Shown: positions 1-39,591 of the stretch, one piece after another
Position numbering within the stretch: position 1 is the first letter of the stretch
Layout of the letters: each line of letters opens with the position of its first letter
IMG/VR virus record: IMGVR_UViG_3300045988_054897
DNA: 39,591 nucleotides
Source: a virus
Reading direction: 5' to 3' (one strand)
Program-made: the position numbers and the translations under genes
The notes under the pieces: generated by a model
Databases searched by the model: none
What the model was told of the DNA's origin: nothing
The model's input: the letters and a program-made list of their open reading frames with translations, nothing else

Positions 1-119
1 ACGGTGTTGCGCGTGTCGCACGCCTGCGCCGCCATGTCGTAGCGCACCTGGGCGATAGCTGCACGGTTTTCGCAGCAACAATTAGCGGCCTGCATCTGCA
101 TGGCGTTGAGCTGCTGCAT
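1..119. repeat. Terminal direct repeat, copy 1 (identical to 39473..39591): circular-assembly overlap or terminal redundancy
   Basis: nt 1-119 (ACGGTGTTGCGCGTGTCGCACGCC...GTTGAGCTGCTGCAT) recur base for base at 39473-39591; unit length 39472 bp. Confidence 0.95.
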
Positions 120-479
120 GAGCGCCGCCTGCTGGTTGCTGCGGGAAAGCTCGGCCTGTGCAAAGCCGTTTGCCATCGCCATGTTGGTGCCGTTGACAAG
201 CTGCGCCTGCTGGTAAAACCCGTCGCAAAGGCCCTGATTTACACTGTCGATCTTGCGCTCGACATTGGCAAAATCAGAGGTCAGCACATAGCCGTCGACC
301 ACGCCGCCGCCGTTGCCGTTACCGCCCCAGCCGTTGCCGCCCCAGCCAAAGACAGCAAAAATGAGGAAGAGAATAATGAGCCATGCGCCGTCACCTCCCC
401 AGCCGAAGCCGCCGCTATTGCCGCCGTTTGCGGGAGCGACAGGCATCGTCATCATGGGAGTACCATCGGAAAGAGACAT
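1..479 (-). CDS. 5' part of a wrap-around gene (gene A, continues at 39235..39591). 238-aa membrane protein with Gly/Trp-rich N-terminus, one TM, Q/N-rich middle and Cys-rich C-terminus; function unknown
   Basis: ATG 479..477 after AAAGGAGAG RBS. MSLSDGTPMMTMPVAPANGGNSGGFGWGGDGAWLIILFLIFAVFGWGGNGWGGNGNGGGVVDGY... is in frame (479-119=360 nt) with ORF 39235..39591 through the repeat. Confidence 0.75.
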   Translation of the reverse strand, partial: MSLSDGTPMMTMPVAPANGGNSGGFGWGGDGAWLIILFLIFAVFGWGGNGWGGNGNGGGVVDGYVLTSDFANVERKIDSVNQGLCDGFYQQAQLVNGTNMAMANGFAQAELSRSNQQAALMQQLNAMQMQAANCCCENRAAIAQVRYDMAAQACDTRNT

Positions 480-530
480 ATAAATCTCTCCTTTCTGAAA
501 ATTATTTTATTATACAAATCTGCGCAGATA

Positions 531-559
531 TTGTATTTTGCAAATAGTTGTGATACAAT
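531..559 (+). promoter_or_regulatory. sigma-A-like promoter of the free-standing HNH gene
   Basis: TTGTAT (531-536), 17-nt spacer, TGaTACAAT (551-559); GAAGGAGG RBS at 583-590. Confidence 0.5.
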
Positions 560-599
560 TGAAATAAACAAATCCACCATGTGAAGGAGGGGCGTTTGT

Positions 600-1196
600 A
601 TGTGGCTACCTATATATGGATATGAGGGGATTTATGAAATAAGCGATTTTGGAGAAGTAAAAAGCCTAAACTACAACCATACCGGAAAAGAAAAGATTTT
701 GGCAAAGAAGCGCCATCGATCAGGATATGACACCGTTGTGCTCTGCAAAAACGCAGAAAAGAAAAATAAGTCTATACATATTCTTGTCGCACAAGCGTTT
801 GTAGATAACCCGCAACGAAAACCGCAAGTAAACCACAAAGATGGAAACAAGCACAACAATTGTGCAGAAAATCTTGAATGGGTTACTGCGTCGGAAAACA
901 TCAAGCACAGTTTTGATGTTCTCGGGAAGCAGCCAATTAACAAGGGTAGACTTGGGAAATCCCATTATGCTGCAAAACCAATATATCAATATTCCTTGGA
1001 TGGAACTCTCGTTAAGGCATGGGATTGCGTTTCGGACGCTGCCCGCGAAATTGGTTGTAAGCCTTGCCAAATCCTAAATAATGTAAAAGGCAGGAATAGA
1101 ACTTGTCATGGCTATATGTGGAGGTACGAAAAGTACAACAGCATAGGCACCGAGCCGGTAACCAGTCGGAAAACGCACAAAAAAACAGGCTTATAG
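600..1196 (+). CDS. HNH homing endonuclease (NUMOD4 + HNH_3 type), free-standing, opposite strand to its neighbours
   Basis: GYEGIYEISDFGEV (NUMOD4-like), VNHKDGNKHNNCAENLEWVTASEN (HNH), C-terminal ...GYMWRY DNA-binding tail; visibly AT-rich island. Confidence 0.9.
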   Translation: MWLPIYGYEGIYEISDFGEVKSLNYNHTGKEKILAKKRHRSGYDTVVLCKNAEKKNKSIHILVAQAFVDNPQRKPQVNHKDGNKHNNCAENLEWVTASENIKHSFDVLGKQPINKGRLGKSHYAAKPIYQYSLDGTLVKAWDCVSDAAREIGCKPCQILNNVKGRNRTCHGYMWRYEKYNSIGTEPVTSRKTHKKTGL

Positions 1197-1203
1197 CAAT
1201 TGA

Positions 1204-1416
1204 CTACCCCAAAAGCTGCTTGAACTGCTTTGCCATCTGCTGAAGCTGGTTTAACTGCGCCTGCGAGAGTTTGCCGCTCTGCAAGAGCTTTTCGACCTCG
1301 GCTTTGGGGTCGCCCTTGAAATTTTCTTTGAACTGGTTGAACTGCTGCACCATCTGTGCAAAATTGCCCATCGGCATCTGCCCGCCGCCCAGCGCGGCCA
1401 TGAACGGATTACTCAT
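1204..1416 (-). CDS. Hypothetical Q-rich 70-aa protein
   Basis: ORF track; start overlaps the stop of the upstream gene (1409..1416); no recognisable domain. Confidence 0.6.
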   Translation of the reverse strand: MSNPFMAALGGGQMPMGNFAQMVQQFNQFKENFKGDPKAEVEKLLQSGKLSQAQLNQLQQMAKQFKQLLG

Positions 1417-1840
1417 CGTCCTCGTCCTCCTCGACCTTGCGCTTCTTCTTGCCCTTTAATTCGCCCACAAGCGCCGCCAGCGCGTCAAACTCCTTGCGGG
1501 TGACAAATTCCACGCCCGGCTTTTGCGGCGCGTTAGAAGCCGTTTCTGCGCGCTCTACGAGGTCGTAAATCTTGAGCGTCGGCTTCCCGCTTGCATCGGA
1601 CTGCTTGAGGTACACGGTGGGGGCGGTGGAATCCCACAACGCTACGGCAGAGTTGGGCGCGATGAGATAGCCTCTCGCCTCCTGCTCGCTGCTCACCCAT
1701 TGCACGCCGCCGGTCGCAACAGGATTTTGCGGCACGGGAGGCGGAGCGGGCTGCATCATCTGCTGCTGCCGCATCTGCATAAGGTTGTCCGGCATCGGCT
1801 GTGGATAATAAGGGTTTTGATAGTACGGATTAAAAGCCAT
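1409..1840 (-). CDS. Hypothetical protein with P/Q/Y-rich N-terminus and acidic C-terminus
   Basis: ORF track; MAFNPYYQNPYYPQPMP...; adjacent to 1842 stop. Confidence 0.6.
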   Translation of the reverse strand: MAFNPYYQNPYYPQPMPDNLMQMRQQQMMQPAPPPVPQNPVATGGVQWVSSEQEARGYLIAPNSAVALWDSTAPTVYLKQSDASGKPTLKIYDLVERAETASNAPQKPGVEFVTRKEFDALAALVGELKGKKKRKVEEDEDDE

Positions 1841-1841
1841 G

Positions 1842-2222
1842 TCATTCAGTCTCCTTTACCCAAAAATAGATCACAGTCTCATTGCTGCTGTCCCACGAGT
1901 CAAAGATCGTCCCGTCCTGCACGCACACCACATGACCGGAGAGCGCTAGGATATAGGTCCCGCGCGGATGCTCGTTCGCAAACTGCCTGACGGTGTAGCA
2001 CAGAGGACAAATGTCCGGCACGATGTAGCGCCGATAGCCGAGGGAGTGCAGATACGCGCCCCAGGTCGCGTTGGCCGACGGCATGTCTCCGTCTAAGTAG
2101 CCTTGTATGGCGAGCGCGAGATACGTTTCACCCCAGTCTTTTCCGGTCGCTTTGGAGATCGCCCGGACAGTGCAGTCCCCCACGTTCTTGCCATAAGGCG
2201 ACGGATTATAATAGCTATACAT
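1842..2222 (-). CDS. Hypothetical protein, possible papain-fold (C39-like) cysteine peptidase
   Basis: Start moved to ATG 2222 (MYSYYNPSPYGK). Cys...His...Asp order: GDCTVRAIS, LSGHVVCV, FDSWDS. The fold call is a by-eye guess. Confidence 0.5.
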   Translation of the reverse strand: MYSYYNPSPYGKNVGDCTVRAISKATGKDWGETYLALAIQGYLDGDMPSANATWGAYLHSLGYRRYIVPDICPLCYTVRQFANEHPRGTYILALSGHVVCVQDGTIFDSWDSSNETVIYFWVKETE

Positions 2223-2337
2223 GCAGCAGCTCCGCGAAATAGACATAGGTGCGCAGCTCGTCCGGCTCGGGGAACAGCACCAAAATATCCCTCGCCATCT
2301 GCTCGGTGAAGCCCAATGCTAAAAGCCGTTCGTACAT
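2215..2337 (-). CDS. Small hypothetical protein (40 aa)
   Basis: ATG 2337 (MYERLLALGFTEQ...) 8 nt after AAGGAGG; the longer track ORF (to 2448) runs through a terminator hairpin. Confidence 0.5.
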   Translation of the reverse strand: MYERLLALGFTEQMARDILVLFPEPDELRTYVYFAELLHV

Positions 2338-2367
2338 ACAGCGCACCTCCTTTTCTGCCTTTATGGT

Positions 2368-2404
2368 ACAAGAAAACCCCTTTTCCAAAGTGCCGGAAAA
2401 GGGG
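2368..2404 (-). terminator. Intrinsic terminator
   Basis: Minus strand: CCCCTTTTCC-GGCACTTT-GGAAAAGGGG followed by TTTTCTTGT. Confidence 0.7.
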
Positions 2405-2510
2405 ATGAAAAGTGTACGGCGAAATTCGTCGAACGATTGCGCTTGCAAATTCTGACGGAATATGCTAATTTTTTGTCACGACGTGCTCCATGCGTCATTC
2501 ATACCCTTCC

Positions 2511-2546
2511 CATAAAGGAAAAGAGCCTCACCGTTTGGTGAAGCTC
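2511..2546 (-). terminator. Intrinsic terminator after the sigma-r4-like gene
   Basis: Minus strand: GAGCTTCACC-AAAC-GGTGAGGCTC followed by TTTTCCTTTAT; begins 6 nt after the stop at 2552. Confidence 0.65.
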
Positions 2547-2551
2547 TTTTC

Positions 2552-2818
2552 CTATTCAAAGACTTCCGATGCGATTTTGCGGTACGCCTTTCGGCGATAC
2601 TTTTTGACCGTATCCGGCGACAGATTCATTTCAAATGCCACCTGTACGCAGGAGCGGCCCCGCACGTCGCACTCGACGAGGCACGCCATTTCGTCGGGTG
2701 GAAGCTCAAAAGACCGAATGTATGCCACGGCCCGCCGCGGGGCCATAGAGGATAATTTTGCCCGGATCGCTCGGTGCTGCTTGTCCATGCTGTGCGCCGG
2801 GGCTTGCAGAGCGCTCAC
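2552..2818 (-). CDS. Sigma-70 region-4-like HTH regulator (possible late-gene activator)
   Basis: LPPDEMACLVECDVRGRSCVQVAFEMNLSPDTVKKYRRKAYRKIA resembles sigma70_r4. Start uncertain (GTG 2818 or ATG 2788). The palindrome GGGAGGCATGCCTCCC lies just upstream. Confidence 0.6.
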   Translation of the reverse strand: MSALQAPAHSMDKQHRAIRAKLSSMAPRRAVAYIRSFELPPDEMACLVECDVRGRSCVQVAFEMNLSPDTVKKYRRKAYRKIASEVFE

Positions 2819-2855
2819 GCGAGGGGAGGCATGCCTCCCGCCCGTTTTCCTTTCG

Positions 2856-3518
2856 TTAATTTAGAATTTTTCCGAGGTATGCGTAAACATATTCTCCCCA
2901 TGCCTTCTGCGTCGCGGAGCCGAATGAACCGTCCACGTCCAGCTCGTACCCGCAGACATTGAGAAATTCCTGCAATTTCTTGACTTCCGCGCCCTTGTCG
3001 CCGCGTGTGAGCACGGTCTTGTCCGCGGGGTATTTCGGCACGCCGAAGCCACGAATATACCGCCCGTTGATTTCCAACGTCCGATAGCCGCACTCGTGAG
3101 CTTTACCCTTGTTGCCCTCGAACACCGTGAAGCTCTGATCGTCACAGGCGGTCACGATGCCCGTGTGGTTGGGCGCGCCCGTGCAGTCCGTGAGGGCGTA
3201 GTCCTTGCGGTCGTTCCAATGGTAGAAGACCTGTTCGCCGATTTTGGGAACGTGTGCGTCGTCCTCGACCCATTGGCCGCGCGCCTGATACCACCGCATC
3301 TGCTCGCCGCAGCTGCACTCGATGGGGAGCACCTCTGTCAGGCCGCAGAGGATCGCCGCCGCGGACACCATCGCCGCGCAGTAGTCGTCCGAATAGGCGA
3401 GCTTGTAGCCGCGCGGGTGCGGGAGGTAGCTGTTGTAGGCGTCCACGATGCTTTTATGCACCGCATCGCCGCGTACAGCGCCGACCCAGCCCGTCATGGT
3501 CTCAAGAAATTTCTTCAT
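2856..3518 (-). CDS. Endolysin: CHAP/NlpC-P60-type amidase-peptidase domain plus C-terminal PG_binding_1 domain
   Basis: DDYCAAMVS (Cys) and APNHTGIV (His) motifs; C-terminus GDKGAEVKKLQEFLNVCGYELDVDGSFGSATQKAW. Confidence 0.8.
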   Translation of the reverse strand: MKKFLETMTGWVGAVRGDAVHKSIVDAYNSYLPHPRGYKLAYSDDYCAAMVSAAAILCGLTEVLPIECSCGEQMRWYQARGQWVEDDAHVPKIGEQVFYHWNDRKDYALTDCTGAPNHTGIVTACDDQSFTVFEGNKGKAHECGYRTLEINGRYIRGFGVPKYPADKTVLTRGDKGAEVKKLQEFLNVCGYELDVDGSFGSATQKAWGEYVYAYLGKILN

Positions 3519-3690
3519 TTTTGCGTTTCTCGGTCTGCGTGCCGAAGTAGAAGGCGATGATGGTCGTGAAGATCGTCAAAAACTCCGTCCCGCTGATGCT
3601 GCCGCGCAGGGCAAGCACCGAGAAAACCGCCGTGAGCGCGATGGTCACGATGCTCTTGACCGTAAGCAGATTGGCAATTCGATTTTGCAT
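3502..3690 (-). CDS. Holin (62 aa, 2 TM, charged C-terminus)
   Basis: Two hydrophobic stretches then TQTEKRKNEEIS; overlaps the endolysin start. Confidence 0.75.
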   Translation of the reverse strand: MQNRIANLLTVKSIVTIALTAVFSVLALRGSISGTEFLTIFTTIIAFYFGTQTEKRKNEEIS

Positions 3691-3702
3691 TTTTTGCCTC
3701 CT

Positions 3703-4410
3703 TTACAGAAACCGCACGGCATAAAACTGCCGCGTCTGTGTGTTGATTTTGTTACACGCGCCGTGGATGGCGGCGACGTGCCCGCCGTCGAGCATGACGG
3801 CGTATTCCAGCTTGAGCTTGTCCCGACAAAAGGCGTTGACCTGCTGCGCGGTCATGCTGCGGCAGTAGACGCCGTAGAGCAGCCCGCCCTTGTAGCCGAG
3901 GACGGTGTGGTTGGTCTTGCGCAGCACGTCGGAGTAAGCGCCTGTAAAGCCCTCCGCCGCGGGGTCATAGCGGTCGAGCAGGCCCATGCCCCCGACCGCC
4001 CACACGACGCCGCTTAGCGCCGCCGACGAGGACACGCGGGCAATGCGCACCGCGCCGTCCGTGGTCTTATAGAGCACGCTCTCGGGGCGCGGATAGTGAC
4101 AGCTCATGCCGCGCACGACCTTGCCGCCGCGCACGAGGATGCTGCACGGCTGACCCTGCCAAGAAAAGCTCCCCGAAATCGCGTTTTTCGGCAGCGGACC
4201 GCTCATGTTGACAGGCTCGATGTCCCGCGCGAGGATGCAGGGCTGACCGTATAGCTCGACGTTAAGGGGCCAGCAGTCCGCGCCGAGCTTGGCGGCGATG
4301 TCGCTCAAGGTCTGGTTGCCGATCCAGCCGTTGTCCAGCGCCCCGACGGAGCGCTGGATGGCGCGGATCATGCGAATCTCCTCCGAGGTAGAGCCTTTGA
4401 TGTCTTTCAC
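3703..4410 (-). CDS. Putative second cell-wall hydrolase, phosphodiester glycosidase (NAGPA/DUF2233)-like
   Basis: GTG 4410 overlaps the upstream stop (GTGA) after GGAGGTGG. ...NHTVLGYKGGLLYGVYC...LEYAVMLDGGHVAAI resembles the LDGGGS end of NAGPA domains; short PG-binding-like N-terminus. Confidence 0.55.
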   Translation of the reverse strand: MKDIKGSTSEEIRMIRAIQRSVGALDNGWIGNQTLSDIAAKLGADCWPLNVELYGQPCILARDIEPVNMSGPLPKNAISGSFSWQGQPCSILVRGGKVVRGMSCHYPRPESVLYKTTDGAVRIARVSSSAALSGVVWAVGGMGLLDRYDPAAEGFTGAYSDVLRKTNHTVLGYKGGLLYGVYCRSMTAQQVNAFCRDKLKLEYAVMLDGGHVAAIHGACNKINTQTRQFYAVRFL

Positions 4411-4712
4411 GAGACCACCTCCCACTCGTCGATCTCCGACTTGATGCGGTCGATAAAACTGTTCCCACCGAGGGCCTTGTAGCCCCGATAGAGATAGAGA
4501 AAATCCTCCAGCTCGTACTGCCGGATGGTGCGGCCCTCCCTGTGGCGGTAGTAGGTGTGCAGCATGTCGTGCCGGAGCTGGCATTTAAGCGCGTCGGTCA
4601 GCTTGTCCAGCCCGAGCAGCTTGCTGCGCAGCGGTTTGACAAGCATGGCGACCGCCGCGAGGATGACCGTCAGCTCCGAGCACAGCGCCGCCAATTTCGA
4701 TAAACTTTCCAT
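4407..4712 (-). CDS. Hypothetical membrane-anchored protein (N-terminal TM) in the lysis cassette
   Basis: ORF track; LAALCSELTVILAAVAMLV hydrophobic segment. Confidence 0.6.
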   Translation of the reverse strand: MESLSKLAALCSELTVILAAVAMLVKPLRSKLLGLDKLTDALKCQLRHDMLHTYYRHREGRTIRQYELEDFLYLYRGYKALGGNSFIDRIKSEIDEWEVVS

Positions 4713-4740
4713 AGGCGTTGTCTCTCTTTCCGGCGGCGCA

Positions 4741-4777
4741 AAAAAAGCCGCCTTGTCGTGCTTGACAAAGCGGCTTT
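4741..4777 (-). terminator. Intrinsic terminator of the small toxin transcript
   Basis: Minus strand: AAAGCCGCTTTGTC-AAGCAC-GACAAGGCGGCTTT then TTTTTT. Confidence 0.65.
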
Positions 4778-4791
4778 AGGTGTGCTATATT
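4762..4791 (+). promoter_or_regulatory. Near-consensus promoter for a plus-strand antisense RNA
   Basis: TTGACA (4762-4767), 18-nt spacer, TGcTATATT (4783-4791). Confidence 0.5.
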
Positions 4792-4797
4792 TAGGCC

Positions 4798-4895
4798 AGT
4801 AAGAACGGCTGCCATTGCTGGTGGCGGTCGTCCCTCAGTGAGTTTATAGCTCGAAGGAAACGCCGCTTACCGCTATGGTGGGCGGTTATTTCTTA
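4798..4895 (+). ncRNA. Candidate ~100-nt antisense sRNA (type I antitoxin-like), convergent with the toxin mRNA 3' end
   Basis: Predicted start about 7 nt after the -10. Terminator-like hairpin CCGC-tta-CCGC-TATG-GTGG-GCGG (4863-4885) then TTATTTCTT; overlaps the toxin stop codon and 3' UTR. Confidence 0.4.
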
Positions 4896-4975
4896 TGTCT
4901 TGTGACCGTGAAGATCAGAGACGCAAGACCGATGAGCACAAGCGAATATGTAAACATATCAGCGTATGTAACCAT
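4886..4975 (-). CDS. 29-aa hydrophobic peptide resembling the 'putative holin-like toxin' (Hol-Tox) family; too short for the ORF track
   Basis: AAAGGAGGTG RBS 5 nt before ATG 4975; MVTYADMFTYSLVLIGLASLIFTVTRHKK*. Confidence 0.6.
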   Translation of the reverse strand: MVTYADMFTYSLVLIGLASLIFTVTRHKK

Positions 4976-5029
4976 CGCGCACCTCCTTTGCAGGAAGTGG
5001 ACAACCTCGCCGTTCTTACCGGCAGGCGA

Positions 5030-5059
5030 ATTATAGCACAGTCTGCCGCGCTTTGTCAA
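5030..5059 (-). promoter_or_regulatory. Consensus sigma-A promoter of the toxin peptide gene
   Basis: Minus strand: TTGACA (5059..5054), 18-nt spacer, TGcTATAAT (TATAAT = 5035..5030). Confidence 0.6.
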
Positions 5060-5062
5060 TTT

Positions 5063-5086
5063 GCCGCCCTCCGGGGCGGCTTTTTT
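5063..5086 (+). terminator. Hairpin plus T-run (plus-strand sense), directly after the stop of the minus-strand gene 5085..5345
   Basis: GCCGCCC-TCCG-GGGCGGC then TTTTTT. Confidence 0.5.
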
Positions 5087-5345
5087 ACTTGTTCAGCTCC
5101 GCGAGCTTTTCCGCGATGTCCTCGGGGATGGCGCAGGTCGTCATCTTGACGCAGTAGCCGTCCTCGTCGTAGGTGAGCTTGTAGCAGGGGGCGACATATA
5201 CCTCCGTGCCGGCGCGGGAGAGGTCGCGCGCCATGACGGGCTGCACGATGCTGTTCTTGACGCCCGAGTTTTCGCTCAGGCCCGCGGGGGTGTCGGTGAC
5301 CTCGATGGGCTTGCCGTCGGATGCGATACGAGTTGCAGTAGCCAT
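5085..5345 (-). CDS. Hypothetical protein (86 aa)
   Basis: Start moved to ATG 5345 (MATATRIASDG) after AAGGAGAA. Confidence 0.55.
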   Translation of the reverse strand: MATATRIASDGKPIEVTDTPAGLSENSGVKNSIVQPVMARDLSRAGTEVYVAPCYKLTYDEDGYCVKMTTCAIPEDIAEKLAELNK

Positions 5346-5375
5346 AGTTTTGTTCTCCTTTTCTTTGTTCAAAAT

Positions 5376-5513
5376 TTATTTATCATCGGCGTAGCTTTCG
5401 CCGGTGATCTCTTCAGAGTCCCGCGCGCTGAGGATGCCCTTTTCCACGGCGTTGCGCACCATGCCGGCTGTCCAAAGACCTTGCGCGAACCACTTTGCGA
5501 TTTTCTCTTTCAT
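5376..5513 (-). CDS. XkdX-family small tail-fibre-associated protein (45 aa); too short for the ORF track
   Basis: MKEKIAKWFAQGLWTAGMVRNAVEKGILSARDSEEITGESYADDK*; start 1 nt after the upstream stop. Confidence 0.7.
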   Translation of the reverse strand: MKEKIAKWFAQGLWTAGMVRNAVEKGILSARDSEEITGESYADDK

Positions 5514-5514
5514 C

Positions 5515-5772
5515 TCAGCCCTCCATCAGCGTGTCGGTCATCATGGCGGTGTAGGTGGTCTGCGCTTCGATGCGGTCAAGCTGGGTCGGGGCAGGCTCGG
5601 GCTTGCCGTCGTCCTCGATAATGTACTCGCCGTTGTAGGCTTCGGCCTTGGCAATTTTCTCATTGGCCTCGCTCCAGCCAAGGGACGCTTCAGAGAACAC
5701 CTGCTCAATATTCGGCTGTTCTTCCGTGCCGTGGTTGACCTCGGTGCAGAGCTGATATTTGATAATTTTCAT
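5515..5772 (-). CDS. Hypothetical small protein between fibre and XkdX (XkdW-like position)
   Basis: ORF track; synteny only. Confidence 0.55.
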   Translation of the reverse strand: MKIIKYQLCTEVNHGTEEQPNIEQVFSEASLGWSEANEKIAKAEAYNGEYIIEDDGKPEPAPTQLDRIEAQTTYTAMMTDTLMEG

Positions 5773-5784
5773 GGCGTTTCCTCC

Positions 5785-6582
5785 TTAGTCCGTGGTTTTG
5801 GTGTACTTTAATACAACATAAACGGTGTACCCTGTCAAAGTGGTTGAGGTTGTATAAATGAATATTGCATCATGCTTTACATTTCCGCTGTCTTTGTAAG
5901 TTCCGTGTACAATATTCAAATTTTCGCCTGCTACATTAGTTGATTCACATGGGATAGAGAAGTTGTCGTTGCTACTCGCATACATATTTCCTGTTGGTGT
6001 TAGTCTTCTGTCAATCACCGTATAATCAAGACCAGTGTCAATTTTTTTCAGGCTGTTAGATGGTGCACTTCCGCAACTAACCAACCTCACATACACTGGC
6101 TTGCCAAGATACCGCTCTGTGGTGCGGTATTCAACGCCGAGCTGCATAAGGGGATTGAGGTACTCCCAGGGTTGCCATTCGCTGTCAACTCTACGCCGAA
6201 TTGCAATCGTCGAGACCGTTTCGAAGAAACACATTTGTACGACTGTGCTACTGCTTGCTCGAGAAGAGACTAATAATGTTCCATAACCGCCACCCGGAAG
6301 AGACGGTGCATTAGCAATAGATCCATCGCCGCCAAAATAATACCACCCACATTTTACAGCAGTATTTAATCCACCTTCTACCGATGACTCAAGAGCTACT
6401 CCTTGAAAATCTCCCAGCCCAAACCCACCGGGGGAAGCGTTGATATTTCCCCGTGCCTGCGTCCTCTGCTCGTCGGTGAGGGTCTGCGCTGCGTCGTAGC
6501 GGACAGTACCCGCGCCCGCTCCGCCGAGCAGCGCGTCAATCTCCTCGCCGGAATATTGGGAAACGTAATAATCATCAGGCAT
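5785..6582 (-). CDS. Tail fibre / receptor-binding protein
   Basis: N-terminal YSGEEIDALL...QTLTDEQRTQARGNINA fibre-type motif; position after the tail-tip protein; 3' two-thirds AT-rich. Confidence 0.7.
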   Translation of the reverse strand: MPDDYYVSQYSGEEIDALLGGAGAGTVRYDAAQTLTDEQRTQARGNINASPGGFGLGDFQGVALESSVEGGLNTAVKCGWYYFGGDGSIANAPSLPGGGYGTLLVSSRASSSTVVQMCFFETVSTIAIRRRVDSEWQPWEYLNPLMQLGVEYRTTERYLGKPVYVRLVSCGSAPSNSLKKIDTGLDYTVIDRRLTPTGNMYASSNDNFSIPCESTNVAGENLNIVHGTYKDSGNVKHDAIFIYTTSTTLTGYTVYVVLKYTKTTD

Positions 6583-6594
6583 AGTGATCCCTCC

Positions 6595-8835
6595 TTATAC
6601 GATGAGCCTGCGCCCAAGACGGTCGAGCAGCGGCTTTTGTGTGTTGTCGCGCAGCCAGCCTGTGCTGAGCGGCTTGAGCTTGCGATAGTAGATGATGATG
6701 CAGCCGTCGCCTGCCTCGCCGCCGTCGGAGCCACGACCGCCGGGAGCTGCCGTACCATCTTGCGCATACAAGCTTGCCGTTTGAAACGAGCCACTTCTTG
6801 ATGTCGTCTGATGGCTGTCTGCGTAGCCATACCCGCCAGCACCGCCGCCGCCGTTGCCGCCCCGGCCACCATAGCCGCAGCGGGCCTCTTTTGGCGGAGC
6901 GGATGCGTTTGCGCCCGCGCCGCCGCTCGCGGAAATGACAGACGCACTCGAGCTGGATACGCGGCCGCTGCCTCGTGCCGTGGCCGCGCCGCCGTTTGAG
7001 CCAACGGCTGCACCGCCGCCATAGCCTCCGTGCCACTCATAACCGACATAGCCATAATCGCCAGAAGTCCAGTTACCTCTACCGTCTTCCCCGCTTTCCG
7101 TACTATCTGCGCCTGCCTTATACGTTACACCATCTACGGTGATCGCGGGGCTGGGGATCTCTACATACTGGTTATTCTCGATCTTGTAACCGTGGCCGCG
7201 CGAACCGGCAATACCTGCATCACCCGGCATGGCGTAGGTGTCTCCGGTCACCGGGTCGGTGTAGCCGTTTAGGCTGACCGAGCCGCTGTCGCTGGATGAG
7301 CCCCCCATCGTGGTCGCGGTGCCGTGACTGCCATCTTCCGTGCTGTCGGAAAGCGCACCTACGCCGCCCACGCCGCACGCATACGGGACCTTTGCGCCCG
7401 GAACGGCGTTTATCACCGTTTCGACCAGTACCTTGCCGCCCGCGCCCGGATCTCCGGCGTCGCCTCCGGGAACACCTTCTCCGCGCGGGACATAGACATA
7501 GCGGCGTCGGCTGTCGGTAGTCCCATCATCTGTTTCCGTCCAGGATGCGCGAGCTTCAGCGGAGCTGCCGTTGGCGCCGCATTTTCCGCCCTGCCCGCCG
7601 CCGATGAGCACTTTGGTGTAGGTGGTCACGCCTTCCGGCACGGTCCAAGTGCCGGAGCCAGTGAGCAGCACGCGCTCGTCAAAATACTCCGATAATTCCG
7701 GCTGCGGGGGAAGAAAGCCGACGAGCGCCGCCATCTCGCTCTTGAGGGTGCCGCTCATGGTCGTGTCAAGGCTCACGATGCACGCAGAGACCATCTGCTT
7801 ATCGTAGGGGTGATAGACGCTGACCACATGTCCGGGCTTCTCTTGCCCGCTTACAATGCCGTTGGTGATGGTCTCTCGGCACTTATAATAGTCTGCTAGC
7901 CTTTTGGCGACAGCGGAGGAATTGACAAGGGAGACGAGCGTGGCGTCCGTAACGGACTTGACGTTTTCCGCCGCGTTCTCTGTGACGGTTTGCGTCACAA
8001 GACGCGTGTTGTGGATGTACGTCTTGCCCTTGAGCAAGCCGGAGCCGGAGGAGATTTTGGCGTAGTTCGCGCCGCTATCCAAAATAGTGAAGCCTGTCGC
8101 TGTAAGTGAGTGCATCGGCTCGGAGAAGGTGATGATATCTCCTTGCTGAGATGTGCCGGAAAACAGCTCCTTTTCGTCGGTTCCCGCGATGTACTGATGC
8201 TCCGTAACGGTAACGGCGGAGACGGGGTCGCTATAGCTCACTTTGCCGCCGCTGGCATACATTCGGTTGCTGCCAATCGTGGACGAGGCACCATCCCATA
8301 GCGCATCAATGTGCAAAACGCCGTTTAAATCGGTCGTCAAATACGCGCCGATAGCAAACAGCACCTGCACAAGGTTGTCTCTTGCGCTTTTCCCCCGCCT
8401 ATCTGCTTTTGGCTGGCAATACGGCAGCCATCCATATAGCTTGGTGTTGGCAAATACGCTTTTTACAACAACAGGTACGTTCCCGCAGATTTCTTTAACG
8501 ACCTCTGCCACAGTTTGCCCGGTATAGATGCCGCCTTTGTGCGCCATTGCCGCCAAAAGCCCGACCGCAGACCACGCAACGAGCCGATACGAGGTTGCGC
8601 CGGTGCGTGTAATTGACCGGAGATAATAAGTCTGCATGGATGCGTCGGAATCATTTTCCCAAACGCGGATCGGGTCGTTCTTGGCAAAAGCCATAATGGT
8701 CGGATCATTGCATCGGACGACCGCAGTTAGCGTATCCGCCGAAATGCTTTCGCAGCTTAACGATTGTTCGCGCGTCGGCTTGGCACTTTCGGTTTGCGAA
8801 AAAAGAAATGTCCAGTTTTTATAGGTGATCTTCAT
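6595..8835 (-). CDS. Tail-tip / host-specificity-like structural protein with Gly-rich C-terminal domain (746 aa)
   Basis: Start moved to ATG 8835 (MKITYKNW), 2 nt after the upstream stop. TWTVPEGVTTYTKVLIGGGQGGKCGANG... is the glycine-rich domain typical of minor tail proteins. Confidence 0.75.
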   Translation of the reverse strand: MKITYKNWTFLFSQTESAKPTREQSLSCESISADTLTAVVRCNDPTIMAFAKNDPIRVWENDSDASMQTYYLRSITRTGATSYRLVAWSAVGLLAAMAHKGGIYTGQTVAEVVKEICGNVPVVVKSVFANTKLYGWLPYCQPKADRRGKSARDNLVQVLFAIGAYLTTDLNGVLHIDALWDGASSTIGSNRMYASGGKVSYSDPVSAVTVTEHQYIAGTDEKELFSGTSQQGDIITFSEPMHSLTATGFTILDSGANYAKISSGSGLLKGKTYIHNTRLVTQTVTENAAENVKSVTDATLVSLVNSSAVAKRLADYYKCRETITNGIVSGQEKPGHVVSVYHPYDKQMVSACIVSLDTTMSGTLKSEMAALVGFLPPQPELSEYFDERVLLTGSGTWTVPEGVTTYTKVLIGGGQGGKCGANGSSAEARASWTETDDGTTDSRRRYVYVPRGEGVPGGDAGDPGAGGKVLVETVINAVPGAKVPYACGVGGVGALSDSTEDGSHGTATTMGGSSSDSGSVSLNGYTDPVTGDTYAMPGDAGIAGSRGHGYKIENNQYVEIPSPAITVDGVTYKAGADSTESGEDGRGNWTSGDYGYVGYEWHGGYGGGAAVGSNGGAATARGSGRVSSSSASVISASGGAGANASAPPKEARCGYGGRGGNGGGGAGGYGYADSHQTTSRSGSFQTASLYAQDGTAAPGGRGSDGGEAGDGCIIIYYRKLKPLSTGWLRDNTQKPLLDRLGRRLIV

Positions 8836-8837
8836 GC

Positions 8838-9209
8838 TCACTTCTCCGTCAACACGAGCACCGTACCCGTCCAGTATTCCGCCGCGTTTGTCCCCTGCCC
8901 CCGATCTACGCTTTCGGGCGGTTCGCAAGTCATTGCAGCCGTGCGGTAATCTCCCGTTTTAGGATCAAAAAAGTAGACGTTAAGCGTCCCGCTATAAAGC
9001 TGGGCCAGCAACGCATTTAGCTGCGTTTCGGTCAGCGGCATACAGGTGCAGGTGATGACTGCTTTAATTGCCAAAATGTCTTCGGTGAAACTCCCATCGA
9101 GCATATAGCCCTCGTTCGGCCCCTTGATCTTTTTGTGCGTAACCTTATAGCCAACCGGAGTAAAGTACGCAGTGAAGTCAACGTTATTGATCTTGATCGT
9201 TTTTCTCAT
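8838..9209 (-). CDS. Small tail component after the tape measure (Dit / gpM-like position)
   Basis: ORF track; overlaps the TMP stop; synteny. Confidence 0.6.
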   Translation of the reverse strand: MRKTIKINNVDFTAYFTPVGYKVTHKKIKGPNEGYMLDGSFTEDILAIKAVITCTCMPLTETQLNALLAQLYSGTLNVYFFDPKTGDYRTAAMTCEPPESVDRGQGTNAAEYWTGTVLVLTEK

Positions 9210-10496
9210 GCTCCACTCCTTACCGCTTCTGCTTCGTTGTAAGGCACCATTTTTCGAGCCAGTACGGTGCCGTCCAGTTCGGTCGTCAGGTTAATAATGA
9301 TCTGGCCTTCTTTTCCCGCTGCCATAGAGCCAATCCCGGAGGCGATAGAGTTCCCAATAGCCGCAGCGCCAGAAGCTCCAAAATCAATAGATGCGGTTCC
9401 AAAGTCAAGGTTTTTCGAGATGTCGCGCTTAATGAAACCGAACTCGCTGTCCCATCCTTCTCCGAGACCCAACGCCATGTTTGCGCCGATCCCCGCAAAC
9501 ACGCGAGACGGAGAGTGGATGCCGAGCGTTGATTTTACGCCGTCTACAATACCGTCAAAAAAGCCCTCGACCATGCTTTTAAGCCAGTCGCCCATCCTTT
9601 TAATGCCATCCCAAATGCCTTGGACAAGAGCGACGCCGATTTCGATTGCCGCTTCTCCGATATAGCTAAGAGATTGGATAAATGCAGACGCAAGATTTTT
9701 GACAATCTTGGGTGCTTCCGCCAAAAGGGTGGGCAAATTATCAACAAGCCCCTCAACAAGCGCGACGATAAACAGCGTACTTGCCTCAACAAGAGCAACA
9801 AGCGTGTCTGGTTGTGTCAACACTTCCGCAATCTGTGCCACGCAATTTGCTAACTGCGGCGCAATTTCCGGCATAGCCGATGCAATTCCTTGTACTAAAG
9901 CGATCAGCATTTGGACGCCTACGTCTAATAGCTGGGGTATAATTGACAGGATCGCTCCGGTGATTTGCGGTGCCATATCAGCAAGCGCCGAAACGATGCC
10001 TGGCGCTGCGTCTACCACGCCTTGCACTAATGCTGTGGCAGCATCTACAAGCGACGGCAAAACAGAGCTTACGAGCGACGGCAGTTGTTCCGAAATAACA
10101 GGTGCAAGCTTGACAATAAGATCGCCAAATCCCGTGAAAATCTTTTCTATGCGCGGGATAATGTTTTCTGCGGCCTTGCTGACCGAATAGGTAAAGTTTT
10201 CAATCAACTTGTCAAGGTCCGCGTTATCGTCTGCAATTCCGGTCACAAGGTTTGACCAAGCGGACTTCATCATGTTAACGCTGCCTTCGATAGTGCTTGC
10301 CGCTTCCTCTGCCGTTGTTCCGGTGATTCCCATTTGATCTTGGATCACATGGATTGCTTCAATCATCTTGTCGAAAGAAACGCTATTGACTGTGTCCGCT
10401 GTAACTTCAACGGTGTCGCCCAATACCCCGGAATCGTTAATAAGGCGCGCCATCTCTGTTGCTGTCCCGCCATAACCGAGCTTGAGATTATCTAAC
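9206..10496 (-). CDS. Tape measure protein, exon 2
   Basis: From G 10496: (M)LDNLKLGYGGTATEMARLIND... then Ala/Ile/Val-rich helical repeats; see intron feature. Confidence 0.8.
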
Positions 10497-11366
10497 CATT
10501 TCGTTACCCCCGGTTTCCCGGTATTATAAAAAGCCACGCGCGTTTCCGCACATGGCTTTTAAGGGATTAGACTATATCTTCAACTTTTTCAAAAATCCAG
10601 CCCTTTTTATTTCTCTTGCGGTATCGACTGTTGTACTTAATTTCGCTGTCAGAACAGTGGAAGTATTCAGCCGCCGCTTGTCTGGATTCAAATAGGATCG
10701 TTTTGCCGTCGAGATGTGTGGCCCTTACAGGGCGCTTCTTATTTTTAATTCTGGAATGATACCCATACGACAGTGCGTTTTCAGAGGGCGTCACCCATCT
10801 CAAATTAGAAACGTCATTGTTTGAGCGGTTCCCGTCTATGTGGTCAACCCAGCACCTTTCTTTGTTCTCTGGTTTTTCAAGAAAAGCATCAGCAACAAGT
10901 CGGTGTACATGCTTAGATATTGTAATCCTGCAATATCCAGCATTTTTGCTAAGCACCATTATTTGCCCGGTGCTATCTTTCTTAACTCTGCCCTTATTGC
11001 TGACTGAGTATCCCGGTAAATCGGGAATCTGTTTCCAAATCTCCACGGCTTTTAATCCTTTCAGAAAAAGTTGGTGCGCACTTCCAACGTCGTACCAATA
11101 GGCGTTGTACTCGGTGACGAACCGATAGTCGTTTGACCTTCTATGCTTTGTATTATATCATAATTTCACATGCTTTGCAAGTGTAATTTTGATATAGCAT
11201 AGCTTGGCACAGGATAACCATGCTGTAAAAGCCATAAACAGTTTAGGTTTCCCCTGTTAGCACAACTGTCTCATGCGGCCATTTCCTGCCGCCTTTTCAG
11301 CTGCACACCCGTGGTAGGTTCACGCACGCTCACTGCATAATCACTTATGCAGCGGACATTAGATTT
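10497..11366 (-). mobile_element. Group I intron (870 nt) carrying an HNH homing endonuclease, inserted in the tape measure gene
   Basis: 5' exon ends in U (..ACGAU|), intron ends in G (..GAAAUG|). J8/7-like AAGAUAUAGUC at 10580..10570. UAAUCC (10569..10564) can pair with GGAUUA (11058..11053) as P7. Two GAAA-tetraloop hairpins lie at 10510..10555. Confidence 0.75.
10567..11046 (-). CDS. HNH homing endonuclease (intron-encoded)
   Basis: GTG start; PGYSVSNKGRV (NUMOD4-like), VDHIDGNRSNNDVSNLRWVTPSEN (HNH); AT-rich. Confidence 0.85.
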   Translation of the reverse strand: MEIWKQIPDLPGYSVSNKGRVKKDSTGQIMVLSKNAGYCRITISKHVHRLVADAFLEKPENKERCWVDHIDGNRSNNDVSNLRWVTPSENALSYGYHSRIKNKKRPVRATHLDGKTILFESRQAAAEYFHCSDSEIKYNSRYRKRNKKGWIFEKVEDIV

Positions 11367-11845
11367 ATCGTATAGTTCTGCTTGGCAAACCCCTGATAGG
11401 CATTTTGGATCATTTCCATACTTGTGCCCATCTTGTTGGCATTATCTGCCATGTCAATGACGGCCTGATTGGCGATCTCTGCCGCCTTTTCCGTGTCTCC
11501 GCCAAGACCTTGCAGCAAGGACGCCGAAAAAGATGTAACGGTATCCATGTACTCGTTGGCAGACAATCCGGCGGTTTCGTAGGCGCGATTTGCGTACCCT
11601 ATCACTTGATCGGCGGACTGCTTAAACAGCGTTTCCACGCCGCCGACAAGCTGTTCATATTCCGCGTAACCGTCCAAAGATTGTTTTGTTAAGAGGGACA
11701 CGGCCCCGGCAGCAGCGGCAACTGCCGCCGTGCCGATTTTTGCCGCCGTTTTTAGCCCGCTTCCAATTTTTGACGCAATCCCGCCCAAATTGGAACTTGC
11801 TTGATCGTCTACGCTGATTTTGACAAATAAATCAAGTAGATTCAT
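11367..11845 (-). CDS. Tape measure protein, exon 1
   Basis: MNLLDLFVKISVDD...MIQNAYQGFAKQNYT; 479 + 1291 nt = 590 codons once joined to exon 2. Confidence 0.8.
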
Positions 11846-12164
11846 GTTTCACCACCAATCCGCACCGCGCGACAATGTCGGCGGTAATCTCTTCGCACGT
11901 TCGGTTGTCCTGCTTTTTCGGCTCAATAATGTCCGCGTATCGCGCCTTGATGTAGTTTCCGCTCGCAAATTTGGCCGTATTTTCGGCCACAATGCGCAGC
12001 GCGTCCGTCACATAGATGCGGTACGCCTCGGTTTTCGCTCTCTCATTGAGCCGCGCCACGCAGTACCGCAGGAACGGCTTTACTTGTTTTCGCCCTCGGT
12101 ATTCTCCTGCGCAGAGCCAGAGGTTTTCCCGCTCTGCGCTGAGAGAAAAAGTGCGCCGAATGCT
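11832..12164 (-). CDS. gpT-like -1 frame extension of the tail assembly chaperone
   Basis: The -1 frame relative to 12080..12475 is open from 12164 to the stop at 11832 and overlaps the TMP start. No RBS before the GTG at 12059. Confidence 0.5.
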   Translation of the reverse strand, partial: SIRRTFSLSAERENLWLCAGEYRGRKQVKPFLRYCVARLNERAKTEAYRIYVTDALRIVAENTAKFASGNYIKARYADIIEPKKQDNRTCEEITADIVARCGLVVKHEST

Positions 12165-12475
12165 TCATCGGTCAAAAGTTCCGTTGCGTCTCGCATCAGC
12201 TTGACAAGGTTCAACGCTCCCTTGTAGCTCTCCGCGCTCACGCCCTCAATAGAGGCAAGAATGGCGATGATATCACCTTTGTGGCCCTTGAGCAGCGCAG
12301 GGAGCGCTTTTCGCGCCCGCTGCGTCATAAACTCTTTGGCTGTCATGCCCTCAGGCAGCTTCTCGCGCTTGAACATCGCGGATGCCGCATCGTCCTCCGC
12401 AATGTTGGCAATCGGGTCGATGATATCCGCGATGACGTCAAAGACGCGCTCGCCTTGAATGTCGGAAAGTCTCAT
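12080..12475 (-). CDS. Tail assembly chaperone (gpG-like)
   Basis: Position between the major tail and TMP genes; acidic protein; starts directly after the major tail stop. Confidence 0.7.
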   Translation of the reverse strand: MRLSDIQGERVFDVIADIIDPIANIAEDDAASAMFKREKLPEGMTAKEFMTQRARKALPALLKGHKGDIIAILASIEGVSAESYKGALNLVKLMRDATELLTDEAFGALFLSAQSGKTSGSAQENTEGENK

Positions 12476-13063
12476 TTACGCCTCCGCCGTGCCGGCCTTG
12501 ATGTAGATTTCAAAGGGAACGGTGTCCTGCGCGCTCATGGAATAGTGGCCGGTAAACTCAAACGCAAACTGACCCTTGGCCTTGTCGCTCGTCTGGAGCT
12601 GGAAGCCGCCCGTGGAAAGCGCGTTGAGCATGTGGATAGCGATAAAGCCGCCGTTGGTTTCGCCGTTCTTGTCGGAGTAATCGCCTACAAGCCAGATATC
12701 GTCAAAATCCGCGTCCTTGAGGTCGTTGCGCGGTGTGACCTTGGTCGTGTCGGTCGTCCCGATGTCCGCCGCGCCGCACAGCCGCTTTGCAATGGCGGTA
12801 TCGGCATTGACAAACGTACCGGTCATCTTTGCCTCCCACGAATCGAGCTTTTTTAGCTCCTTCATGTTCTTGGGGCAGTTGTCGATATCCTCGCCAAAGT
12901 CTGAATAGGTCGGCGTGGCGGTAAAATTGAAGCCGCCGGTCGTTGCACCGATCTGCCCCGCCTCGCCAATGGTGCCGGTAGCCGGTGTGAAATCGGTCGT
13001 CAGGATGCCGGCGTTGATCTGCAGCTTCTGAAACGCATCAGAAGGAATCTTGGTAAATTTCAT
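12476..13063 (-). CDS. Major tail protein
   Basis: 195 aa, strong RBS, position; TGGFNFTATPTYSDFGEDIDNCP... major-tail-like. Confidence 0.8.
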   Translation of the reverse strand: MKFTKIPSDAFQKLQINAGILTTDFTPATGTIGEAGQIGATTGGFNFTATPTYSDFGEDIDNCPKNMKELKKLDSWEAKMTGTFVNADTAIAKRLCGAADIGTTDTTKVTPRNDLKDADFDDIWLVGDYSDKNGETNGGFIAIHMLNALSTGGFQLQTSDKAKGQFAFEFTGHYSMSAQDTVPFEIYIKAGTAEA

Positions 13064-13078
13064 GTCGTTGTCCTTTCA

Positions 13079-13447
13079 TCAGTTTTGCGACAGGAACTCA
13101 ACCGTAATGTTGAGATACCGCCGCTTGATGTTTTTATCGCTTTCGTCCGCGATATTCTGGCACCACGGGGAGCCGCGCTTGATCCACATTGCCCCGCCGT
13201 CATACGGCACAAGCACGCCGCCCATGCCGATGGCGTCGCTGATTTCCTGTGCCTTTGCGTTGGGTGTCGCTTCGCTCTCGGTGTAATACCAGAGGTTGAC
13301 CGTCAGCGCGATTTCGCCGCTCTCCCATGATCCTGTGATCAGCTCATAGGTCAGCCACGGGAACACCGCATCATCCGGCACGTTGGAGGTTGGATAGGCC
13401 GCCAGGAACCGCGAGAACCATGCGTGTAAAGCCTTATCCTTTGTCAT
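13079..13447 (-). CDS. Tail terminator / tail completion protein
   Basis: Synteny and size (122 aa). Confidence 0.55.
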   Translation of the reverse strand: MTKDKALHAWFSRFLAAYPTSNVPDDAVFPWLTYELITGSWESGEIALTVNLWYYTESEATPNAKAQEISDAIGMGGVLVPYDGGAMWIKRGSPWCQNIADESDKNIKRRYLNITVEFLSQN

Positions 13448-13803
13448 TTCGGCAAATCCTTTCGTTCGGCGGTAAAGAATTTCAGCGCCCGGATCGTCGG
13501 GCCTGCCGACCGCGGAGCAGCCTTTTCCTCGGGGTTTGAGGTCACGCGGTAGGTGTTTCCGGTGGACGTGTCGCGAAAATAGTCGTTATACTCGATGGGA
13601 ACGCTCTGATTGACCAGTGCGGAATATACTGAGGTCACACCCTCCTTTTCCGCCCTGCGGGCCTCCAGCGAGGTTTCGAGCGCCTGATAGTTGAGAAATT
13701 CCGCGCCCTCGGCCCATGCAACGATGTAGCCGCCTGCGCCGTCCGGCGTTCGCGTCTTTTCCATCAGCACGCATTTGCTTGCGAAATCGTCCAGTAAACT
13801 CAC
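13444..13803 (-). CDS. Head-tail adaptor / head closure protein
   Basis: Synteny and size (119 aa); 4-nt overlaps on both sides. Confidence 0.55.
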   Translation of the reverse strand: MSLLDDFASKCVLMEKTRTPDGAGGYIVAWAEGAEFLNYQALETSLEARRAEKEGVTSVYSALVNQSVPIEYNDYFRDTSTGNTYRVTSNPEEKAAPRSAGPTIRALKFFTAERKDLPK

Positions 13804-14234
13804 GGTTCAACCCCCTTGAGCTTTCGCCAGTCGTTTAACCGGCCTCTAAAAGCGTCCTGCCAGCCGTTTAACGTGCCGCTGTCGTTTCCTGCGCTGCGTT
13901 TGGTGTAGGAGTAGCCCCCGAAGCTCTCGCTTTGATACGGGCTTGCAACGGCCTCTCCGTTCTTCTCCTGCCACGCCTCGATCTCAACCGAAAGATCGAT
14001 TACTGCTTTCGGCACGGCAAGCGCCCACACAGAGCCGGTAAACGTCTCGTCCGTTAAATCGACCGCCGGATATTGATGCAGGCCGTCGTTAAACACAGAG
14101 CCGACAATGCGGAAATATTGATTGGTCAGGAGAAAGGGCAGCGTAATGCTGCCATTCTCCACGGTGAACGTGCCCTCGTGAATCTCAACAAGGAACCAGT
14201 TGTGCAAGTGCCGTAAGACCTGTTCAAGCATCAC
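13800..14234 (-). CDS. Head-tail connector protein
   Basis: Synteny directly after the capsid gene. Confidence 0.55.
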   Translation of the reverse strand: MMLEQVLRHLHNWFLVEIHEGTFTVENGSITLPFLLTNQYFRIVGSVFNDGLHQYPAVDLTDETFTGSVWALAVPKAVIDLSVEIEAWQEKNGEAVASPYQSESFGGYSYTKRSAGNDSGTLNGWQDAFRGRLNDWRKLKGVEP

Positions 14235-14246
14235 GCTGCCCTCCTA

Positions 14247-15389
14247 TCAGGTTTTTGCCGTTACGTCAGCGCTGCCGGACTTGAGCGCATGATAGTTGCC
14301 GTCGCACTCAACAACGGTCACCTTCTGGCCAGTCGCAATGGTCAGGTCGCTCTTGCCGTCCCAATCGTTCCAACCGGCGACATTGTCGCCGTAAGCGACG
14401 GTCGCAGCAGAGGCGCCGGACGTGTACTTATACTTGTTGCCCGCAGCAGCCTTTGCCGGAGACACGGTCAGCTTGGTATCGCCGCTCTTGGAGCCAGAGG
14501 CAGAGGTGATTGTCAAAGAGCCAAGCGCGCCGTTGTCGATGGTGCCAACGACCACGCCGTCAATGCGCTCAGCAAACAGCTCCATGCCGTTGATGACAGT
14601 GTCCGACGCGGTCATGTTGGTGTAATCAGGCTCCTCATGAATGCCGATGTAGCCGGTCGCGTCGGTGGTAAAGGTGAAAACCTCCTGCAGATCGGCACTG
14701 TTGACGGGGATGTAGTAGAGAACAATGTTGTCCTTTGCCGTGGCGTAAATCTTACCCTTGGGGACGCTGGCGTTCATAATGAGCGTTCCGAGGCCGAGGA
14801 AGTTCTCGACGTAGCTCATGCCGAACGCGGTCTGCACGGTGATGTTAGCCGTAGACAGATAATCCGCAACGTCCAGCGGATTCATGAAGTAGACCGCGCC
14901 GATCTCATCGTCCTCGAAAAGGACCTGCAGATTGCCCCACGCCTGCGCAAGAACAGTCTGGAAGTTCTTTCCGCTCACCGCGCCGGTGCCGGTCGAGAGG
15001 AAGTCAAAGAAGCTCTTGCGGATGCCCTTCTGCACGTCCTTGAGCATTTCGTCGGTGGTCATTTCCACCGCCTGATCGTAGCCGCGGTCGGTGATCGCCT
15101 CGGCAGAGGTAGCCTTGCGCCACTTTTTAAGCGTGATCTCCTTGTAGTTCACAGCCTCGGTCTTGTAGTGAGAAAGGGGGATGGTGTCACCCTCGGCCAC
15201 AACGCCGCTCTCGAGCGTGCCGGTCGCCTTGTAGCTCTTGAGCACAGTGCCGGCCTGCTTGGCGATCTTACGGGTCACACCCAGGGCCTCCATCAGCTTC
15301 TTGATGGAGTAACCGAACATTTCGGTAAATTCGATCTCGCGCACGCGGGCGAGGTCATTTTTCTTGATCAGATTGGTTTCAGCAGCCAT
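14247..15389 (-). CDS. Major capsid protein with C-terminal Ig-like decoration domain
   Basis: GGAGG RBS; 380 aa after the scaffold gene; C-terminal LTITSASGSKSGDTKLTVSP...VTVVECD looks Big_2-like. Confidence 0.85.
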   Translation of the reverse strand: MAAETNLIKKNDLARVREIEFTEMFGYSIKKLMEALGVTRKIAKQAGTVLKSYKATGTLESGVVAEGDTIPLSHYKTEAVNYKEITLKKWRKATSAEAITDRGYDQAVEMTTDEMLKDVQKGIRKSFFDFLSTGTGAVSGKNFQTVLAQAWGNLQVLFEDDEIGAVYFMNPLDVADYLSTANITVQTAFGMSYVENFLGLGTLIMNASVPKGKIYATAKDNIVLYYIPVNSADLQEVFTFTTDATGYIGIHEEPDYTNMTASDTVINGMELFAERIDGVVVGTIDNGALGSLTITSASGSKSGDTKLTVSPAKAAAGNKYKYTSGASAATVAYGDNVAGWNDWDGKSDLTIATGQKVTVVECDGNYHALKSGSADVTAKT

Positions 15390-15391
15390 AA

Positions 15392-16009
15392 TTAGCCTCC
15401 GTTCTTATTTTCAAAAAGATTGATGTTTGCAGCGATCGCCGCACGGCGCTCCGCTCTGTCTTTGATCTCCATGATCTGATCTTTGGTCATTGCGCCGCCG
15501 CCGGTATTCGCCGGGGGAGTGGCGGGATTCGCGCCCTTTGTCTGCGTGGTGGAGACCAGCCCCTTGTAGGTGCCGTCTACGAGCGCATCAAGGGCCTTGG
15601 TGTCCTTGATCTTCTCGCCGTCCAGTTCCAATGCGGCCATTTCCTCGCCGCAGCCGCGCATGGCAAGGTCGAGATTCGCGCCGGTGATGTTTTTGCTCTC
15701 AAAGTAAGCACGGACAGCCTTTTCCTTTGCCGCCTTGCTCTCCTTTGCCGTGATGTCGGTCTTAAAGGCTTCAAAGGCCGAGTGTTCCTTCTCGTACTTC
15801 TCCTTGTAACCGCCATCGCCTGCTGCCTTGAGGTCGTCCAATTCCTTCTGGACGCTGGGCAGCTTCTCCGCGTCTGCCTTGTACTTCGTGAGATCGTCCT
15901 TGAGGGGGTCGACCACGCCCAGATGCAGCGCAACCAAGCGATTTTCGATCTCTTCGGTGCAAGCCTCGCCGAGAATATTCCTGATTTCCGCTCTCGTAAA
16001 TTTCGCCAT
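15392..16009 (-). CDS. Scaffolding protein
   Basis: Start moved to ATG 16009 (MAKFTRAEI) after AAGGAGAA; charged coiled-coil composition. Confidence 0.75.
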   Translation of the reverse strand: MAKFTRAEIRNILGEACTEEIENRLVALHLGVVDPLKDDLTKYKADAEKLPSVQKELDDLKAAGDGGYKEKYEKEHSAFEAFKTDITAKESKAAKEKAVRAYFESKNITGANLDLAMRGCGEEMAALELDGEKIKDTKALDALVDGTYKGLVSTTQTKGANPATPPANTGGGAMTKDQIMEIKDRAERRAAIAANINLFENKNGG

Positions 16010-16092
16010 GTTATTCGTTCTCCTTTTCTTTGGCCCCAATTCTTCGGGGGCGAACGTTGTATAAAAACCGCTGTACCTCGCGGTGTTTACCT

Positions 16093-16136
16093 AAAACAAA
16101 AGAGCCAACCACCAAGAATTTCTCAGTAGTTGGCTC
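16093..16136 (-). terminator. Intrinsic terminator after the RHH gene, inside the structural gene block
   Basis: Minus strand: GAGCCAAC...GTTGGCTC then TTTTGTTTT. Confidence 0.6.
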
Positions 16137-16177
16137 CTATTGCCCTTTCCCGCGCCCTATTACGCGGAAGATGTTAT

Positions 16178-16354
16178 TTACTTATCGTTGATGTGCGGCA
16201 TTACCGCCGCAAGAATAAACTCTTTCACACTTACGCCTTGCCGTTCTGCGGCATCGCGTATTTTTTTGCCGATTTCTTTATCCACCCGCACCGTTATGGT
16301 GTCCTGTTTTCGGTTGTACTTCGTGCTTGCCCTTATCTGCGCCTCTGTTGCCAT
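16178..16354 (-). CDS. Ribbon-helix-helix (CopG/Arc-type) DNA-binding protein, 58 aa; too short for the ORF track
   Basis: AAAGGAGG RBS; MATEAQIRASTKYNRKQDTITVRVDKEIGKKIRDAAERQGVSVKEFILAAVMPHINDK*. Confidence 0.65.
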   Translation of the reverse strand: MATEAQIRASTKYNRKQDTITVRVDKEIGKKIRDAAERQGVSVKEFILAAVMPHINDK

Positions 16355-16376
16355 GTTGCAAACCTCCTTTTACAAC

Positions 16377-16410
16377 ATGGTATCACATTTCAAACAATAA
16401 GTCAACTTAT
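16377..16410 (-). promoter_or_regulatory. RHH gene promoter overlapping palindrome O1
   Basis: Minus strand: TTGACT (16405..16400), 17 nt, TGaTACCAT (-10 at 16382..16377). ATAAGTcaACTTAT at 16397-16410 covers the -35. Confidence 0.5.
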
Positions 16411-16456
16411 ACATTTTCAACAATCCAATCTGCAATTTATTGTTGAATATTCCATC

Positions 16457-16485
16457 TTGAAATATAAGTAAACTTATATTATCAT
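16457..16485 (+). promoter_or_regulatory. Promoter of the 82-aa gene with palindrome O2 in its spacer
   Basis: TTGAAA (16457-16462), 17 nt, TATCAT (16480-16485); ATAAGTaaACTTAT at 16464-16477. Confidence 0.55.
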
Positions 16486-16535
16486 ATACTCACAAGGAAC
16501 AAATGTGACAGGCGAAAGCCGGAAAGGAAATTGAA

Positions 16536-16784
16536 ATGAAGAACGTGAAAGTTGAATGGTGCGAGAACTTCATCAAGGCGCGGTTCACAAAGCATCATCC
16601 TTTCTCCGGCCCCAACGCCGGAATTGAAGTCAACTGTTTCTGGAAAATGGCAGAAGCTTCCGGGCTGTGGGAGCGCGGCACTTACGGGACACCCATGAGC
16701 AAGGCCGTTGCCAATCTCACCGAGATCGAAACTATCCACGACGATGACGGGAACCGCCTGTACAACATTTTCAAATTGAAGTAA
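16536..16784 (+). CDS. Hypothetical 82-aa protein, plus strand inside the minus-strand head module
   Basis: ORF track; own promoter and terminator; no recognisable domain. Confidence 0.6.
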   Translation: MKNVKVEWCENFIKARFTKHHPFSGPNAGIEVNCFWKMAEASGLWERGTYGTPMSKAVANLTEIETIHDDDGNRLYNIFKLK

Positions 16785-16838
16785 CGGATGCCCGCCCCGG
16801 AGGTCACGAGGGCAGAACAGAATAAATCTTCCGATGTG

Positions 16839-16867
16839 CCGCCCCGGTTAAGGGGCGGTTTTCCTTT
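16839..16867 (+). terminator. Intrinsic terminator
   Basis: CCGCCCC-GGTTAA-GGGGCGG then TTTTCCTTT. Confidence 0.65.
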
Positions 16868-16994
16868 ACGCTGAAGTGTATTTAATTGTTTTCTTGACTT
16901 CTAAGACGATGTACCCGTCGCCTTTTCGGCGTATTTCAGCATCGTTGCCGCGCTTGATAATGGCTTCAATGGCCTTGATGGTCTCCTTATCCAT
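16866..16994 (-). CDS. Small hypothetical protein (42 aa)
   Basis: ATG 16994 overlaps the upstream stop (ATGGATAA); MDKETIKAIEAIIKRGNDAEIRRKGDGYIVLEVKKTIKYTSA*. Confidence 0.45.
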   Translation of the reverse strand: MDKETIKAIEAIIKRGNDAEIRRKGDGYIVLEVKKTIKYTSA

Positions 16995-17505
16995 TTTTCA
17001 GCTCGCTTTCCAGAATGTCCCGATACTGCCCCGCATGGTCGGCGGCAGCGGGCTTCAGAAACGGCTGTGCCTTGTTGCCGCGCGTGTAATGCCAGTTGCC
17101 CTTTGCATCTTGGTACACCCACGGTGTAGGCCGCCCGCCGCCGCCTTCGGCATAAATGCCCGTACCAAGCTCAACGTAAGGCGCATACTCAACATTTGTC
17201 CCAATATATACCGCAGGTTCATCTTCGTCCACAACATGAGTAATGCTATTCCTAAGATTGCCCGTATCTGGTATTTGCAGCTTTTTCGCATATCCCTCTG
17301 CCACCAGCCCGCACTTTTCAAGCCCGCGCAGAAGCGCCGCATGGATGGCGCCAGAAACCTCTTTGCTGTTGTCGGTGATTTCAACGTTCATCACAAAATC
17401 CCTCTTGACTTTTTTTCGGGAATTGAATATACTGACAGTGAGGAAACTCATGTTTCCGTTTTTCGAGCCGAACCTCTTCCCGTTACTGGAGGGGGGGCGG
17501 CTCAT
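16987..17505 (-). CDS. HK97 gp10-family head-tail/tail component
   Basis: IPDTGNLRNSITH...VEYAPYVELGTG matches the gp10-family pattern. ATG 17505 overlaps the MuF stop (ATGA); alternative start ATG 17391 (MNVEITDN). Confidence 0.7.
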   Translation of the reverse strand: MSRPPSSNGKRFGSKNGNMSFLTVSIFNSRKKVKRDFVMNVEITDNSKEVSGAIHAALLRGLEKCGLVAEGYAKKLQIPDTGNLRNSITHVVDEDEPAVYIGTNVEYAPYVELGTGIYAEGGGGRPTPWVYQDAKGNWHYTRGNKAQPFLKPAAADHAGQYRDILESELKNG

Positions 17506-18947
17506 TTTTTATACCTTCGTGCAAATAGGAGAGAACCGTTCTCTTCCAATGCAATCACATCAAACCCGAACCCAGTGCTAACCACGCTTCGAACTGCTCT
17601 ATCATCTACAACGCGTATAAGCTCATCGGTATCGATGGATCCTGTGCACTGTAACACAACCCCTCCAGGAGTTTTTGCAATTTGCTTTGTGGCTTTTCGA
17701 ATCGCCATATCTGCCGCTTTCGCTGTTGATATACTTTTCAATTCCCACTGTTTACCGCGCCACAGGTAGTCCGGTGTTTTTATCCCCTGCGCATTCGCTT
17801 CTTTCAACAGCACGATCTTTCCGCCAAACTGATTGCGCAGTTGATTCGCAGCTTCAATTTCAGTTTCATGGCCTTTTGCACGATAGCCGTTTTCGTATCG
17901 TACCTTACCCATGCGCGGCTTGGCGGAATCTATGTATTTCTTCGTAACATCCTTTGCAGATTTTTCGTTCCCCATGTGATATGGGGATAACTGTCTGCCG
18001 CTGTATCCCTGCTTCGATGCTTCCCACTGCGCATATGTCATGTCAGATATAAGCCCGTCATCCACCGCCACAATCAGCGTACAACGGCAGTTATATATCT
18101 CCCACGGTGGCCCTTGTGGGTCGCCGGGAAAGCGGCAGCCGTTGGAAAATTTCTTGTCCTGCGCCACTTGTTCGCCGTCAAGCATGGCATGAGAGTGGCG
18201 TGTACGCGCATCCAGCGTGGCCAACCAACATTTTTTGAGCTTTATCCCCATCTTCTCCGCCGCCGCGTAGCTTTCCATGCGTCCGGCGTTCTGCGCGCCG
18301 GTCACGGCGGTTCTGGCGGTGCGGATGGCGGAATTGCGGCTCATGGTGGTAATCCGCTTTTGCAGGTCGTCCGCCATATGCTTGATGCTCTTTCCCTGCA
18401 AGATAGAACTTGTCACGCTTGCCGTGATCTGCTTCTTACCATACGCGAGGTCGATACCGCGCTTTAAGGCGCGTTTCGGTGGGTAATATGGCATTAAGTC
18501 CGGCTGCTCTACCATAATCCGCTTGACCGTCTGCTCGTCCCACAGGTCAAAGCCGACGTTGCCCGCGACCTGCTCGATGGTGTACGCCGAATAGTTGCGG
18601 TTAAGGGAGTAGATACCGGGCGTTGCATCGTTTGTGTAGGCCACCGCCACAGCGTTTGCGTCGGTCACGCGGCGGGCCACCTTGTCACGCATGGCCTGAT
18701 AGCGTTCCCCGCGCCCGATCTGGTTGAGCCGCCATTGCTTATAATCGGCCTCCGTCCATTCCTTACCGTTCTGCACGGTGCCGATCAGCGCTTTCATTTC
18801 CTCGTCGCGCTTTTTAAATTGCTCAAAATATGCGTCGATGGTAGCTTGCAGTTCTTCCCCAGCTTCGCGGTATAGCTTTGCAATACGACGTTCCAGCTTT
18901 GCAAGCTCCTTGTCGGTCAGCTTGTGACCGAGGTCACTGTTCGCCAT
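17502..18947 (-). CDS. Phage Mu F / SPP1 gp7-like head morphogenesis protein fused to a C-terminal PD-(D/E)xK nuclease-like toxin domain
   Basis: MuF core ...LATLDARTRHSHAMLDGEQV...NCRCTLI. C-terminal ~150 aa has GHETEIEAANQL...IKTPDYLWRGKQWELKS (E..PD..ExK). Confidence 0.8.
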   Translation of the reverse strand: MANSDLGHKLTDKELAKLERRIAKLYREAGEELQATIDAYFEQFKKRDEEMKALIGTVQNGKEWTEADYKQWRLNQIGRGERYQAMRDKVARRVTDANAVAVAYTNDATPGIYSLNRNYSAYTIEQVAGNVGFDLWDEQTVKRIMVEQPDLMPYYPPKRALKRGIDLAYGKKQITASVTSSILQGKSIKHMADDLQKRITTMSRNSAIRTARTAVTGAQNAGRMESYAAAEKMGIKLKKCWLATLDARTRHSHAMLDGEQVAQDKKFSNGCRFPGDPQGPPWEIYNCRCTLIVAVDDGLISDMTYAQWEASKQGYSGRQLSPYHMGNEKSAKDVTKKYIDSAKPRMGKVRYENGYRAKGHETEIEAANQLRNQFGGKIVLLKEANAQGIKTPDYLWRGKQWELKSISTAKAADMAIRKATKQIAKTPGGVVLQCTGSIDTDELIRVVDDRAVRSVVSTGFGFDVIALEENGSLLFARRYKK

Positions 18948-20289
18948 CGCCGTTCACCTCCGGCGCATCCGGTTCCGCAAAGCTGCGGTCAATCTCTTCT
19001 GCCGCTTTGCGCTTCGCCATATCCTCGTACTGGTCAATGTCGCCGTTGATGGTCAGCAGCTTTTTTGTTATGTATTCGTCATCGTAATACGCCGCGCCCA
19101 GAAGAATATTCTGCGTTTCCTCGCTCTTGTTGATGATCTGATTGCGCGTGTAGCTCGGCTGGTCCTCAATGCCTGCCAGACGCAGGATTTCCACAATAAA
19201 CCGCGTGACCTCGGATTCAAACTTATCCGTTTTCAGGTCCAGCGGCACATAGCTGGCCTTGATCGCGGTCGCCGTCTGATTGCCGGCAGATACCGCCGCA
19301 GCGTCAAAGCTCTGGAAATCCTCGTACAGCTTTTTCTTGAGCATATCAATGGTGCTGCTCGTGCCCTCATACGGGGCCTCGATGGTCTTGCTCTCCACTT
19401 TTGCGCCGTCGTCGCCGTTTGCGTGGGCAACGTGGGTGGTTTTCAAGCGCTCCACAAACTTCGCATCGTCCAGATCGTCCATGCCGTTGCAGTTAGACAG
19501 CACCCAATAAATCAGGTTGCCCTCGTCCACATTGTTGACCATGTTCGAGGACGCAAGGTCGAGCGCGTCAATGGTATTGCGCTTGCCGACGATTTCGGAC
19601 AGGCACCGCTTGTTATTTTTCAGTGGCACGATGGGGAAACTCGGATAGTTCCCACCGTCATAAATTTCGGTTTCGCCGACCTCGGCTTTGCGGATAACGA
19701 GCTTGTAACTACGCTTTTCCTGCAATACGCTCATATCTTTGTTTTTCGGCTGGAAATACTCGGTGAACCCGTCCAGCTCGTACAGCGTCGCCCGAAGCGG
19801 CTTGTCCTGCGCCACCTGCCAAAACCGGATACCGGCTTTTAACGCTCCGTCTTCCTCATCATAGAGGGGAACGAACTCAAGCAGGGAGAACACACGCAAA
19901 TGCGTCAAATCCCAGAAGCCGAAGGACACACCCGCGATTTTCGCCTCACGCGCCGCGTCCATGACCTCCTGGTCGAAGTCCGGGCATAGCTTTTTTGGTG
20001 TTTCCTTCTCCGCAAAGGTCACGCCGTTCCCCAGCAGATACGAAACCTCCTGATCGACCGCCAGACCGAAGAAGCGGCTGGCCAGCTTATGGTTTGCCGT
20101 CCACATATCCGTGTGGCTGCGCCCCTGCATATCATAGATGATCTTCTCATAGCGGTTGATTGTCGGATTTAGACCGTTATAGTATTCCTCCGCATCCACC
20201 GCCGTTTTATACGCCGTGCTCTCGCGGTGCTCATTGATCGTGCTGCGGACAAACTCAATGCGCGCCTGCTCGTTTTCACCGACCGCCAC
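18934..20289 (-). CDS. Portal protein (SPP1 gp6-like)
   Basis: 451 aa between TerL and MuF; GTG start as in the track (uncertain). Confidence 0.85.
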   Translation of the reverse strand: MAVGENEQARIEFVRSTINEHRESTAYKTAVDAEEYYNGLNPTINRYEKIIYDMQGRSHTDMWTANHKLASRFFGLAVDQEVSYLLGNGVTFAEKETPKKLCPDFDQEVMDAAREAKIAGVSFGFWDLTHLRVFSLLEFVPLYDEEDGALKAGIRFWQVAQDKPLRATLYELDGFTEYFQPKNKDMSVLQEKRSYKLVIRKAEVGETEIYDGGNYPSFPIVPLKNNKRCLSEIVGKRNTIDALDLASSNMVNNVDEGNLIYWVLSNCNGMDDLDDAKFVERLKTTHVAHANGDDGAKVESKTIEAPYEGTSSTIDMLKKKLYEDFQSFDAAAVSAGNQTATAIKASYVPLDLKTDKFESEVTRFIVEILRLAGIEDQPSYTRNQIINKSEETQNILLGAAYYDDEYITKKLLTINGDIDQYEDMAKRKAAEEIDRSFAEPDAPEVNGDGEQ

Positions 20290-20324
20290 GAGGTCGTTAT
20301 ATGTTTTGATAGCCGCTCACCGTC

Positions 20325-21557
20325 CTATCTGTTCCAAAGTGGTGTATACTCGCGCCGATACGCCTTGTTCTTCAGGATCGTATAAGCAAAATACCGTGTT
20401 TCGTCCATCGCGTGGTCGTTTTCTTTGATCGGTCTGTCATCGACGGATTTTTCGTCCCACCGATACAGCCCAAACTCCCGAATGCAGTCTTTGCAGCCGC
20501 GATGCACCTTGAGAATGCCGTCCTGCAAAAACCGCGCCGTTGTCATAATGCCGTTGGTTACGTCGTTGTTTGCTTTGCGAACCATATAACCGCGCCGCCG
20601 CAAAACCTCGATAAACGATGCGGCAGACGGGTCAACGATGATGCTTTTGACGTCCGCCTTGCCGATCAGCTTTTCGATTTCGTCGGCGTATTCCTCGTCC
20701 GTCTTGTTCTTCTGGTTCTCGCGCCCGGAATAGTAATACTCGCGGATGCGCGTTGCCGTCTTGCCGTCCCAGCGCCACAGCCCTGCGGAAAACGGGTTAA
20801 GCGTGCCGTAGTCGCAGGAAACATAGTATTCGCCCTTTTCCGGAAGCTCGTCCACAATGCAGCTATCGCCAAACATGGGATAGATCAGTCCCTCGGCCAC
20901 CACCCACAAGCCGCGAATGTATCGGTCGTAGAACACGCCGCTATACATGGCCTTTGTCCTCTCGATCATCTGCGGTGTGAGAATTGGGTTATCTTCCAGC
21001 AGGAAGTGAATGTGCTGCGTATTCTCCCGTTCGTTTTCAATCCACTCTTTGTAAAACCAATGCTGCGGTGATTCGGGGTTGCAGTTAAAAAAATACTTCG
21101 GATGCTCAAATGAAATCGCACGGGAAAGCGCTTGCTCCACAAACGAACGCGGCATAAGTGCCACTTCATCGAATAAGACCCCGGCAAGCGTGATGCCTTG
21201 TATGAGCATATACGAGCTTTCATCCTTACCGCCGAATAAGTAAAACCAATTTGTTCTATCCCCACACCGAACGGTTAAAATTCTCGTGGAAACCTTGTAA
21301 TGCATGGACAGTGCAACACCCAGCCCGTCAATTTCCATCAACGGTTTTAAGATATTTCGCTCTGCCGCCTGCACCGTCTTCCCGCAAATAGCGAAATTCG
21401 TGCGGTCGTAGTTCTGCATCGCCCACAGCACAAACGCCATCGACATGACCGTCGTCTTTCCGGAACGGACGGAGCCGTCACAAATCAGCGCCATATCATC
21501 GGAGCTGATAAACTCCATTATTTTGCGCTGCTTTGCGGATAGCGTTTTAATTTGCAT
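20325..21557 (-). CDS. terL: Terminase large subunit
   Basis: Walker A DGSVRSGKTT; nuclease-half motifs; 410 aa. Confidence 0.9.
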   Translation of the reverse strand: MQIKTLSAKQRKIMEFISSDDMALICDGSVRSGKTTVMSMAFVLWAMQNYDRTNFAICGKTVQAAERNILKPLMEIDGLGVALSMHYKVSTRILTVRCGDRTNWFYLFGGKDESSYMLIQGITLAGVLFDEVALMPRSFVEQALSRAISFEHPKYFFNCNPESPQHWFYKEWIENERENTQHIHFLLEDNPILTPQMIERTKAMYSGVFYDRYIRGLWVVAEGLIYPMFGDSCIVDELPEKGEYYVSCDYGTLNPFSAGLWRWDGKTATRIREYYYSGRENQKNKTDEEYADEIEKLIGKADVKSIIVDPSAASFIEVLRRRGYMVRKANNDVTNGIMTTARFLQDGILKVHRGCKDCIREFGLYRWDEKSVDDRPIKENDHAMDETRYFAYTILKNKAYRREYTPLWNR

Positions 21558-21981
21558 TGTTCTCGCCCTTTAACGCAGTGAGCAAAGCTGCCAACGCCGC
21601 AGGATCGCCGCTTTTTTCGTTCTCGGAATTCCACCCAAAATTGCAGCCAAGCGAGAATTTCGCGCCGTTCGCACCGTCTTTGTCGTAGAGCCGAGATTCG
21701 GCGTATTCCTCGCAGCGGGACTTCGCGCGCGTAACCGTGTCCGCAAACTCTGGTCTCCCCTGATAATCAATCAGCGCCTGCCGCCCTGTGAACCCAAGCG
21801 ACAGCGCCAGCCCTGTTACCGTCGGCGGCTTTTCATCTAAAATAATCGGCCTTCCGTATTTATCTGTGGCAACATCGCCGTCAATCATAAGCGGTGTCCC
21901 TTTGCAGCTCTCAAAGTAAGCGTCAATAGCTTCCTGCATTGCCTTTACGCTTTTCCATTTTCTTGGCGCTCCGCCAGCCAT
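21547..21981 (-). CDS. terS: Terminase small subunit
   Basis: Start moved to ATG 21981 (MAGGAPRKW) after GGGAGTGAG; HTH-like PPTVTGLALSLGFTGRQALIDY; overlaps the terL start. Confidence 0.7.
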   Translation of the reverse strand: MAGGAPRKWKSVKAMQEAIDAYFESCKGTPLMIDGDVATDKYGRPIILDEKPPTVTGLALSLGFTGRQALIDYQGRPEFADTVTRAKSRCEEYAESRLYDKDGANGAKFSLGCNFGWNSENEKSGDPAALAALLTALKGENNAN

Positions 21982-22732
21982 GCGCTCACTCCCTTTCGTT
22001 TTGCTACCAGCCCCCACCCCTTGGCCTTACATAGCAGACTTTACCCGCCCCGCAGTCTCTACCATTACCCCACGCATAAGCGCAAGCCTTCGATTTTGAG
22101 GGGCATACACGCTGTCTCTTCCAGCCGTCAAGATTGGTTTGCATAACCTCCGTGCCCAAAGACACGAGCCGCTATCCGGTACGGCATTGCAGTCCTGCCC
22201 TGCTTTAGCGCTTCGGGGAAAGTCCCCGTCACTCGCTGTGGTCTTCCCTTACGGGGCACCTATGCCGTGTATGTGCAGATCCCGCTTAGATTGTCACACG
22301 CTCATGCCCGCTTGAGGCCCCGCAAGCATTTCAAGCGCTTTCATCAGTAACGGCAAGGAGGACGCATCCCCACGCGCAGTTTTCAGCAGGCATTGTCATT
22401 CTCTGTGAGGCGTTCTGCGTACTCTCACATCATCCGGGAGCGACCCGGCCTCTGGCACGGACAGTTGGGAATCGAACCCACCGCACACGGTTTTGGAGAC
22501 CGCGTCGCCACCTTGGTACATTTGCCCGTATATGTCTCCCCTGGGACACATCGGTGAGAGGTGCGGGGAGTCCGGTCATGTGGGCGACCTCGGCGCCGAG
22601 GTCTAGTCACGGTTGCCGCGAGGACGGTGCGACCGTCCAGCCCTCGGAAGGTGATGTGCATACGAGCCACGGCATATTGCCCTCAACCGCCCGCCCCGAA
22701 GGGCGGGCTATCAAGGGAGGAGGAAACAGATG
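21982..22732 (-). ncRNA. Candidate large structured RNA or structured late-operon leader (class unknown; GOLLD/ROOL-like context)
   Basis: ~750 nt with no RBS-preceded ORF, GC as high as in coding DNA, many perfect local stems, embedded tRNA-like element; strand inferred from that element. Confidence 0.4.
22453..22529 (-). tRNA. tRNA-Trp(CCA)-like element with a defective D stem (pseudo-tRNA or tRNA-like module)
   Basis: Acceptor ACGGGCA/TGTCCGT + G + CCA; anticodon arm GCGGT-CTCCAAA-ACCGT; GGTTCGATTCC T arm with one extra nt; D stem TGTA vs GCGA does not pair. Confidence 0.4.
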
Positions 22733-22772
22733 AAAAAGCAGAGGCGTGAAGAGCCTCGCCCCATCACGCCTC
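22731..22772 (-). terminator. Terminator at the end of the early operon (hairpin has T-runs on both strands)
   Basis: GAGGCGTGA...TCACGCCTC; minus strand followed by TGCTTTTTCA, plus strand by TATTTTTG. Confidence 0.55.
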
Positions 22773-22819
22773 TATTTTTGCATAGGTTTTTCTTATTTTT
22801 CCCCTTAAAAGGGGAATTT

Positions 22820-23059
22820 TCAAAATTTTTTTAGATAATCGTCCACGGTCATTGGATTATCCGTCCTTCCGAGCAGATAATCGACCGACACCCCGAACTT
22901 GTCGGCAATGCTTTCCAATGCGTCCGTTGTGGGCGTAGCCTCCCCCGCCTCGTACCGCCTCACCGCGTCACGGTGCAGACCGCACAGTTCAGAGAGGACA
23001 TATTGCTTTATTCTCTTTCTCTCCCGTAAGCGCTTCAAACGCTCGGGAAATGCGCTCAT
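22820..23059 (-). CDS. XRE-family HTH regulator (79 aa)
   Basis: Start moved to ATG 23059 (ATGA overlap); FPERLKRLRERKRIKQYVLSELCGLHRDAVRRYEAGEATPTTDALESIADKFGVSVDYLLG. Confidence 0.75.
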   Translation of the reverse strand: MSAFPERLKRLRERKRIKQYVLSELCGLHRDAVRRYEAGEATPTTDALESIADKFGVSVDYLLGRTDNPMTVDDYLKKF

Positions 23060-23259
23060 GCCAGCACCTCCTCCGGTCGGAAACTCTCTTTGATCTCCTT
23101 GCCGTCTACCATGATCGCCACGGTCACATAACGCCTCTGTGGATGGATGTACGTCACCACGCCGGTGCGGAGCGGGTATAGCTTTTCGCCGCGCGCCTTG
23201 CCCGGAAACTCCTCCGGCACCGTCATAAACTGCGCCCGTACCTTGTCGCCTACTTTCAT
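23056..23259 (-). CDS. Hypothetical protein (67 aa)
   Basis: ORF track; translationally coupled on both sides. Confidence 0.55.
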   Translation of the reverse strand: MKVGDKVRAQFMTVPEEFPGKARGEKLYPLRTGVVTYIHPQRRYVTVAIMVDGKEIKESFRPEEVLA

Positions 23260-23471
23260 TCCGCACCTCCGAACGCTTCCTCAAATGTCAGGCCGCTCTC
23301 TCTGAGGATGCCTTTGATCACGTCGATGGTATGCTGATTGTTGCCCGAAAGCCACCACCAGATGTTGCTCTTGGAAATGCCTACCGCATCGGCAAGCTGG
23401 CGGCGCGTGTACTGCCGCTCGCAGAAAACCTTTTTCAGCGCCGGATAGACGCAATAGGGAAATTCGATCAT
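23256..23471 (-). CDS. Small HTH protein (71 aa)
   Basis: Start moved to ATG 23471 (ATGA overlap); YTRRQLADAVGISKSNIWWWLSG. Confidence 0.6.
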   Translation of the reverse strand: MIEFPYCVYPALKKVFCERQYTRRQLADAVGISKSNIWWWLSGNNQHTIDVIKGILRESGLTFEEAFGGAE

Positions 23472-23656
23472 TTTCTCCCCACCCTCCGTTTGTATCGGTC
23501 TTTTGACCTCTGAATGTAATTGATCATCGCGCTTTCTTCGGCTATGCTGGCTGTTTCGTTGCTTTTTGCCTCTTTCTTTTTTTGCAGCCACGCAGCGTAT
23601 CGTTCACAGGTCGTATGACAGCCGACATGCCTCTCCTGACAGTTAAAGCAGCTCAT
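23468..23656 (-). CDS. Small Cys-rich protein (62 aa)
   Basis: Start moved to ATG 23656; MSCFNCQERHVGCHTTCERY. Confidence 0.5.
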   Translation of the reverse strand: MSCFNCQERHVGCHTTCERYAAWLQKKKEAKSNETASIAEESAMINYIQRSKDRYKRRVGRK

Positions 23657-23657
23657 G

Positions 23658-23879
23658 TCATCCCACCTCGTACTGCGGACAGGCCGTGACAATGTAGCTT
23701 GTTTCGTAATGCCTGCGAGCGCCGCCGCAAGAGTTCATCAAAACCTTTGTTCTGATTGCAAGCCAACCTTCCACCGGCTGCCACTTCAGCTTCCGCGTTT
23801 CCTTGTCGCATTCCGACCAAGGACATTTCCCGCAGGCGTTCTTGCACGACCAGCAAAGCGTCGAACTTTGTTCTGCCAT
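23658..23879 (-). CDS. Small Cys-rich (zinc-finger-like) protein
   Basis: CWSCKNACGKCPWSEC... Confidence 0.55.
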   Translation of the reverse strand: MAEQSSTLCWSCKNACGKCPWSECDKETRKLKWQPVEGWLAIRTKVLMNSCGGARRHYETSYIVTACPQYEVG

Positions 23880-24287
23880 TTACACTTCCTCCACCCAGAT
23901 GCCGAATCGCTCCAGCATCAGTTTTTTCTTGATGATATAGTCCTTTGTCTTAAAGCCCTTTGCGTCCTCTACAATCGTTTTCCCGTCACGGGTATACACG
24001 AAGTCGGCTATGTATGTAACTGCCCTCACAGCGGCTCCTGTGGACGTCCTCTGCGCTCCCACGAGCTTGTACGTCTGCTGTAGCTTCAAATCGTGTATTT
24101 CCCCCGCTTTCAGCAGCAGCCGCAGCTCATCATAGCGGTCTGCCTCGTGCTTGCTGTCAAACGTGATGCCATGCCGCACGGTTTTGCGGTTGTGGTACTT
24201 GCCCGTTTTTTGAGCAAGTACCTTTTCAACCACCTGTTTTTGTGCCGCAGGCCCGAGACGTGCAAGGTCAGATGCCGTCAGGCTCAT
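23880..24287 (-). CDS. DUF1064-family protein (putative PD-(D/E)xK resolvase-like nuclease)
   Basis: KYHNRKTVRHGITFDSKHEADRYDELRLLLKAGEI...YIADFVY...VEDAKGFKT. Confidence 0.7.
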   Translation of the reverse strand: MSLTASDLARLGPAAQKQVVEKVLAQKTGKYHNRKTVRHGITFDSKHEADRYDELRLLLKAGEIHDLKLQQTYKLVGAQRTSTGAAVRAVTYIADFVYTRDGKTIVEDAKGFKTKDYIIKKKLMLERFGIWVEEV

Positions 24288-24412
24288 TTCTCCCTCCCGT
24301 CTGTCACCATGACCACGCGCACCTTGCCGAACTGCTCAAGTGCCATTGCCACAGCCTCCTTGGTCGCCAGCTTGTCGCCGTGGTCTTCAATATCGATGAT
24401 GATACGGATCAT
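24284..24412 (-). CDS. Small hypothetical protein (42 aa)
   Basis: GGAAGGAGG RBS; ATG 24412; stop overlaps the next start (ATGA). Confidence 0.45.
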   Translation of the reverse strand: MIRIIIDIEDHGDKLATKEAVAMALEQFGKVRVVMVTDGREK

Positions 24413-24534
24413 GTGTCCTCCTTCCGCTCGATATAGCAGCTTAACTCTGGATCATCCGTATCACAACAGACACAGCACGGCTTTCCATCGCAGGAACTGG
24501 GCGGATAGTAAAGGCAGGATTCGCAGTTGTTCAT
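24409..24534 (-). CDS. Small Cys-rich protein (41 aa)
   Basis: MNNCESCLYYPPSSCDGKPCCVCCDTDD...; start overlaps the upstream stop. Confidence 0.45.
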   Translation of the reverse strand: MNNCESCLYYPPSSCDGKPCCVCCDTDDPELSCYIERKEDT

Positions 24535-24848
24535 GTGTTACCGCCTCCGTCCATCTTGGCCCCGCAGTTGGGGCAATAATCCGACAACAATTCGAACCCA
24601 TTTACAAGCACTTGCGCTGCATCGTGGCAAACAGAGCACTCGTGCCTGTCTGGTGAGGGAACAAAGTTTCCTGCTTCTTCCCACGAAATCCACCGCGCAT
24701 GCACCACCGGGGCCACGTCAGCGGCAGAAATGCGAATGACAGCCGCTTTCAGACAGTCAAGTATCCGATTTTGTGCAGGGCTTCGGCATGGGCTGCGCTG
24801 TCCCTGCACAGCTCTAAGCACTGCTTCCCGCTTAATGTATTCAGGCAT
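24531..24848 (-). CDS. Hypothetical protein with C-terminal zinc ribbon (105 aa)
   Basis: Start moved to ATG 24848 after GGAGGTG; CSVCH...CPNCG. Confidence 0.55.
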   Translation of the reverse strand: MPEYIKREAVLRAVQGQRSPCRSPAQNRILDCLKAAVIRISAADVAPVVHARWISWEEAGNFVPSPDRHECSVCHDAAQVLVNGFELLSDYCPNCGAKMDGGGNT

Positions 24849-24911
24849 TGTCCGCACCTCCGTCCATTTTCGCCCCGCAGTGGGGGCAGTAGTCTGTTTT
24901 TGCTGCAAACC

Positions 24912-25343
24912 CTATCTCGCAGGCAGAGCAATACTGAATATCTCCCGCAATCTCGCTGTGAAACGGAATCCACAGCCCATGCACCACCGGCACAGCACCA
25001 CCAGCCGACCGTCCTTGTCTGCCTCGGCCAGCTCGCGCAGGCGGACATCGTCATCTGTCTGCGCGAGCAACTTGTCGAGCCGTTCGATGATGCTGTCAGC
25101 GTGTTTGTTGATGGCGTATTCTGCTTCTGGCGATATTTCCCGCACACTCGCCAAATCGTTAATTTCTTCCGGCGTCAGCCCCGTGTCCTCGTAGGCGGCG
25201 AGGCGGCTCCACGCCGCTTCTTCCCACTTGCAATTCATGGCGCAGTCCCCGCCAACTTCGAGGCATTCGGGGCCGCGAAAATGTGTGCAGCAGATACCGT
25301 TTTCGTGCGATGTTTGCTTGCTATGTTTTGTCAGGCGTTGCAT
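24912..25343 (-). CDS. Hypothetical protein
   Basis: Start moved to ATG 25343 (TGATG overlap). Confidence 0.5.
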   Translation of the reverse strand: MQRLTKHSKQTSHENGICCTHFRGPECLEVGGDCAMNCKWEEAAWSRLAAYEDTGLTPEEINDLASVREISPEAEYAINKHADSIIERLDKLLAQTDDDVRLRELAEADKDGRLVVLCRWCMGCGFRFTARLREIFSIALPAR

Positions 25344-25690
25344 CACTCCACCTCCTGCATCCAAAACTCGCGGCGGCAAATATCACAGCCTCTTCCAGTC
25401 GGGCAATGCCCGCGTAACGTTGTATCAACAAGGCATGGGTCTAAAGCAACGTTATGTGTGTTCGTATATATTGGCGCATTTGGAAACTGCTCCAGAAACA
25501 CGCTCTGCCGCGTCTTGCGCGGGTGCGCAGCAGACCAGTCCTCGACGATGGTCACAATGTTGTCATCATCAACCATTCCTTCCAATGCACTACACTCGCA
25601 GTCTTTTGCGGGGCATTGATAGCAGTCCCCGGCATGGTGGTAAAAGCGGCACATTCGGTCGCGTTCTTTGATAAACTTCACAGCGTCCAT
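25343..25690 (-). CDS. Hypothetical Cys-rich protein
   Basis: Start moved to ATG 25690 (TGATG overlap). Confidence 0.5.
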   Translation of the reverse strand: MDAVKFIKERDRMCRFYHHAGDCYQCPAKDCECSALEGMVDDDNIVTIVEDWSAAHPRKTRQSVFLEQFPNAPIYTNTHNVALDPCLVDTTLRGHCPTGRGCDICRREFWMQEVE

Positions 25691-25929
25691 CACATATCCC
25701 TCCATTTACACCCATCACAGGCGCCCCCGTGGGCCAGCGTGTAGTTTCCGCACTTTAGGCACAGTTCGTTCCGCAGGGCGTCAATTTCTTTCGCCTGCGC
25801 CTCGATCAAGTCAGCGGCTTCCGCCAGATCGTCGCACAGGGTAATGGGCGTTTCCCATTGATTCCCCTCCGCCCATTCTGCGTGCCCACGCAGCGCTTTT
25901 ACGAGTTTTTGATCTCTCATGTCCTTCAC
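25690..25929 (-). CDS. Hypothetical protein (79 aa)
   Basis: ORF track; overlaps the methyltransferase stop. Confidence 0.55.
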   Translation of the reverse strand: MKDMRDQKLVKALRGHAEWAEGNQWETPITLCDDLAEAADLIEAQAKEIDALRNELCLKCGNYTLAHGGACDGCKWRDM

Positions 25930-27178
25930 ACCCCTTTCATCCGTTCCTCAACCCTCCAATCATCGTTCCGCACCTGAAATGCGTCGCCAAGCTGGATGGT
26001 CTCGGGGAAATTGTGCTGCGTGGTCTGGATGGCGTATTTGTCGATCTCGGTCGCGTAGTATCTGAGCAACCACGGCTGTACGCCCAGCTTGCCCAGCGCG
26101 ATATGGCCGCAGCTCATACCGTCGTACATGGAAAGCACTTCCACCGGCTCCGTGGTCAGCCCCTCAAAGTGGCTCATGATATGCGCGATCACATCCACCG
26201 TCCAGCCGTTGCCCAGCATCTTATAGGCTTGGCTGTTGCTCACCGGGAAAACATACTCCTCCGGCACGGTCTGGAGGCGCTTGCACTCCGTCACGGTCAG
26301 CTTGCGGATGATGTAAAAGCCGTCTCGCAGTTTGATCGGGTATCGCTTGCCTTTAATGGCAATAAAGCCGTCGCGGACTTCGTATACGGGCCACGCTTTC
26401 CCATCCGGGCCGCCGACCGGCGTTGCATAAAGGCCCGTCTTGGCTCCCAGCCCCCCGCCGTTGCCGCAGAGGGTCACGCTCTTTCCGTCCGGCGAATAGA
26501 CGCGGTATTGCTGGCTGTCAAAGGCCGAGTTCTTCGCGTCATTCTCGATGGTGCCGACACGGACAGGCTCGGCTATGCAGTCGTATTGTTGCTTTGCCTG
26601 GTTCGGATTGTTTATCCTTGGCACAAGGTTGTTTTCGAGCTTTCCCATGTGCGCGTCAACGGTTCGCGCCTTTCCGTTTTTCATTCCATTGACGACGATC
26701 GGCTCTGCGACCATCGTGCGGCGGTGTTTCGTAAGCGTCTGTTGCGGATTGCTTCCCTTGGCTTCTGTAGCCGTGATGCAGTAAGATTTTTCCGACCATG
26801 CAACGCCGGTCTCCAGAATGTCCCGCAACAGAATACCCCTGTCCTCCGGTTGCTCGATCGGCACCTGGCTGTATGTACCGTCCGACTCGCGCTTGCCTAC
26901 CCAATATAAGCGCTGGCGGTTCTGCGCCGATACCAGCGCGGAGTTGATCAGCACGGGTTCAACGTCCAGCTCCGCCGTGATTTGCGTCCGGATAGCGGGC
27001 GACATGGATTTGTTGTTCTCGTAGAGGAAATAGTCCGGTTTGTATTTGTCGCGGGCAATGCGGTAATTCAAGAACAGCTCCCAGCCGATGCCGCTGGCCT
27101 CGGTCTCGCGGTTCTTGGTCTGCGCGATACTCCAGTGAGCTAAGTGCATGGAGACCCGCCGATAAGCAGTTTAACCAT
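25926..27178 (-). pseudogene. DNA (cytosine-5) methyltransferase with circularly permuted motif order (IV-X then I-III). Reading frame broken by a 5-nt insertion right after the catalytic PC motif
   Basis: GGAGGAGGTGG RBS, then ATG 27178 MVKLLIGGSPCT, TAG at 27142..27140, extra TAGCT (27142..27138), then HWSIAQTKNRETEASGIGWELF...FLYENNKSM...SAQNRQRLYW...TECKRLQTVPEEY...MLGNGWTVDV...VLSMYDGMSCG...YYATEIDKYA...GDAFQV*. Confidence 0.7.
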
Positions 27179-27719
27179 GCAAAACCACCTCCTCCGAATA
27201 CCTAAATTTATATCCGCCGGTCGATTTATAACGGCGTTTCCCCTTGCAAACGCAAACGACCGTAGACGGGTTTACCCCCAGTGCTATAGCAGCCTCTTTT
27301 ATGCTGCTCCACAGGTGAATTGGCTCCCCGTCCATAGATAACTGCCATACGGGACGCTCCTTCGCTTTGTTTCGTGCCCTTGCTCCTTGTCCATAGGAGT
27401 TTTGACGGGACATATTAGCCCATTCCAGATTTGACAATCTGTTATTTGTCTTATCTTCATCCAGGTGGTTTACAGTAAGAAGTCCGTTCGGATTTGGTAT
27501 AAAAGTATTTGCAACCACCCTATGTAGAAGCAGACTTCTTGCAGTTCCGTCTTTAGATAGATGCACTCGAACATAGCCGTTTCGCTCAACTTTTTGTTTT
27601 AGGCTCCGACCCGTTCTTGAATTTCGTACCTCTCCATTATCCGAAACCTCGTAGAATCCTTCATACCCCGAAATTGGTCTCCAGTGCGTGCAGGGCGAGC
27701 CGCCGATCAATAGTTTCAT
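27171..27719 (-). CDS. HNH homing endonuclease translationally fused to a recoded copy of the first 13 methyltransferase codons
   Basis: GAGGAGG RBS; MKLLIGGSPCTHW then RPISGYEGFYEVSDNGEV (NUMOD4), VNHLDEDKTNNRLSNLEW (HNH). Its last codons contain the RBS and ATG of the methyltransferase. Confidence 0.85.
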   Translation of the reverse strand: MKLLIGGSPCTHWRPISGYEGFYEVSDNGEVRNSRTGRSLKQKVERNGYVRVHLSKDGTARSLLLHRVVANTFIPNPNGLLTVNHLDEDKTNNRLSNLEWANMSRQNSYGQGARARNKAKERPVWQLSMDGEPIHLWSSIKEAAIALGVNPSTVVCVCKGKRRYKSTGGYKFRYSEEVVLHG

Positions 27720-27743
27720 GCTTTCCTCCTCACAGGTATTCTT

Positions 27744-28469
27744 TCATTTCAGCCGGTAGTTTTTGGATCCGGTAATATTCAGTACGCAGCCTTTCGACCG
27801 CTCCGCAATGCGCGAGCCTATCGCCTCGTCCCAGTCCAGAACGCGTGAGATCGTCCACTCGGAGCTGATGATTGTCACAAGGCTTGGCTTGATATACCGC
27901 GCATTGAGCAGATCAAACGCAATGTTGCGATCAGCCTCTGTCGCCGTTCCCTTGAGAAAATCGTCGATGTAAAGCACCTTGACACTTTTCAGCGGATCAA
28001 TGGCATCTTGATATGCCTCGGCATCGTTGACCTTTGCCTTGATGGCCGGAATATCCGCACGCCATTGCACATATCGAACTGGTAATCCGGCATCCATGAG
28101 CTTTCCGCACATCGCCGTGCAAAGATGCGTTTTCCCGCTGCCGGGGCTTCCTCCGGCGTAAAACCATCTTCCGCGCCAATCGGCAAGATAGCGTTCCGCT
28201 GTCTCTTTGGCCTGCTTCTGCCACGGCTCAGTCGCGCGGTAGTTCTCCATCGTGCATCTCTGCAAAAGCTCTTTAAGCCCGCTTCTTTCGATGCGTTGCA
28301 GATTCCTTTTGCGGATGGAGCATTCGCACTCCCGGTACTCCGCGTTTCCGTCTGCTGACCTCCGCACGGTGTATCCAACGCCGCCGCAGAGTGGGCACTC
28401 GTCAGAGATTGACGGCTCCGGGGACGTTCCATTTTTTCGCATCTCTTTCAGTATCGTGACCATGTCCAT
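27744..28469 (-). CDS. DnaC/IstB-like AAA+ helicase loader with N-terminal zinc ribbon
   Basis: Walker A GGSPGSGKTH, Walker B VLYIDDF, CPLCGG...CEC. Confidence 0.85.
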   Translation of the reverse strand: MDMVTILKEMRKNGTSPEPSISDECPLCGGVGYTVRRSADGNAEYRECECSIRKRNLQRIERSGLKELLQRCTMENYRATEPWQKQAKETAERYLADWRGRWFYAGGSPGSGKTHLCTAMCGKLMDAGLPVRYVQWRADIPAIKAKVNDAEAYQDAIDPLKSVKVLYIDDFLKGTATEADRNIAFDLLNARYIKPSLVTIISSEWTISRVLDWDEAIGSRIAERSKGCVLNITGSKNYRLK

Positions 28470-29001
28470 TCATCACGCCCCCTTTCTTCTCCAGCTCGCG
28501 CTTTTCCCATAGCTGGAATTTCTGCTGCCAGTTGTAGACCGGCTTGCCCTCGGTGTCCCGCCAATTTGCGACAGAGTAAAAATCGTAGAATGGTTTAGGG
28601 TCAATAAGCCCTCCGCGCAGCTTGGCATATTCGGCAACCTCGTCAAACGTGGGAACCTTTCGTGAGAGAGATATAGAGAGAGAACTATCGTTCTCTTTCT
28701 CTCCCTCTTTCTCCCCCTCTTTCTCCCCCTCTCTCTCCTTGCGGGTTTGTTCCGATTTGTTCCCATTTTGTTCTTCTTTTGTTTTCGTTTTGTTCTGCCG
28801 ATTCGCTGCTTTGTTGCGACCGCTGTCCAGCGTTGGGCGAATCAAAGTGAAAACAGCGCATGGAACTCCAGAAAGACATGGCTCGCTTTCATCAAGGGCA
28901 TAATCGCAGATTGCCAGCACAACGGCCTTGAAATCTTTTGCGCTGAGCGCTCGCAGCGCGTCCCTGTAACTTCGGTAAAAAGTGAATTGATTACGCTCCA
29001 T
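28402..29001 (-). CDS. Replisome organizer / DnaD-like replication initiation protein
   Basis: Start moved to ATG 29001 (MERNQFTFYRSYRDAL...); EGEKEGEKEGEKE linker; C-terminal FYDFYSVANWRD; 68-nt overlap with the next gene. Confidence 0.6.
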   Translation of the reverse strand: MERNQFTFYRSYRDALRALSAKDFKAVVLAICDYALDESEPCLSGVPCAVFTLIRPTLDSGRNKAANRQNKTKTKEEQNGNKSEQTRKEREGEKEGEKEGEKENDSSLSISLSRKVPTFDEVAEYAKLRGGLIDPKPFYDFYSVANWRDTEGKPVYNWQQKFQLWEKRELEKKGGVMNGHGHDTERDAKKWNVPGAVNL

Positions 29002-29005
29002 CGCT

Positions 29006-29152
29006 TTACTCCTTCGGCTTTGCCAGCAAGGAAACCGTCGCACCGTATCGCGTCATGACTTCTGCGATATCAGTCGCGTCACTCTCGGACACTTCTTGCA
29101 AGACAATAATCGCCCTTTCGCGCGGCGAATCGATATGCACCTCGTATCTCAT
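29006..29152 (-). CDS. Small hypothetical protein (48 aa)
   Basis: GGAGGTG RBS; ATG 29152; MRYEVHIDSPRERAIIVLQEV... Confidence 0.45.
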   Translation of the reverse strand: MRYEVHIDSPRERAIIVLQEVSESDATDIAEVMTRYGATVSLLAKPKE

Positions 29153-29164
29153 GCCGCACCTCCA

Positions 29165-29563
29165 TCAAAACGGAAGCTCCCCGTCGTCCTCGACCTCGCT
29201 AAACTCGCCCGGGCTGCTTGATGCGGGACTGTATGCGGCGGGCCCCTCCTGCGGCTTGCTGTCGGCAAAGTACACGCTATTGGCGATGATCTCGACCGAG
29301 CGGCGCTTATTGCCGTCCTTGTCGGTCCAGTCTCGCGCCTGCAAGCGACCGTCTACCACTACCTTGCGCCCCTTGGCGCAGTATTGCGCGGCAAACTCCG
29401 CCGTGCGCTCCCACGCGACCACATCAAACCAGTCCGTTCCGGCATCCTTACCGTCGCGGTCGACGGCGATGGGAAAGCTGGTGACCGCCTTGCCGCTCTG
29501 CGTGCGGCGCAGCTCAAGGTCCTTTCCAATGCGTCCCATGACGTTGATCCTGTTCAAGCTCAT
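29165..29563 (-). CDS. ssb: Single-stranded DNA-binding protein
   Basis: OB-fold N-terminus MSLNRINVMGRIGKDLELRRTQSGKAV...; acidic tip DDGELPF. Confidence 0.9.
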   Translation of the reverse strand: MSLNRINVMGRIGKDLELRRTQSGKAVTSFPIAVDRDGKDAGTDWFDVVAWERTAEFAAQYCAKGRKVVVDGRLQARDWTDKDGNKRRSVEIIANSVYFADSKPQEGPAAYSPASSSPGEFSEVEDDGELPF

Positions 29564-29874
29564 TTCAATTCCTCCCTGTTTTTTCTGTAAATCATGTCCT
29601 CCCGTGTCCAGCCGGGATATTTCGCTTTGAGGTAGCCGACGATGCAGGCGTATAGCGCTGTCCTCTGCGGCCCCTCGTCAAAGGCTCTGTGGCAGGAGGG
29701 GCAGAGCGTCACGATGTTCTGCTCGATGCCTCTGCCGCCCTGTGAGCGCCGTATAACGTGCGCTACAGGCTCTCCGTTGTTCCGCCCGCAGAGGATGCAG
29801 CGCCCGCCGTCGCGCTCGTATACGGCCTCCTTGACGCTTTTGGGGATGGACGTGGCCTTTGTCATTTTGTGCAT
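29560..29874 (-). CDS. HNH endonuclease (HNHc type, not the NUMOD4 family)
   Basis: CILCGR...HVIRRSQGG...NIVTLCPSCH; start set to ATG 29874, 7 nt after GGAGG. Confidence 0.8.
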   Translation of the reverse strand: MHKMTKATSIPKSVKEAVYERDGGRCILCGRNNGEPVAHVIRRSQGGRGIEQNIVTLCPSCHRAFDEGPQRTALYACIVGYLKAKYPGWTREDMIYRKNREELK

Positions 29875-30389
29875 CGCCAATCCTCCTTCAGCGCGTCAAG
29901 CTGCTGTGGGGTCAAGGTCTCGATGCCTACCGCCTTGCAGTCCTGCACGATGTTGTCGATCAGGCGGGACATCTGCTTTGTGTCAAAGGTAGACGAACCG
30001 TAATACAGCACCACGTTCTTGCAGCCGTCAATTTTGCTGTCCATCACTTCCGTCTGCCAGCCGATACCGTTCTTGTTCCAGCCGCCGCATAGCTTCTGTA
30101 CGGCTTTCTCTCGCACGCAGACGGTTTCCGTGTTCCCGCCGACATCTTTCACGGCCTGCCGGTAAACCTCGCTTGTAGGCGTTCCTGTGGCTTCTGCGAG
30201 CTTGTCCATCAATACCCATGCGTAAGCGTTGGCATCGAGGCTTCGCTTCTCGCGGTGCTTCTTCACGGTCACGTCAACGTCTGTCTCGTGCAACTCGTCA
30301 TACAATGCGCCGACGTTCTCCCGCGTGGCGATGGTGAGCAGATACCCACCATCGCGCGCAAGGGATAGATCATGCAGTCGGGCTTTCAT
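29862..30389 (-). CDS. NinB/Orf-like recombination mediator
   Basis: EKRSLDANAYAWVLMDKLA resembles lambda NinB RSLDQNRKLWACLGDVS. Confidence 0.5.
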   Translation of the reverse strand: MKARLHDLSLARDGGYLLTIATRENVGALYDELHETDVDVTVKKHREKRSLDANAYAWVLMDKLAEATGTPTSEVYRQAVKDVGGNTETVCVREKAVQKLCGGWNKNGIGWQTEVMDSKIDGCKNVVLYYGSSTFDTKQMSRLIDNIVQDCKAVGIETLTPQQLDALKEDWRCTK

Positions 30390-31035
30390 TGGCTTTCCTC
30401 TTTTCCATGCAAGCCCAGCAGAGCGGAACCCCGTATTTCTTCATCGCGCCTTTGGAGATGTCGCTCACACGATAGAGCTTTCCGTTAAAGGACTGCGGTG
30501 TGATCGGCTGCTTGCAGTCTTGGCAGGTGTAGTCAAACTGTTCCTTGTACGCCTGATTGAAGGATTCCATCTCGGCCTTGCTCGGCTTCTGCTCTGCGGT
30601 TCTTGGCGTGTACTTGGTCGCGTCCTTCGCCCAATACACATCCGCGCCAAACCCGAGCGCCTTGCAGGCAACGGAGATAGCATCGGTCAGCGCCATCTTG
30701 AAGCACTCGTCAGAGGTGTAAAGGCCGTTTCGTTCGCTGGCGACAAACGCGCTGCCGCCTGTGCCGGGGATCGCATCTGACCACGCACCATCGACCTTAA
30801 TAAAAAGGTTTATGTCCACAAATGCGGAAACCTCGTTGTTCGCGCCCTGTTCCAACCGCTTATCCGTGATTATGTACTTCCATCCAATTCCGCAGGGGCC
30901 GAACTGCTCCGTCAGCGCCTTAATGCGCCACATGGGGTTAATGTCGGTCTTGCCTTTCAGTCTCCCCGCCTGGATTTCACGCTGTGCGGACGGCGGGACT
31001 TGCCGCACGCTTTCATAAATTCCAAGGTTCTCCAT
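30370..31035 (-). CDS. Rad52-like single-strand annealing protein with C-terminal zinc ribbon
   Basis: Start moved to ATG 31035; GRLKGKTDINPMWRIKALTEQFGPCGIGWKY; CQDCKQ...CWAC. Confidence 0.55.
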   Translation of the reverse strand: MENLGIYESVRQVPPSAQREIQAGRLKGKTDINPMWRIKALTEQFGPCGIGWKYIITDKRLEQGANNEVSAFVDINLFIKVDGAWSDAIPGTGGSAFVASERNGLYTSDECFKMALTDAISVACKALGFGADVYWAKDATKYTPRTAEQKPSKAEMESFNQAYKEQFDYTCQDCKQPITPQSFNGKLYRVSDISKGAMKKYGVPLCWACMEKRKANESPTA

Positions 31036-31255
31036 TTTCTTCTTCCTCCAAAGTAAGCGGGCAGTTTCGCCCGGTGTATTTGTCCGGCCACGGAATGACT
31101 TCATCCGTAAGCCCGCAGCGCTTGCTTGACCGTCTGTAAAACCGGCAGGCTTCGCAGGCGATGTATGCTGTTCCTTTGCGGTCGATTGGGAAATAGGTCG
31201 TTACCGACGCCGTGCCTTTCAAATAGCCGGAAGTGCCGTCATCCAGATTCGGCAT
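31013..31255 (-). CDS. Hypothetical Cys-containing protein (80 aa)
   Basis: Start moved to ATG 31255 after GGAGGTGG. Confidence 0.5.
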   Translation of the reverse strand: MPNLDDGTSGYLKGTASVTTYFPIDRKGTAYIACEACRFYRRSSKRCGLTDEVIPWPDKYTGRNCPLTLEEEENGEPWNL

Positions 31256-31409
31256 CGTCTTCCACCTCCGTAACCCATTCTTCACCGCAGAACGGGCACT
31301 CGGCGACCGTCCGCGTTTCTATGCCGTTCTCGCCGTCAAGGTTCTCGCGTACCTGATAAGTGTACGGCTCAAAGAAGATCGCGTTGCAGGCTTCGCATTT
31401 GTAAACCAT
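31239..31409 (-). CDS. Small zinc-ribbon protein (56 aa)
   Basis: GGGGAGG RBS; MVYKCEACNAIFFEPY...CPFCGEEW. Confidence 0.5.
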   Translation of the reverse strand: MVYKCEACNAIFFEPYTYQVRENLDGENGIETRTVAECPFCGEEWVTEVEDDAESG

Positions 31410-31414
31410 GTAAA

Positions 31415-31720
31415 TTACGACCTCCCCGCTTTCCGTATCATCTCCGACAGGCCGTATGTCCGCCCGACAATGGACGCTATCCGCGCCATCTCGATCTTGC
31501 GGAGCACCTCGGCTTCTGCCGGATCGTTTGATAAGTAGTAGCCCTTGCCAAAGTTCATGATGCAGTACTCCTCGCCGTCCTCCTCGCATCGTGCCGCCTC
31601 GATCACCTTGCGCAAGTGCCGGTCTGTCCAGCCGGTCATTTCGCAGAGCTGCCAACGACGCAGCGCGTTCTGGGCGCCGACGCGAAGATGGTTTCGCAGA
31701 GTGATAACATCGTCTGTCAT
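31415..31720 (-). CDS. Hypothetical protein (101 aa)
   Basis: ORF track; coupled to neighbours. Confidence 0.55.
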   Translation of the reverse strand: MTDDVITLRNHLRVGAQNALRRWQLCEMTGWTDRHLRKVIEAARCEEDGEEYCIMNFGKGYYLSNDPAEAEVLRKIEMARIASIVGRTYGLSEMIRKAGRS

Positions 31721-32244
31721 GCTGCCTCCTCCTTGTAAACGTAAGCGGTTTGGACGCCAAACTCCCGCGCGGCCTGATGGTTGTCAAAGAATACGTCGAT
31801 GCGGTTTTCCTTGATCGCGCCGCCGCAGTCCTCGGCGGTGTATGTATGGCTCGTGCCGTCGGCAAAGTAGATCGTGACGGAGGAGCCGTAAGGGATCACG
31901 CGAGGGTCAACCGCGATCGTTCGCCCCTCGGCGGCGGTCGTGCCGGTCGCCGTGATGCCGTCGGTCTTGCCGCAGCACTTCATGCACGGACAATAGGCGG
32001 TCAGCTTAAATTCGCCGAGTGGTTCGCCGATGTCGAGCACCGCGCTCCCCTCTGCGGGCTTGTCCTCGCCGGGGAGCTTGTCCTCGACAACCGGCGGCTC
32101 GCCCTTGTGCGGCTGCCCGGTGGTCTTGACCGTCAGCACCGCAAAGAGAATCAGCAGCACCGCGAGGAACAGGCAGACGGCGGCGATGCGCGCCGAAGCG
32201 TCAGCCTTGCGCTGCTCGCGGGTGCGTCTGTCCGGTTTTCTCAT
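31717..32244 (-). CDS. Membrane-anchored 3D-domain (YuiC/MltA-like) peptidoglycan-binding/lytic protein
   Basis: Start moved to ATG 32244 (ATGA overlap); TM AAVCLFLAVLLILFAVL; FKLTAYCPCMKCCGKTDGITATGT...IAVDPRVIPYGS...AEDCGGAIKENRIDVFF. Confidence 0.75.
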   Translation of the reverse strand: MRKPDRRTREQRKADASARIAAVCLFLAVLLILFAVLTVKTTGQPHKGEPPVVEDKLPGEDKPAEGSAVLDIGEPLGEFKLTAYCPCMKCCGKTDGITATGTTAAEGRTIAVDPRVIPYGSSVTIYFADGTSHTYTAEDCGGAIKENRIDVFFDNHQAAREFGVQTAYVYKEEAA

Positions 32245-32708
32245 AAGCGCGCCCCCAATACAGCGCAAAGATCATCTTTTGCAAAAAATGTTTCCAATTT
32301 CACGTCTCCCGATTCCAACCGCGAAATCATCGCCTGAGAGCTGCCTATGGCTTCCGCTAACTCATATTGACTGTATCCGCGATTTAAGCGTTTATGTCTG
32401 ATCCATTGCTGCTTCTCGGCGATGCTATCCTTGTTCGCCTCGTAATAAGCCCGCTGATACTCGGCGATGCTATCCTTGTTCGCCTCACGATAAGCCCGCT
32501 GATACTCGGCGATGCTATCCTTGTTCGCCTCACGATAAGCCCGCTGCTTCTCGGCGATGCTGCGGCCCCTTTTGCTTTTTCGGGATAGCAAAATATCGGC
32601 ATCTCTCCTGCGCGATGCCGCCAGCTCATCATTCGTCCATCGGAAATCTCGCTCGATCTCCTCGTCCGCCCGACGCATCTCTTCTATTTCCTCCGGAGTG
32701 AATTTCAC
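32241..32708 (-). CDS. XRE-family HTH protein with N-terminal 15-aa tandem repeats
   Basis: C-terminal RGYSQYELAEAIGSSQAMISRLESG; repeats (IAEYQRAYREANKDS)n. Confidence 0.7.
   Translation of the reverse strand: MKFTPEEIEEMRRADEEIERDFRWTNDELAASRRRDADILLSRKSKRGRSIAEKQRAYREANKDSIAEYQRAYREANKDSIAEYQRAYYEANKDSIAEKQQWIRHKRLNRGYSQYELAEAIGSSQAMISRLESGDVKLETFFAKDDLCAVLGARL
32416..32550. repeat. 45-bp tandem repeat, 3 full copies plus partial flanks, in frame within the XRE gene
   Basis: TCGGCGATGCTATCCTTGTTCGCCTC(G/A)(T/C)(A/G)ATAAGCCCGCTG(ATA/CTT)C starts at 32416, 32461 and 32506. Confidence 0.9.
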
Positions 32709-32860
32709 CGTCTGTACCCCCTGTCGATAAACGGCAGCAGGTCATACAGCACCTTACACACCGCGCACGCACCGATAACGGCAAGGCTCGTCTTGAAGTC
32801 GCAGCCGTTGAGCGCAATCACCGCAGCGGCGATGCCACCGAAAAACAGCGTATCAGCCAT
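32705..32860 (-). CDS. Small membrane protein (51 aa)
   Basis: Start moved to ATG 32860; MADTLFFGGIAAAVIALNG... Confidence 0.5.
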   Translation of the reverse strand: MADTLFFGGIAAAVIALNGCDFKTSLAVIGACAVCKVLYDLLPFIDRGYRR

Positions 32861-33005
32861 GCTTTTCTCCCTTCTTCTCATTCGGCACGAGGCCGACAAA
32901 CTCAAGGCCGCGACCGCGTGCGTAAATCTCGCCCATGATCGTCCCCAGCTTTACGGGGTCAGGGGGCGTGACCCAGATAATCTTGTACTCGGGTTTTTTT
33001 CTCAT
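32853..33005 (-). CDS. Small hypothetical protein (50 aa)
   Basis: ATG 33005; MRKKPEYKIIWVTPPDPVKLG...; weak RBS. Confidence 0.4.
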   Translation of the reverse strand: MRKKPEYKIIWVTPPDPVKLGTIMGEIYARGRGLEFVGLVPNEKKGEKHG

Positions 33006-33074
33006 TGCATTTTCCTTTCCCCTGTGTTACAATGAGCACAGGACACAATATCTTGTGGTGAGATTTGTCCGGTT

Positions 33075-33110
33075 GCCCTGTTCGGCCTGCTACGCTGAAC
33101 AGGGCTTTTC
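33075..33110 (+). terminator. Hairpin plus T-run (plus sense) directly downstream of the minus-strand gene 33121..33486
   Basis: GCCCTGTTC...GAACAGGGC then TTTTCTT. Confidence 0.5.
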
Positions 33111-33120
33111 TTATGCCCTT

Positions 33121-33486
33121 TCATTCAATTGGCTCCAAGTCAAAAATGCTGTCGGGGTAAAAGCTCCAACTCCCAAATCGGGATTTGCTGTACTGTGCGT
33201 CATAAAGCCACTCATTCAGCTCGATTTTCTTGGAAGTCAGCGCCGCATCTTCCACGGCGTTTTTCGCTTCGTGCATTTCGATGTATGCCTTCTGGCGGTT
33301 AAAGTTATTGATGGACTGTGGCGTTTCGAGCACGCTCACAAGGATAACCACTACCGCCGTGACTATGGCAATGATAGAGATTACTTCTACTGCCAACAGG
33401 CACAAAGAGGAATCTATCTTTCCCTCAAGCCAATGTGAAACGCAGATGCCGATGATGCCGAAAACAATCACAATAATCCAGTTCAT
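33121..33486 (-). CDS. Membrane protein (2 TM, 121 aa)
   Basis: Start moved to ATG 33486 after AAGGAGGAAGGAG; MNWIIVIVFGIIGICVSHW... Confidence 0.55.
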   Translation of the reverse strand: MNWIIVIVFGIIGICVSHWLEGKIDSSLCLLAVEVISIIAIVTAVVVILVSVLETPQSINNFNRQKAYIEMHEAKNAVEDAALTSKKIELNEWLYDAQYSKSRFGSWSFYPDSIFDLEPIE

Positions 33487-33503
33487 ACTCTCTCCTTCCT
33501 CCT

Positions 33504-33695
33504 TTACTTTTCGTCCGGCTTCAAAAGCTCGTCCACCGTGCAGCCGTAGAGCGCGGCGACCTCCGGCAGACGGCTTGCGCGCGGATGCTGCTGTCCGGTC
33601 TCCCACATATATACCGCTGCGTCGGAGACCTTTAGTTTTTCGATCACCTGCTGGACACTCAGGCCGGCAGCCAATCGAGCGCTGCGAAAACTCAT
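33504..33695 (-). CDS. Cro-like XRE HTH protein, first gene of the early operon
   Basis: GGAGGTG RBS; FRSARLAAGLSVQQVIEKLKVSDAAVYMWETGQ. Confidence 0.75.
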   Translation of the reverse strand: MSFRSARLAAGLSVQQVIEKLKVSDAAVYMWETGQQHPRASRLPEVAALYGCTVDELLKPDEK

Positions 33696-33730
33696 TCGTT
33701 CACCTCCAATTTGCTTTTACTTAGTTTTCA

Positions 33731-33759
33731 TTGACTGCGGCGTGGGGATTTGCTATACT
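33731..33759 (+). promoter_or_regulatory. Near-consensus promoter of the small basic ORF
   Basis: TTGACT (33731-33736), 17 nt, TATACT (33754-33759). Confidence 0.6.
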
Positions 33760-33826
33760 CTTATGCAGGAGGATAGAGTAAAAAGGCACGAGGCCCCCCA
33801 TATTCTCATTGAAAGGAGGGAACCCT

Positions 33827-33958
33827 TTGCCGAGGAACTCCGTCCGGACAAGTAAGCGCGTTGCTTCCAAAGCGTCGAAAACTTTAAGCAACCGCAAGGC
33901 AAGCAAGAACACAAAAGCTCTTGCCGCGTCCGCCTTGTCCAACCGCCGGTCAAAGTGA
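33827..33958 (+). CDS. 43-aa highly basic Ser/Lys/Ala-rich protein; too short for the ORF track
   Basis: GAAAGGAGGG RBS 7 nt before TTG 33827; (M)PRNSVRTSKRVASKASKTLSNRKASKNTKALAASALSNRRSK*. Confidence 0.5.
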   Translation: MPRNSVRTSKRVASKASKTLSNRKASKNTKALAASALSNRRSK

Positions 33959-33966
33959 CCGATGAG

Positions 33967-34002
33967 CCGCCCCGATGTTACCGCATCGGGGCGGTCTCTT
34001 TT
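33967..34002 (+). terminator. Strong intrinsic terminator
   Basis: CCGCCCCGATG-TTACCG-CATCGGGGCGG then TCTCTTTT. Confidence 0.75.
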
Positions 34003-34059
34003 CCCCTCGCCGCAGCCAATAAAAAACTTAGCGAAAGAGCAAGAAAAACTAAGTTTCCC

Positions 34060-34087
34060 TTGACAACTTGGCAAACTGTGATATTAT
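34060..34087 (+). promoter_or_regulatory. Candidate repressor (lysogenic) promoter
   Basis: TTGACA (34060-34065), 16 nt, TGaTATTAT (34079-34087). Confidence 0.55.
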
Positions 34088-34165
34088 AAAGGTGCCAACG
34101 ATCATAATATTTTTTCGCAGTCCGCTAAATGTAAGGGGGCTTGGGTTTTTATTACCCTTTATGCT

Positions 34166-34198
34166 AACTAGTATAAGCTAGCAATACTAGTTTGTCAA
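34166..34198 (-). promoter_or_regulatory. Candidate early lytic promoter with overlapping operator palindrome
   Basis: Minus strand: TTGACA (34198..34193), 17 nt, TATACT (34175..34170). Inverted repeat AACTAGTAT-N9-ATACTAGTT at 34166-34192; a further CTAGTT/AACTAG pair at 34217-34240. Confidence 0.6.
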
Positions 34199-34251
34199 GA
34201 AAAACTTAGAATTTTGCTAGTTAAAAATTAGCCAAACTAGGCGGTGATTTT

Positions 34252-34638
34252 TTGGATAGATCGCCAATTGTTACAAGAATAAATGCTTTGCTTGCTAAGA
34301 AAAACATTTCTAAAGCAGAGTTTTACGAAAAATGTAATCTAACTTCTGCATCGTATTCCAATTGGAACACAGGGAAAACGCGCCCCAAAGTGAAAAATAT
34401 AGAGAGAATTGCAAGATTTTTGGGCGTCACTTCTGAATATCTCCTTTATGGGGACGGAGCAGAAAAAGAAAGCGCCCCCGATCCGAAGACCGAGGGCGTG
34501 GAAAAAGCCCCCGCCACAGAGGGCGAGGGCTATACGGAGTTGCAGAAGGCCGCTATTCAGTTTGTATTGTCATTACCGCCGGAAAAGTTGGAGCGGTTTA
34601 TAAAAATGGGCCGCGCTGCTTTTGAGGAAGAACAATGA
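34252..34638 (+). CDS. CI-like XRE-family repressor
   Basis: TTG start as in the track; LAKKNISKAEFYEKCNLTSASYSNWNTGKTRPKVKNIERIARFLGVTSEYLLYG plus C-terminal domain. Confidence 0.75.
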   Translation: MDRSPIVTRINALLAKKNISKAEFYEKCNLTSASYSNWNTGKTRPKVKNIERIARFLGVTSEYLLYGDGAEKESAPDPKTEGVEKAPATEGEGYTELQKAAIQFVLSLPPEKLERFIKMGRAAFEEEQ

Positions 34639-35006
34639 AAGAAATCATCATTTCACTCGGCTGTGCTGCTATTTCCGGCATTGTCGCATGGATCGTTGCA
34701 AAACAGGCGGCAAAGGCAGAAATCAAAAAGCTGCAAACAATATGGGCGCACGAAAAGGAAACGGCCTGCGATGCCGATTTTGACAAAATGGTATCTGCCG
34801 TTTCCATTTACGCAAAATACCCGTCTCCGAATGATTTCCATGCCGCGACCGATGCCGTCGCCGTTTATCGGGCAAAGGCAACCGAGGAAATGGCGGTCGA
34901 GGTCGACAAACTCAGCGAATTGATAGAGCGGTTCAAACCAAATTGCGACGCGATCTTGAAGCAGTTAAATGCCGTGATCGAGTGCAAGCGGAAAGCCAAC
35001 GGTTAA
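34635..35006 (+). CDS. Membrane-anchored protein co-transcribed with the repressor (possible superinfection-exclusion role)
   Basis: N-terminal TM IIISLGCAAISGIVAWIVA; ATGA overlap with the repressor gene; role is speculative. Confidence 0.55.
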   Translation: MKEIIISLGCAAISGIVAWIVAKQAAKAEIKKLQTIWAHEKETACDADFDKMVSAVSIYAKYPSPNDFHAATDAVAVYRAKATEEMAVEVDKLSELIERFKPNCDAILKQLNAVIECKRKANG

Positions 35007-35179
35007 AATGCGGCCTTTCCAGCTTCGCCCTCTTTCCAAAACATTTCAAGTTCCCCGGTAAACAGGTTTCGCGCCATTCGGTAAAGCTCGGTCATTGCGG
35101 TCTCGCGATCCATGCCGTCACATTCCAGGCCGATTTCATACTCGGCGCCTTTTTCTTTACTGATCGCCCAAATTTTCAT
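35003..35179 (-). CDS. Small hypothetical protein (58 aa)
   Basis: GGAGG RBS; ATG 35179; MKIWAISKEKGAEYEIGLECDG... Confidence 0.5.
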   Translation of the reverse strand: MKIWAISKEKGAEYEIGLECDGMDRETAMTELYRMARNLFTGELEMFWKEGEAGKAAF

Positions 35180-35298
35180 TTTAGAGCCTCCATGATTTTT
35201 TGAAGTTGTTCGTCGGATAACTTTTGGATTAAGTCAAAGGCTTCTGCCAGCATTTCTTGATACTCTATTGTATCACATTTTGCGTCGTTACACAACAT
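35176..35298 (-). CDS. Small hypothetical protein (40 aa)
   Basis: ACGGAGGGA RBS; ATG 35298; stop overlaps the next start (ATGA). Confidence 0.45.
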   Translation of the reverse strand: MLCNDAKCDTIEYQEMLAEAFDLIQKLSDEQLQKIMEALK

Positions 35299-35440
35299 CT
35301 TGCGTCCCTCCGTTTGGCTCTAAGGCTATTTTTTGCTCCTCCTCCGCGAGGATGCGCTCAATCAGCGCGAGCATTTCGTCTTTCTGCTTCGGCGTTAGGA
35401 GCAGATAAAGCGCCGCCGCCGCTTGCACCTGTGCGTCCAT
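35288..35440 (-). CDS. Small hypothetical protein (50 aa)
   Basis: AAAGGAGG RBS; ATG 35440; MDAQVQAAAALYLLLTPKQKDEML... Confidence 0.45.
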   Translation of the reverse strand: MDAQVQAAAALYLLLTPKQKDEMLALIERILAEEEQKIALEPNGGTQDVV

Positions 35441-35626
35441 GATTTGACCTCCTTTTCGGTATTCATACCTATTCCCACAACAGGCGTTTGCTGCACGGCG
35501 CTGTGCAACAATTAAAAAATATTGTGGAGCGGCGCGCAACCGCAGGATCACTTTTTATTTTACTATATGTCGATTATTGCACTTTGTGCAGTTGAAAATA
35601 TAACAACAGAGGGGAGAAAGTTTATC

Positions 35627-35875
35627 ATGATGTGTCCAAATTGCGGGAGCGAAAATGTAACGATTGGAATCCAGCAGGCTACGACCTACACGAAAAAACA
35701 CGGAAACGGAATTGGCGGGCATCTGAACAATGCCGCCCGCGGCTTGACTGCGTTTTGCACTCTCGGCATGTCTAATCTTGTTTGGAAAAAGAGCAAGGGG
35801 AACGAAAAGACTGTCGTTAAAAACGAAAAGGTTTGCCTCTGCCAAAACTGCGGTTATTCCTGGACTATTAAGTAA
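35627..35875 (+). CDS. Zinc-ribbon protein (82 aa)
   Basis: Start moved to ATG 35627 after GGGGAGAAAG; CPNCGS...CQNCG. Confidence 0.6.
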   Translation: MMCPNCGSENVTIGIQQATTYTKKHGNGIGGHLNNAARGLTAFCTLGMSNLVWKKSKGNEKTVVKNEKVCLCQNCGYSWTIK

Positions 35876-35880
35876 CTAAA

Positions 35881-35919
35881 GGCCCCGCCGCCCTCTGCAA
35901 CAAACGGCGGGGCCTTTTT
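35881..35919 (+). terminator. Intrinsic terminator
   Basis: GGCCCCGCCG...CGGCGGGGCC then TTTTT. Confidence 0.7.
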
Positions 35920-36083
35920 GCAGCCGGCGGGGAACGACCGCCGCTGCTTGTCTTTACCGTAGCCCACTTTGGCTTGGTAATTCAATGCCGAAGCCTTGCA
36001 ATAAGGCAGCGCTCGACATGGTTCGACAAGCCCTTATCTTGCGACTTTGCGGCGCGAAAATCGGAAAAATTAAGGTGGAATAA

Positions 36084-36476
36084 ATGAATATTCAAGAAGT
36101 GTGCAGAATCCGTAAAGAGGACTTAAAACTGACCTATCAAGACATTTCCGACGATTCCGGCGTACCGCTGTCCACCGTGCAGAATTTCTTTTCCAAGTTT
36201 TCGAAAGCTCCGTCGATCTACACCGTCGCGCCGATTTGCAAAGCGCTTGGAATATCGCTTGATGAAGCGTTCGGAATTTCCGAACACTTGACACCGACCG
36301 AGGAAACTTTGCAGGCGCGGAATGACGAGCTGGAACGCCATGTTGACGCGAAAGCGGATACCATTGAGATCATGCGGCGCGGCGTGCGTATCCGCAACGG
36401 CGTGATTGCTATAATGTTTGTCATTATCGTTCTGCTGTCTGCATGGTGCTTGTATATTGATTGGAGGGGGATTTGA
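36084..36476 (+). CDS. XRE HTH protein with C-terminal TM segment, coupled to the integrase
   Basis: KLTYQDISDDSGVPLSTVQNFFS; C-terminal VIAIMFVIIVLLSAWCLYI; stop overlaps the integrase ATG. Confidence 0.7.
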   Translation: MNIQEVCRIRKEDLKLTYQDISDDSGVPLSTVQNFFSKFSKAPSIYTVAPICKALGISLDEAFGISEHLTPTEETLQARNDELERHVDAKADTIEIMRRGVRIRNGVIAIMFVIIVLLSAWCLYIDWRGI

Positions 36477-37774
36477 TGAGAGCGGCGCTATATATCCGAG
36501 TGTCCAGCGAGGAACAGGCGCGGCATGGTCTATCATTACAAGAGCAGCGGGACACGCTGACAAGGTATGCCAATGCAAATAAAATGACCGTGGTGGGCAT
36601 ATATGAGGACGCGGGCATATCCGCGCGAAAGCCGTATAAAAAGCGACCTGCGCTCCTGCGGCTGCTGGATAATTGCAAAGCGGGGAAGGTAGACACGATT
36701 CTGTTTATCAAGCTCGACCGATGGTTTCGCAATGTCGCGGGATACTACGACGTGCAGACGCAGTTGGACAAATACGGCGTGACATGGCAGGCGACGGAAG
36801 AGGACTACGAAACGCGCACCGCGTCCGGGCGATTAAAGGTCAACATCATGCTTTCCGTCGCGCAGGACGAGGCCGACCGCACAAGCGAGCGGATCAAATT
36901 TATCAACAACGGCAAGCGTGCAAAAGGCCAACCGGCAGGGTCAAAAGCCCCTTTAGGGTATATCATCAAGGACAGGCAATACCAGATTGATAACGATACG
37001 GCAGATGCCGCGCGAGATATGTTTGCGGCGTATGTCAGACTGCAAAGCGTGTTGGGCGTAAAACGCTATATGCTTGAGACATGGGGCATTGACCGCGCGT
37101 ATACCAAGTATGTAAACTATTTTCGGAACCGGCTTTATATCGGCGAGGTGTACGGCATCGAGAATGCTTGCCCCGCCCTGGTGAGCAAGCAGGATTTTGA
37201 CATTGTAAATGATATCCTCCGTCAGCGGTCGCAGCGCTGCGCGGGAGTTGAGACAGATCGCGTTTATCTGTTCTCGGGGTTGCTGCATTGCAAAGAGTGT
37301 GGGAAAACGATGCAGTCGGAAACGGCAAAGCATATCTATACCTACTACCGATGCCGGACGCGAATGCTTGACAACTCCGCGTGCCAGCATAAAAAGAGGA
37401 TCCGCGAAGACGCGCTGGAAGATTACTTATTGCATGAGCTTGAAGGGATTGCCGAGCGAAACAATCGCTATTACAAAAAGGCAGAAAAAAAGCCCACGCA
37501 AAGCGCGGACGCGATACGCAAGAAAATGGGTAAGTTGAAAACGCTTTATCTTAACGACTTGATCGAGTTGGACGAATACAAGAAAGAGTACACCACATTA
37601 AAGAAATCCATTGAAGCGGTAGAGGAAAAGCCGAAGACAAACCTTGACGCGCTCCGAAATGGACTTGCTGAATATGACACTTATTCCCGGGAAGAGAAAA
37701 AGGAATTCTGGACGCGCTTTATCCGGAGAATTGACGCAGATGACGACGGCGCGTTTTTTGTAACGCCACGTTAG
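36476..37774 (+). CDS. Large serine recombinase (phage integrase)
   Basis: Start at ATG 36476 after GGAGGGGG; AALYIRVSSEEQ catalytic Ser motif, recombinase domain, zinc ribbon CKECGKTMQ...YYRC, C-terminal coiled coil. Confidence 0.9.
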   Translation: MRAALYIRVSSEEQARHGLSLQEQRDTLTRYANANKMTVVGIYEDAGISARKPYKKRPALLRLLDNCKAGKVDTILFIKLDRWFRNVAGYYDVQTQLDKYGVTWQATEEDYETRTASGRLKVNIMLSVAQDEADRTSERIKFINNGKRAKGQPAGSKAPLGYIIKDRQYQIDNDTADAARDMFAAYVRLQSVLGVKRYMLETWGIDRAYTKYVNYFRNRLYIGEVYGIENACPALVSKQDFDIVNDILRQRSQRCAGVETDRVYLFSGLLHCKECGKTMQSETAKHIYTYYRCRTRMLDNSACQHKKRIREDALEDYLLHELEGIAERNNRYYKKAEKKPTQSADAIRKKMGKLKTLYLNDLIELDEYKKEYTTLKKSIEAVEEKPKTNLDALRNGLAEYDTYSREEKKEFWTRFIRRIDADDDGAFFVTPR

Positions 37775-37821
37775 GCATATTTGCCCTTGGTGTTCCCAAA
37801 GGTAAATTTTGCCCAAAAGAA
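37775..37821. other. Candidate attP region
   Basis: Immediately 3' of the serine integrase; imperfect inverted repeat CCCTTGG-TGTT-c-CCAAAGG (37784-37802) flanked by TTTGCCC direct repeats (37780, 37808). Confidence 0.35.
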
Positions 37822-37822
37822 T

Positions 37823-37855
37823 CCCCCGCCTTACGACGGGGGTGTTCTTATTTTT
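37823..37855. terminator. Bidirectional terminator between the convergent integrase and accessory operon
   Basis: CCCCCG-N8-CGGGGG with TGTTCTTATTTTT on plus and ATTCTTTTGG on minus. Confidence 0.6.
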
Positions 37856-38183
37856 CGAGCTTCCGCATCACGCTGTTGTACACGCGCTCATTGACGATTT
37901 TCAAGCTGTCCATCAGCTCGTCCATGATCTCCCACGCCTTGTCCGGTGAAACATCTGCCACTGCGCGCAAAAAATCGCTGTCGCCGTATCTGCCTACCGT
38001 TTCAGACGCATAGGCTTTGACCGGCGCGGGAGCTGCCGAATACAGCATCGGCCTTTCCGGTTCTTTGGGCGCGTTTTGATTTTGGATGATGTACAGCGCC
38101 GCCAGCTTTTGATAATTGGGCCAGCTCGATGCCTCCGTCTCAAGCCGCGATATCCACAGCTTGACCTCGTTTTCGTCGATCAA
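37848..38183 (-). CDS. Hypothetical protein (gene D of the accessory operon)
   Basis: ORF track; no recognisable domain. Confidence 0.6.
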   Translation of the reverse strand: MIDENEVKLWISRLETEASSWPNYQKLAALYIIQNQNAPKEPERPMLYSAAPAPVKAYASETVGRYGDSDFLRAVADVSPDKAWEIMDELMDSLKIVNERVYNSVMRKLEK

Positions 38184-38198
38184 GGGGACGCACCCCCT

Positions 38199-38642
38199 TT
38201 ATTCCTCCATCAGGCTCGCGGCGCGACGCAGCGCTTCCTTTACGCGGTCGTCGTCCGTCTCGCGCATCATGTCGTTGATCTGCTCGCGCAGGTGCTCCAT
38301 GCTGTCGGCGCGGCTGTAGTGCCCGCGAACGTAATGCGTGCCGCGGCGAGCATAGGAGCTGCCCCTGCCGTAAGTGCCGCGCATATCGGCCTGCCAGTCG
38401 CCGCCACGAGAATAATCACCGTCGCGGGAGTAATCGCCATCGCGGGAATAGCGACGCGAATAGTCTCCGTCGCGAGAGTAACCGTCGTCCTCCATCATCT
38501 CGATCTTGTCGATGTTCTTGATGGTGTCGGTCAGCTTGTGCGCGATTTCAAGGTCGCCCGCGCCCAGGTCGCCCTTGCGCGCCAGCTCGTCGAGTTCTTC
38601 ACAAAGCATATTGCGAAGCTCGTACATTGCTTTCTTACTCAT
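38199..38642 (-). CDS. Hypothetical protein with DGDYSR repeats (gene C)
   Basis: Start moved to ATG 38642 after AAGGAGAA; YSRDGDYSRRYSRDGDYSRDGDYSRGGDW between two helical acidic regions. Confidence 0.6.
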   Translation of the reverse strand: MSKKAMYELRNMLCEELDELARKGDLGAGDLEIAHKLTDTIKNIDKIEMMEDDGYSRDGDYSRRYSRDGDYSRDGDYSRGGDWQADMRGTYGRGSSYARRGTHYVRGHYSRADSMEHLREQINDMMRETDDDRVKEALRRAASLMEE

Positions 38643-38655
38643 GTCCATTCTCCTT

Positions 38656-39078
38656 TCACGCGATTCTCTCAACCGTCAGGTTCGAGTTGGCGAAGTTGAC
38701 GGCCTGAGTGCTGGTGTTTTCCATTGCAACCGTCAGGCAGCAGCCTTTCGGGACGCAGACCTGCGCGGAAACATAAATGTTAAAGTAGTTCTCTACCGCC
38801 GCAGGCGTGACGGTAGCTGTTGCGCTGGTCAGCGGCTCTCCGTTGATGGCAAGCGCCGCCGTGATGGCTTCGACCGTGCCTCCGGTGGGAATAGCGATGT
38901 TGCCGCCAAAGGAGACCCGAAACAGAGCGCGGTTTTGATTGGTGATGCCGCGCAGCGTGATCTGGCTGCTTCCTTCTCTATGCACAATACAGGGCTTGCT
39001 ATTGACCGCCGTTTCGGTCAAGGGGACGTTCTGCCCTGCGGCTACGCTTACAATATTCGCGTTTGTGTACTCTGCCAA
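38656..39078 (-). CDS. Hypothetical beta-rich protein, weak by-eye resemblance to BclA/ExsF-type (C1q/TNF-like) exosporium C-terminal domains (gene B)
   Basis: TTG start as in the track; alternating beta-strand pattern ...ALFRVSFGGNIAIPTGG...ALAINGEPL...CCLTVAMENTS...SNLTVERIA. Confidence 0.55.
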   Translation of the reverse strand: MAEYTNANIVSVAAGQNVPLTETAVNSKPCIVHREGSSQITLRGITNQNRALFRVSFGGNIAIPTGGTVEAITAALAINGEPLTSATATVTPAAVENYFNIYVSAQVCVPKGCCLTVAMENTSTQAVNFANSNLTVERIA

Positions 39079-39234
39079 AATAATCAGTCCTTTCTAAAGG
39101 GGTCGAAATCGACCCTGTTAAAATACAGCGGCGAGGCAATAGCCCCGCCGCGTTGGTGCCAGTATCGGCACGGGGCCGAACATTTTGTTGACGTCAACAA
39201 AACATCGCCAACAAAAAGCTATGCTATGCAGTTG

Positions 39235-39591
39235 TCAGCAGCCGCAACAGGCAAACTGGTTGCAGCAATAGGGGTTCTGCACCGTGTAGGCCGGAATGGG
39301 AGAGGGGCGCAACTGCGAGACCAGATAGCTGTTCTGCGCCGCCTGGCTTGCCGCCAGCTTCAAACCCTGGTTCTCGGCCTGGAGGTCAGAGAGCTTGCTC
39401 TGCGTCAGGAAGTCGAGGATGGCGCGGCTGTTCTGGTTGTTCGCGTCAATGATGTCGCGCGTGGCGTTCTGCACGGTGTTGCGCGTGTCGCACGCCTGCG
39501 CCGCCATGTCGTAGCGCACCTGGGCGATAGCTGCACGGTTTTCGCAGCAACAATTAGCGGCCTGCATCTGCATGGCGTTGAGCTGCTGCAT
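39235..39591 (-). CDS. 3' part of wrap-around gene A (see 1..479)
   Basis: ...AANCCCENRAAIAQVRYDMAAQACDTRNT...ENQGLKLAASQAAQNSYLVSQLRPSPIPAYTVQNPYCCNQFACCGC*. Confidence 0.75.
   Translation of the reverse strand: MQQLNAMQMQAANCCCENRAAIAQVRYDMAAQACDTRNTVQNATRDIIDANNQNSRAILDFLTQSKLSDLQAENQGLKLAASQAAQNSYLVSQLRPSPIPAYTVQNPYCCNQFACCGC
39473..39591. repeat. Terminal direct repeat, copy 2 (identical to 1..119)
   Basis: See copy 1. Confidence 0.95.

Follow-up and report, generated by a model that had tools for sequence, protein, structure and literature searches.

A cassette of approximately 350 bp adjoining the lysis genes of a temperate phage of gut Clostridia was found to encode an unannotated 29-residue membrane peptide, together with a predicted convergent antisense RNA of approximately 100 nt. 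In our view, the region likely represents a type I toxin–antitoxin-like module of the TxpA/RatA style that is complete in itself and was inserted as a 'moron' into the late/lysis region. The window, namely the whole stretch of DNA analysed here, comprises 39,591 nucleotides of the IMG/VR virus record IMGVR_UViG_3300045988_054897. The carrier is a siphovirus-like phage of gut Oscillospiraceae, and it was regarded as temperate because a large serine recombinase gene is present. Annotation hardly ever reveals type I toxin–antitoxin pairs, and for the mostly uncultured Oscillospiraceae/Ruminococcaceae that dominate the human gut, as well as for the phages of these bacteria, there are essentially no descriptions of such pairs.

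A sequence-only reading of this DNA had proposed a type I pair with a txpA/RatA-like convergent 3' overlap, and each of the elements that it listed on the two strands was found in the sequence (Table 1). The proposal as a whole was also supported by the promoters, the synonymous excess of the ORF, the helices of the antisense RNA, and the autonomy of the module. Two features by which type I pairs are defined were recognised in the sequence: a hydrophobic, putatively membrane-directed peptide of fewer than 60 aa from a real ORF, and a predicted gene for a cis-encoded antisense RNA overlapping the toxin transcript.

Table 1 Positions of the cassette elements and of the predicted RNA structures in the window.
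Feature	Position	Strand	Remark
Toxin promoter, TTGACA-18-TG-c-TATAAT	5059..5030	-	12/12 hexamer matches with TG extension
Predicted toxin mRNA 5' end GCCGGUAAGAACGGC, 5' arm of the long-range helix	5009..5023	-	start site predicted from the promoter alone
Anti-SD/SD hairpin CACUUCCU-GCAA-AGGAGGUG	4980..4999	-	MFE fold; would sequester the ribosome-binding site
SD AGGAGGTG	4987..4980	-	ATG at 4975, 4 nt downstream
Toxin ORF MVTYADMFTYSLVLIGLASLIFTVTRHKK	4886..4975	-	29 aa plus stop
Toxin mRNA 3'UTR, 108 nt	4778..4885	-	derived from the ORF, terminator, and antisense promoter/terminator coordinates
3' arm of the long-range helix GCCGUUCUUACUGGC	4795..4809	-	opposite strand forms the first 15 nt of the predicted antisense RNA
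Toxin mRNA terminator, stem 11-14 bp, loop AAGCAC, then U7	4740..4777	-	inverted repeat and MFE fold
Antisense promoter, TTGACA-18-TG-c-TATATT	4762-4791	+	11/12 matches with TG
Predicted antisense RNA, ~100 nt: 5' stem, central hairpin, terminator	4795..4895	+	predicted ends
Antisense central hairpin, conserved UUUA-containing loop	4839..4853	+	covariation
Antisense terminator, 10-11 bp hairpin then UUAUUUCUU	4862..4894	+	overlaps the toxin stop codon
Left-edge hairpin GCCGCCCTCCGGGGCGGC then T6, intrinsic terminator	5063..5086	+	7 G-C pairs, T-run

On the minus strand, the full-consensus promoter with its TG extension and the 29-aa ORF with its ribosome-binding site were located where they had been proposed. 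The variants were compared in a set of 159 distinct cassettes, all of which retained both promoters. On the toxin side, a -35 and a TAnnnT -10 at a distance of 17-18 nt were present in 159/159 and the -10 took seven different hexamers; the antisense promoter was likewise present in every one of the 159, again with seven different -10 hexamers. When the region was shuffled, 0.5 promoter-like sites were obtained by chance at the much looser threshold of 9/12 matches.

The SD is strong and stands 4-6 nt from the ATG, and the spacing between the SD and the start, which is either ATG or GTG, was conserved among at least four peptide types. A 57-aa ORF starting with TTG (4886..5059) was rejected as the gene, since its putative 'start' coincides with the -35 hexamer and since the conserved geometry of SD and ATG/GTG favours the 29-aa ORF. 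The encoded peptide consists of one hydrophobic helix and a basic C-terminus; it was identical in at least 103 copies, and variants were found elsewhere. The small ORF varied mostly at synonymous sites, with an excess of third-position and synonymous changes that was significant both for the peptide type of the window (MVTY...; p = 6.6e-5) and for the MTTMEVL... type (p = 4.8e-5). Absence of the peptide ORF from relatives had been named beforehand as a reason to abandon the proposal; the ORF was in fact present, under coding constraint, in many copies.

The 3'UTR and the terminator that had been expected to follow it (4777..4741) were confirmed, the stem of the latter being formed by 4744-4757/4764-4777. 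This terminator was nearly invariant in all copies. The consensus scan did not list it, likely because the stem can extend into the T-run, leaving fewer than five T. As had also been proposed, the plus-strand promoter overlaps this terminator, and its -35 lies inside it. The consensus scan further gave a hairpin at 4862-4886 followed by TTATTTCTTAT, which corresponds to the hairpin and U-run that had been placed at about 4863-4894 over the toxin stop codon. The U-tract of this antisense terminator is the reverse complement of the Lys-Lys-stop codons of the toxin (AAGAAATAA), and AAGAAATAACCGCC was invariant among the aligned variants. The predicted transcription unit at 4795-4895 (+) lies within the 3' part of the toxin mRNA, 4740-4895 (-), and fits the RNA of approximately 100 nt, complementary to the 3'UTR in a txpA/RatA-type layout, that the sequence-only reading had anticipated. 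From 4795 upward, the 3'UTR is the full complement of this RNA and would be its target region.

Comparison of the variants supported the structure of the predicted antisense RNA, whose fold gave a z of -3.7 and whose 5' stem is formed by 4805-4810 with 4826-4831. Its helices were paired in 95.9% of the alignment cells, compared with at most 62% when they were slid, and the covariation score of 0.283 (shuffle mean 0.168) was reached by 0/500 shuffles. In the central hairpin, four of the six pairs changed on both sides (e.g., AU:6, GC:5, CG:4), whereas the TTT of the loop was invariant; this loop is a candidate kissing loop, through which the RNA would first touch its mirror hairpin in the 3'UTR of the mRNA. 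Conserved G·U pairs that form on the antisense strand only are present in the 5' stem and in the terminator. In 156/156 copies, such pairs gave the terminator hairpin a greater stability on the antisense strand (mean -16.0 kcal/mol) than on the sense strand (mean -9.2 kcal/mol). An Rfam search of the region gave chance-level matches only, the best of which reached 21.8 bits (gathering score 80) and lay on an unrelated terminator.

Several features were recognised that the sequence-only reading had not contained. One is a third terminator (5063-5086), which would be expected to keep transcripts of the antisense promoter from running on into the tail genes. It stands at the left edge of the phage copies, is missing along with the whole cassette in cassette-less sister phages, and is lacking in some chromosomal copies. 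Furthermore, each promoter with its leader is an inverted copy of the other, and the 5' end of the toxin mRNA is nearly identical to that of the antisense RNA. The remaining additions, a hairpin at 4999..4980 that pairs the SD and a long-range helix between the two ends of the toxin mRNA, emerged from the predicted mRNA fold (z = -7.6).

The SD hairpin was assessed by per-sequence folds, and the whole-mRNA alignment was set aside for it because gap placement shifts the register of the hairpin among variants. All five SD bases were locally paired in 97/159 copies, and three or four of them in another 47. The two arms co-vary among the variants, as in CUUCCU/AGGAGG, CCCCC/GGGGG, and CUUCCC/GGGAGG. 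The long-range helix, which is the closing helix of the MFE fold, joins 5023..5009 with 4809..4795 (15 bp, 93% complementary) and reached at least 11 bp in the MFE folds of 156 of the 159 copies. Both sides changed in seven of its fifteen pairs, no more than 57% pairing was seen in slid controls, and the observed score was reached by none of 500 shuffles. Indeed, the rarer toxin types MVTYAELIQ... and MGDGRR..., which use the same scaffold, have different arm sequences that are still complementary. Since one leader is a copy of the other, concerted evolution acting on an inverted repeat at the DNA level could account for part of this covariation. G·U exceeded A·C by 19 to 5 among related rows and by 12 to 8 among distinct arm pairs; the excess, which is the mark of RNA-level pairing, was modest. 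The cassette family is defined by sequence, and its natural variation was sufficient for reading RNA structure in this way.

We also compared the peptide with known families. The Pfam family PF16935 (Hol_Tox), which comprises putative holin-like toxin peptides of Firmicutes, resembles it in length class, in having a single helix and a basic tail, and in the Mx(T)Y-type start. The profile check that had been suggested for this family gave a divided result: the window peptide had no match to Hol_Tox at E <= 10 (gathering score 23.3 bits), whereas the sister peptide MVTYSDLFQFGLLIVGVIGLCFMYRKK (locus L266), which is carried on the same scaffold, passed the gathering score with 25.2 bits (E = 1.5e-5). 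Three other sister peptides scored 16.2, 12.7, and 12.1 bits, and the 25-aa MSTAETIALL... type had no match to Hol_Tox. Over 22 aa, the window peptide shares 45% identity with the L266 peptide. Because of this identity to a passing peptide and the shared scaffold, the window peptide is probably a remote relative of Hol_Tox, although it falls outside the family when judged by the gathering score. The window peptide had no match in Pfam-A and NCBIfam (Fst/Ldr and other curated type I toxin families included) or in PHROG, and the sister peptides gave weak sub-threshold NCBIfam matches only, such as ComI. A chimeric query of two peptide types retrieved ten database proteins, all of them unnamed or 'hypothetical'.

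The cassette is abundant; a metagenome scan gave at least 120 stretches carrying it, and its peptide was unnamed or 'hypothetical' in the databases searched. At least about 270 copies were found in human-gut phages and in Oscillospiraceae/Clostridiales genomes, a count that does not represent independent events, as the majority were carried by phages closely related to one another. About half of the genome-scan matches were chance matches without a cassette (e.g., in Burkholderiales, Saccharibacteria, and Parvimonas). No match, or chance matches at E = 8 only, came from blastn searches with the cassette and tblastn searches with the L266 peptide in GenBank phages and PLSDB plasmids; tblastn of the window peptide in GenBank phages had the same outcome. 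Among sister phages, the cassette behaves as a discrete insertion that is either present or absent, and a 35-nt hairpin occupies its place in those without it. At least four peptide types were found on the one scaffold, and cassettes with different toxins also occur in tandem arrays. A related prophage of the cultured Oscillibacter sp. MSJ-31 (contig NZ_JAHLPT010000002.1) carries a peptide of the MTTMEVL... type, which makes the cassette experimentally tractable. In some copies the ORF was frameshifted or stopped; such disrupted ORFs and the several layers of repression are indirect hints of toxicity at most.

The location of the cassette has to be weighed against the toxin–antitoxin reading, since the peptide might be an accessory lysis protein, such as a small holin, an antiholin, or a lysis-timing factor, that is held back by the antisense RNA until late infection. 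Cassettes occur in the lysis region of two unrelated phage backbones. In the window, as had been stated, two ORFs separate the cassette from a downstream 62-aa putative holin and a CHAP endolysin, and in a second phage group it stands exactly between a Phage_holin_1 holin and an Amidase_3 endolysin. Sister peptides weakly match PHROG 'holin' families (E = 0.0016 and 0.14) and the Pfam 'holin-like toxin' family. Nevertheless, a lysis function appears unlikely. Many sister phages have the same lysis genes and no cassette, which indicates that the cassette is dispensable for lysis, and the second phage group already possesses a canonical holin adjoining it. Copies are also located at non-phage chromosomal sites, adjoining ABC-transporter and citrate-lyase-ligase genes in MAG chromosomes, as well as in the tandem arrays. 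Moreover, the cassette is insulated from the late operon, since it is equipped on both sides with sigma-70-type promoters and terminators of its own. The peptide was also rejected as the phage holin itself, given these cassette-less sisters, the separate putative holin of the window, and the holin of the second group.

The prospect that the peptide is a small membrane protein harmless to its own host, acting in superinfection exclusion, receptor masking, or regulation while the antisense RNA tunes its level, is likewise slim. The peptide is short and hydrophobic and has no enzymatic features, and the morons of temperate phages often encode exclusion functions. In addition, YhzE-2, a predicted type I toxin, was non-toxic even in its native host (PMC2887945), and TxpA is toxic in B. 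subtilis but harmless in E. coli (Fozo et al. 2010, PMC2887945). On the other hand, one 29-aa ORF is subject to SD sequestration, to closure of the mRNA fold, and to a strong antisense promoter, and such layers of repression are a hallmark of genes with a harmful product. Some copies have lost the ORF by frameshift or stop while the RNA scaffold is intact, and tandem multiplication with swapped peptides and the Hol_Tox/TxpA link suit toxins better. The view that the region holds no functional gene, being an intergenic insulator of back-to-back terminators and fortuitous promoter-like sequences with an accidental ORF, is hardly tenable and is already disfavoured. Consensus scans are by themselves no evidence of function, and the ORF lies at the lower limit of gene callers, its database entries being unnamed or 'hypothetical'. 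However, the synonymous excess, the SD–start geometry kept across at least four peptide types, the two promoters kept in 159/159 with varied hexamers, the covarying RNA helices, and a sister peptide above a curated Pfam threshold all argue against it.

The type I toxin–antitoxin reading was then set beside characterised systems. The cassette shares with txpA/RatA of the B. subtilis skin element, and with the TxpA family, a small, N-terminally hydrophobic peptide starting with M-(S/V/T)-T-Y, a convergent antisense RNA of approximately 100 nt (predicted in the cassette) complementing the 3'UTR of the toxin mRNA, and a location on prophage-like elements, members being annotated as 'holin-like toxin'. 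In contrast, the window peptide, with 29 aa and no Pfam match, has half the length of TxpA (59 aa), and the host belongs to a high-GC gut Oscillospiraceae lineage. The cassette also differs in the antisense -35 inside the toxin terminator, in the antisense terminator overlapping the stop codon, and in an mRNA 5' end that repeats the 5' end of the antisense RNA and pairs with the 3'UTR. To our knowledge, no such duplication and pairing has been reported for txpA. In hok/sok of plasmid R1 and aapA1/IsoA1 of Helicobacter pylori, the toxin mRNAs are locked by long-distance 5'-3' pairing, the antisense RNA pairs with the 5' region, and the mRNA becomes active through 3' processing. The cassette mRNA is similarly predicted to be closed by 5'-3' pairing with a sequestered SD, and the helix covaries. 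Unlike in those systems, the antisense RNA is predicted to bind the 3'UTR, and its 5' end copies that of the mRNA, so that it would compete for the same 3' segment.

'Holin-like toxins' have been placed in the TxpA family, and for one of its members, EF3263 of E. faecalis, a probe that overlapped its 3'UTR detected an RNA of approximately 110 nt (Fozo et al. 2010, PMC2887945). The type I pairs of the C. difficile prophages phiCD630-1/2 (CD0977.1-RCd11 and others) are likewise convergent, overlapping genes in a clostridial prophage, and their toxins are unannotated small ORFs with a hydrophobic N-terminus and a lysine-rich C-terminus (PMC6563280). Such prophage-borne convergent pairs are reported to stabilise prophages and to have a role in maintaining mobile elements (PMC6563280; PMC7699646). 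The characterised C. difficile toxins differ in their length of 50-53 aa (homologues 30-56 aa) and belong to another bacterial family, and a review describes them as lacking homology with any other known type I toxin (PMC6563280). The likeness of the window peptide to the CD0956.2 family (CD0956.2, CD2517.1, CD0977.1) is one of the general features named above.

Taken together, these features suggest the following mode of action. The near-consensus promoter on the minus strand would produce an mRNA of approximately 284 nt encoding the 29-aa single-helix membrane peptide. This mRNA would be translationally quiet, with its SD in a local hairpin and the molecule closed by the 15-bp helix from the extreme 5' end to the 3'UTR. 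From the equally strong convergent promoter in the toxin terminator, an RNA of approximately 100 nt, the perfect complement of the 3'UTR, would be transcribed up to the terminator whose U-tract is also the KK-stop codons. Pairing probably begins at the conserved hairpin loop and would extend to a duplex of approximately 100 bp. An antisense–toxin duplex is an expected substrate of RNase III (PMC6563280), and by analogy with txpA/RatA the duplex would be cleaved, so that little peptide would be made while both genes are present. If the cassette were lost or transcription stopped, the presumably shorter-lived antisense RNA would disappear, and the peptide would be made and damage the membrane. 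The outcome might be maintenance of the prophage or locus, or abortive defence. If the cassette indeed stabilises prophages or aborts infections, it would bear on prophage persistence and on gut phage–host dynamics.

We also put forward, tentatively and with more doubt than confidence, a joint model in which the scaffold mimics itself. Because the promoters and leaders are an inverted duplication, the antitoxin has the same 5' end as the mRNA, and the two 5' ends would compete for one segment of the 3'UTR. The closed mRNA might serve as a stable, silent reservoir, which the antitoxin would open by strand displacement from the kissing hairpin, and the 5'-3' helix would be the switch that sets the kinetics of killing or rescue. 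The RNA scaffold would act as a plug-in chassis for exchangeable toxin ORFs, at least four dissimilar ones having been placed in it, and the Lys-Lys-stop codons would be fixed because they double as the U-tract of the antitoxin terminator. This double use of the KK-stop codons and the mirrored leaders are neat cases of dense dual coding.

We read both strands of the region 4600-5250 and scanned them with consensus patterns for promoters and terminators. The sequence-only reading had claimed a minus-strand toxin gene consisting of promoter, RBS, ORF, 3′UTR and terminator, and all of these were found at the claimed coordinates. The plus-strand promoter placed within the toxin terminator and the second terminator over the toxin stop codon were likewise present. 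In shuffled sequence, this 1.2-kb region yielded 0.5 promoter-like sites even at a loose 9/12 threshold. Four features came in addition: the SD-sequestering hairpin, the 5′-3′ helix, the third hairpin with its T-run, and a mirrored architecture, in that the toxin and antisense promoters with their leaders are inverted duplications of each other in inverted-repeat analysis. In the nhmmer search, the antisense-promoter part of the model also aligned to the toxin promoter on the opposite strand.

Features of the cassette, its neighbours and the disrupted copies
Feature	Position	Strand	Remark
Toxin promoter −35, TTGACA	5059..5054	−	consensus scan; 12/12 match with −10
Toxin promoter −10, TATAAT	5035..5030	−	18-nt spacer from −35, ending in TGc
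Toxin SD, AGGAGGTG	4987..4980	−	read from sequence
Toxin start codon, ATG	4975	−	read from sequence
Toxin ORF, MVTYADMFTYSLVLIGLASLIFTVTRHKK	stop codon 4888..4886	−	read from sequence
Toxin mRNA 3′UTR, 108 nt		−	downstream of toxin ORF
Toxin mRNA terminator hairpin	4744-4757 with 4764-4777	−	followed by seven U
Antisense promoter	TTGACA 4762-4767, 18 nt, TGcTATATT to 4791	+	11/12 match
Antisense terminator	4862-4886, then TTATTTCTTAT	+	overlaps toxin stop codon
SD-sequestering local hairpin, CACUUCCU-GCAA-AGGAGGUG	4999..4980	−	
5′-3′ helix, 15 nt	5023..5009 with 4809..4795	−	predicted mRNA 5′ end with 3′UTR
Third hairpin and T-run	5063-5086	+	terminator facing plus strand; consensus scan
101-aa gene, phrog_4105	downstream of cassette	−	function not assigned
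ORF with weak NAGPA-like match	downstream of cassette, beyond 101-aa gene	−	
Putative holin, 62 aa, two helices	3502-3690	−	downstream of cassette
Endolysin, CHAP + PG_binding_1	2856-3518	−	downstream of cassette
Large serine recombinase, Resolvase + Zn_ribbon_recom	36461-37774	+	
Disrupted-ORF copies in other loci	L198 ~10898-11222, L301 ~93-416, L274 ~3016-3338		1-nt insertion, in-frame stop, small deletions

Relatives were gathered via the neighbouring 101-aa gene, via DNA patterns and then by an nhmmer profile search. This gave at least ~270 cassette copies, of which 159 distinct ones were analysed. Named sources were human-gut metagenomes and IMG/VR phage contigs of ~40 kb; the genome matches were MAGs labelled Oscillospiraceae, Butyricicoccaceae and Clostridiales (at least six copies in the Clostridiales bacterium UBA4644 MAG) and the isolate Oscillibacter sp. 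MSJ-31. One DNA scaffold carried differing peptides, types T1 to T5. T1, the type of the window peptide, is MVTY[AGS]D[ML]F...(R/K)HKK (27-29 aa, start ATG or GTG); T2 is MSTAETIALLMLVIAAIKLGVDLKK, T3 is MTTMEVLTLLLLLATVIFGILGYIKK, T4 is MVTYAELIQIGILIVSICSLVYQICKRK, and T5, MGDGRR..., was a single copy. The cultured MSJ-31 isolate holds a T3-type cassette (L194 5890-6215, NZ_JAHLPT010000002.1), and because the downstream sequence is similar to the beginning of the 101-aa gene of the window, this cassette probably sits in a prophage related to the window phage. MSJ-31 is thus a convenient strain in which Northern, RACE and deletion experiments could be done.

Conservation of the peptide ORF in relatives had been set beforehand as a test, and it was borne out. 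Within types, variation concentrated at third codon positions: synonymous and non-synonymous variant states numbered 27 versus 27 in T1 (p = 6.6e-5), 20 versus 15 in T3 (p = 4.8e-5) and 8 versus 10 in T2 (p = 0.05), where the expected synonymous share was 25%. Furthermore, the SD-start spacing was retained even with GTG as the start codon. In a few copies the toxin ORF was frameshifted or stopped and the RNA scaffold was intact; either a harmful gene was inactivated naturally there or the assemblies contain errors.

The antisense promoter, TTGACA with a TAnnnT −10 at 16-18 nt, was found in 159/159 distinct cassettes with seven different hexamers, and the toxin promoter was conserved in the same manner. 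The hairpin over the stop codon had a mean of −16.0 kcal/mol on the antisense strand versus −9.2 on the sense strand and was more stable on the former in 156/156 copies, since G·U pairs there become A·C mismatches on the sense strand. This asymmetry points to selection on the hairpin as the terminator of the predicted antisense RNA. Read on the other strand, the U-tract of this terminator forms the final codons of the toxin (AAG AAA TAA in T1-T3; AAA CGA AAA TGA in T4), an overlap that probably helps fix the Lys-rich tail. When 17 antisense RNAs were aligned, the consensus fold comprised a 5′ stem, a central hairpin and the terminator, with 95.9% of cells paired versus at most 62% with partners slid; the covariation score was 0.283, compared with a mean of 0.168 in shuffles, none of which (0/500) scored as high. 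Because both sides had changed in four of six pairs of the central hairpin (window 4839-4853) and the UUU within its loop was invariant among the 17, this hairpin is a plausible candidate for the first-contact loop.

The minimum-free-energy fold of the predicted toxin mRNA was closed by the 5′-3′ helix (z = −7.6 versus shuffles), and such folds contained the helix in 156 of the 159 distinct mRNAs. The SD was fully paired in the local hairpin in 97 of the 159 and partly in 48 more, and anti-SD and SD varied in concert between variants. In alignment A1, both sides of the 5′-3′ helix had changed in 7/15 pairs (e.g. CG:12 and UA:6; AU:12 and GC:8), and 85.8% was paired with three out-of-register rows included; the score observed for the helix was matched by none of 500 shuffles. 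The arms of T4 (GGCGCUGCC with GGCAGCGCC) and T5 (GGCGCUGUUGUA with UACAACAGCGCC) were quite different in sequence and kept their complementarity. Since the 3′ arm doubles as the antisense RNA 5′ end, a similar pattern of covariation could arise if a DNA inverted repeat evolved in concert. G·U outnumbered A·C in the helix by 19 to 5 among related rows and by 12 to 8 among distinct arm pairs, a modest excess.

Comparison of loci shows the cassette to be a discrete mobile module. In sister phages without it, nothing but a 35-nt hairpin separates the 95-aa and 101-aa genes; in the window, the place of this hairpin is taken by ~350 bp that extend from the left hairpin through the toxin terminator. 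Another phage backbone (43-57 kb; L166 6253-7562, L164, L167, L170, L173) had the cassette precisely between its Phage_holin_1 holin and Amidase_3 endolysin, and within identical flanks the toxin was either T1-like or T2-like, one having been exchanged for the other. In MAG chromosomes, it adjoined ABC-transporter and citrate-lyase-ligase genes. Tandem arrays held up to four units with differing toxins; those of UBA4644 (L182 6175-7510, L181 6585-7450) ran head to tail, each unit with its own promoters and terminators, and L182 encoded T1, T1, T3 and T5.

Direct matches to Hol_Tox came only from sister peptides: the window peptide had no match in Pfam, NCBIfam or PHROGs, whereas the L266 peptide from the same scaffold scored 25.2 bits (E = 1.5e-5) against Pfam Hol_Tox (PF16935), above the gathering score of 23.3 bits. 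These two share 45% identity over 22 residues, and other sister peptides scored 16.2, 12.7 and 12.1 bits. The TxpA family takes in proteins annotated 'holin-like toxin'; for its member EF3263, a ~110-nt RNA was detected with a probe overlapping the 3′UTR, and the peptide was toxic when over-expressed (Fozo et al. 2010, PMC2887945). This agrees with the layout predicted here from sequence. C. difficile prophages are reported to carry convergent type I pairs whose toxins are hydrophobic, rich in Lys and 30-56 aa long, with duplexes cleaved by RNase III and a role in mobile-element maintenance (PMC6563280; PMC7699646). Our literature search found no paper on such type I systems in Oscillospiraceae, and database proteins of this sequence were unnamed or 'hypothetical'. 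Taken together, anatomy, promoter retention, coding constraint and RNA covariation uphold the earlier interpretation: the cassette is most probably a type I toxin-antitoxin-like module, laid out as in TxpA/RatA and with a remote link to Hol_Tox, which may serve in prophage maintenance, defence or lysis control.

The window is essentially one whole phage, shown to be temperate by its large serine recombinase, and encodes a terminase, an SPP1-type portal and a MuF-like protein, with tail genes upstream of the cassette. As claimed, two genes separate the cassette from the holin and endolysin, namely the 101-aa gene and the weakly NAGPA-like ORF. Directly downstream of the endolysin, an unusual position for a regulator, lies a gene whose 88-aa product has a helix-turn-helix of the sigma-70 region 4 / LuxR type (2552-2818, −). 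The MuF-like head-morphogenesis protein (17502-18947, −) may be a MuF-fused polymorphic toxin; its C-terminal aa 390-422 weakly match the CdiA_C toxin domain (E = 2e-4, below gathering score). A 777-aa tail protein (6595-8928, −) has a long, glycine-rich, low-complexity C-terminal half with GGxG-type repeats, and a C-5 cytosine DNA methyltransferase is encoded at 25926-27149 (−). An HNH homing endonuclease gene with NUMOD4 and NUMOD1 domains (600-1196, +; phrog_59, E = 4e-43) runs against the direction of its neighbours in a patch of lower GC (0.485), and probably represents the insertion of a free-standing homing endonuclease.

What the first reader, a model, noticed from the sequence alone, without database searches (positions are those of the whole stretch)
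9206..11845. Tape-measure gene split by a group I intron carrying an HNH homing endonuclease
ORF 11345..11845 reads ...NAYQGFAKQNYT and then drifts into INLMSAA*. ORF 9206..10537 contains ...TKW-LDNLKLGYGGTATEMARL. Joining 11367 to 10496 gives ...AKQNYT-M-LDNLKLGYGGT... in one frame (479 + 1291 nt = 590 codons). As far as I recall, this is the conserved NYTMLDNLKLGYGG block of Firmicute phage tape measures. The 5' exon ends in U and the 870-nt insert ends in G. The insert contains AAGAUAUAGUC (10580..10570), which matches the group I J8/7 consensus. This is followed by UAAUCC, which can pair with GGAUUA (11058..11053) to form P7, placing the HNH ORF in the P8 loop. Two GAAA-tetraloop hairpins then lie just before the 3' splice site. 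Introns in structural tail genes are uncommon.
Basis: partly seen in the sequence, partly recalled or inferred. Interest (0 to 1): 0.65.

Follow-up and report, generated by a model that had tools for sequence, protein, structure and literature searches.

The report
Mobile self-splicing intron in phage tail gene
The tail tape-measure gene of this gut-bacterial phage is interrupted by an 870-base self-splicing (group I) intron that carries its own DNA-cutting "homing" enzyme; the call is sound, but this is a further example of a known kind of element.

Summary
Joining 11367 to 10496 on the minus strand gives one 589-aa tape measure protein. Its junction, AYQGFAKQNYT-M-LDNLKLGYGGT, is identical and gap-free in four intron-less phage homologues. 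One viral contig is 97% identical around the site and lacks exactly these 870 nt.

The insert is a group I intron of the IA2 type. Rfam scores the window copy only 19.8 bits (cut-off 50). ORF-less homologues at the same site reach 51-54 bits, and the SP82 DNA-polymerase intron scores only 25.5.

I collected 49 distinct introns at this codon. On an alignment of 33 of them, a hand-drawn P1-P10 structure is 95.6% paired (35-42% in slid controls), with compensatory changes in 45 of 84 pairs.

P7 is GACUA (11130-11126) with UAGUC (10574-10570). The HNH gene does sit in the P8 loop and resembles I-HmuI.

Fifteen contigs carry a ~97%-identical intron in tape measure genes whose flanks are only 58-72% identical, which points to recent homing.

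No RNA data could be obtained. Tape-measure introns are already published (Bacillus cereus prophages 2008, vibriophage ICP1 2023).

The parts
11367..11845 (-). Tape measure exon 1. It encodes 159 codons plus the first two bases (AU) of the Met-160 codon, and ends in U 11367.
   Evidence: PHROG tape measure families match the spliced protein across the junction in one stretch
10497..11366 (-). Group I intron, IA2-type, 870 nt. Its last base is G 10497 (omega-G). G+C is 43.8%, against about 50% in the exons.
   Evidence: exactly 870 nt extra relative to the intron-less allele L148
9206..10496 (-). Tape measure exon 2. It starts with G 10496, the third base of the Met codon.
11355..11369 (-). P1 and the internal guide sequence. 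Exon G11369-A11368-U11367 plus intron A11366 pair with U11358-G11357-U11356-C11355, giving a U.G wobble at the 5' splice site. The P1 loop segment UCUAA (11363-11359) is the P10 strand.
   Evidence: the four P1 pairs are invariant in 33/33 sequences; for coordinates
10491..10495 (-). P10 partner in the 3' exon: UUAGA, pairing with intron UCUAA 11363-11359.
   Evidence: alignment columns 20/475 read UA 23, GC 3, CG 2, UG 3, so the guide changes together with the exon (for example UCGAA with CUCGA, UCCAA with CUGGA)
11345..11347 (-). UAA stop in the exon-1 reading frame, 7 codons into the intron, inside the P2 5' strand.
   Evidence: the first in-frame stop falls at intron nt 20, 23 or 26 in 48 of 49 family members, and P1-loop length variants differ by multiples of 3
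11333..11352 (-). P2 hairpin: CUGCAUAA-GUGA-UUAUGCAG.
   Evidence: helix 3: 100% paired, 4 of 6 pairs with changes on both sides
11321..11327 (-). P3 5' strand, GUGCGUG.
   Evidence: helix 4: 99.1% paired; pairs read UA22/CG11, GC28/AU3/UA2 and CG18/GC8/UA7. The alternative P3 was rejected.
11260..11318 (-). Two extra hairpins between the P3 5' strand and J3/4. My labels: Pa 11318-11308 and Pb 11306-11260. The inner Pb loop is AGGAAAUG (consensus CAGGAAAUGG).
   Evidence: helices 5-7 (95-98% paired, 9 of 15 pairs compensatory); the same arrangement is present in the SP82 DNA-polymerase intron
11209..11257 (-). P4 (ACAGGG 11257-11252 with UCCUGU 11214-11209), enclosing P5/P5a (11249-11216).
   Evidence: helix 8: the P4 pair at columns 129/173 reads GC16/AU13/CG4
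11136..11208 (-). P6 (GCC 11208-11206 with GGU 11138-11136), P6a, and a 50-nt P6 extension.
   Evidence: helices 9-11, 100% paired, with compensatory changes
11152..11180 (-). Sigma-70-like promoter motif, TTGCAA-17 nt-TATAAT with TG upstream, inside the P6 extension and 106 nt upstream of the HNH start codon.
   Evidence: 10 of 12 matches; the motif is at the same position in divergent ORF-carrying lineages (L001 TTGACT-17-TATAAT, L119) and absent from all 8 ORF-less introns. Function is inferred only.
11126..11130 (-). P7 5' strand GACUA, within the R element GGUCAAACGACUA.
   Evidence: helix 12: invariant; alignment to RF00028
11085..11125 (-). P7.1 (11125-11111), GUA linker (11110-11108) and P7.2 (11107-11085).
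   Evidence: helices 13-14: 98-99% paired, 8 of 10 pairs compensatory. The GUA linker as an IA2 signature comes from PMC3428280.
11074..11080 (-). P3 3' strand, UGCGCAC.
   Evidence: helix 4
11064..11073 (-). P8 5' strand, CAACUUUUUC.
   Evidence: helix 15: 7 of 10 pairs compensatory
10567..11046 (-). HNH homing endonuclease gene (159 aa, GTG start, AAAGGA ribosome-binding site at 11061-11056) in the P8 loop. Its last 8 codons and stop codon overlap the P8 3' strand, J8/7 and P7 3' strand.
   Evidence: HNH_3 46.1 bits, NUMOD4 42.1 bits; I-HmuI, PDB 1U3E, E 1.6e-8; phrog_59
10570..10590 (-). P8 3' strand GAAAAAGUUG (10590-10581), J8/7 AAGAUA (10580-10575) and P7 3' strand UAGUC (10574-10570).
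10507..10565 (-). P9 domain: closing stem CCC 10565-10563 with GGG 10509-10507; a 14-bp GAAA hairpin 10560-10529 (P9.1-like, followed by a U run); and CCGG-GAAA-CCGG 10521-10510 (P9.2-like).
   Evidence: helices 16-17 (all 4 P9.2 pairs compensatory); flags 10552..10535 as terminator-like

Best explanation
Bases 11366..10497 (minus strand) are a mobile group I intron of the IA2 type, in the same lineage as the SPO1/SP82 introns. It sits inside the codon for Met-160 of the phage tail tape measure protein.

Proposed pathway:
1. The late structural operon is transcribed through the intron.
2. Ribosomes translating exon 1 stop at the in-frame UAA 7 codons into the intron, inside P2. This leaves the ribozyme core free to fold.
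3. The RNA folds into P1-P9, with the P3/P7 pseudoknot and P7.1/P7.2.
4. A free guanosine attacks after U11367, which forms the U.G wobble in the 4-bp P1.
5. The guide segment UCUAA holds the 3' exon (P10). The exons are ligated after G10497.
6. The ligated mRNA encodes a 589-aa tape measure protein reading ...QNYTMLDNLKLGYGG....

The P8 loop carries an I-HmuI-like HNH endonuclease gene. It is probably transcribed from its own promoter in the P6 extension. The enzyme would nick or cut intron-less tape measure alleles of co-infecting or resident phages. Repair from the intron-bearing copy then copies the intron in (homing), along with a few flanking exon bases.

Shown here: the exon junction, precise presence and absence of the 870 nt, the conserved and covarying RNA fold, homology of the ORF, and a population pattern of horizontal spread.

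Inferred only: actual splicing, endonuclease activity and its cleavage site, and promoter use.
For: Junction:
- The spliced protein aligns as a single piece, 70.8% identical over residues 1-280, to the Flavonifractor phage Chenonceau tape measure protein.
- AYQGFAKQNYTMLDNLKLGYGGT is identical with 0 gaps in 4 intron-less phages.
- 79 of 80 sampled homologues are contiguous at the junction.
- L148 is 97.0% identical over +-250 nt, and the window has exactly 870 extra nt.

Ribozyme:
- RF00028 aligns full-length to 11308..10551 at E 0.022.
- ORF-less homologues at the same site score 54 and 51 bits, at or above the cut-off of 50.
- Covariation: 95.6% of cells paired against 35-42% in slid controls; 45 of 84 pairs compensatory against 8-17; score 0.353 against 0.05-0.07 slid and 0.131 shuffled, reached by 0 of 500 shuffles.
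- P10 covaries with the exon.
- The in-frame stop in P2 is conserved.

Endonuclease gene.

Mobility:
- 15 loci carry an intron 96.6-96.9% identical, while their flanks are 67-72% and 58-62% identical.
- Intron-bearing alleles read ACG-AU|G. 52 of 79 intron-less alleles read ACC at that Thr codon.
- Relative to L148, differences cluster at -3, +2, +4 and +10.

Context: the gene sits between the major tail protein with chaperone-sized ORFs upstream and tail proteins downstream, in a siphovirus structural module.
Against: - No RNA or protein evidence of splicing.
- The window copy scores only 19.8 bits on RF00028 (cut-off 50) and gives no hit at gathering. The SP82 DNA-polymerase intron, a close relative of the SPO1 intron that I recall was shown to self-splice, also scores only 25.5 bits.
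- P1 is only 4 bp.
- The window copy has a 1-nt deletion with a mismatch in hairpin Pa, and a C.A mismatch in P7.2.
- The end of the ORF overlaps P8, J8/7 and P7, so translating it could compete with folding.
- The 14-bp P9.1 hairpin followed by a U run looks like an intrinsic terminator inside an essential gene.
- My structure was drawn partly from these same sequences, which favours it over the slid controls.
Confidence: 0.88

Rival explanations
1. There is no splicing. A free-standing HNH gene has landed inside the tape measure gene, and the two halves are made as separate polypeptides. This is how GenBank annotates the equivalent loci in Lactococcus phage 38502, Streptococcus phage Javan271 and Str-PAP-1.
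For: Database annotations list 'tapemeasure protein' twice plus 'HNH endonuclease'. A GTG at 10537 opens an ORF that covers exon 2.
Against: - Eight family members split the gene with a 272-340-nt insert that has no ORF at all.
- The insert has a covarying group I fold.
- The GTG at 10537 lies inside the P9.1 stem and has no Shine-Dalgarno sequence upstream.
- The break falls inside a codon of the most conserved motif of the protein.
Confidence: 0.03
2. It is a genuine group I intron, but this copy no longer splices efficiently. The tape measure gene, and therefore the prophage, would be defective.
For: The window copy has small blemishes: the Pa deletion and mismatch, and a C.A mismatch in P7.2. 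The window carries a serine recombinase, so it may be a resident prophage that could tolerate decay.
Against: The same 870-nt form, with an open HNH frame of the same length in 9 of 11 distinct sequences, occurs at about 97% identity in at least 15 different viral contigs with divergent tape measure genes. That pattern is expected only for an actively spreading, splicing-competent element. All core helices, the P1 U.G wobble, omega-G and P10 are intact.
Confidence: 0.07
3. The insert is another kind of intervening element: an intein, a group II intron, or a translational bypass or recoding site.
For: None beyond the fact that the gene is interrupted.
Against: - The exon-1 frame hits UAA after 7 codons, and the HNH ORF has its own ribosome-binding site and start codon, so this is not an intein.
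- No group II or other family hit appeared in Rfam scans of the window.
- An 870-nt gap is far beyond any known bypass.
Confidence: 0.01

Closest known systems
SPO1 / SP82 DNA-polymerase group I introns of Bacillus phages, which encode the nicking HNH endonucleases I-HmuI and I-HmuII
   Same: - The ribozyme architecture matches element for element in the SP82 sequence: P2 hairpin, P3 5' strand, two hairpins (one with a CAGGAAAUGG loop), UAA-CAGGGG P4, AUCCUGUGCCAAG, the R element ACGACUA, P7.1-GUA-P7.2, and P8 holding the ORF.
- GUUGAAGAUAUAGUCUA is identical.
- The HNH ORF matches I-HmuI (PDB 1U3E) at E 1.6e-8.
- The SP82 intron also scores below the cut-off on RF00028 (25.5 bits).
   Different: - The host gene is a tape measure gene, not a DNA polymerase gene, and the guide sequence differs.
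- The 5' core is only about 59% identical in a local alignment.
- The host phages are temperate siphoviruses of gut Clostridia and lactic acid bacteria, not Bacillus myoviruses.
- The C-terminal half of the enzyme does not align with I-HmuI.
TMP-IVS1, -IVS2 and -IVS3 group I introns in tape measure genes of Bacillus cereus-group prophages (Tourasse and Kolsto 2008, PMC2504315)
   Same: They are group I introns of class IA1 or IA2 in prophage tape measure genes. They have an in-frame stop codon early in the intron, some carry endonuclease genes and some have lost them, and P1/P10 are adapted to the site.
   Different: The host tape measure proteins differ (over 1200 aa). I could not test whether any of their three sites corresponds to the NYT-M-LDN site, because no Bacillus prophage sequence was at hand.
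Vibriophage ICP1 tape measure intron with an HNH-3 endonuclease gene (Barth, Nguyen and Seed 2023, PMC10448857)
   Same: A tape measure gene interrupted by an intron carrying an HNH_3-type endonuclease gene. Splicing was shown there by RNA-seq and RT-PCR. The authors call the tape measure gene a 'frequently interrupted gene'.
   Different: It is a phage of a Gram-negative host. No sequence relationship was tested. No splicing data exist for the present intron.
Unrecognised homologous introns in Streptococcus phage Javan271, Streptococcus phage Str-PAP-1 and Lactococcus phage 38502
   Same: Same ribozyme family, same insertion codon, same type of endonuclease gene.
   Different: They are 57-70% identical to the window intron. 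The records annotate them as split proteins, and the paper on phage 38502 does not mention an intron. Javan271 and Str-PAP-1 each carry a second intron nearby.
Group I introns in capsid and minor-tail genes of Cluster J mycobacteriophages (PMC3706429)
   Same: Introns in virion structural genes, spliced during late expression. One of them carries a homing endonuclease.
   Different: Different genes, different hosts (Actinobacteria), and no sequence similarity was tested.

Membership tests
Group I intron | P1 helix formed by the end of the 5' exon and an internal guide sequence, with a U.G wobble at the splice site | tested here: met
   G11369-A11368-U11367|A11366 pairs with U11358-G11357-U11356-C11355. 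All four pairs, including U.G, are present in 33/33 aligned family members. The exon U and intron-terminal G in 49/49 are partly built in by how I extracted the introns.
Group I intron | Conserved core: P3-P8 with the P3/P7 pseudoknot, the P4-P6 domain, and the R and S sequence elements (J8/7 plus P7) | tested here: met
   84 pairs in 17 helices are 95.6% paired. 45 pairs have compensatory changes, against 8-17 in slid controls. 0 of 500 shuffles reach the observed covariation score. GGUCAAACGACUA and AAGAUAUAGUC align to the RF00028 consensus.
Group I intron | Terminal G (omega-G) and a P10 pairing between the guide sequence and the 3' exon | tested here: met
   The intron ends at G10497. UCUAA 11363-11359 pairs with UUAGA 10495-10491. 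The guide and the exon change together in relatives: UA 23, GC 3, CG 2, UG 3 at one pair.
Group I intron | Score at or above the Rfam RF00028 gathering threshold (50 bits). This is an operational criterion, not a defining trait. | tested here: inconclusive
   Window: 19.8 bits, E 0.022 in a 1.3-kb scan and 0.69 window-wide, with no hit at gathering. ORF-less homologues at the same site: 54, 51, 41.9, 38.2, 34.9 and 34.4 bits. Control SP82 polymerase intron: 25.5 bits.
Group I intron | Guanosine-dependent self-splicing that yields ligated exons | not testable with these tools
There is no wet-lab access.
Subgroup IA2 | P7.1 and P7.2 hairpins between P7 and the P3 3' strand, linked by G-U-A (criterion as stated in PMC3428280), plus an extended P9 domain (PMC4227781) | tested here: met
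   P7.1 is 11125-11111, GUA is 11110-11108 (invariant), P7.2 is 11107-11085. 8 of their 10 pairs are compensatory. The P9 closing stem encloses two hairpins.
HNH homing endonuclease, I-HmuI-like (NUMOD4 + HNH_3) | HNH_3 catalytic domain and N-terminal NUMOD4 above the Pfam cut-offs; relationship to a characterised intron-encoded enzyme | tested here: met
   HNH_3 scores 46.1 bits (cut-off 24.8) and NUMOD4 42.1 bits (cut-off 23.4). I-HmuI (1U3E) matches at E 1.6e-8 over residues 4-96, and the motif VDHxDGNxxNN...NLRWVT is conserved.
HNH homing endonuclease, I-HmuI-like (NUMOD4 + HNH_3) | Site-specific cleavage or nicking of the intron-less allele, leading to homing | not testable with these tools
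   Indirect support only. The intron is about 97% identical across 15 loci whose flanks are 58-72% identical. A near-isogenic intron-minus allele exists. Synonymous differences cluster at the junction.
Phage tail tape measure protein | Homology to tape measure families, and position after the major tail protein and chaperone genes | tested here: met
   phrog_6900 at E 1.1e-80 covers residues 12-210 in one stretch, and phrog_58 and others also match. 384 phage records match, annotated as tape measure protein. The major tail protein lies at 13063-12476, just upstream.
Intein (considered) | An in-frame insertion translated together with the host protein | tested here: not met
   The exon-1 frame stops 7 codons into the insert. 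The HNH ORF has its own ribosome-binding site and start codon.

The most novel reading that the evidence does not exclude
The conserved N-terminal motif of this tape measure family (...NKMG-TS...QNYT-M-LDNLKLG-YGG...) may be a multi-site homing hot spot across phages of Bacillota. At least three intron sites fall within about 30 codons, and Javan271 has a 22-nt micro-exon between two introns.

The occupants belong to the SPO1-type ribozyme lineage, retargeted from DNA-polymerase genes by changes in the guide sequence. With its own promoter in P6 and a terminator-like P9.1, the endonuclease gene would be an autonomous transcription unit inside a late gene. The intron would then act as a weapon in competition between gut phages (marker exclusion) and not only as a neutral passenger.
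Probability: 0.3. Interest if true: 0.5.

Novelty: new member of a known kind. Interest (0 to 1): 0.3.

Why it matters
- Annotation. This tape measure gene, and its equivalents in at least three deposited phage genomes and dozens of metagenomic viral contigs, should be annotated as one spliced gene, not as two fragments plus an HNH gene.
- Detection. The standard Rfam model misses this ORF-bearing, SPO1-like intron class at its curated threshold. A dedicated model would recover many more.
- Experimental material. Near-isogenic intron-plus and intron-minus alleles, ORF-less derivatives and decayed endonuclease genes make this a convenient natural system for studying homing and the gain-decay-loss cycle of such genes in uncultured gut phages.
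- Concept. It adds no new principle. Tape measure introns and HNH-carrying IA2 introns are established.

Tried and rejected
1. An Rfam scan of the window at gathering thresholds found nothing. Only the permissive scan found RF00028.
3. GGAUUA overlaps the ribosome-binding site of the HNH gene, only 17 of 49 relatives contain GGATTA anywhere upstream of J8/7, and the canonical R/S pairing GACUA/UAGUC is invariant.
4. An Rfam-style P3, using the strand immediately 5' of J3/4, is rejected. It is 54.9% paired, has 0 compensatory pairs, and is no better than shuffles.
5. I first thought the two hairpins between P3 and P4 might be a new peripheral domain. That is rejected as a novelty, because the SP82 polymerase intron has them too. 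A literature search for 'P3.1/P3.2' found nothing relevant, so I could not attach a published name to them.
6. A tblastn search of plasmids found only uninterrupted homologues, apart from one weaker two-piece match that I did not examine, and gave no new information.
7. The paper describing Lactococcus phage 38502 does not mention the intron.
8. I did not build a family-specific covariance model.
9. The P5a, inner P6a and P9.1 stems were left out of the pair count, because MAFFT did not align those length-variable hairpins in register.
Full report
**What is in the sequence**

On the minus strand, ORF 11845..11345 ends ...NAYQGFAKQNYT and then runs INLMSAA-stop. ORF 10537..9206 contains ...TKWLDNLKLGYGGTATEMARL. 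Joining 11367 to 10496 gives 479 + 1291 nt, which is 589 codons plus a stop. The protein reads ...AKQNYTMLDNLKLGYGGT....

The intervening 870 nt (11366..10497) is 43.8% G+C, against about 50% for the exons and 53.9% for the window. It contains an ORF, 11046..10567, with NUMOD4 and HNH_3 domains.

**The junction is real**

- The first 280 residues of the joined protein align as a single piece, 70.8% identical, to the uninterrupted tape measure protein of Flavonifractor phage Chenonceau. 384 phage records match, and they are annotated as tape measure proteins.
- Around the junction, AYQGFAKQNYTMLDNLKLGYGGT is identical, with no gap, in Chenonceau, Microbacterium phage Kauala, Lactococcus phage phismq86 and an uncultured gut phage.
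- PHROG tape measure profiles cross the junction in one stretch.
- A scan of viral contigs for relatives returned 80 loci, and 79 of them are contiguous at this point.
- One of these, L148 (a 39.2-kb contig), is 97.0% identical to the window over +-250 nt. The window has exactly 870 additional nt relative to it. This is a near-isogenic intron-minus allele.

**The insert is a group I ribozyme**

Rfam gives no hit at curated thresholds. A permissive scan aligns the whole RF00028 model to 11308..10551 at 19.8 bits, with E 0.022 in a 1.3-kb scan and 0.69 for the whole window. That alone would be weak.

Searching public collections for GAAGATATAGTCTAATCCC returned more than 110 viral and 29 genomic loci. 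In 57 of them the same element sits at the same tape measure codon (...AAYTAYACGAU|A...UAAUGUCCGCUGC......AUG|GUUAGAYAA...). That is 49 distinct sequences of 272-905 nt. Eight have no ORF at all (272-340 nt). These compact forms score 54 and 51 bits on RF00028, at or above the threshold, and 34-42 bits for four others.

As a control I used the SP82 DNA-polymerase intron, a close relative of the SPO1 intron that I recall was shown to self-splice. It scores only 25.5 bits. Low scores are therefore typical of this ORF-bearing class.

**Covariation**

I aligned 33 non-redundant cores, with the P8 ORF loop trimmed and 8 nt of exon on each side. I then counted pairs for a structure drawn by hand.

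| Measure | Observed | Slid controls | Shuffles |
|---|---|---|---|
| Cells forming a standard pair | 95.6% | 35-42% | 83.7% |
| Pairs with changes on both sides (of 84) | 45 | 8-17 | 29.1 |
| Covariation score | 0.353 | 0.05-0.07 | 0.131 (0/500 reach observed) |

P2, P3, P4, P5, P6, P6a, P7.1, P7.2, P8 and P9.2 all contain compensatory pairs. P1 and P7 are invariant, and the P9 closing stem (P9.0) is nearly so.

One caveat applies. I derived the structure partly from these same sequences, which favours it over the slid versions. The number of independent pair types (for example CG18/GC8/UA7 in P3) is nevertheless hard to explain otherwise.

**Anatomy in window coordinates**

- P1: G11369-A11368-U11367|A11366 with U11358-G11357-U11356-C11355, giving U.G at the splice site.
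- P10: UCUAA 11363-11359 with 3' exon UUAGA 10495-10491. Relatives whose exon reads CUCGA or CUGGA have UCGAA or UCCAA in the guide.
- P2: 11352-11333.
- P3: 11327-11321 with 11080-11074.
- Two further hairpins: 11318-11308 and 11306-11260.
- J3/4 UAA, then P4: 11257-11252 with 11214-11209.
- P5/P5a: 11249-11216.
- P6/P6a plus an extension: 11208-11136.
- P7: GACUA 11130-11126 with UAGUC 10574-10570.
- P7.1: 11125-11111. GUA: 11110-11108. P7.2: 11107-11085.
- P8: 11073-11064 with 10590-10581, enclosing the HNH gene.
- J8/7: AAGAUA 10580-10575.
- P9 domain: 10565-10507, with two GAAA hairpins.
- Omega-G: 10497.

P7.1 and P7.2 joined by G-U-A, together with an extended P9 domain, are the stated hallmarks of subgroup IA2 (PMC3428280; PMC4227781).

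UAAUCC with GGAUUA is not P7. GGAUUA overlaps the AAAGGA ribosome-binding site of the HNH gene, and only 17 of 49 relatives contain GGATTA anywhere upstream of J8/7.

The P3 implied by the Rfam alignment, which uses the strand just 5' of J3/4, is also not supported. It is 54.9% paired, has no compensatory change, and equals the shuffles.

**An architectural oddity that is not new**

The two covarying hairpins between the P3 5' strand and J3/4 are not in the Rfam consensus. The SP82 intron has the same arrangement, including the CAGGAAAUGG loop and near-identical P4, Q, R and S elements. This is therefore a trait of the SPO1/SP82 intron lineage, to which the tape measure intron belongs.

**The endonuclease gene**

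The 159-aa product matches I-HmuI, the SPO1 intron-encoded HNH enzyme (PDB 1U3E), at E 1.6e-8 over residues 4-96. The VDHxDGNxxNN...NLRWVT motif is conserved. It also matches phrog_59, annotated as HNH endonuclease.

Its last 8 codons and stop codon overlap the P8 3' strand, J8/7 and the P7 3' strand. This explains the conserved ...VEDIV* ending across the family.

A promoter-like TTGCAA-17-TATAAT motif with an upstream TG lies in the P6 extension at 11180-11152. The motif is at the same place in lineages only 70% identical to the window (TTGACT-17-TATAAT in Javan271). It is missing, together with the P6 extension, from all eight ORF-less introns. I infer that the endonuclease gene brings its own promoter. 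This is not shown.

**Evidence for mobility**

- Fifteen loci carry an intron 96.6-96.9% identical to the window's. Their tape measure flanks are only 67-72% identical upstream (-300..-30) and 58-62% identical downstream (+30..+300).
- Intron-bearing alleles always read ACG-AU|G at the Thr-Met codons, and G at -3 pairs in P1. In 52 of 79 intron-less alleles the Thr codon is ACC, and Leu is mostly CUN.
- Against the 97%-identical L148, differences cluster at -3, +2, +4 and +10. This fits co-conversion, selection for P1/P10 pairing, or both.
- Members with decayed ORFs (longest frame 67-78 aa), and ORF-less members that still retain the ORF's 3' end, show the usual gain-decay-loss cycle.

**Translation and folding**

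The exon-1 frame meets a stop (UAA, UAG or UGA) at intron nt 20, 23 or 26 in 48 of 49 members. The stop always lies in the P2 5' strand, and P1-loop length variants differ by 3 or 6 nt. This matches the published view that an early in-frame stop keeps ribosomes out of the ribozyme core (PMC3984707; PMC2504315).

**Context**

The window looks like a nearly complete temperate siphovirus of gut Clostridia:

- Large terminase: 21557-20325.
- Portal: 20289-18934.
- Major head protein: 15389-14247.
- Major tail protein: 13063-12476.
- Two chaperone-sized ORFs, then the split tape measure gene, then tail genes.
- CHAP endolysin: 3518-2856.
- Serine recombinase: 36461-37774.
- tRNA-Trp: 22453-22529.

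The closest cultured relative for the tape measure protein is Flavonifractor phage Chenonceau. Genome contigs carrying the intron family come from Oscillospiraceae, Gemmiger, Tissierellia, Peptostreptococcaceae, Ileibacterium and Companilactobacillus, among others.

**Comparison with what is known**

- Group I introns in prophage tape measure genes were described in the Bacillus cereus group in 2008, at three sites, of class IA1 or IA2 (PMC2504315).
- A 2023 study calls the tape measure gene a 'frequently interrupted gene' and shows by RNA-seq and RT-PCR that the ICP1 tape measure intron, with an HNH-3 endonuclease gene, is spliced (PMC10448857).
- Spliced introns in capsid and tail genes are known in mycobacteriophages (PMC3706429).
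- The same intron family as here already sits, unrecognised, in Javan271, Str-PAP-1 and Lactococcus phage 38502.

The finding is therefore correct but ordinary in kind. It is a new member of a known class. Its main value is for annotation and as study material.

**Limits**

- No transcript or protein data were available.
- Endonuclease activity, its cleavage site and promoter use are inferences.
- The U at the exon end and the G at the intron end in all 49 members are partly imposed by the patterns I used to extract them.

Noticed in passing
window 600-1196 (+): A second HNH gene (NUMOD4 + HNH_3 + weak NUMOD1, 198 aa) lies on the opposite strand to its neighbours. It is 30% identical to the intron-borne one. 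No group I core or AAGATATAGTC motif is nearby, so it appears to be free-standing.
   Followed up: partly
window 11152-11180 (-): A near-consensus promoter motif (TTGCAA-17-TATAAT with upstream TG) lies inside the P6 extension of the intron. The position is conserved in ORF-carrying relatives, and the motif is absent from all ORF-less ones. It is probably the endonuclease gene's own promoter.
   Followed up: partly
window 10529-10560 (-): The 14-bp GAAA-capped P9.1 hairpin is followed by a U run and is flagged as terminator-like. It lies just downstream of the HNH stop codon, in the middle of an essential late gene.
   Followed up: no
L001 (Streptococcus phage Javan271) 3568-3886: A second, ORF-less group I-like intron (3590-3886, 297 nt) follows the first after a 22-nt micro-exon (3568-3589). 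It splits ...LKLG|YGG.... L062 shows the same arrangement.
   Followed up: partly
L146 (Streptococcus phage Str-PAP-1) 1454-3330; L114 4872-5187: The Str-PAP-1 tape measure gene has two endonuclease-bearing interruptions, after ...NKMG and after ...QNYT. L114 has a second RF00028 hit (30.6 bits) about 100 nt upstream of the main intron. The conserved N-terminal motif region therefore looks like a multi-site intron hot spot.
   Followed up: partly
L166 (IMGVR_UViG_3300029307_000057), junction region: This intron-less tape measure allele has exactly the exon sequence typical of intron-bearing alleles (AACTACACGATGTTAGATAA). It was the only one of 79 with that sequence. It may be a footprint of precise intron loss.
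   Followed up: no
L015, L027, L048, L062; L024, L033, L114: Some family members have broken endonuclease ORFs (longest frame 67-78 aa). Some ORF-less members still keep the last codons of the ORF (GW.F..VEDIV*). These look like stages of endonuclease-gene decay and loss.
   Followed up: partly
window 22453-22529 (-): A tRNA-Trp (CCA) gene lies between the terminase region and the upstream genes. Rfam reports it only as a sub-threshold tRNA-Sec hit (38.1 bits against a cut-off of 47).
   Followed up: partly
window 22044-22107 (-) and 16126-16172 (-): Two sub-threshold Rfam hits: DUF3800-VIII RNA (36 bits, cut-off 40.2, E 0.0046) and gut-2 RNA (27.5 bits, cut-off 39.8, E 0.056).
   Followed up: no
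L122 and L131 (contigs binned as Candidatus Saccharibacteria); L120-L141 (Omnitrophota, Nomurabacteria): The J8/7-P7 pattern, and in L122 the complete tape measure intron, occur on contigs assigned to candidate-phyla-radiation bacteria and other non-Bacillota genomes assembled from metagenomes. This is either a wide host range for the ribozyme lineage or mis-binning.
   Followed up: no
GenBank records KX160204 (DS38502_51-53), MK448723 (Javan271_0045-0047), KP208803: The deposited annotations list the tape measure exons as separate proteins ('tapemeasure protein' twice, 'minor tail protein', 'hypothetical protein'), and the intron is not annotated as a feature.
   Followed up: yes

What the first reader, a model, noticed from the sequence alone, without database searches (positions are those of the whole stretch)
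21982..22732. ~750-nt hairpin-dense region with no credible ORF and an embedded tRNA-Trp-like element upstream of terS: candidate large structured phage RNA
The rest of the genome is almost gap-free, with genes overlapping or 0-30 nt apart. This stretch has only Arg-rich ORFs without an RBS, yet its GC content stays as high as in coding DNA. It holds many perfect local stems. Examples are GCCCGCCC-CGAA-GGGCGGGC (22689-22708), the 18-nt palindrome GACCTCGGCGCCGAGGTC (22586-22603), GGACGGT-GCG-ACCGTCC (22622-22638), CGGGGA-AAG-TCCCCG (22214-22228) and CGCTTGA...TCAAGCG (22309-22337). At 22529..22453 (minus strand) there is a 77-nt tRNA-like fold. It has a 7-bp acceptor stem plus G-CCA, a canonical anticodon loop CUCCAAA (anticodon CCA = Trp), G18G19 in register and a GGTTCGATTCC T arm. 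However, the D stem cannot pair and the T stem has one extra nt. The large ornate RNAs GOLLD and ROOL are known to occur in Firmicute prophages next to or around tRNAs, so this could be one of them or a new class. A long structured late-operon leader or pac region is the alternative.
Basis: partly seen in the sequence, partly recalled or inferred. Interest (0 to 1): 0.8.

Follow-up and report, generated by a model that had tools for sequence, protein, structure and literature searches.

The report
Phage small-RNA cassette array, not one RNA
The 750-base gap before the phage packaging genes is not one giant RNA but a row of separate small structured RNA genes (an odd tRNA-Trp, a tRNA-shaped RNA with no anticodon, and a roughly 175-nt RNA common in phage tRNA arrays) that related gut phages swap like cassettes.

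Summary
The interpretation as one large ornate RNA does not hold. Rfam finds no GOLLD, ROOL or other large RNA even at E<=10, and the whole-region fold is not unusually stable (z = -1.3). In about 260 related loci the region breaks into modules that are deleted, swapped and permuted independently. The cargo lies between a conserved leader hairpin (B) and a conserved pre-late-gene element (F) and ranges from 45 to 730 nt. The window carries four cargo modules:
- a tRNA-Trp variant;
- "D" (about 175 nt), which starts in fixed register after a tRNA CCA end, occurs in at least 62 viral contigs, and is a stand-alone sRNA in a Clostridium viride prophage;
- "E" (92 nt), a four-way junction with a 7-bp acceptor stem and NCCA tail but no anticodon, seen in 120 distinct copies;
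- a DUF3800-VIII-like hairpin.
B, D and E have covariation support and no Rfam match. Their function is unknown. Release by tRNA-processing enzymes and action in trans is inferred.

The parts
22724..22789 (-). Bidirectional intrinsic terminator after the HTH_3 gene (stem AGAGGCGTGA/TCACGCCTCT with U/T runs on both strands). It marks the upstream end of the RNA island.
   Evidence: Inverted repeat I1 and a terminator-like hit at 22757-22741. The segment is conserved at 93-100% in relatives as part of module A.
22672..22724 (-). Module A2: a long imperfect hairpin, CCCUUGAUA-GCCCGCCC-UUCG-GGGCGGGC-GGUUGAGGG.
   Evidence: Inverted repeats I2/I9. MFE -30.4 kcal/mol, z = -3.35. Found in 21 distinct related loci, where it usually abuts B directly.
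22580..22672 (-). Module B': a rare three-hairpin spacer. It holds the GGACGGT/ACCGTCC stem (22622-22638) and the 18-nt palindrome (22586-22603). Function unknown.
   Evidence: Found in only 3 other loci. z = -2.11. One compensatory change, GGACGGU/ACCGUCC to GGGCGGU/ACCGCCC.
22530..22579 (-). Module B: the conserved leader hairpin. It has a 6-bp covarying stem (22565-22570 with 22536-22541) and a near-invariant 24-nt loop GCACCUCUCAACGAUGUGNCCCAG. It ends in ACAUAU immediately before +1 of the first tRNA or tRNA-like gene.
   Evidence: 54 distinct copies aligned in A5. Four of six stem pairs change on both sides; 50 such cells against 14.9 in shuffles, 0/500. No Rfam match.
22453..22529 (-). 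Module C: a non-canonical tRNA-Trp (anticodon CCA). It has a 7-bp acceptor stem with A1-U72, G73 and an encoded CCA, and the loop CUCCAAA. The D stem is degenerate. The T stem has six positions with an invariant G.A.
   Evidence: ARAGORN. It fails the Rfam tRNA gathering score; the best hit is tRNA-Sec at 38.1 bits, below the cut-off of 47. Thirteen distinct copies fall into two subtypes with compensatory acceptor and anticodon-stem changes.
22278..22452 (-). Module D: a structured RNA of about 175 nt that starts directly after the CCA of module C.
- H1: 22444-22448 with 22434-22438.
- H2: 22424-22428 with 22405-22409.
- Conserved single strand GAAUGACAAUG.
- Long-range helix CCUGCU (22385-22390) with AGCGGG (22281-22286).
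- Conserved internal loop GAAAACU / GUGACAAUCUA.
- Inner helix 22374-22377 with 22298-22301, which encloses a variable domain.
   Evidence: Alignments A2 and A4. 92% of cells are paired; 12 pairs change on both sides against 6.0 in shuffles, 0/500. Found in 62 IMG/VR contigs, almost always right after a tRNA, and in 12 bacterial genome loci, including a stand-alone sRNA in C. viride. No Rfam match.
22177..22268 (-). Module E: a tRNA-shaped four-way junction RNA. It has a 7-bp acceptor-like stem (22262-22268 with 22181-22187). Arm 1 has a GNRA loop. Arm 3 has 4 bp and the 7-nt loop GGCAGGA. It ends in discriminator A plus CCG; the family consensus is CCA. There is no anticodon loop.
   Evidence: Alignment A1 of 38 sequences. 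97% of cells are paired; 10 pairs change on both sides against 1.9 in shuffles, 0/500. The single-sequence MFE gives the same fold, z = -2.46. Of 120 distinct copies, 99 end in NCCA and 113 have 7/7 acceptor pairs. Not called by ARAGORN or Rfam.
22108..22176 (-). Module X: a rare spacer after E. It contains a weak terminator-like hairpin overlapping the 3' end of E (22168-22185). Function unknown.
   Evidence: Four distinct copies only. Terminator-like hit. z = -1.24.
22044..22107 (-). Module G: a DUF3800-VIII-like hairpin. It reads as an expansion of the first hairpin of F (GCCC-loop-GGGC), carrying an inner stem-loop.
   Evidence: RF03075 at 36.0 bits, below the gathering score of 40.2, E = 2e-4. 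The homologous copy in L068 passes at 48.5 bits. Comparison with the F alignment.
21982..22062 (-). Module F plus the RBS: the conserved element GGGCGGGUAAAGUCUGCUAUGUAAGGCCAAGGGGUGGGGGCUGGUAGCAAA, followed by the terS ribosome-binding site (GGGAG) and the ATG at 21981.
   Evidence: Conserved in 111 distinct loci. It precedes terS or, in other phages, a different first late gene.

Best explanation
The gap upstream of terS is a cassette-like island of separate small RNA genes in a temperate Oscillospiraceae siphophage. It lies on the same strand as the late genes.

Two conserved elements frame it. One is a 5' leader hairpin (B). The other is a pre-late-gene element (F) that ends in the terS ribosome-binding site. 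Between them each phage carries its own selection of modules.

This window carries:
- a structurally aberrant tRNA-Trp (C) that keeps the Trp identity elements;
- a roughly 175-nt complex-folded RNA (D);
- a 92-nt tRNA-shaped RNA (E) with an acceptor stem and a CCA-type tail but no anticodon;
- a DUF3800-VIII-like hairpin (G).

Shown here: the modules are independent evolutionary units; B, C, D and E are under selection for strand-specific RNA secondary structure; D and E are widespread phage RNA families absent from Rfam; and D also exists as a stand-alone sRNA gene.

Inferred: the island is transcribed as one precursor, probably continuous with the late operon. Host tRNA-maturation enzymes cut it at the tRNA-shaped units, with RNase P acting 5' of C and E and trimming back to CCA at the 3' ends. 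This releases C, D and E as stable RNAs that act in trans.

Most speculative: their job is to sustain translation, or to blunt tRNA-targeting host defences or toxins, during late infection. C would be a cleavage-resistant substitute tRNA-Trp. E would be a tRNA mimic or decoy. D would be a protein- or ribosome-binding RNA of unknown target.
For: Mosaic organisation.
- BLAST and nhmmer of the window against 86 terS-anchored loci give discrete blocks joined in different combinations and orders. A joins E directly in L004, L012 and L039. D precedes C in L064 and L074. In L001, E comes before D, the reverse of the window's order, and both lie between true tRNAs.
- The cargo between B and F is 45-730 nt in 55 distinct arrays.

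Structure under selection.
- Covariation tests for E, D, B and C each exceed all 500 shuffles on covariation score, cells changed on both sides and percentage paired. For E and D the number of pairs changed on both sides also exceeds every shuffle; for B and C it does not (82/500 and 316/500). All four exceed all slid controls.
- Frequent G-U pairs fix the strand as the tRNA-sense strand.

tRNA-array behaviour.
- Of 53 D copies, 38 have CCA and 10 more have CAA exactly 4 nt before H1.
- D follows tRNAs of many identities and is often followed within about 12-15 nt by another tRNA, including in phage contigs of 119-230 kb.
- E keeps an NCCA tail in 99 of 120 copies and a 7/7 acceptor stem in 113 of 120.
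- E and the tRNAs share the same leader context, AUAU/AUAC/AUUC before +1.

Trans-acting sRNA.
- In C. viride DSM 6836 the D core has its own TGnTATAAT promoter and intrinsic terminator, next to a phage integrase.

Same slot, known sRNAs.
- In relatives the slot holds true tRNAs, drum RNA, int-alpA RNA and DUF3800-VIII RNA.

Precedent for function.
- Phage tRNAs, including a non-cleavable tRNA-Lys variant, rescue infection from tRNA-cleaving defences (PMC10802454, PMC11555353).
Against: No expression or end-mapping data are available, so co-transcription, processing sites and stability are all inferred.

No promoter was identified between the terminator and B.

C fails the general tRNA covariance model and has an abnormal D arm and T stem, so it may not be chargeable.

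The window's E copy ends in CCG rather than CCA, so it would need trimming and CCA addition, or it may be decaying.

Encoded CCA is an anti-determinant for RNase Z (general knowledge), so how the 5' end of D is generated is unclear. C and D could remain fused.

The sequences used are related, and much of the covariation in C rests on two subtypes, so there are few independent events.

No partner protein or target was found for D or E.
Confidence: 0.62

Rival explanations
1. A purely cis-acting structured leader of the late operon. B and F would be regulatory RNA elements, for example an antitermination or translation-control signal. The tRNA-shaped inserts would serve only as processing or insulating punctuation for the late mRNA, with no trans function.
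For: B and F are present even when the cargo is only 45 nt. F always directly precedes whichever late gene comes first. A strong terminator lies just upstream, so some read-through or new-initiation mechanism is needed. The B stem covaries while its loop is nearly invariant, as expected for a factor-binding site.
Against: D and E are conserved far beyond this phage family and away from terS. They occur inside tRNA arrays of unrelated large phages, and D occurs as a stand-alone sRNA. About 40 invariant unpaired nucleotides in D are hard to explain by punctuation alone. This rival is compatible with the main explanation for B and F.
Confidence: 0.2
2. One large ornate RNA, either a GOLLD- or ROOL-like RNA or a new large class, in which all the stems belong to a single fold that embeds a tRNA-like domain.
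For: GOLLD and ROOL are often near tRNAs and in prophages (PMC5737381). The region is about 700 nt, non-coding and GC-rich, with many stems.
Against: There is no Rfam match to GOLLD, ROOL or any large RNA at E<=10. Modules occur singly, in other orders and in other genomic contexts. All covarying pairs found lie within modules. The whole-region MFE is not exceptional, z = -1.32.
Confidence: 0.03
3. A decaying tRNA array: pseudo-tRNAs and recombination scars left by homing-endonuclease-driven exchange, with no present function.
For: C is non-canonical. The window's E has CCG instead of CCA. The B' and X pieces are rare. The phage carries three NUMOD4/HNH homing endonuclease genes. About a third of ARAGORN 'tRNAs' in relatives have non-canonical anticodon loops.
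Against: Compensatory changes keep the helices of B, C, D and E. The aberrant features of C are invariant across 13 variants rather than random. D and E have long invariant single-stranded tracts across many phages.
Confidence: 0.08
4. A DNA-level element, either a pac/cos site or a recombination site, or else small protein-coding genes, explains the conservation.
For: The position is next to terS. There is a plus-strand ORF of 34 aa with a strong SD at 22730-22834.
Against: G-U pairs make the structures strand-specific, so they are RNA and not duplex DNA. The module content differs between phages that share nearly identical terS. The ORFs are short, have no Pfam hits and are broken in relatives.
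Confidence: 0.03

Closest known systems
Phage tRNA gene clusters that also encode small stable RNAs of unknown function (for example the T4 tRNA region with species 1 and 2 RNAs; from general knowledge, not tested here)
   Same: Tightly packed, co-oriented tRNA and non-tRNA stable-RNA genes with only a few nucleotides between units. The non-tRNA units sit where a tRNA would. Homing endonuclease genes are found in the same genomes.
   Different: This array is small and lies in a temperate gut Firmicute siphophage directly upstream of terS. It is framed by conserved B and F elements. The D and E sequences have no described relatives.
GOLLD (RF01998) and ROOL (RF03087) large ornate RNAs
   Same: Prophage location, proximity to tRNAs, non-coding and highly structured (PMC5737381).
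   Different: There is no covariance-model match. Here the roughly 700 nt are several independent units of 50-175 nt rather than one fold.
Prophage-associated structured sRNA motifs from Weinberg et al. 2017 (drum, DUF3800-I to XI, skipping-rope, int-alpA)
   Same: Complex conserved sRNAs of unknown function. drum, int-alpA and DUF3800-VIII occupy the same slot in relatives. The window has a sub-threshold DUF3800-VIII-like hairpin. The stand-alone D copy has a 3' terminator, like drum and DUF3800-I.
   Different: D, E and B match none of these models. No DUF3800 gene was found among 40 window ORFs.
Phage-encoded tRNAs that evade tRNA-cleaving defences (T5 tRNA-Lys variant against PARIS; tRNA-Tyr against retron-Eco7; PMC10802454, PMC11555353)
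   Same: A phage-borne tRNA with sequence or structure that departs from the host type. C keeps its identity elements but has altered D and T arms.
   Different: No defence system that targets tRNA-Trp is known for these hosts, and nothing was tested here. E lacks an anticodon, so it could only be a mimic and not a substitute.
tRNA-like RNAs (tmRNA tRNA-like domain, bacterial YrlA Y-RNA tRNA-like module, viral 3' tRNA-like structures)
   Same: E has an acceptor-type stem with an NCCA tail and a four-way junction.
   Different: E has no T-loop consensus, no D loop, no Rsr-binding stem and no tag reading frame. ARAGORN finds no tmRNA, and Rfam finds no YrlA or tmRNA.

Membership tests
GOLLD RNA (RF01998) | Match to the family covariance model | tested here: not met
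   No hit at the gathering score on the whole window or at E<=10 on 21500-23300.
ROOL RNA (RF03087) | Match to the family covariance model | tested here: not met
   No hit at the gathering score or at E<=10.
Large ornate RNA in general | One conserved fold spanning the whole element, with parts co-inherited in fixed order | tested here: not met
   Modules are deleted, swapped and permuted among relatives. All supported pairs lie within modules.
Canonical elongator tRNA (module C) | Score at or above the Rfam RF00005 gathering score (29 bits) | tested here: not met
   No tRNA hit at gathering thresholds in the window. Homologous 77-nt copies in L003, L030, L048 and L051 also fail, while true tRNAs in the same loci score 40-67 bits.
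Canonical elongator tRNA (module C) | Cloverleaf with a 7-bp acceptor stem and a 7-nt anticodon loop with U33 and purine 37 | tested here: met
   ARAGORN tRNA-Trp(cca), loop CUCCAAA. Acceptor and anticodon stems are kept by compensatory changes.
Canonical elongator tRNA (module C) | 4-bp D stem, and a 5-bp T stem abutting the acceptor stem (12-bp acceptor/T helix) | tested here: not met
   The D stem has at most 2-3 weak pairs. The T side has six positions with an invariant G.A and an extra C.
Canonical elongator tRNA (module C) | Bacterial Trp identity set (CCA anticodon, G73, A1-U72; from general knowledge) and actual charging by TrpRS | not testable with these tools
   The sequence shows CCA, G73 and A1-U72 in the window and in most copies. 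Aminoacylation cannot be computed.
tRNA-Sec (RF01852) | Score at or above the gathering score (47 bits), UCA anticodon, long variable arm | tested here: not met
   38.1 bits. The anticodon is CCA. The 16-nt variable-arm insert of the model is absent.
tmRNA | tRNA-like domain plus a tag reading frame, as detected by ARAGORN or Rfam | tested here: not met
   ARAGORN in tRNA+tmRNA mode finds only the tRNA-Trp. There is no Rfam tmRNA hit.
DUF3800-VIII RNA (RF03075), module G | Score at or above the gathering score (40.2 bits) | tested here: inconclusive
   The window scores 36.0 bits, E = 2e-4, with several non-canonical pairs in the outer stem. The homologous copy in L068 scores 48.5 bits.
DUF3800-VIII RNA (RF03075), module G | A nearby gene encoding a DUF3800 domain (PMC5737381) | tested here: not met
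   No DUF3800 hit among 40 window ORFs scanned against Pfam. A few short ORFs were not scanned.
Phage tRNA/stable-RNA gene array | Several co-oriented RNA genes separated by only a few nucleotides, with non-tRNA units in tRNA-like positions | tested here: met
   C, D and E are contiguous (22529-22177). D begins at the base after the CCA of C. The same packing is seen in 62 viral contigs.
Phage tRNA/stable-RNA gene array | Co-transcription and maturation by RNase P and 3' processing enzymes | not testable with these tools
   No transcript data are available. This is inferred from the geometry only.

The most novel reading that the evidence does not exclude
The island encodes a previously undescribed toolkit of tRNA-shaped but non-decoding RNAs. 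These are E here, and in relatives a scaffold family with canonical acceptor, D and T arms but hypervariable 'anticodon' arms. Alongside them is a new complex-folded RNA class (D). All are matured by the host tRNA-processing machinery. They would act as decoys or sponges for tRNA-targeting immune nucleases or toxins. Alternatively, in the case of D, the RNA could be a new ribozyme or a ribosome- or protein-binding RNA. If so, phages would diversify RNA mimics as exchangeable anti-defence cassettes.
Probability: 0.15. Interest if true: 0.85.

Novelty: new variant of a known kind. Interest (0 to 1): 0.55.

Why it matters
The finding replaces a tempting 'new giant RNA' reading with a more accurate picture. 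A recombination hotspot in front of the packaging genes of common human-gut Oscillospiraceae phages carries interchangeable small RNA genes.

Three of the units (B, D and E) are widespread, supported by covariation and absent from Rfam 15. They are therefore candidate new RNA families.
- D has about 40 invariant nucleotides and is embedded in the tRNA arrays of many phages.
- E is a CCA-tailed tRNA look-alike without an anticodon.

If these RNAs interfere with tRNA-directed immunity or reprogram translation, they would extend the recently established 'phage tRNAs as counter-defence' idea from real tRNAs to RNA mimics.

They are directly testable, because cultured strains carry D copies: Clostridium viride DSM 6836, Pseudoflavonifractor phocaeensis and Lawsonibacter hominis.

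Tried and rejected
- Rfam at gathering thresholds on the whole window, and in E-value mode on 21500-23300 and 22165-22545, gave only a sub-threshold tRNA-Sec hit and a sub-threshold DUF3800-VIII hit. There was nothing for D, E or B.
- Whole-region folding on both strands gave z-scores that were not significant. The single-sequence MFE of D does not reproduce the comparative fold.
- The sigma-70 promoter scan found no convincing promoter between the terminator and B. Reading B as a promoter was rejected because its stem covaries.
- I considered D as a ribozyme that cleaves at its own 5' end to free the tRNA CCA end. The candidate P1 pairing between the 5' GAGGC and a GCCUC in the variable domain was rejected. 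In type-3 copies that GCCUC pairs locally, with GAGG/CCUC changing to GUGG/CCAC in L119. The C. viride stand-alone copy also lacks an upstream tRNA.
- By eye I considered D as a relative of tmRNA, RNase P RNA, SRP RNA, a T-box, a retron or an omega-RNA. No defining motifs are present, there are no Rfam hits, and no RT or TnpB gene is nearby.
- I considered a k-turn in arm 2 of E. The strand register does not fit the k-turn consensus, so I describe it only as a purine-rich internal loop.
- Searching for a DUF3800 partner gene in the window found none.
- Literature searches by sequence strings of D and E gave no relevant paper. The supplement of the 10,006-csRNA catalogue (PMC10690425) is not held, so I could not check whether D or E is listed there.
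- The GenBank phage collection holds only two unannotated faecal phage scaffolds with partial similarity.
Full report
**Context and observation**

The window is a temperate siphophage-like genome. It carries a serine recombinase at 36461-37774, HTH repressor-type genes, SSB, a C5 methylase, an SPP1-type portal, a MuF-like head protein and three NUMOD4/HNH endonuclease genes.

Around the finding, the genes run on the minus strand:
- an HTH_3 gene ending at 22820;
- then the gap;
- then terS (PF16677) and terL.

- GC is 0.57-0.62 in the gap.
- ORFs in the gap are at most 81 aa, and the two tested have no Pfam hits.

One part does not hold. The stretch is not unusually stable as a whole: the MFE z-score is -1.32 on the minus strand and -0.27 on the plus strand.

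**Not a known large RNA**

Rfam 15 returns nothing at gathering thresholds for the whole window. In permissive mode it returns only two hits:
- tRNA-Sec at 38.1 bits (cut-off 47) on the tRNA-like element;
- DUF3800-VIII at 36.0 bits (cut-off 40.2) at 22044-22107.

GOLLD, ROOL and all other large families are absent even at E<=10.

**The region is a mosaic**

Using TerS as an anchor I fetched 80 IMG/VR loci and 4 genome loci; the first three genome loci are Oscillospiraceae, Oscillibacter and Lachnospiraceae MAGs. Two unannotated faecal phage scaffolds came from GenBank.

BLAST and nhmmer of the window's minus strand against these loci break the gap into blocks that recombine freely. The blocks, from upstream to downstream on the minus strand, are:
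- A: terminator plus the GCCCGCCC hairpin, 22830-22672;
- B': 22672-22580;
- B: 22579-22530;
- C: the tRNA-like element;
- D: 22452-22278;
- E: 22268-22177;
- X;
- G: the DUF3800-VIII-like hairpin;
- F: 22062-21982.

Examples of rearrangement:
- A abuts E directly in L004, L012 and L039.
- D precedes C in L064 and L074.
- In L001, E comes before D, the reverse of the window's order, and both lie between genuine tRNA-Gln, a Thr-like tRNA and tRNA-Trp.

Across 55 distinct arrays the distance from B to F ranges from 45 to 730 nt, with 0-3 recognisable units.

The same slot in relatives carries true tRNAs, drum RNA (82 and 78 bits), int-alpA RNA, and a DUF3800-VIII RNA that passes its threshold.

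This pattern is incompatible with one co-folding 700-nt RNA. It is what a cassette array of independent genes looks like.

**Module E**

I aligned 38 distinct copies. They give a four-way junction:
- a 7-bp terminal stem;
- an arm capped by a GNRA tetraloop;
- a long arm with an invariant purine-rich internal loop (AGUGA/AAG) and a tip that switches between GGGGA/UCCCC, GCC/GGC and CCGG/CCGG;
- a 4-bp arm with a 7-nt loop;
- an unpaired A followed by CCA.

RNAalifold and the window's own MFE (z = -2.46) find the same fold. On this structure 97% of cells pair. Ten pairs change on both sides, against 1.9 in shuffles, and all slid controls collapse.

A pattern scan found at least 120 viral contigs and three Clostridia MAGs. 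Of 120 distinct copies, 99 end in NCCA and 113 keep 7/7 acceptor pairs, with several compensatory variants.

E is therefore a tRNA-shaped, CCA-tailed RNA with no anticodon loop. ARAGORN and Rfam do not recognise it. The window's copy ends in CCG.

**Module D**

D always begins in fixed register after a tRNA-type 3' end. Of 53 copies, 38 have CCA and 10 more have CAA exactly 4 nt before the first hairpin.

Its features are:
- two 5' hairpins with clear compensatory swaps (CCGGG/CCCGG to CUGGG/CCCAG and UCGGG/CCCGA; GUGAG/CUCAC to GUCGG/CCGAC and CUGAG/CUCAG);
- an invariant single strand GAAUGACAAUG;
- a long-range helix CYCGCU/AGCGGG;
- an invariant asymmetric internal loop (GAAAACU opposite GUGACAAUCUA);
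- an inner helix that covaries and closes a variable domain, seen in at least three unrelated versions.

On the A4 alignment 92% of cells pair. Twelve pairs change on both sides, against 6.0 in shuffles, and 52 cells against 19.2, with 0/500 shuffles reaching these values. G-U pairs fix the strand.

A pattern for the core hit 62 viral contigs, including phages of 119-230 kb. There it sits inside ordinary tRNA arrays, after tRNAs of many identities, and is often followed about 12-15 nt later by the next tRNA.

Twelve bacterial genome loci carry the full core. In Clostridium viride DSM 6836 it lacks the two 5' hairpins. It has its own extended -10 promoter (TGcTATAAT) and an intrinsic terminator, and it lies next to a phage integrase or among phage replication genes.

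So the D core is a bona fide small-RNA gene that phages either express alone or embed in tRNA arrays. It has no Rfam match.

**Module C**

Thirteen distinct copies fall into two subtypes. They differ by compensatory changes in the acceptor stem (C2-G71 to G2-C71; A7-U66 to G7-C66) and the anticodon stem.
- The anticodon loop CUCCAAA, G73, CCA and (mostly) A1-U72 are kept.
- The aberrant parts are conserved rather than random. These are the sequence UGUACCAAGG(N)UGGCGA in place of a D arm, and a six-position T stem with an invariant G.A.
- All copies fail the Rfam tRNA threshold, whereas true tRNA-Trp genes in L001 and L025 score 60-61 bits.

I read C as a selected, structurally deviant tRNA-Trp. 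Whether it is charged cannot be computed.

**Framing elements**

B (22530-22579) is present in 54 distinct aligned copies.
- Its 6-bp stem covaries at four positions (50 double-change cells against 14.9 in shuffles).
- Its 24-nt loop is nearly invariant.
- It ends in ACAUAU, ACAUAC or ACAUUC immediately before +1 of whichever tRNA, tRNA-like RNA or E comes first.

F (21998-22062) is conserved in 111 distinct loci. It directly precedes the RBS of terS or, in other phages, of a different first late gene.

The window's DUF3800-VIII-like hairpin reads as an expansion of the first small hairpin of F. No DUF3800 gene was found among 40 window ORFs.

B' and X are rare pieces with little comparative evidence.

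A strong bidirectional terminator separates the island from the upstream HTH gene. I found no sigma-70-type promoter after it.

**How it most likely works**

Shown:
- The units are independent.
- Their RNA structures are under selection on the late-gene strand.
- They are packed like a tRNA array.
- D exists as a stand-alone sRNA.

Inferred:
- The island is transcribed as a precursor, probably continuous with the late operon, because B and F persist even with minimal cargo.
- It is cut by RNase P at the 5' ends of C and E and trimmed at the CCA ends.
- This yields stable C, D and E RNAs that act in trans.

Speculative:
- The function relates to translation or to tRNA-directed conflict.
- Precedents exist. 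T5 escapes PARIS with a non-cleavable tRNA-Lys variant, and T5-like phages escape retron-Eco7 with tRNA-Tyr (PMC10802454, PMC11555353).
- C could be such a substitute. E, lacking an anticodon, could only be a mimic or decoy. D has the hallmarks of an RNA with a specific macromolecular partner: many invariant unpaired nucleotides around a junction.

Open problems:
- Encoded CCA disfavours RNase Z, so it is unclear how the 5' end of D is formed.
- The promoter is unknown.
- The window's E copy has CCG.

**Comparison and novelty**

The closest analogues are:
- phage tRNA clusters that include extra small stable RNAs (T4 species 1 and 2; from general knowledge);
- the prophage-associated sRNA motifs of Weinberg et al. 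2017 (drum, the DUF3800 series and others; PMC5737381).

GOLLD and ROOL share only the context.

A 2023 catalogue predicted 8,495 structured RNA candidates in IMG/VR, including tRNA-like ones (PMC10690425). D, E or B may be listed there, but I could not check.

I therefore rate this as a new variant of a known kind. It is a cassette-type small-RNA island with at least three RNA families that are uncurated in Rfam, not a categorically new large RNA.

**Verdict**

| Question | Result |
|---|---|
| Observation | Confirmed |
| Interpretation | Partly supported: structured ncRNA yes, one large RNA no |
| Interest | Moderate (0.55) |

The interest is moderate because the families are widespread and experimentally tractable, but their function is unknown and the genre is already well populated.

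Noticed in passing
related loci, e.g. L035:2449-2539, L046:1692-1771, L048:1419-1502, L002:3048-3129, L001:5391-5483: A family of tRNA-like genes with near-identical canonical acceptor, D and T arms (GCAGGCGUAGCUCAGUCGGUAGAGC...GGUUCGAGUCC...CCA). Their anticodon arm is hypervariable and non-canonical: no U33, loops that are not 7 nt, and insertions up to a total length of 93 nt. Of 144 distinct ARAGORN calls in the fetched loci, 50 have a non-canonical anticodon loop.
   Followed up: partly
L270:1955-2125 (Clostridium viride DSM 6836) and L297: The D core occurs as a stand-alone sRNA of about 135 nt. It has a TGcTATAAT promoter and an intrinsic terminator. It lies next to a phage integrase gene, and in a second copy among phage replication genes.
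   Followed up: partly
L067:1448-1553, L075:767-872, L075:965-1037, L068:2675-2738: drum RNA, int-alpA RNA and DUF3800-VIII RNA (all above Rfam gathering scores) occupy the same pre-terS slot in relatives of this phage.
   Followed up: no
window 17502-18947 (-): A MuF-like minor head protein (PF04233) with a weak, sub-threshold C-terminal match to a CdiA toxin domain (PF18451, 21.9 bits against 26.6). It may be a phage MuF polymorphic-toxin architecture.
   Followed up: no
window 600-1196 (+), 10567-11046 (-), 27171-27719 (-): Three NUMOD4 + HNH_3 homing-endonuclease-type genes in one 39.6-kb phage. This is consistent with the heavy mosaicism seen around the RNA island.
   Followed up: no
window 22730-22834 (+): A 34-aa ORF behind a very strong SD (AAGGGAGGAGG-N6-ATG), antisense to the terminator and the end of the HTH gene. 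It is frameshifted in L010 and truncated in L209, and its substitutions are non-synonymous, so it is probably not a gene. On the minus-strand RNA the same bases read CCUCCUCCC, an anti-SD-like tract.
   Followed up: yes
related loci, e.g. L013:2516-3001, L015, L021, L027, L044-L057: In many relatives one or more extra ORFs (about 480-750 nt) lie between element F and terS. F therefore marks the start of the late block rather than terS itself.
   Followed up: no
related loci upstream of F (alignment), and L011/L029/L272/L278 after B or D: Further recurring small modules of unknown nature occur here. Examples are UUGCGUACCAUGUUUGGCUCGGGGAGAGCCGGACACGCAA, GUAAGCAACUCAAAUGGAAAGAAUAACGCCCAAUGUGGGCGGCG, and a unit starting GCNGNGUGCAGNAGCAGAAGCGGAAG. 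The hotspot holds a larger set of small RNA candidates than the window shows.
   Followed up: no
window 21998-22062 (-): Element F may itself form an RNA hairpin: UGCUAU pairs with GUAGCA around a G-rich loop, GGCCAAGGGGUGGGGGCUG. Only wobble-type changes are seen between the two sequence variants, so the evidence is weak.
   Followed up: partly
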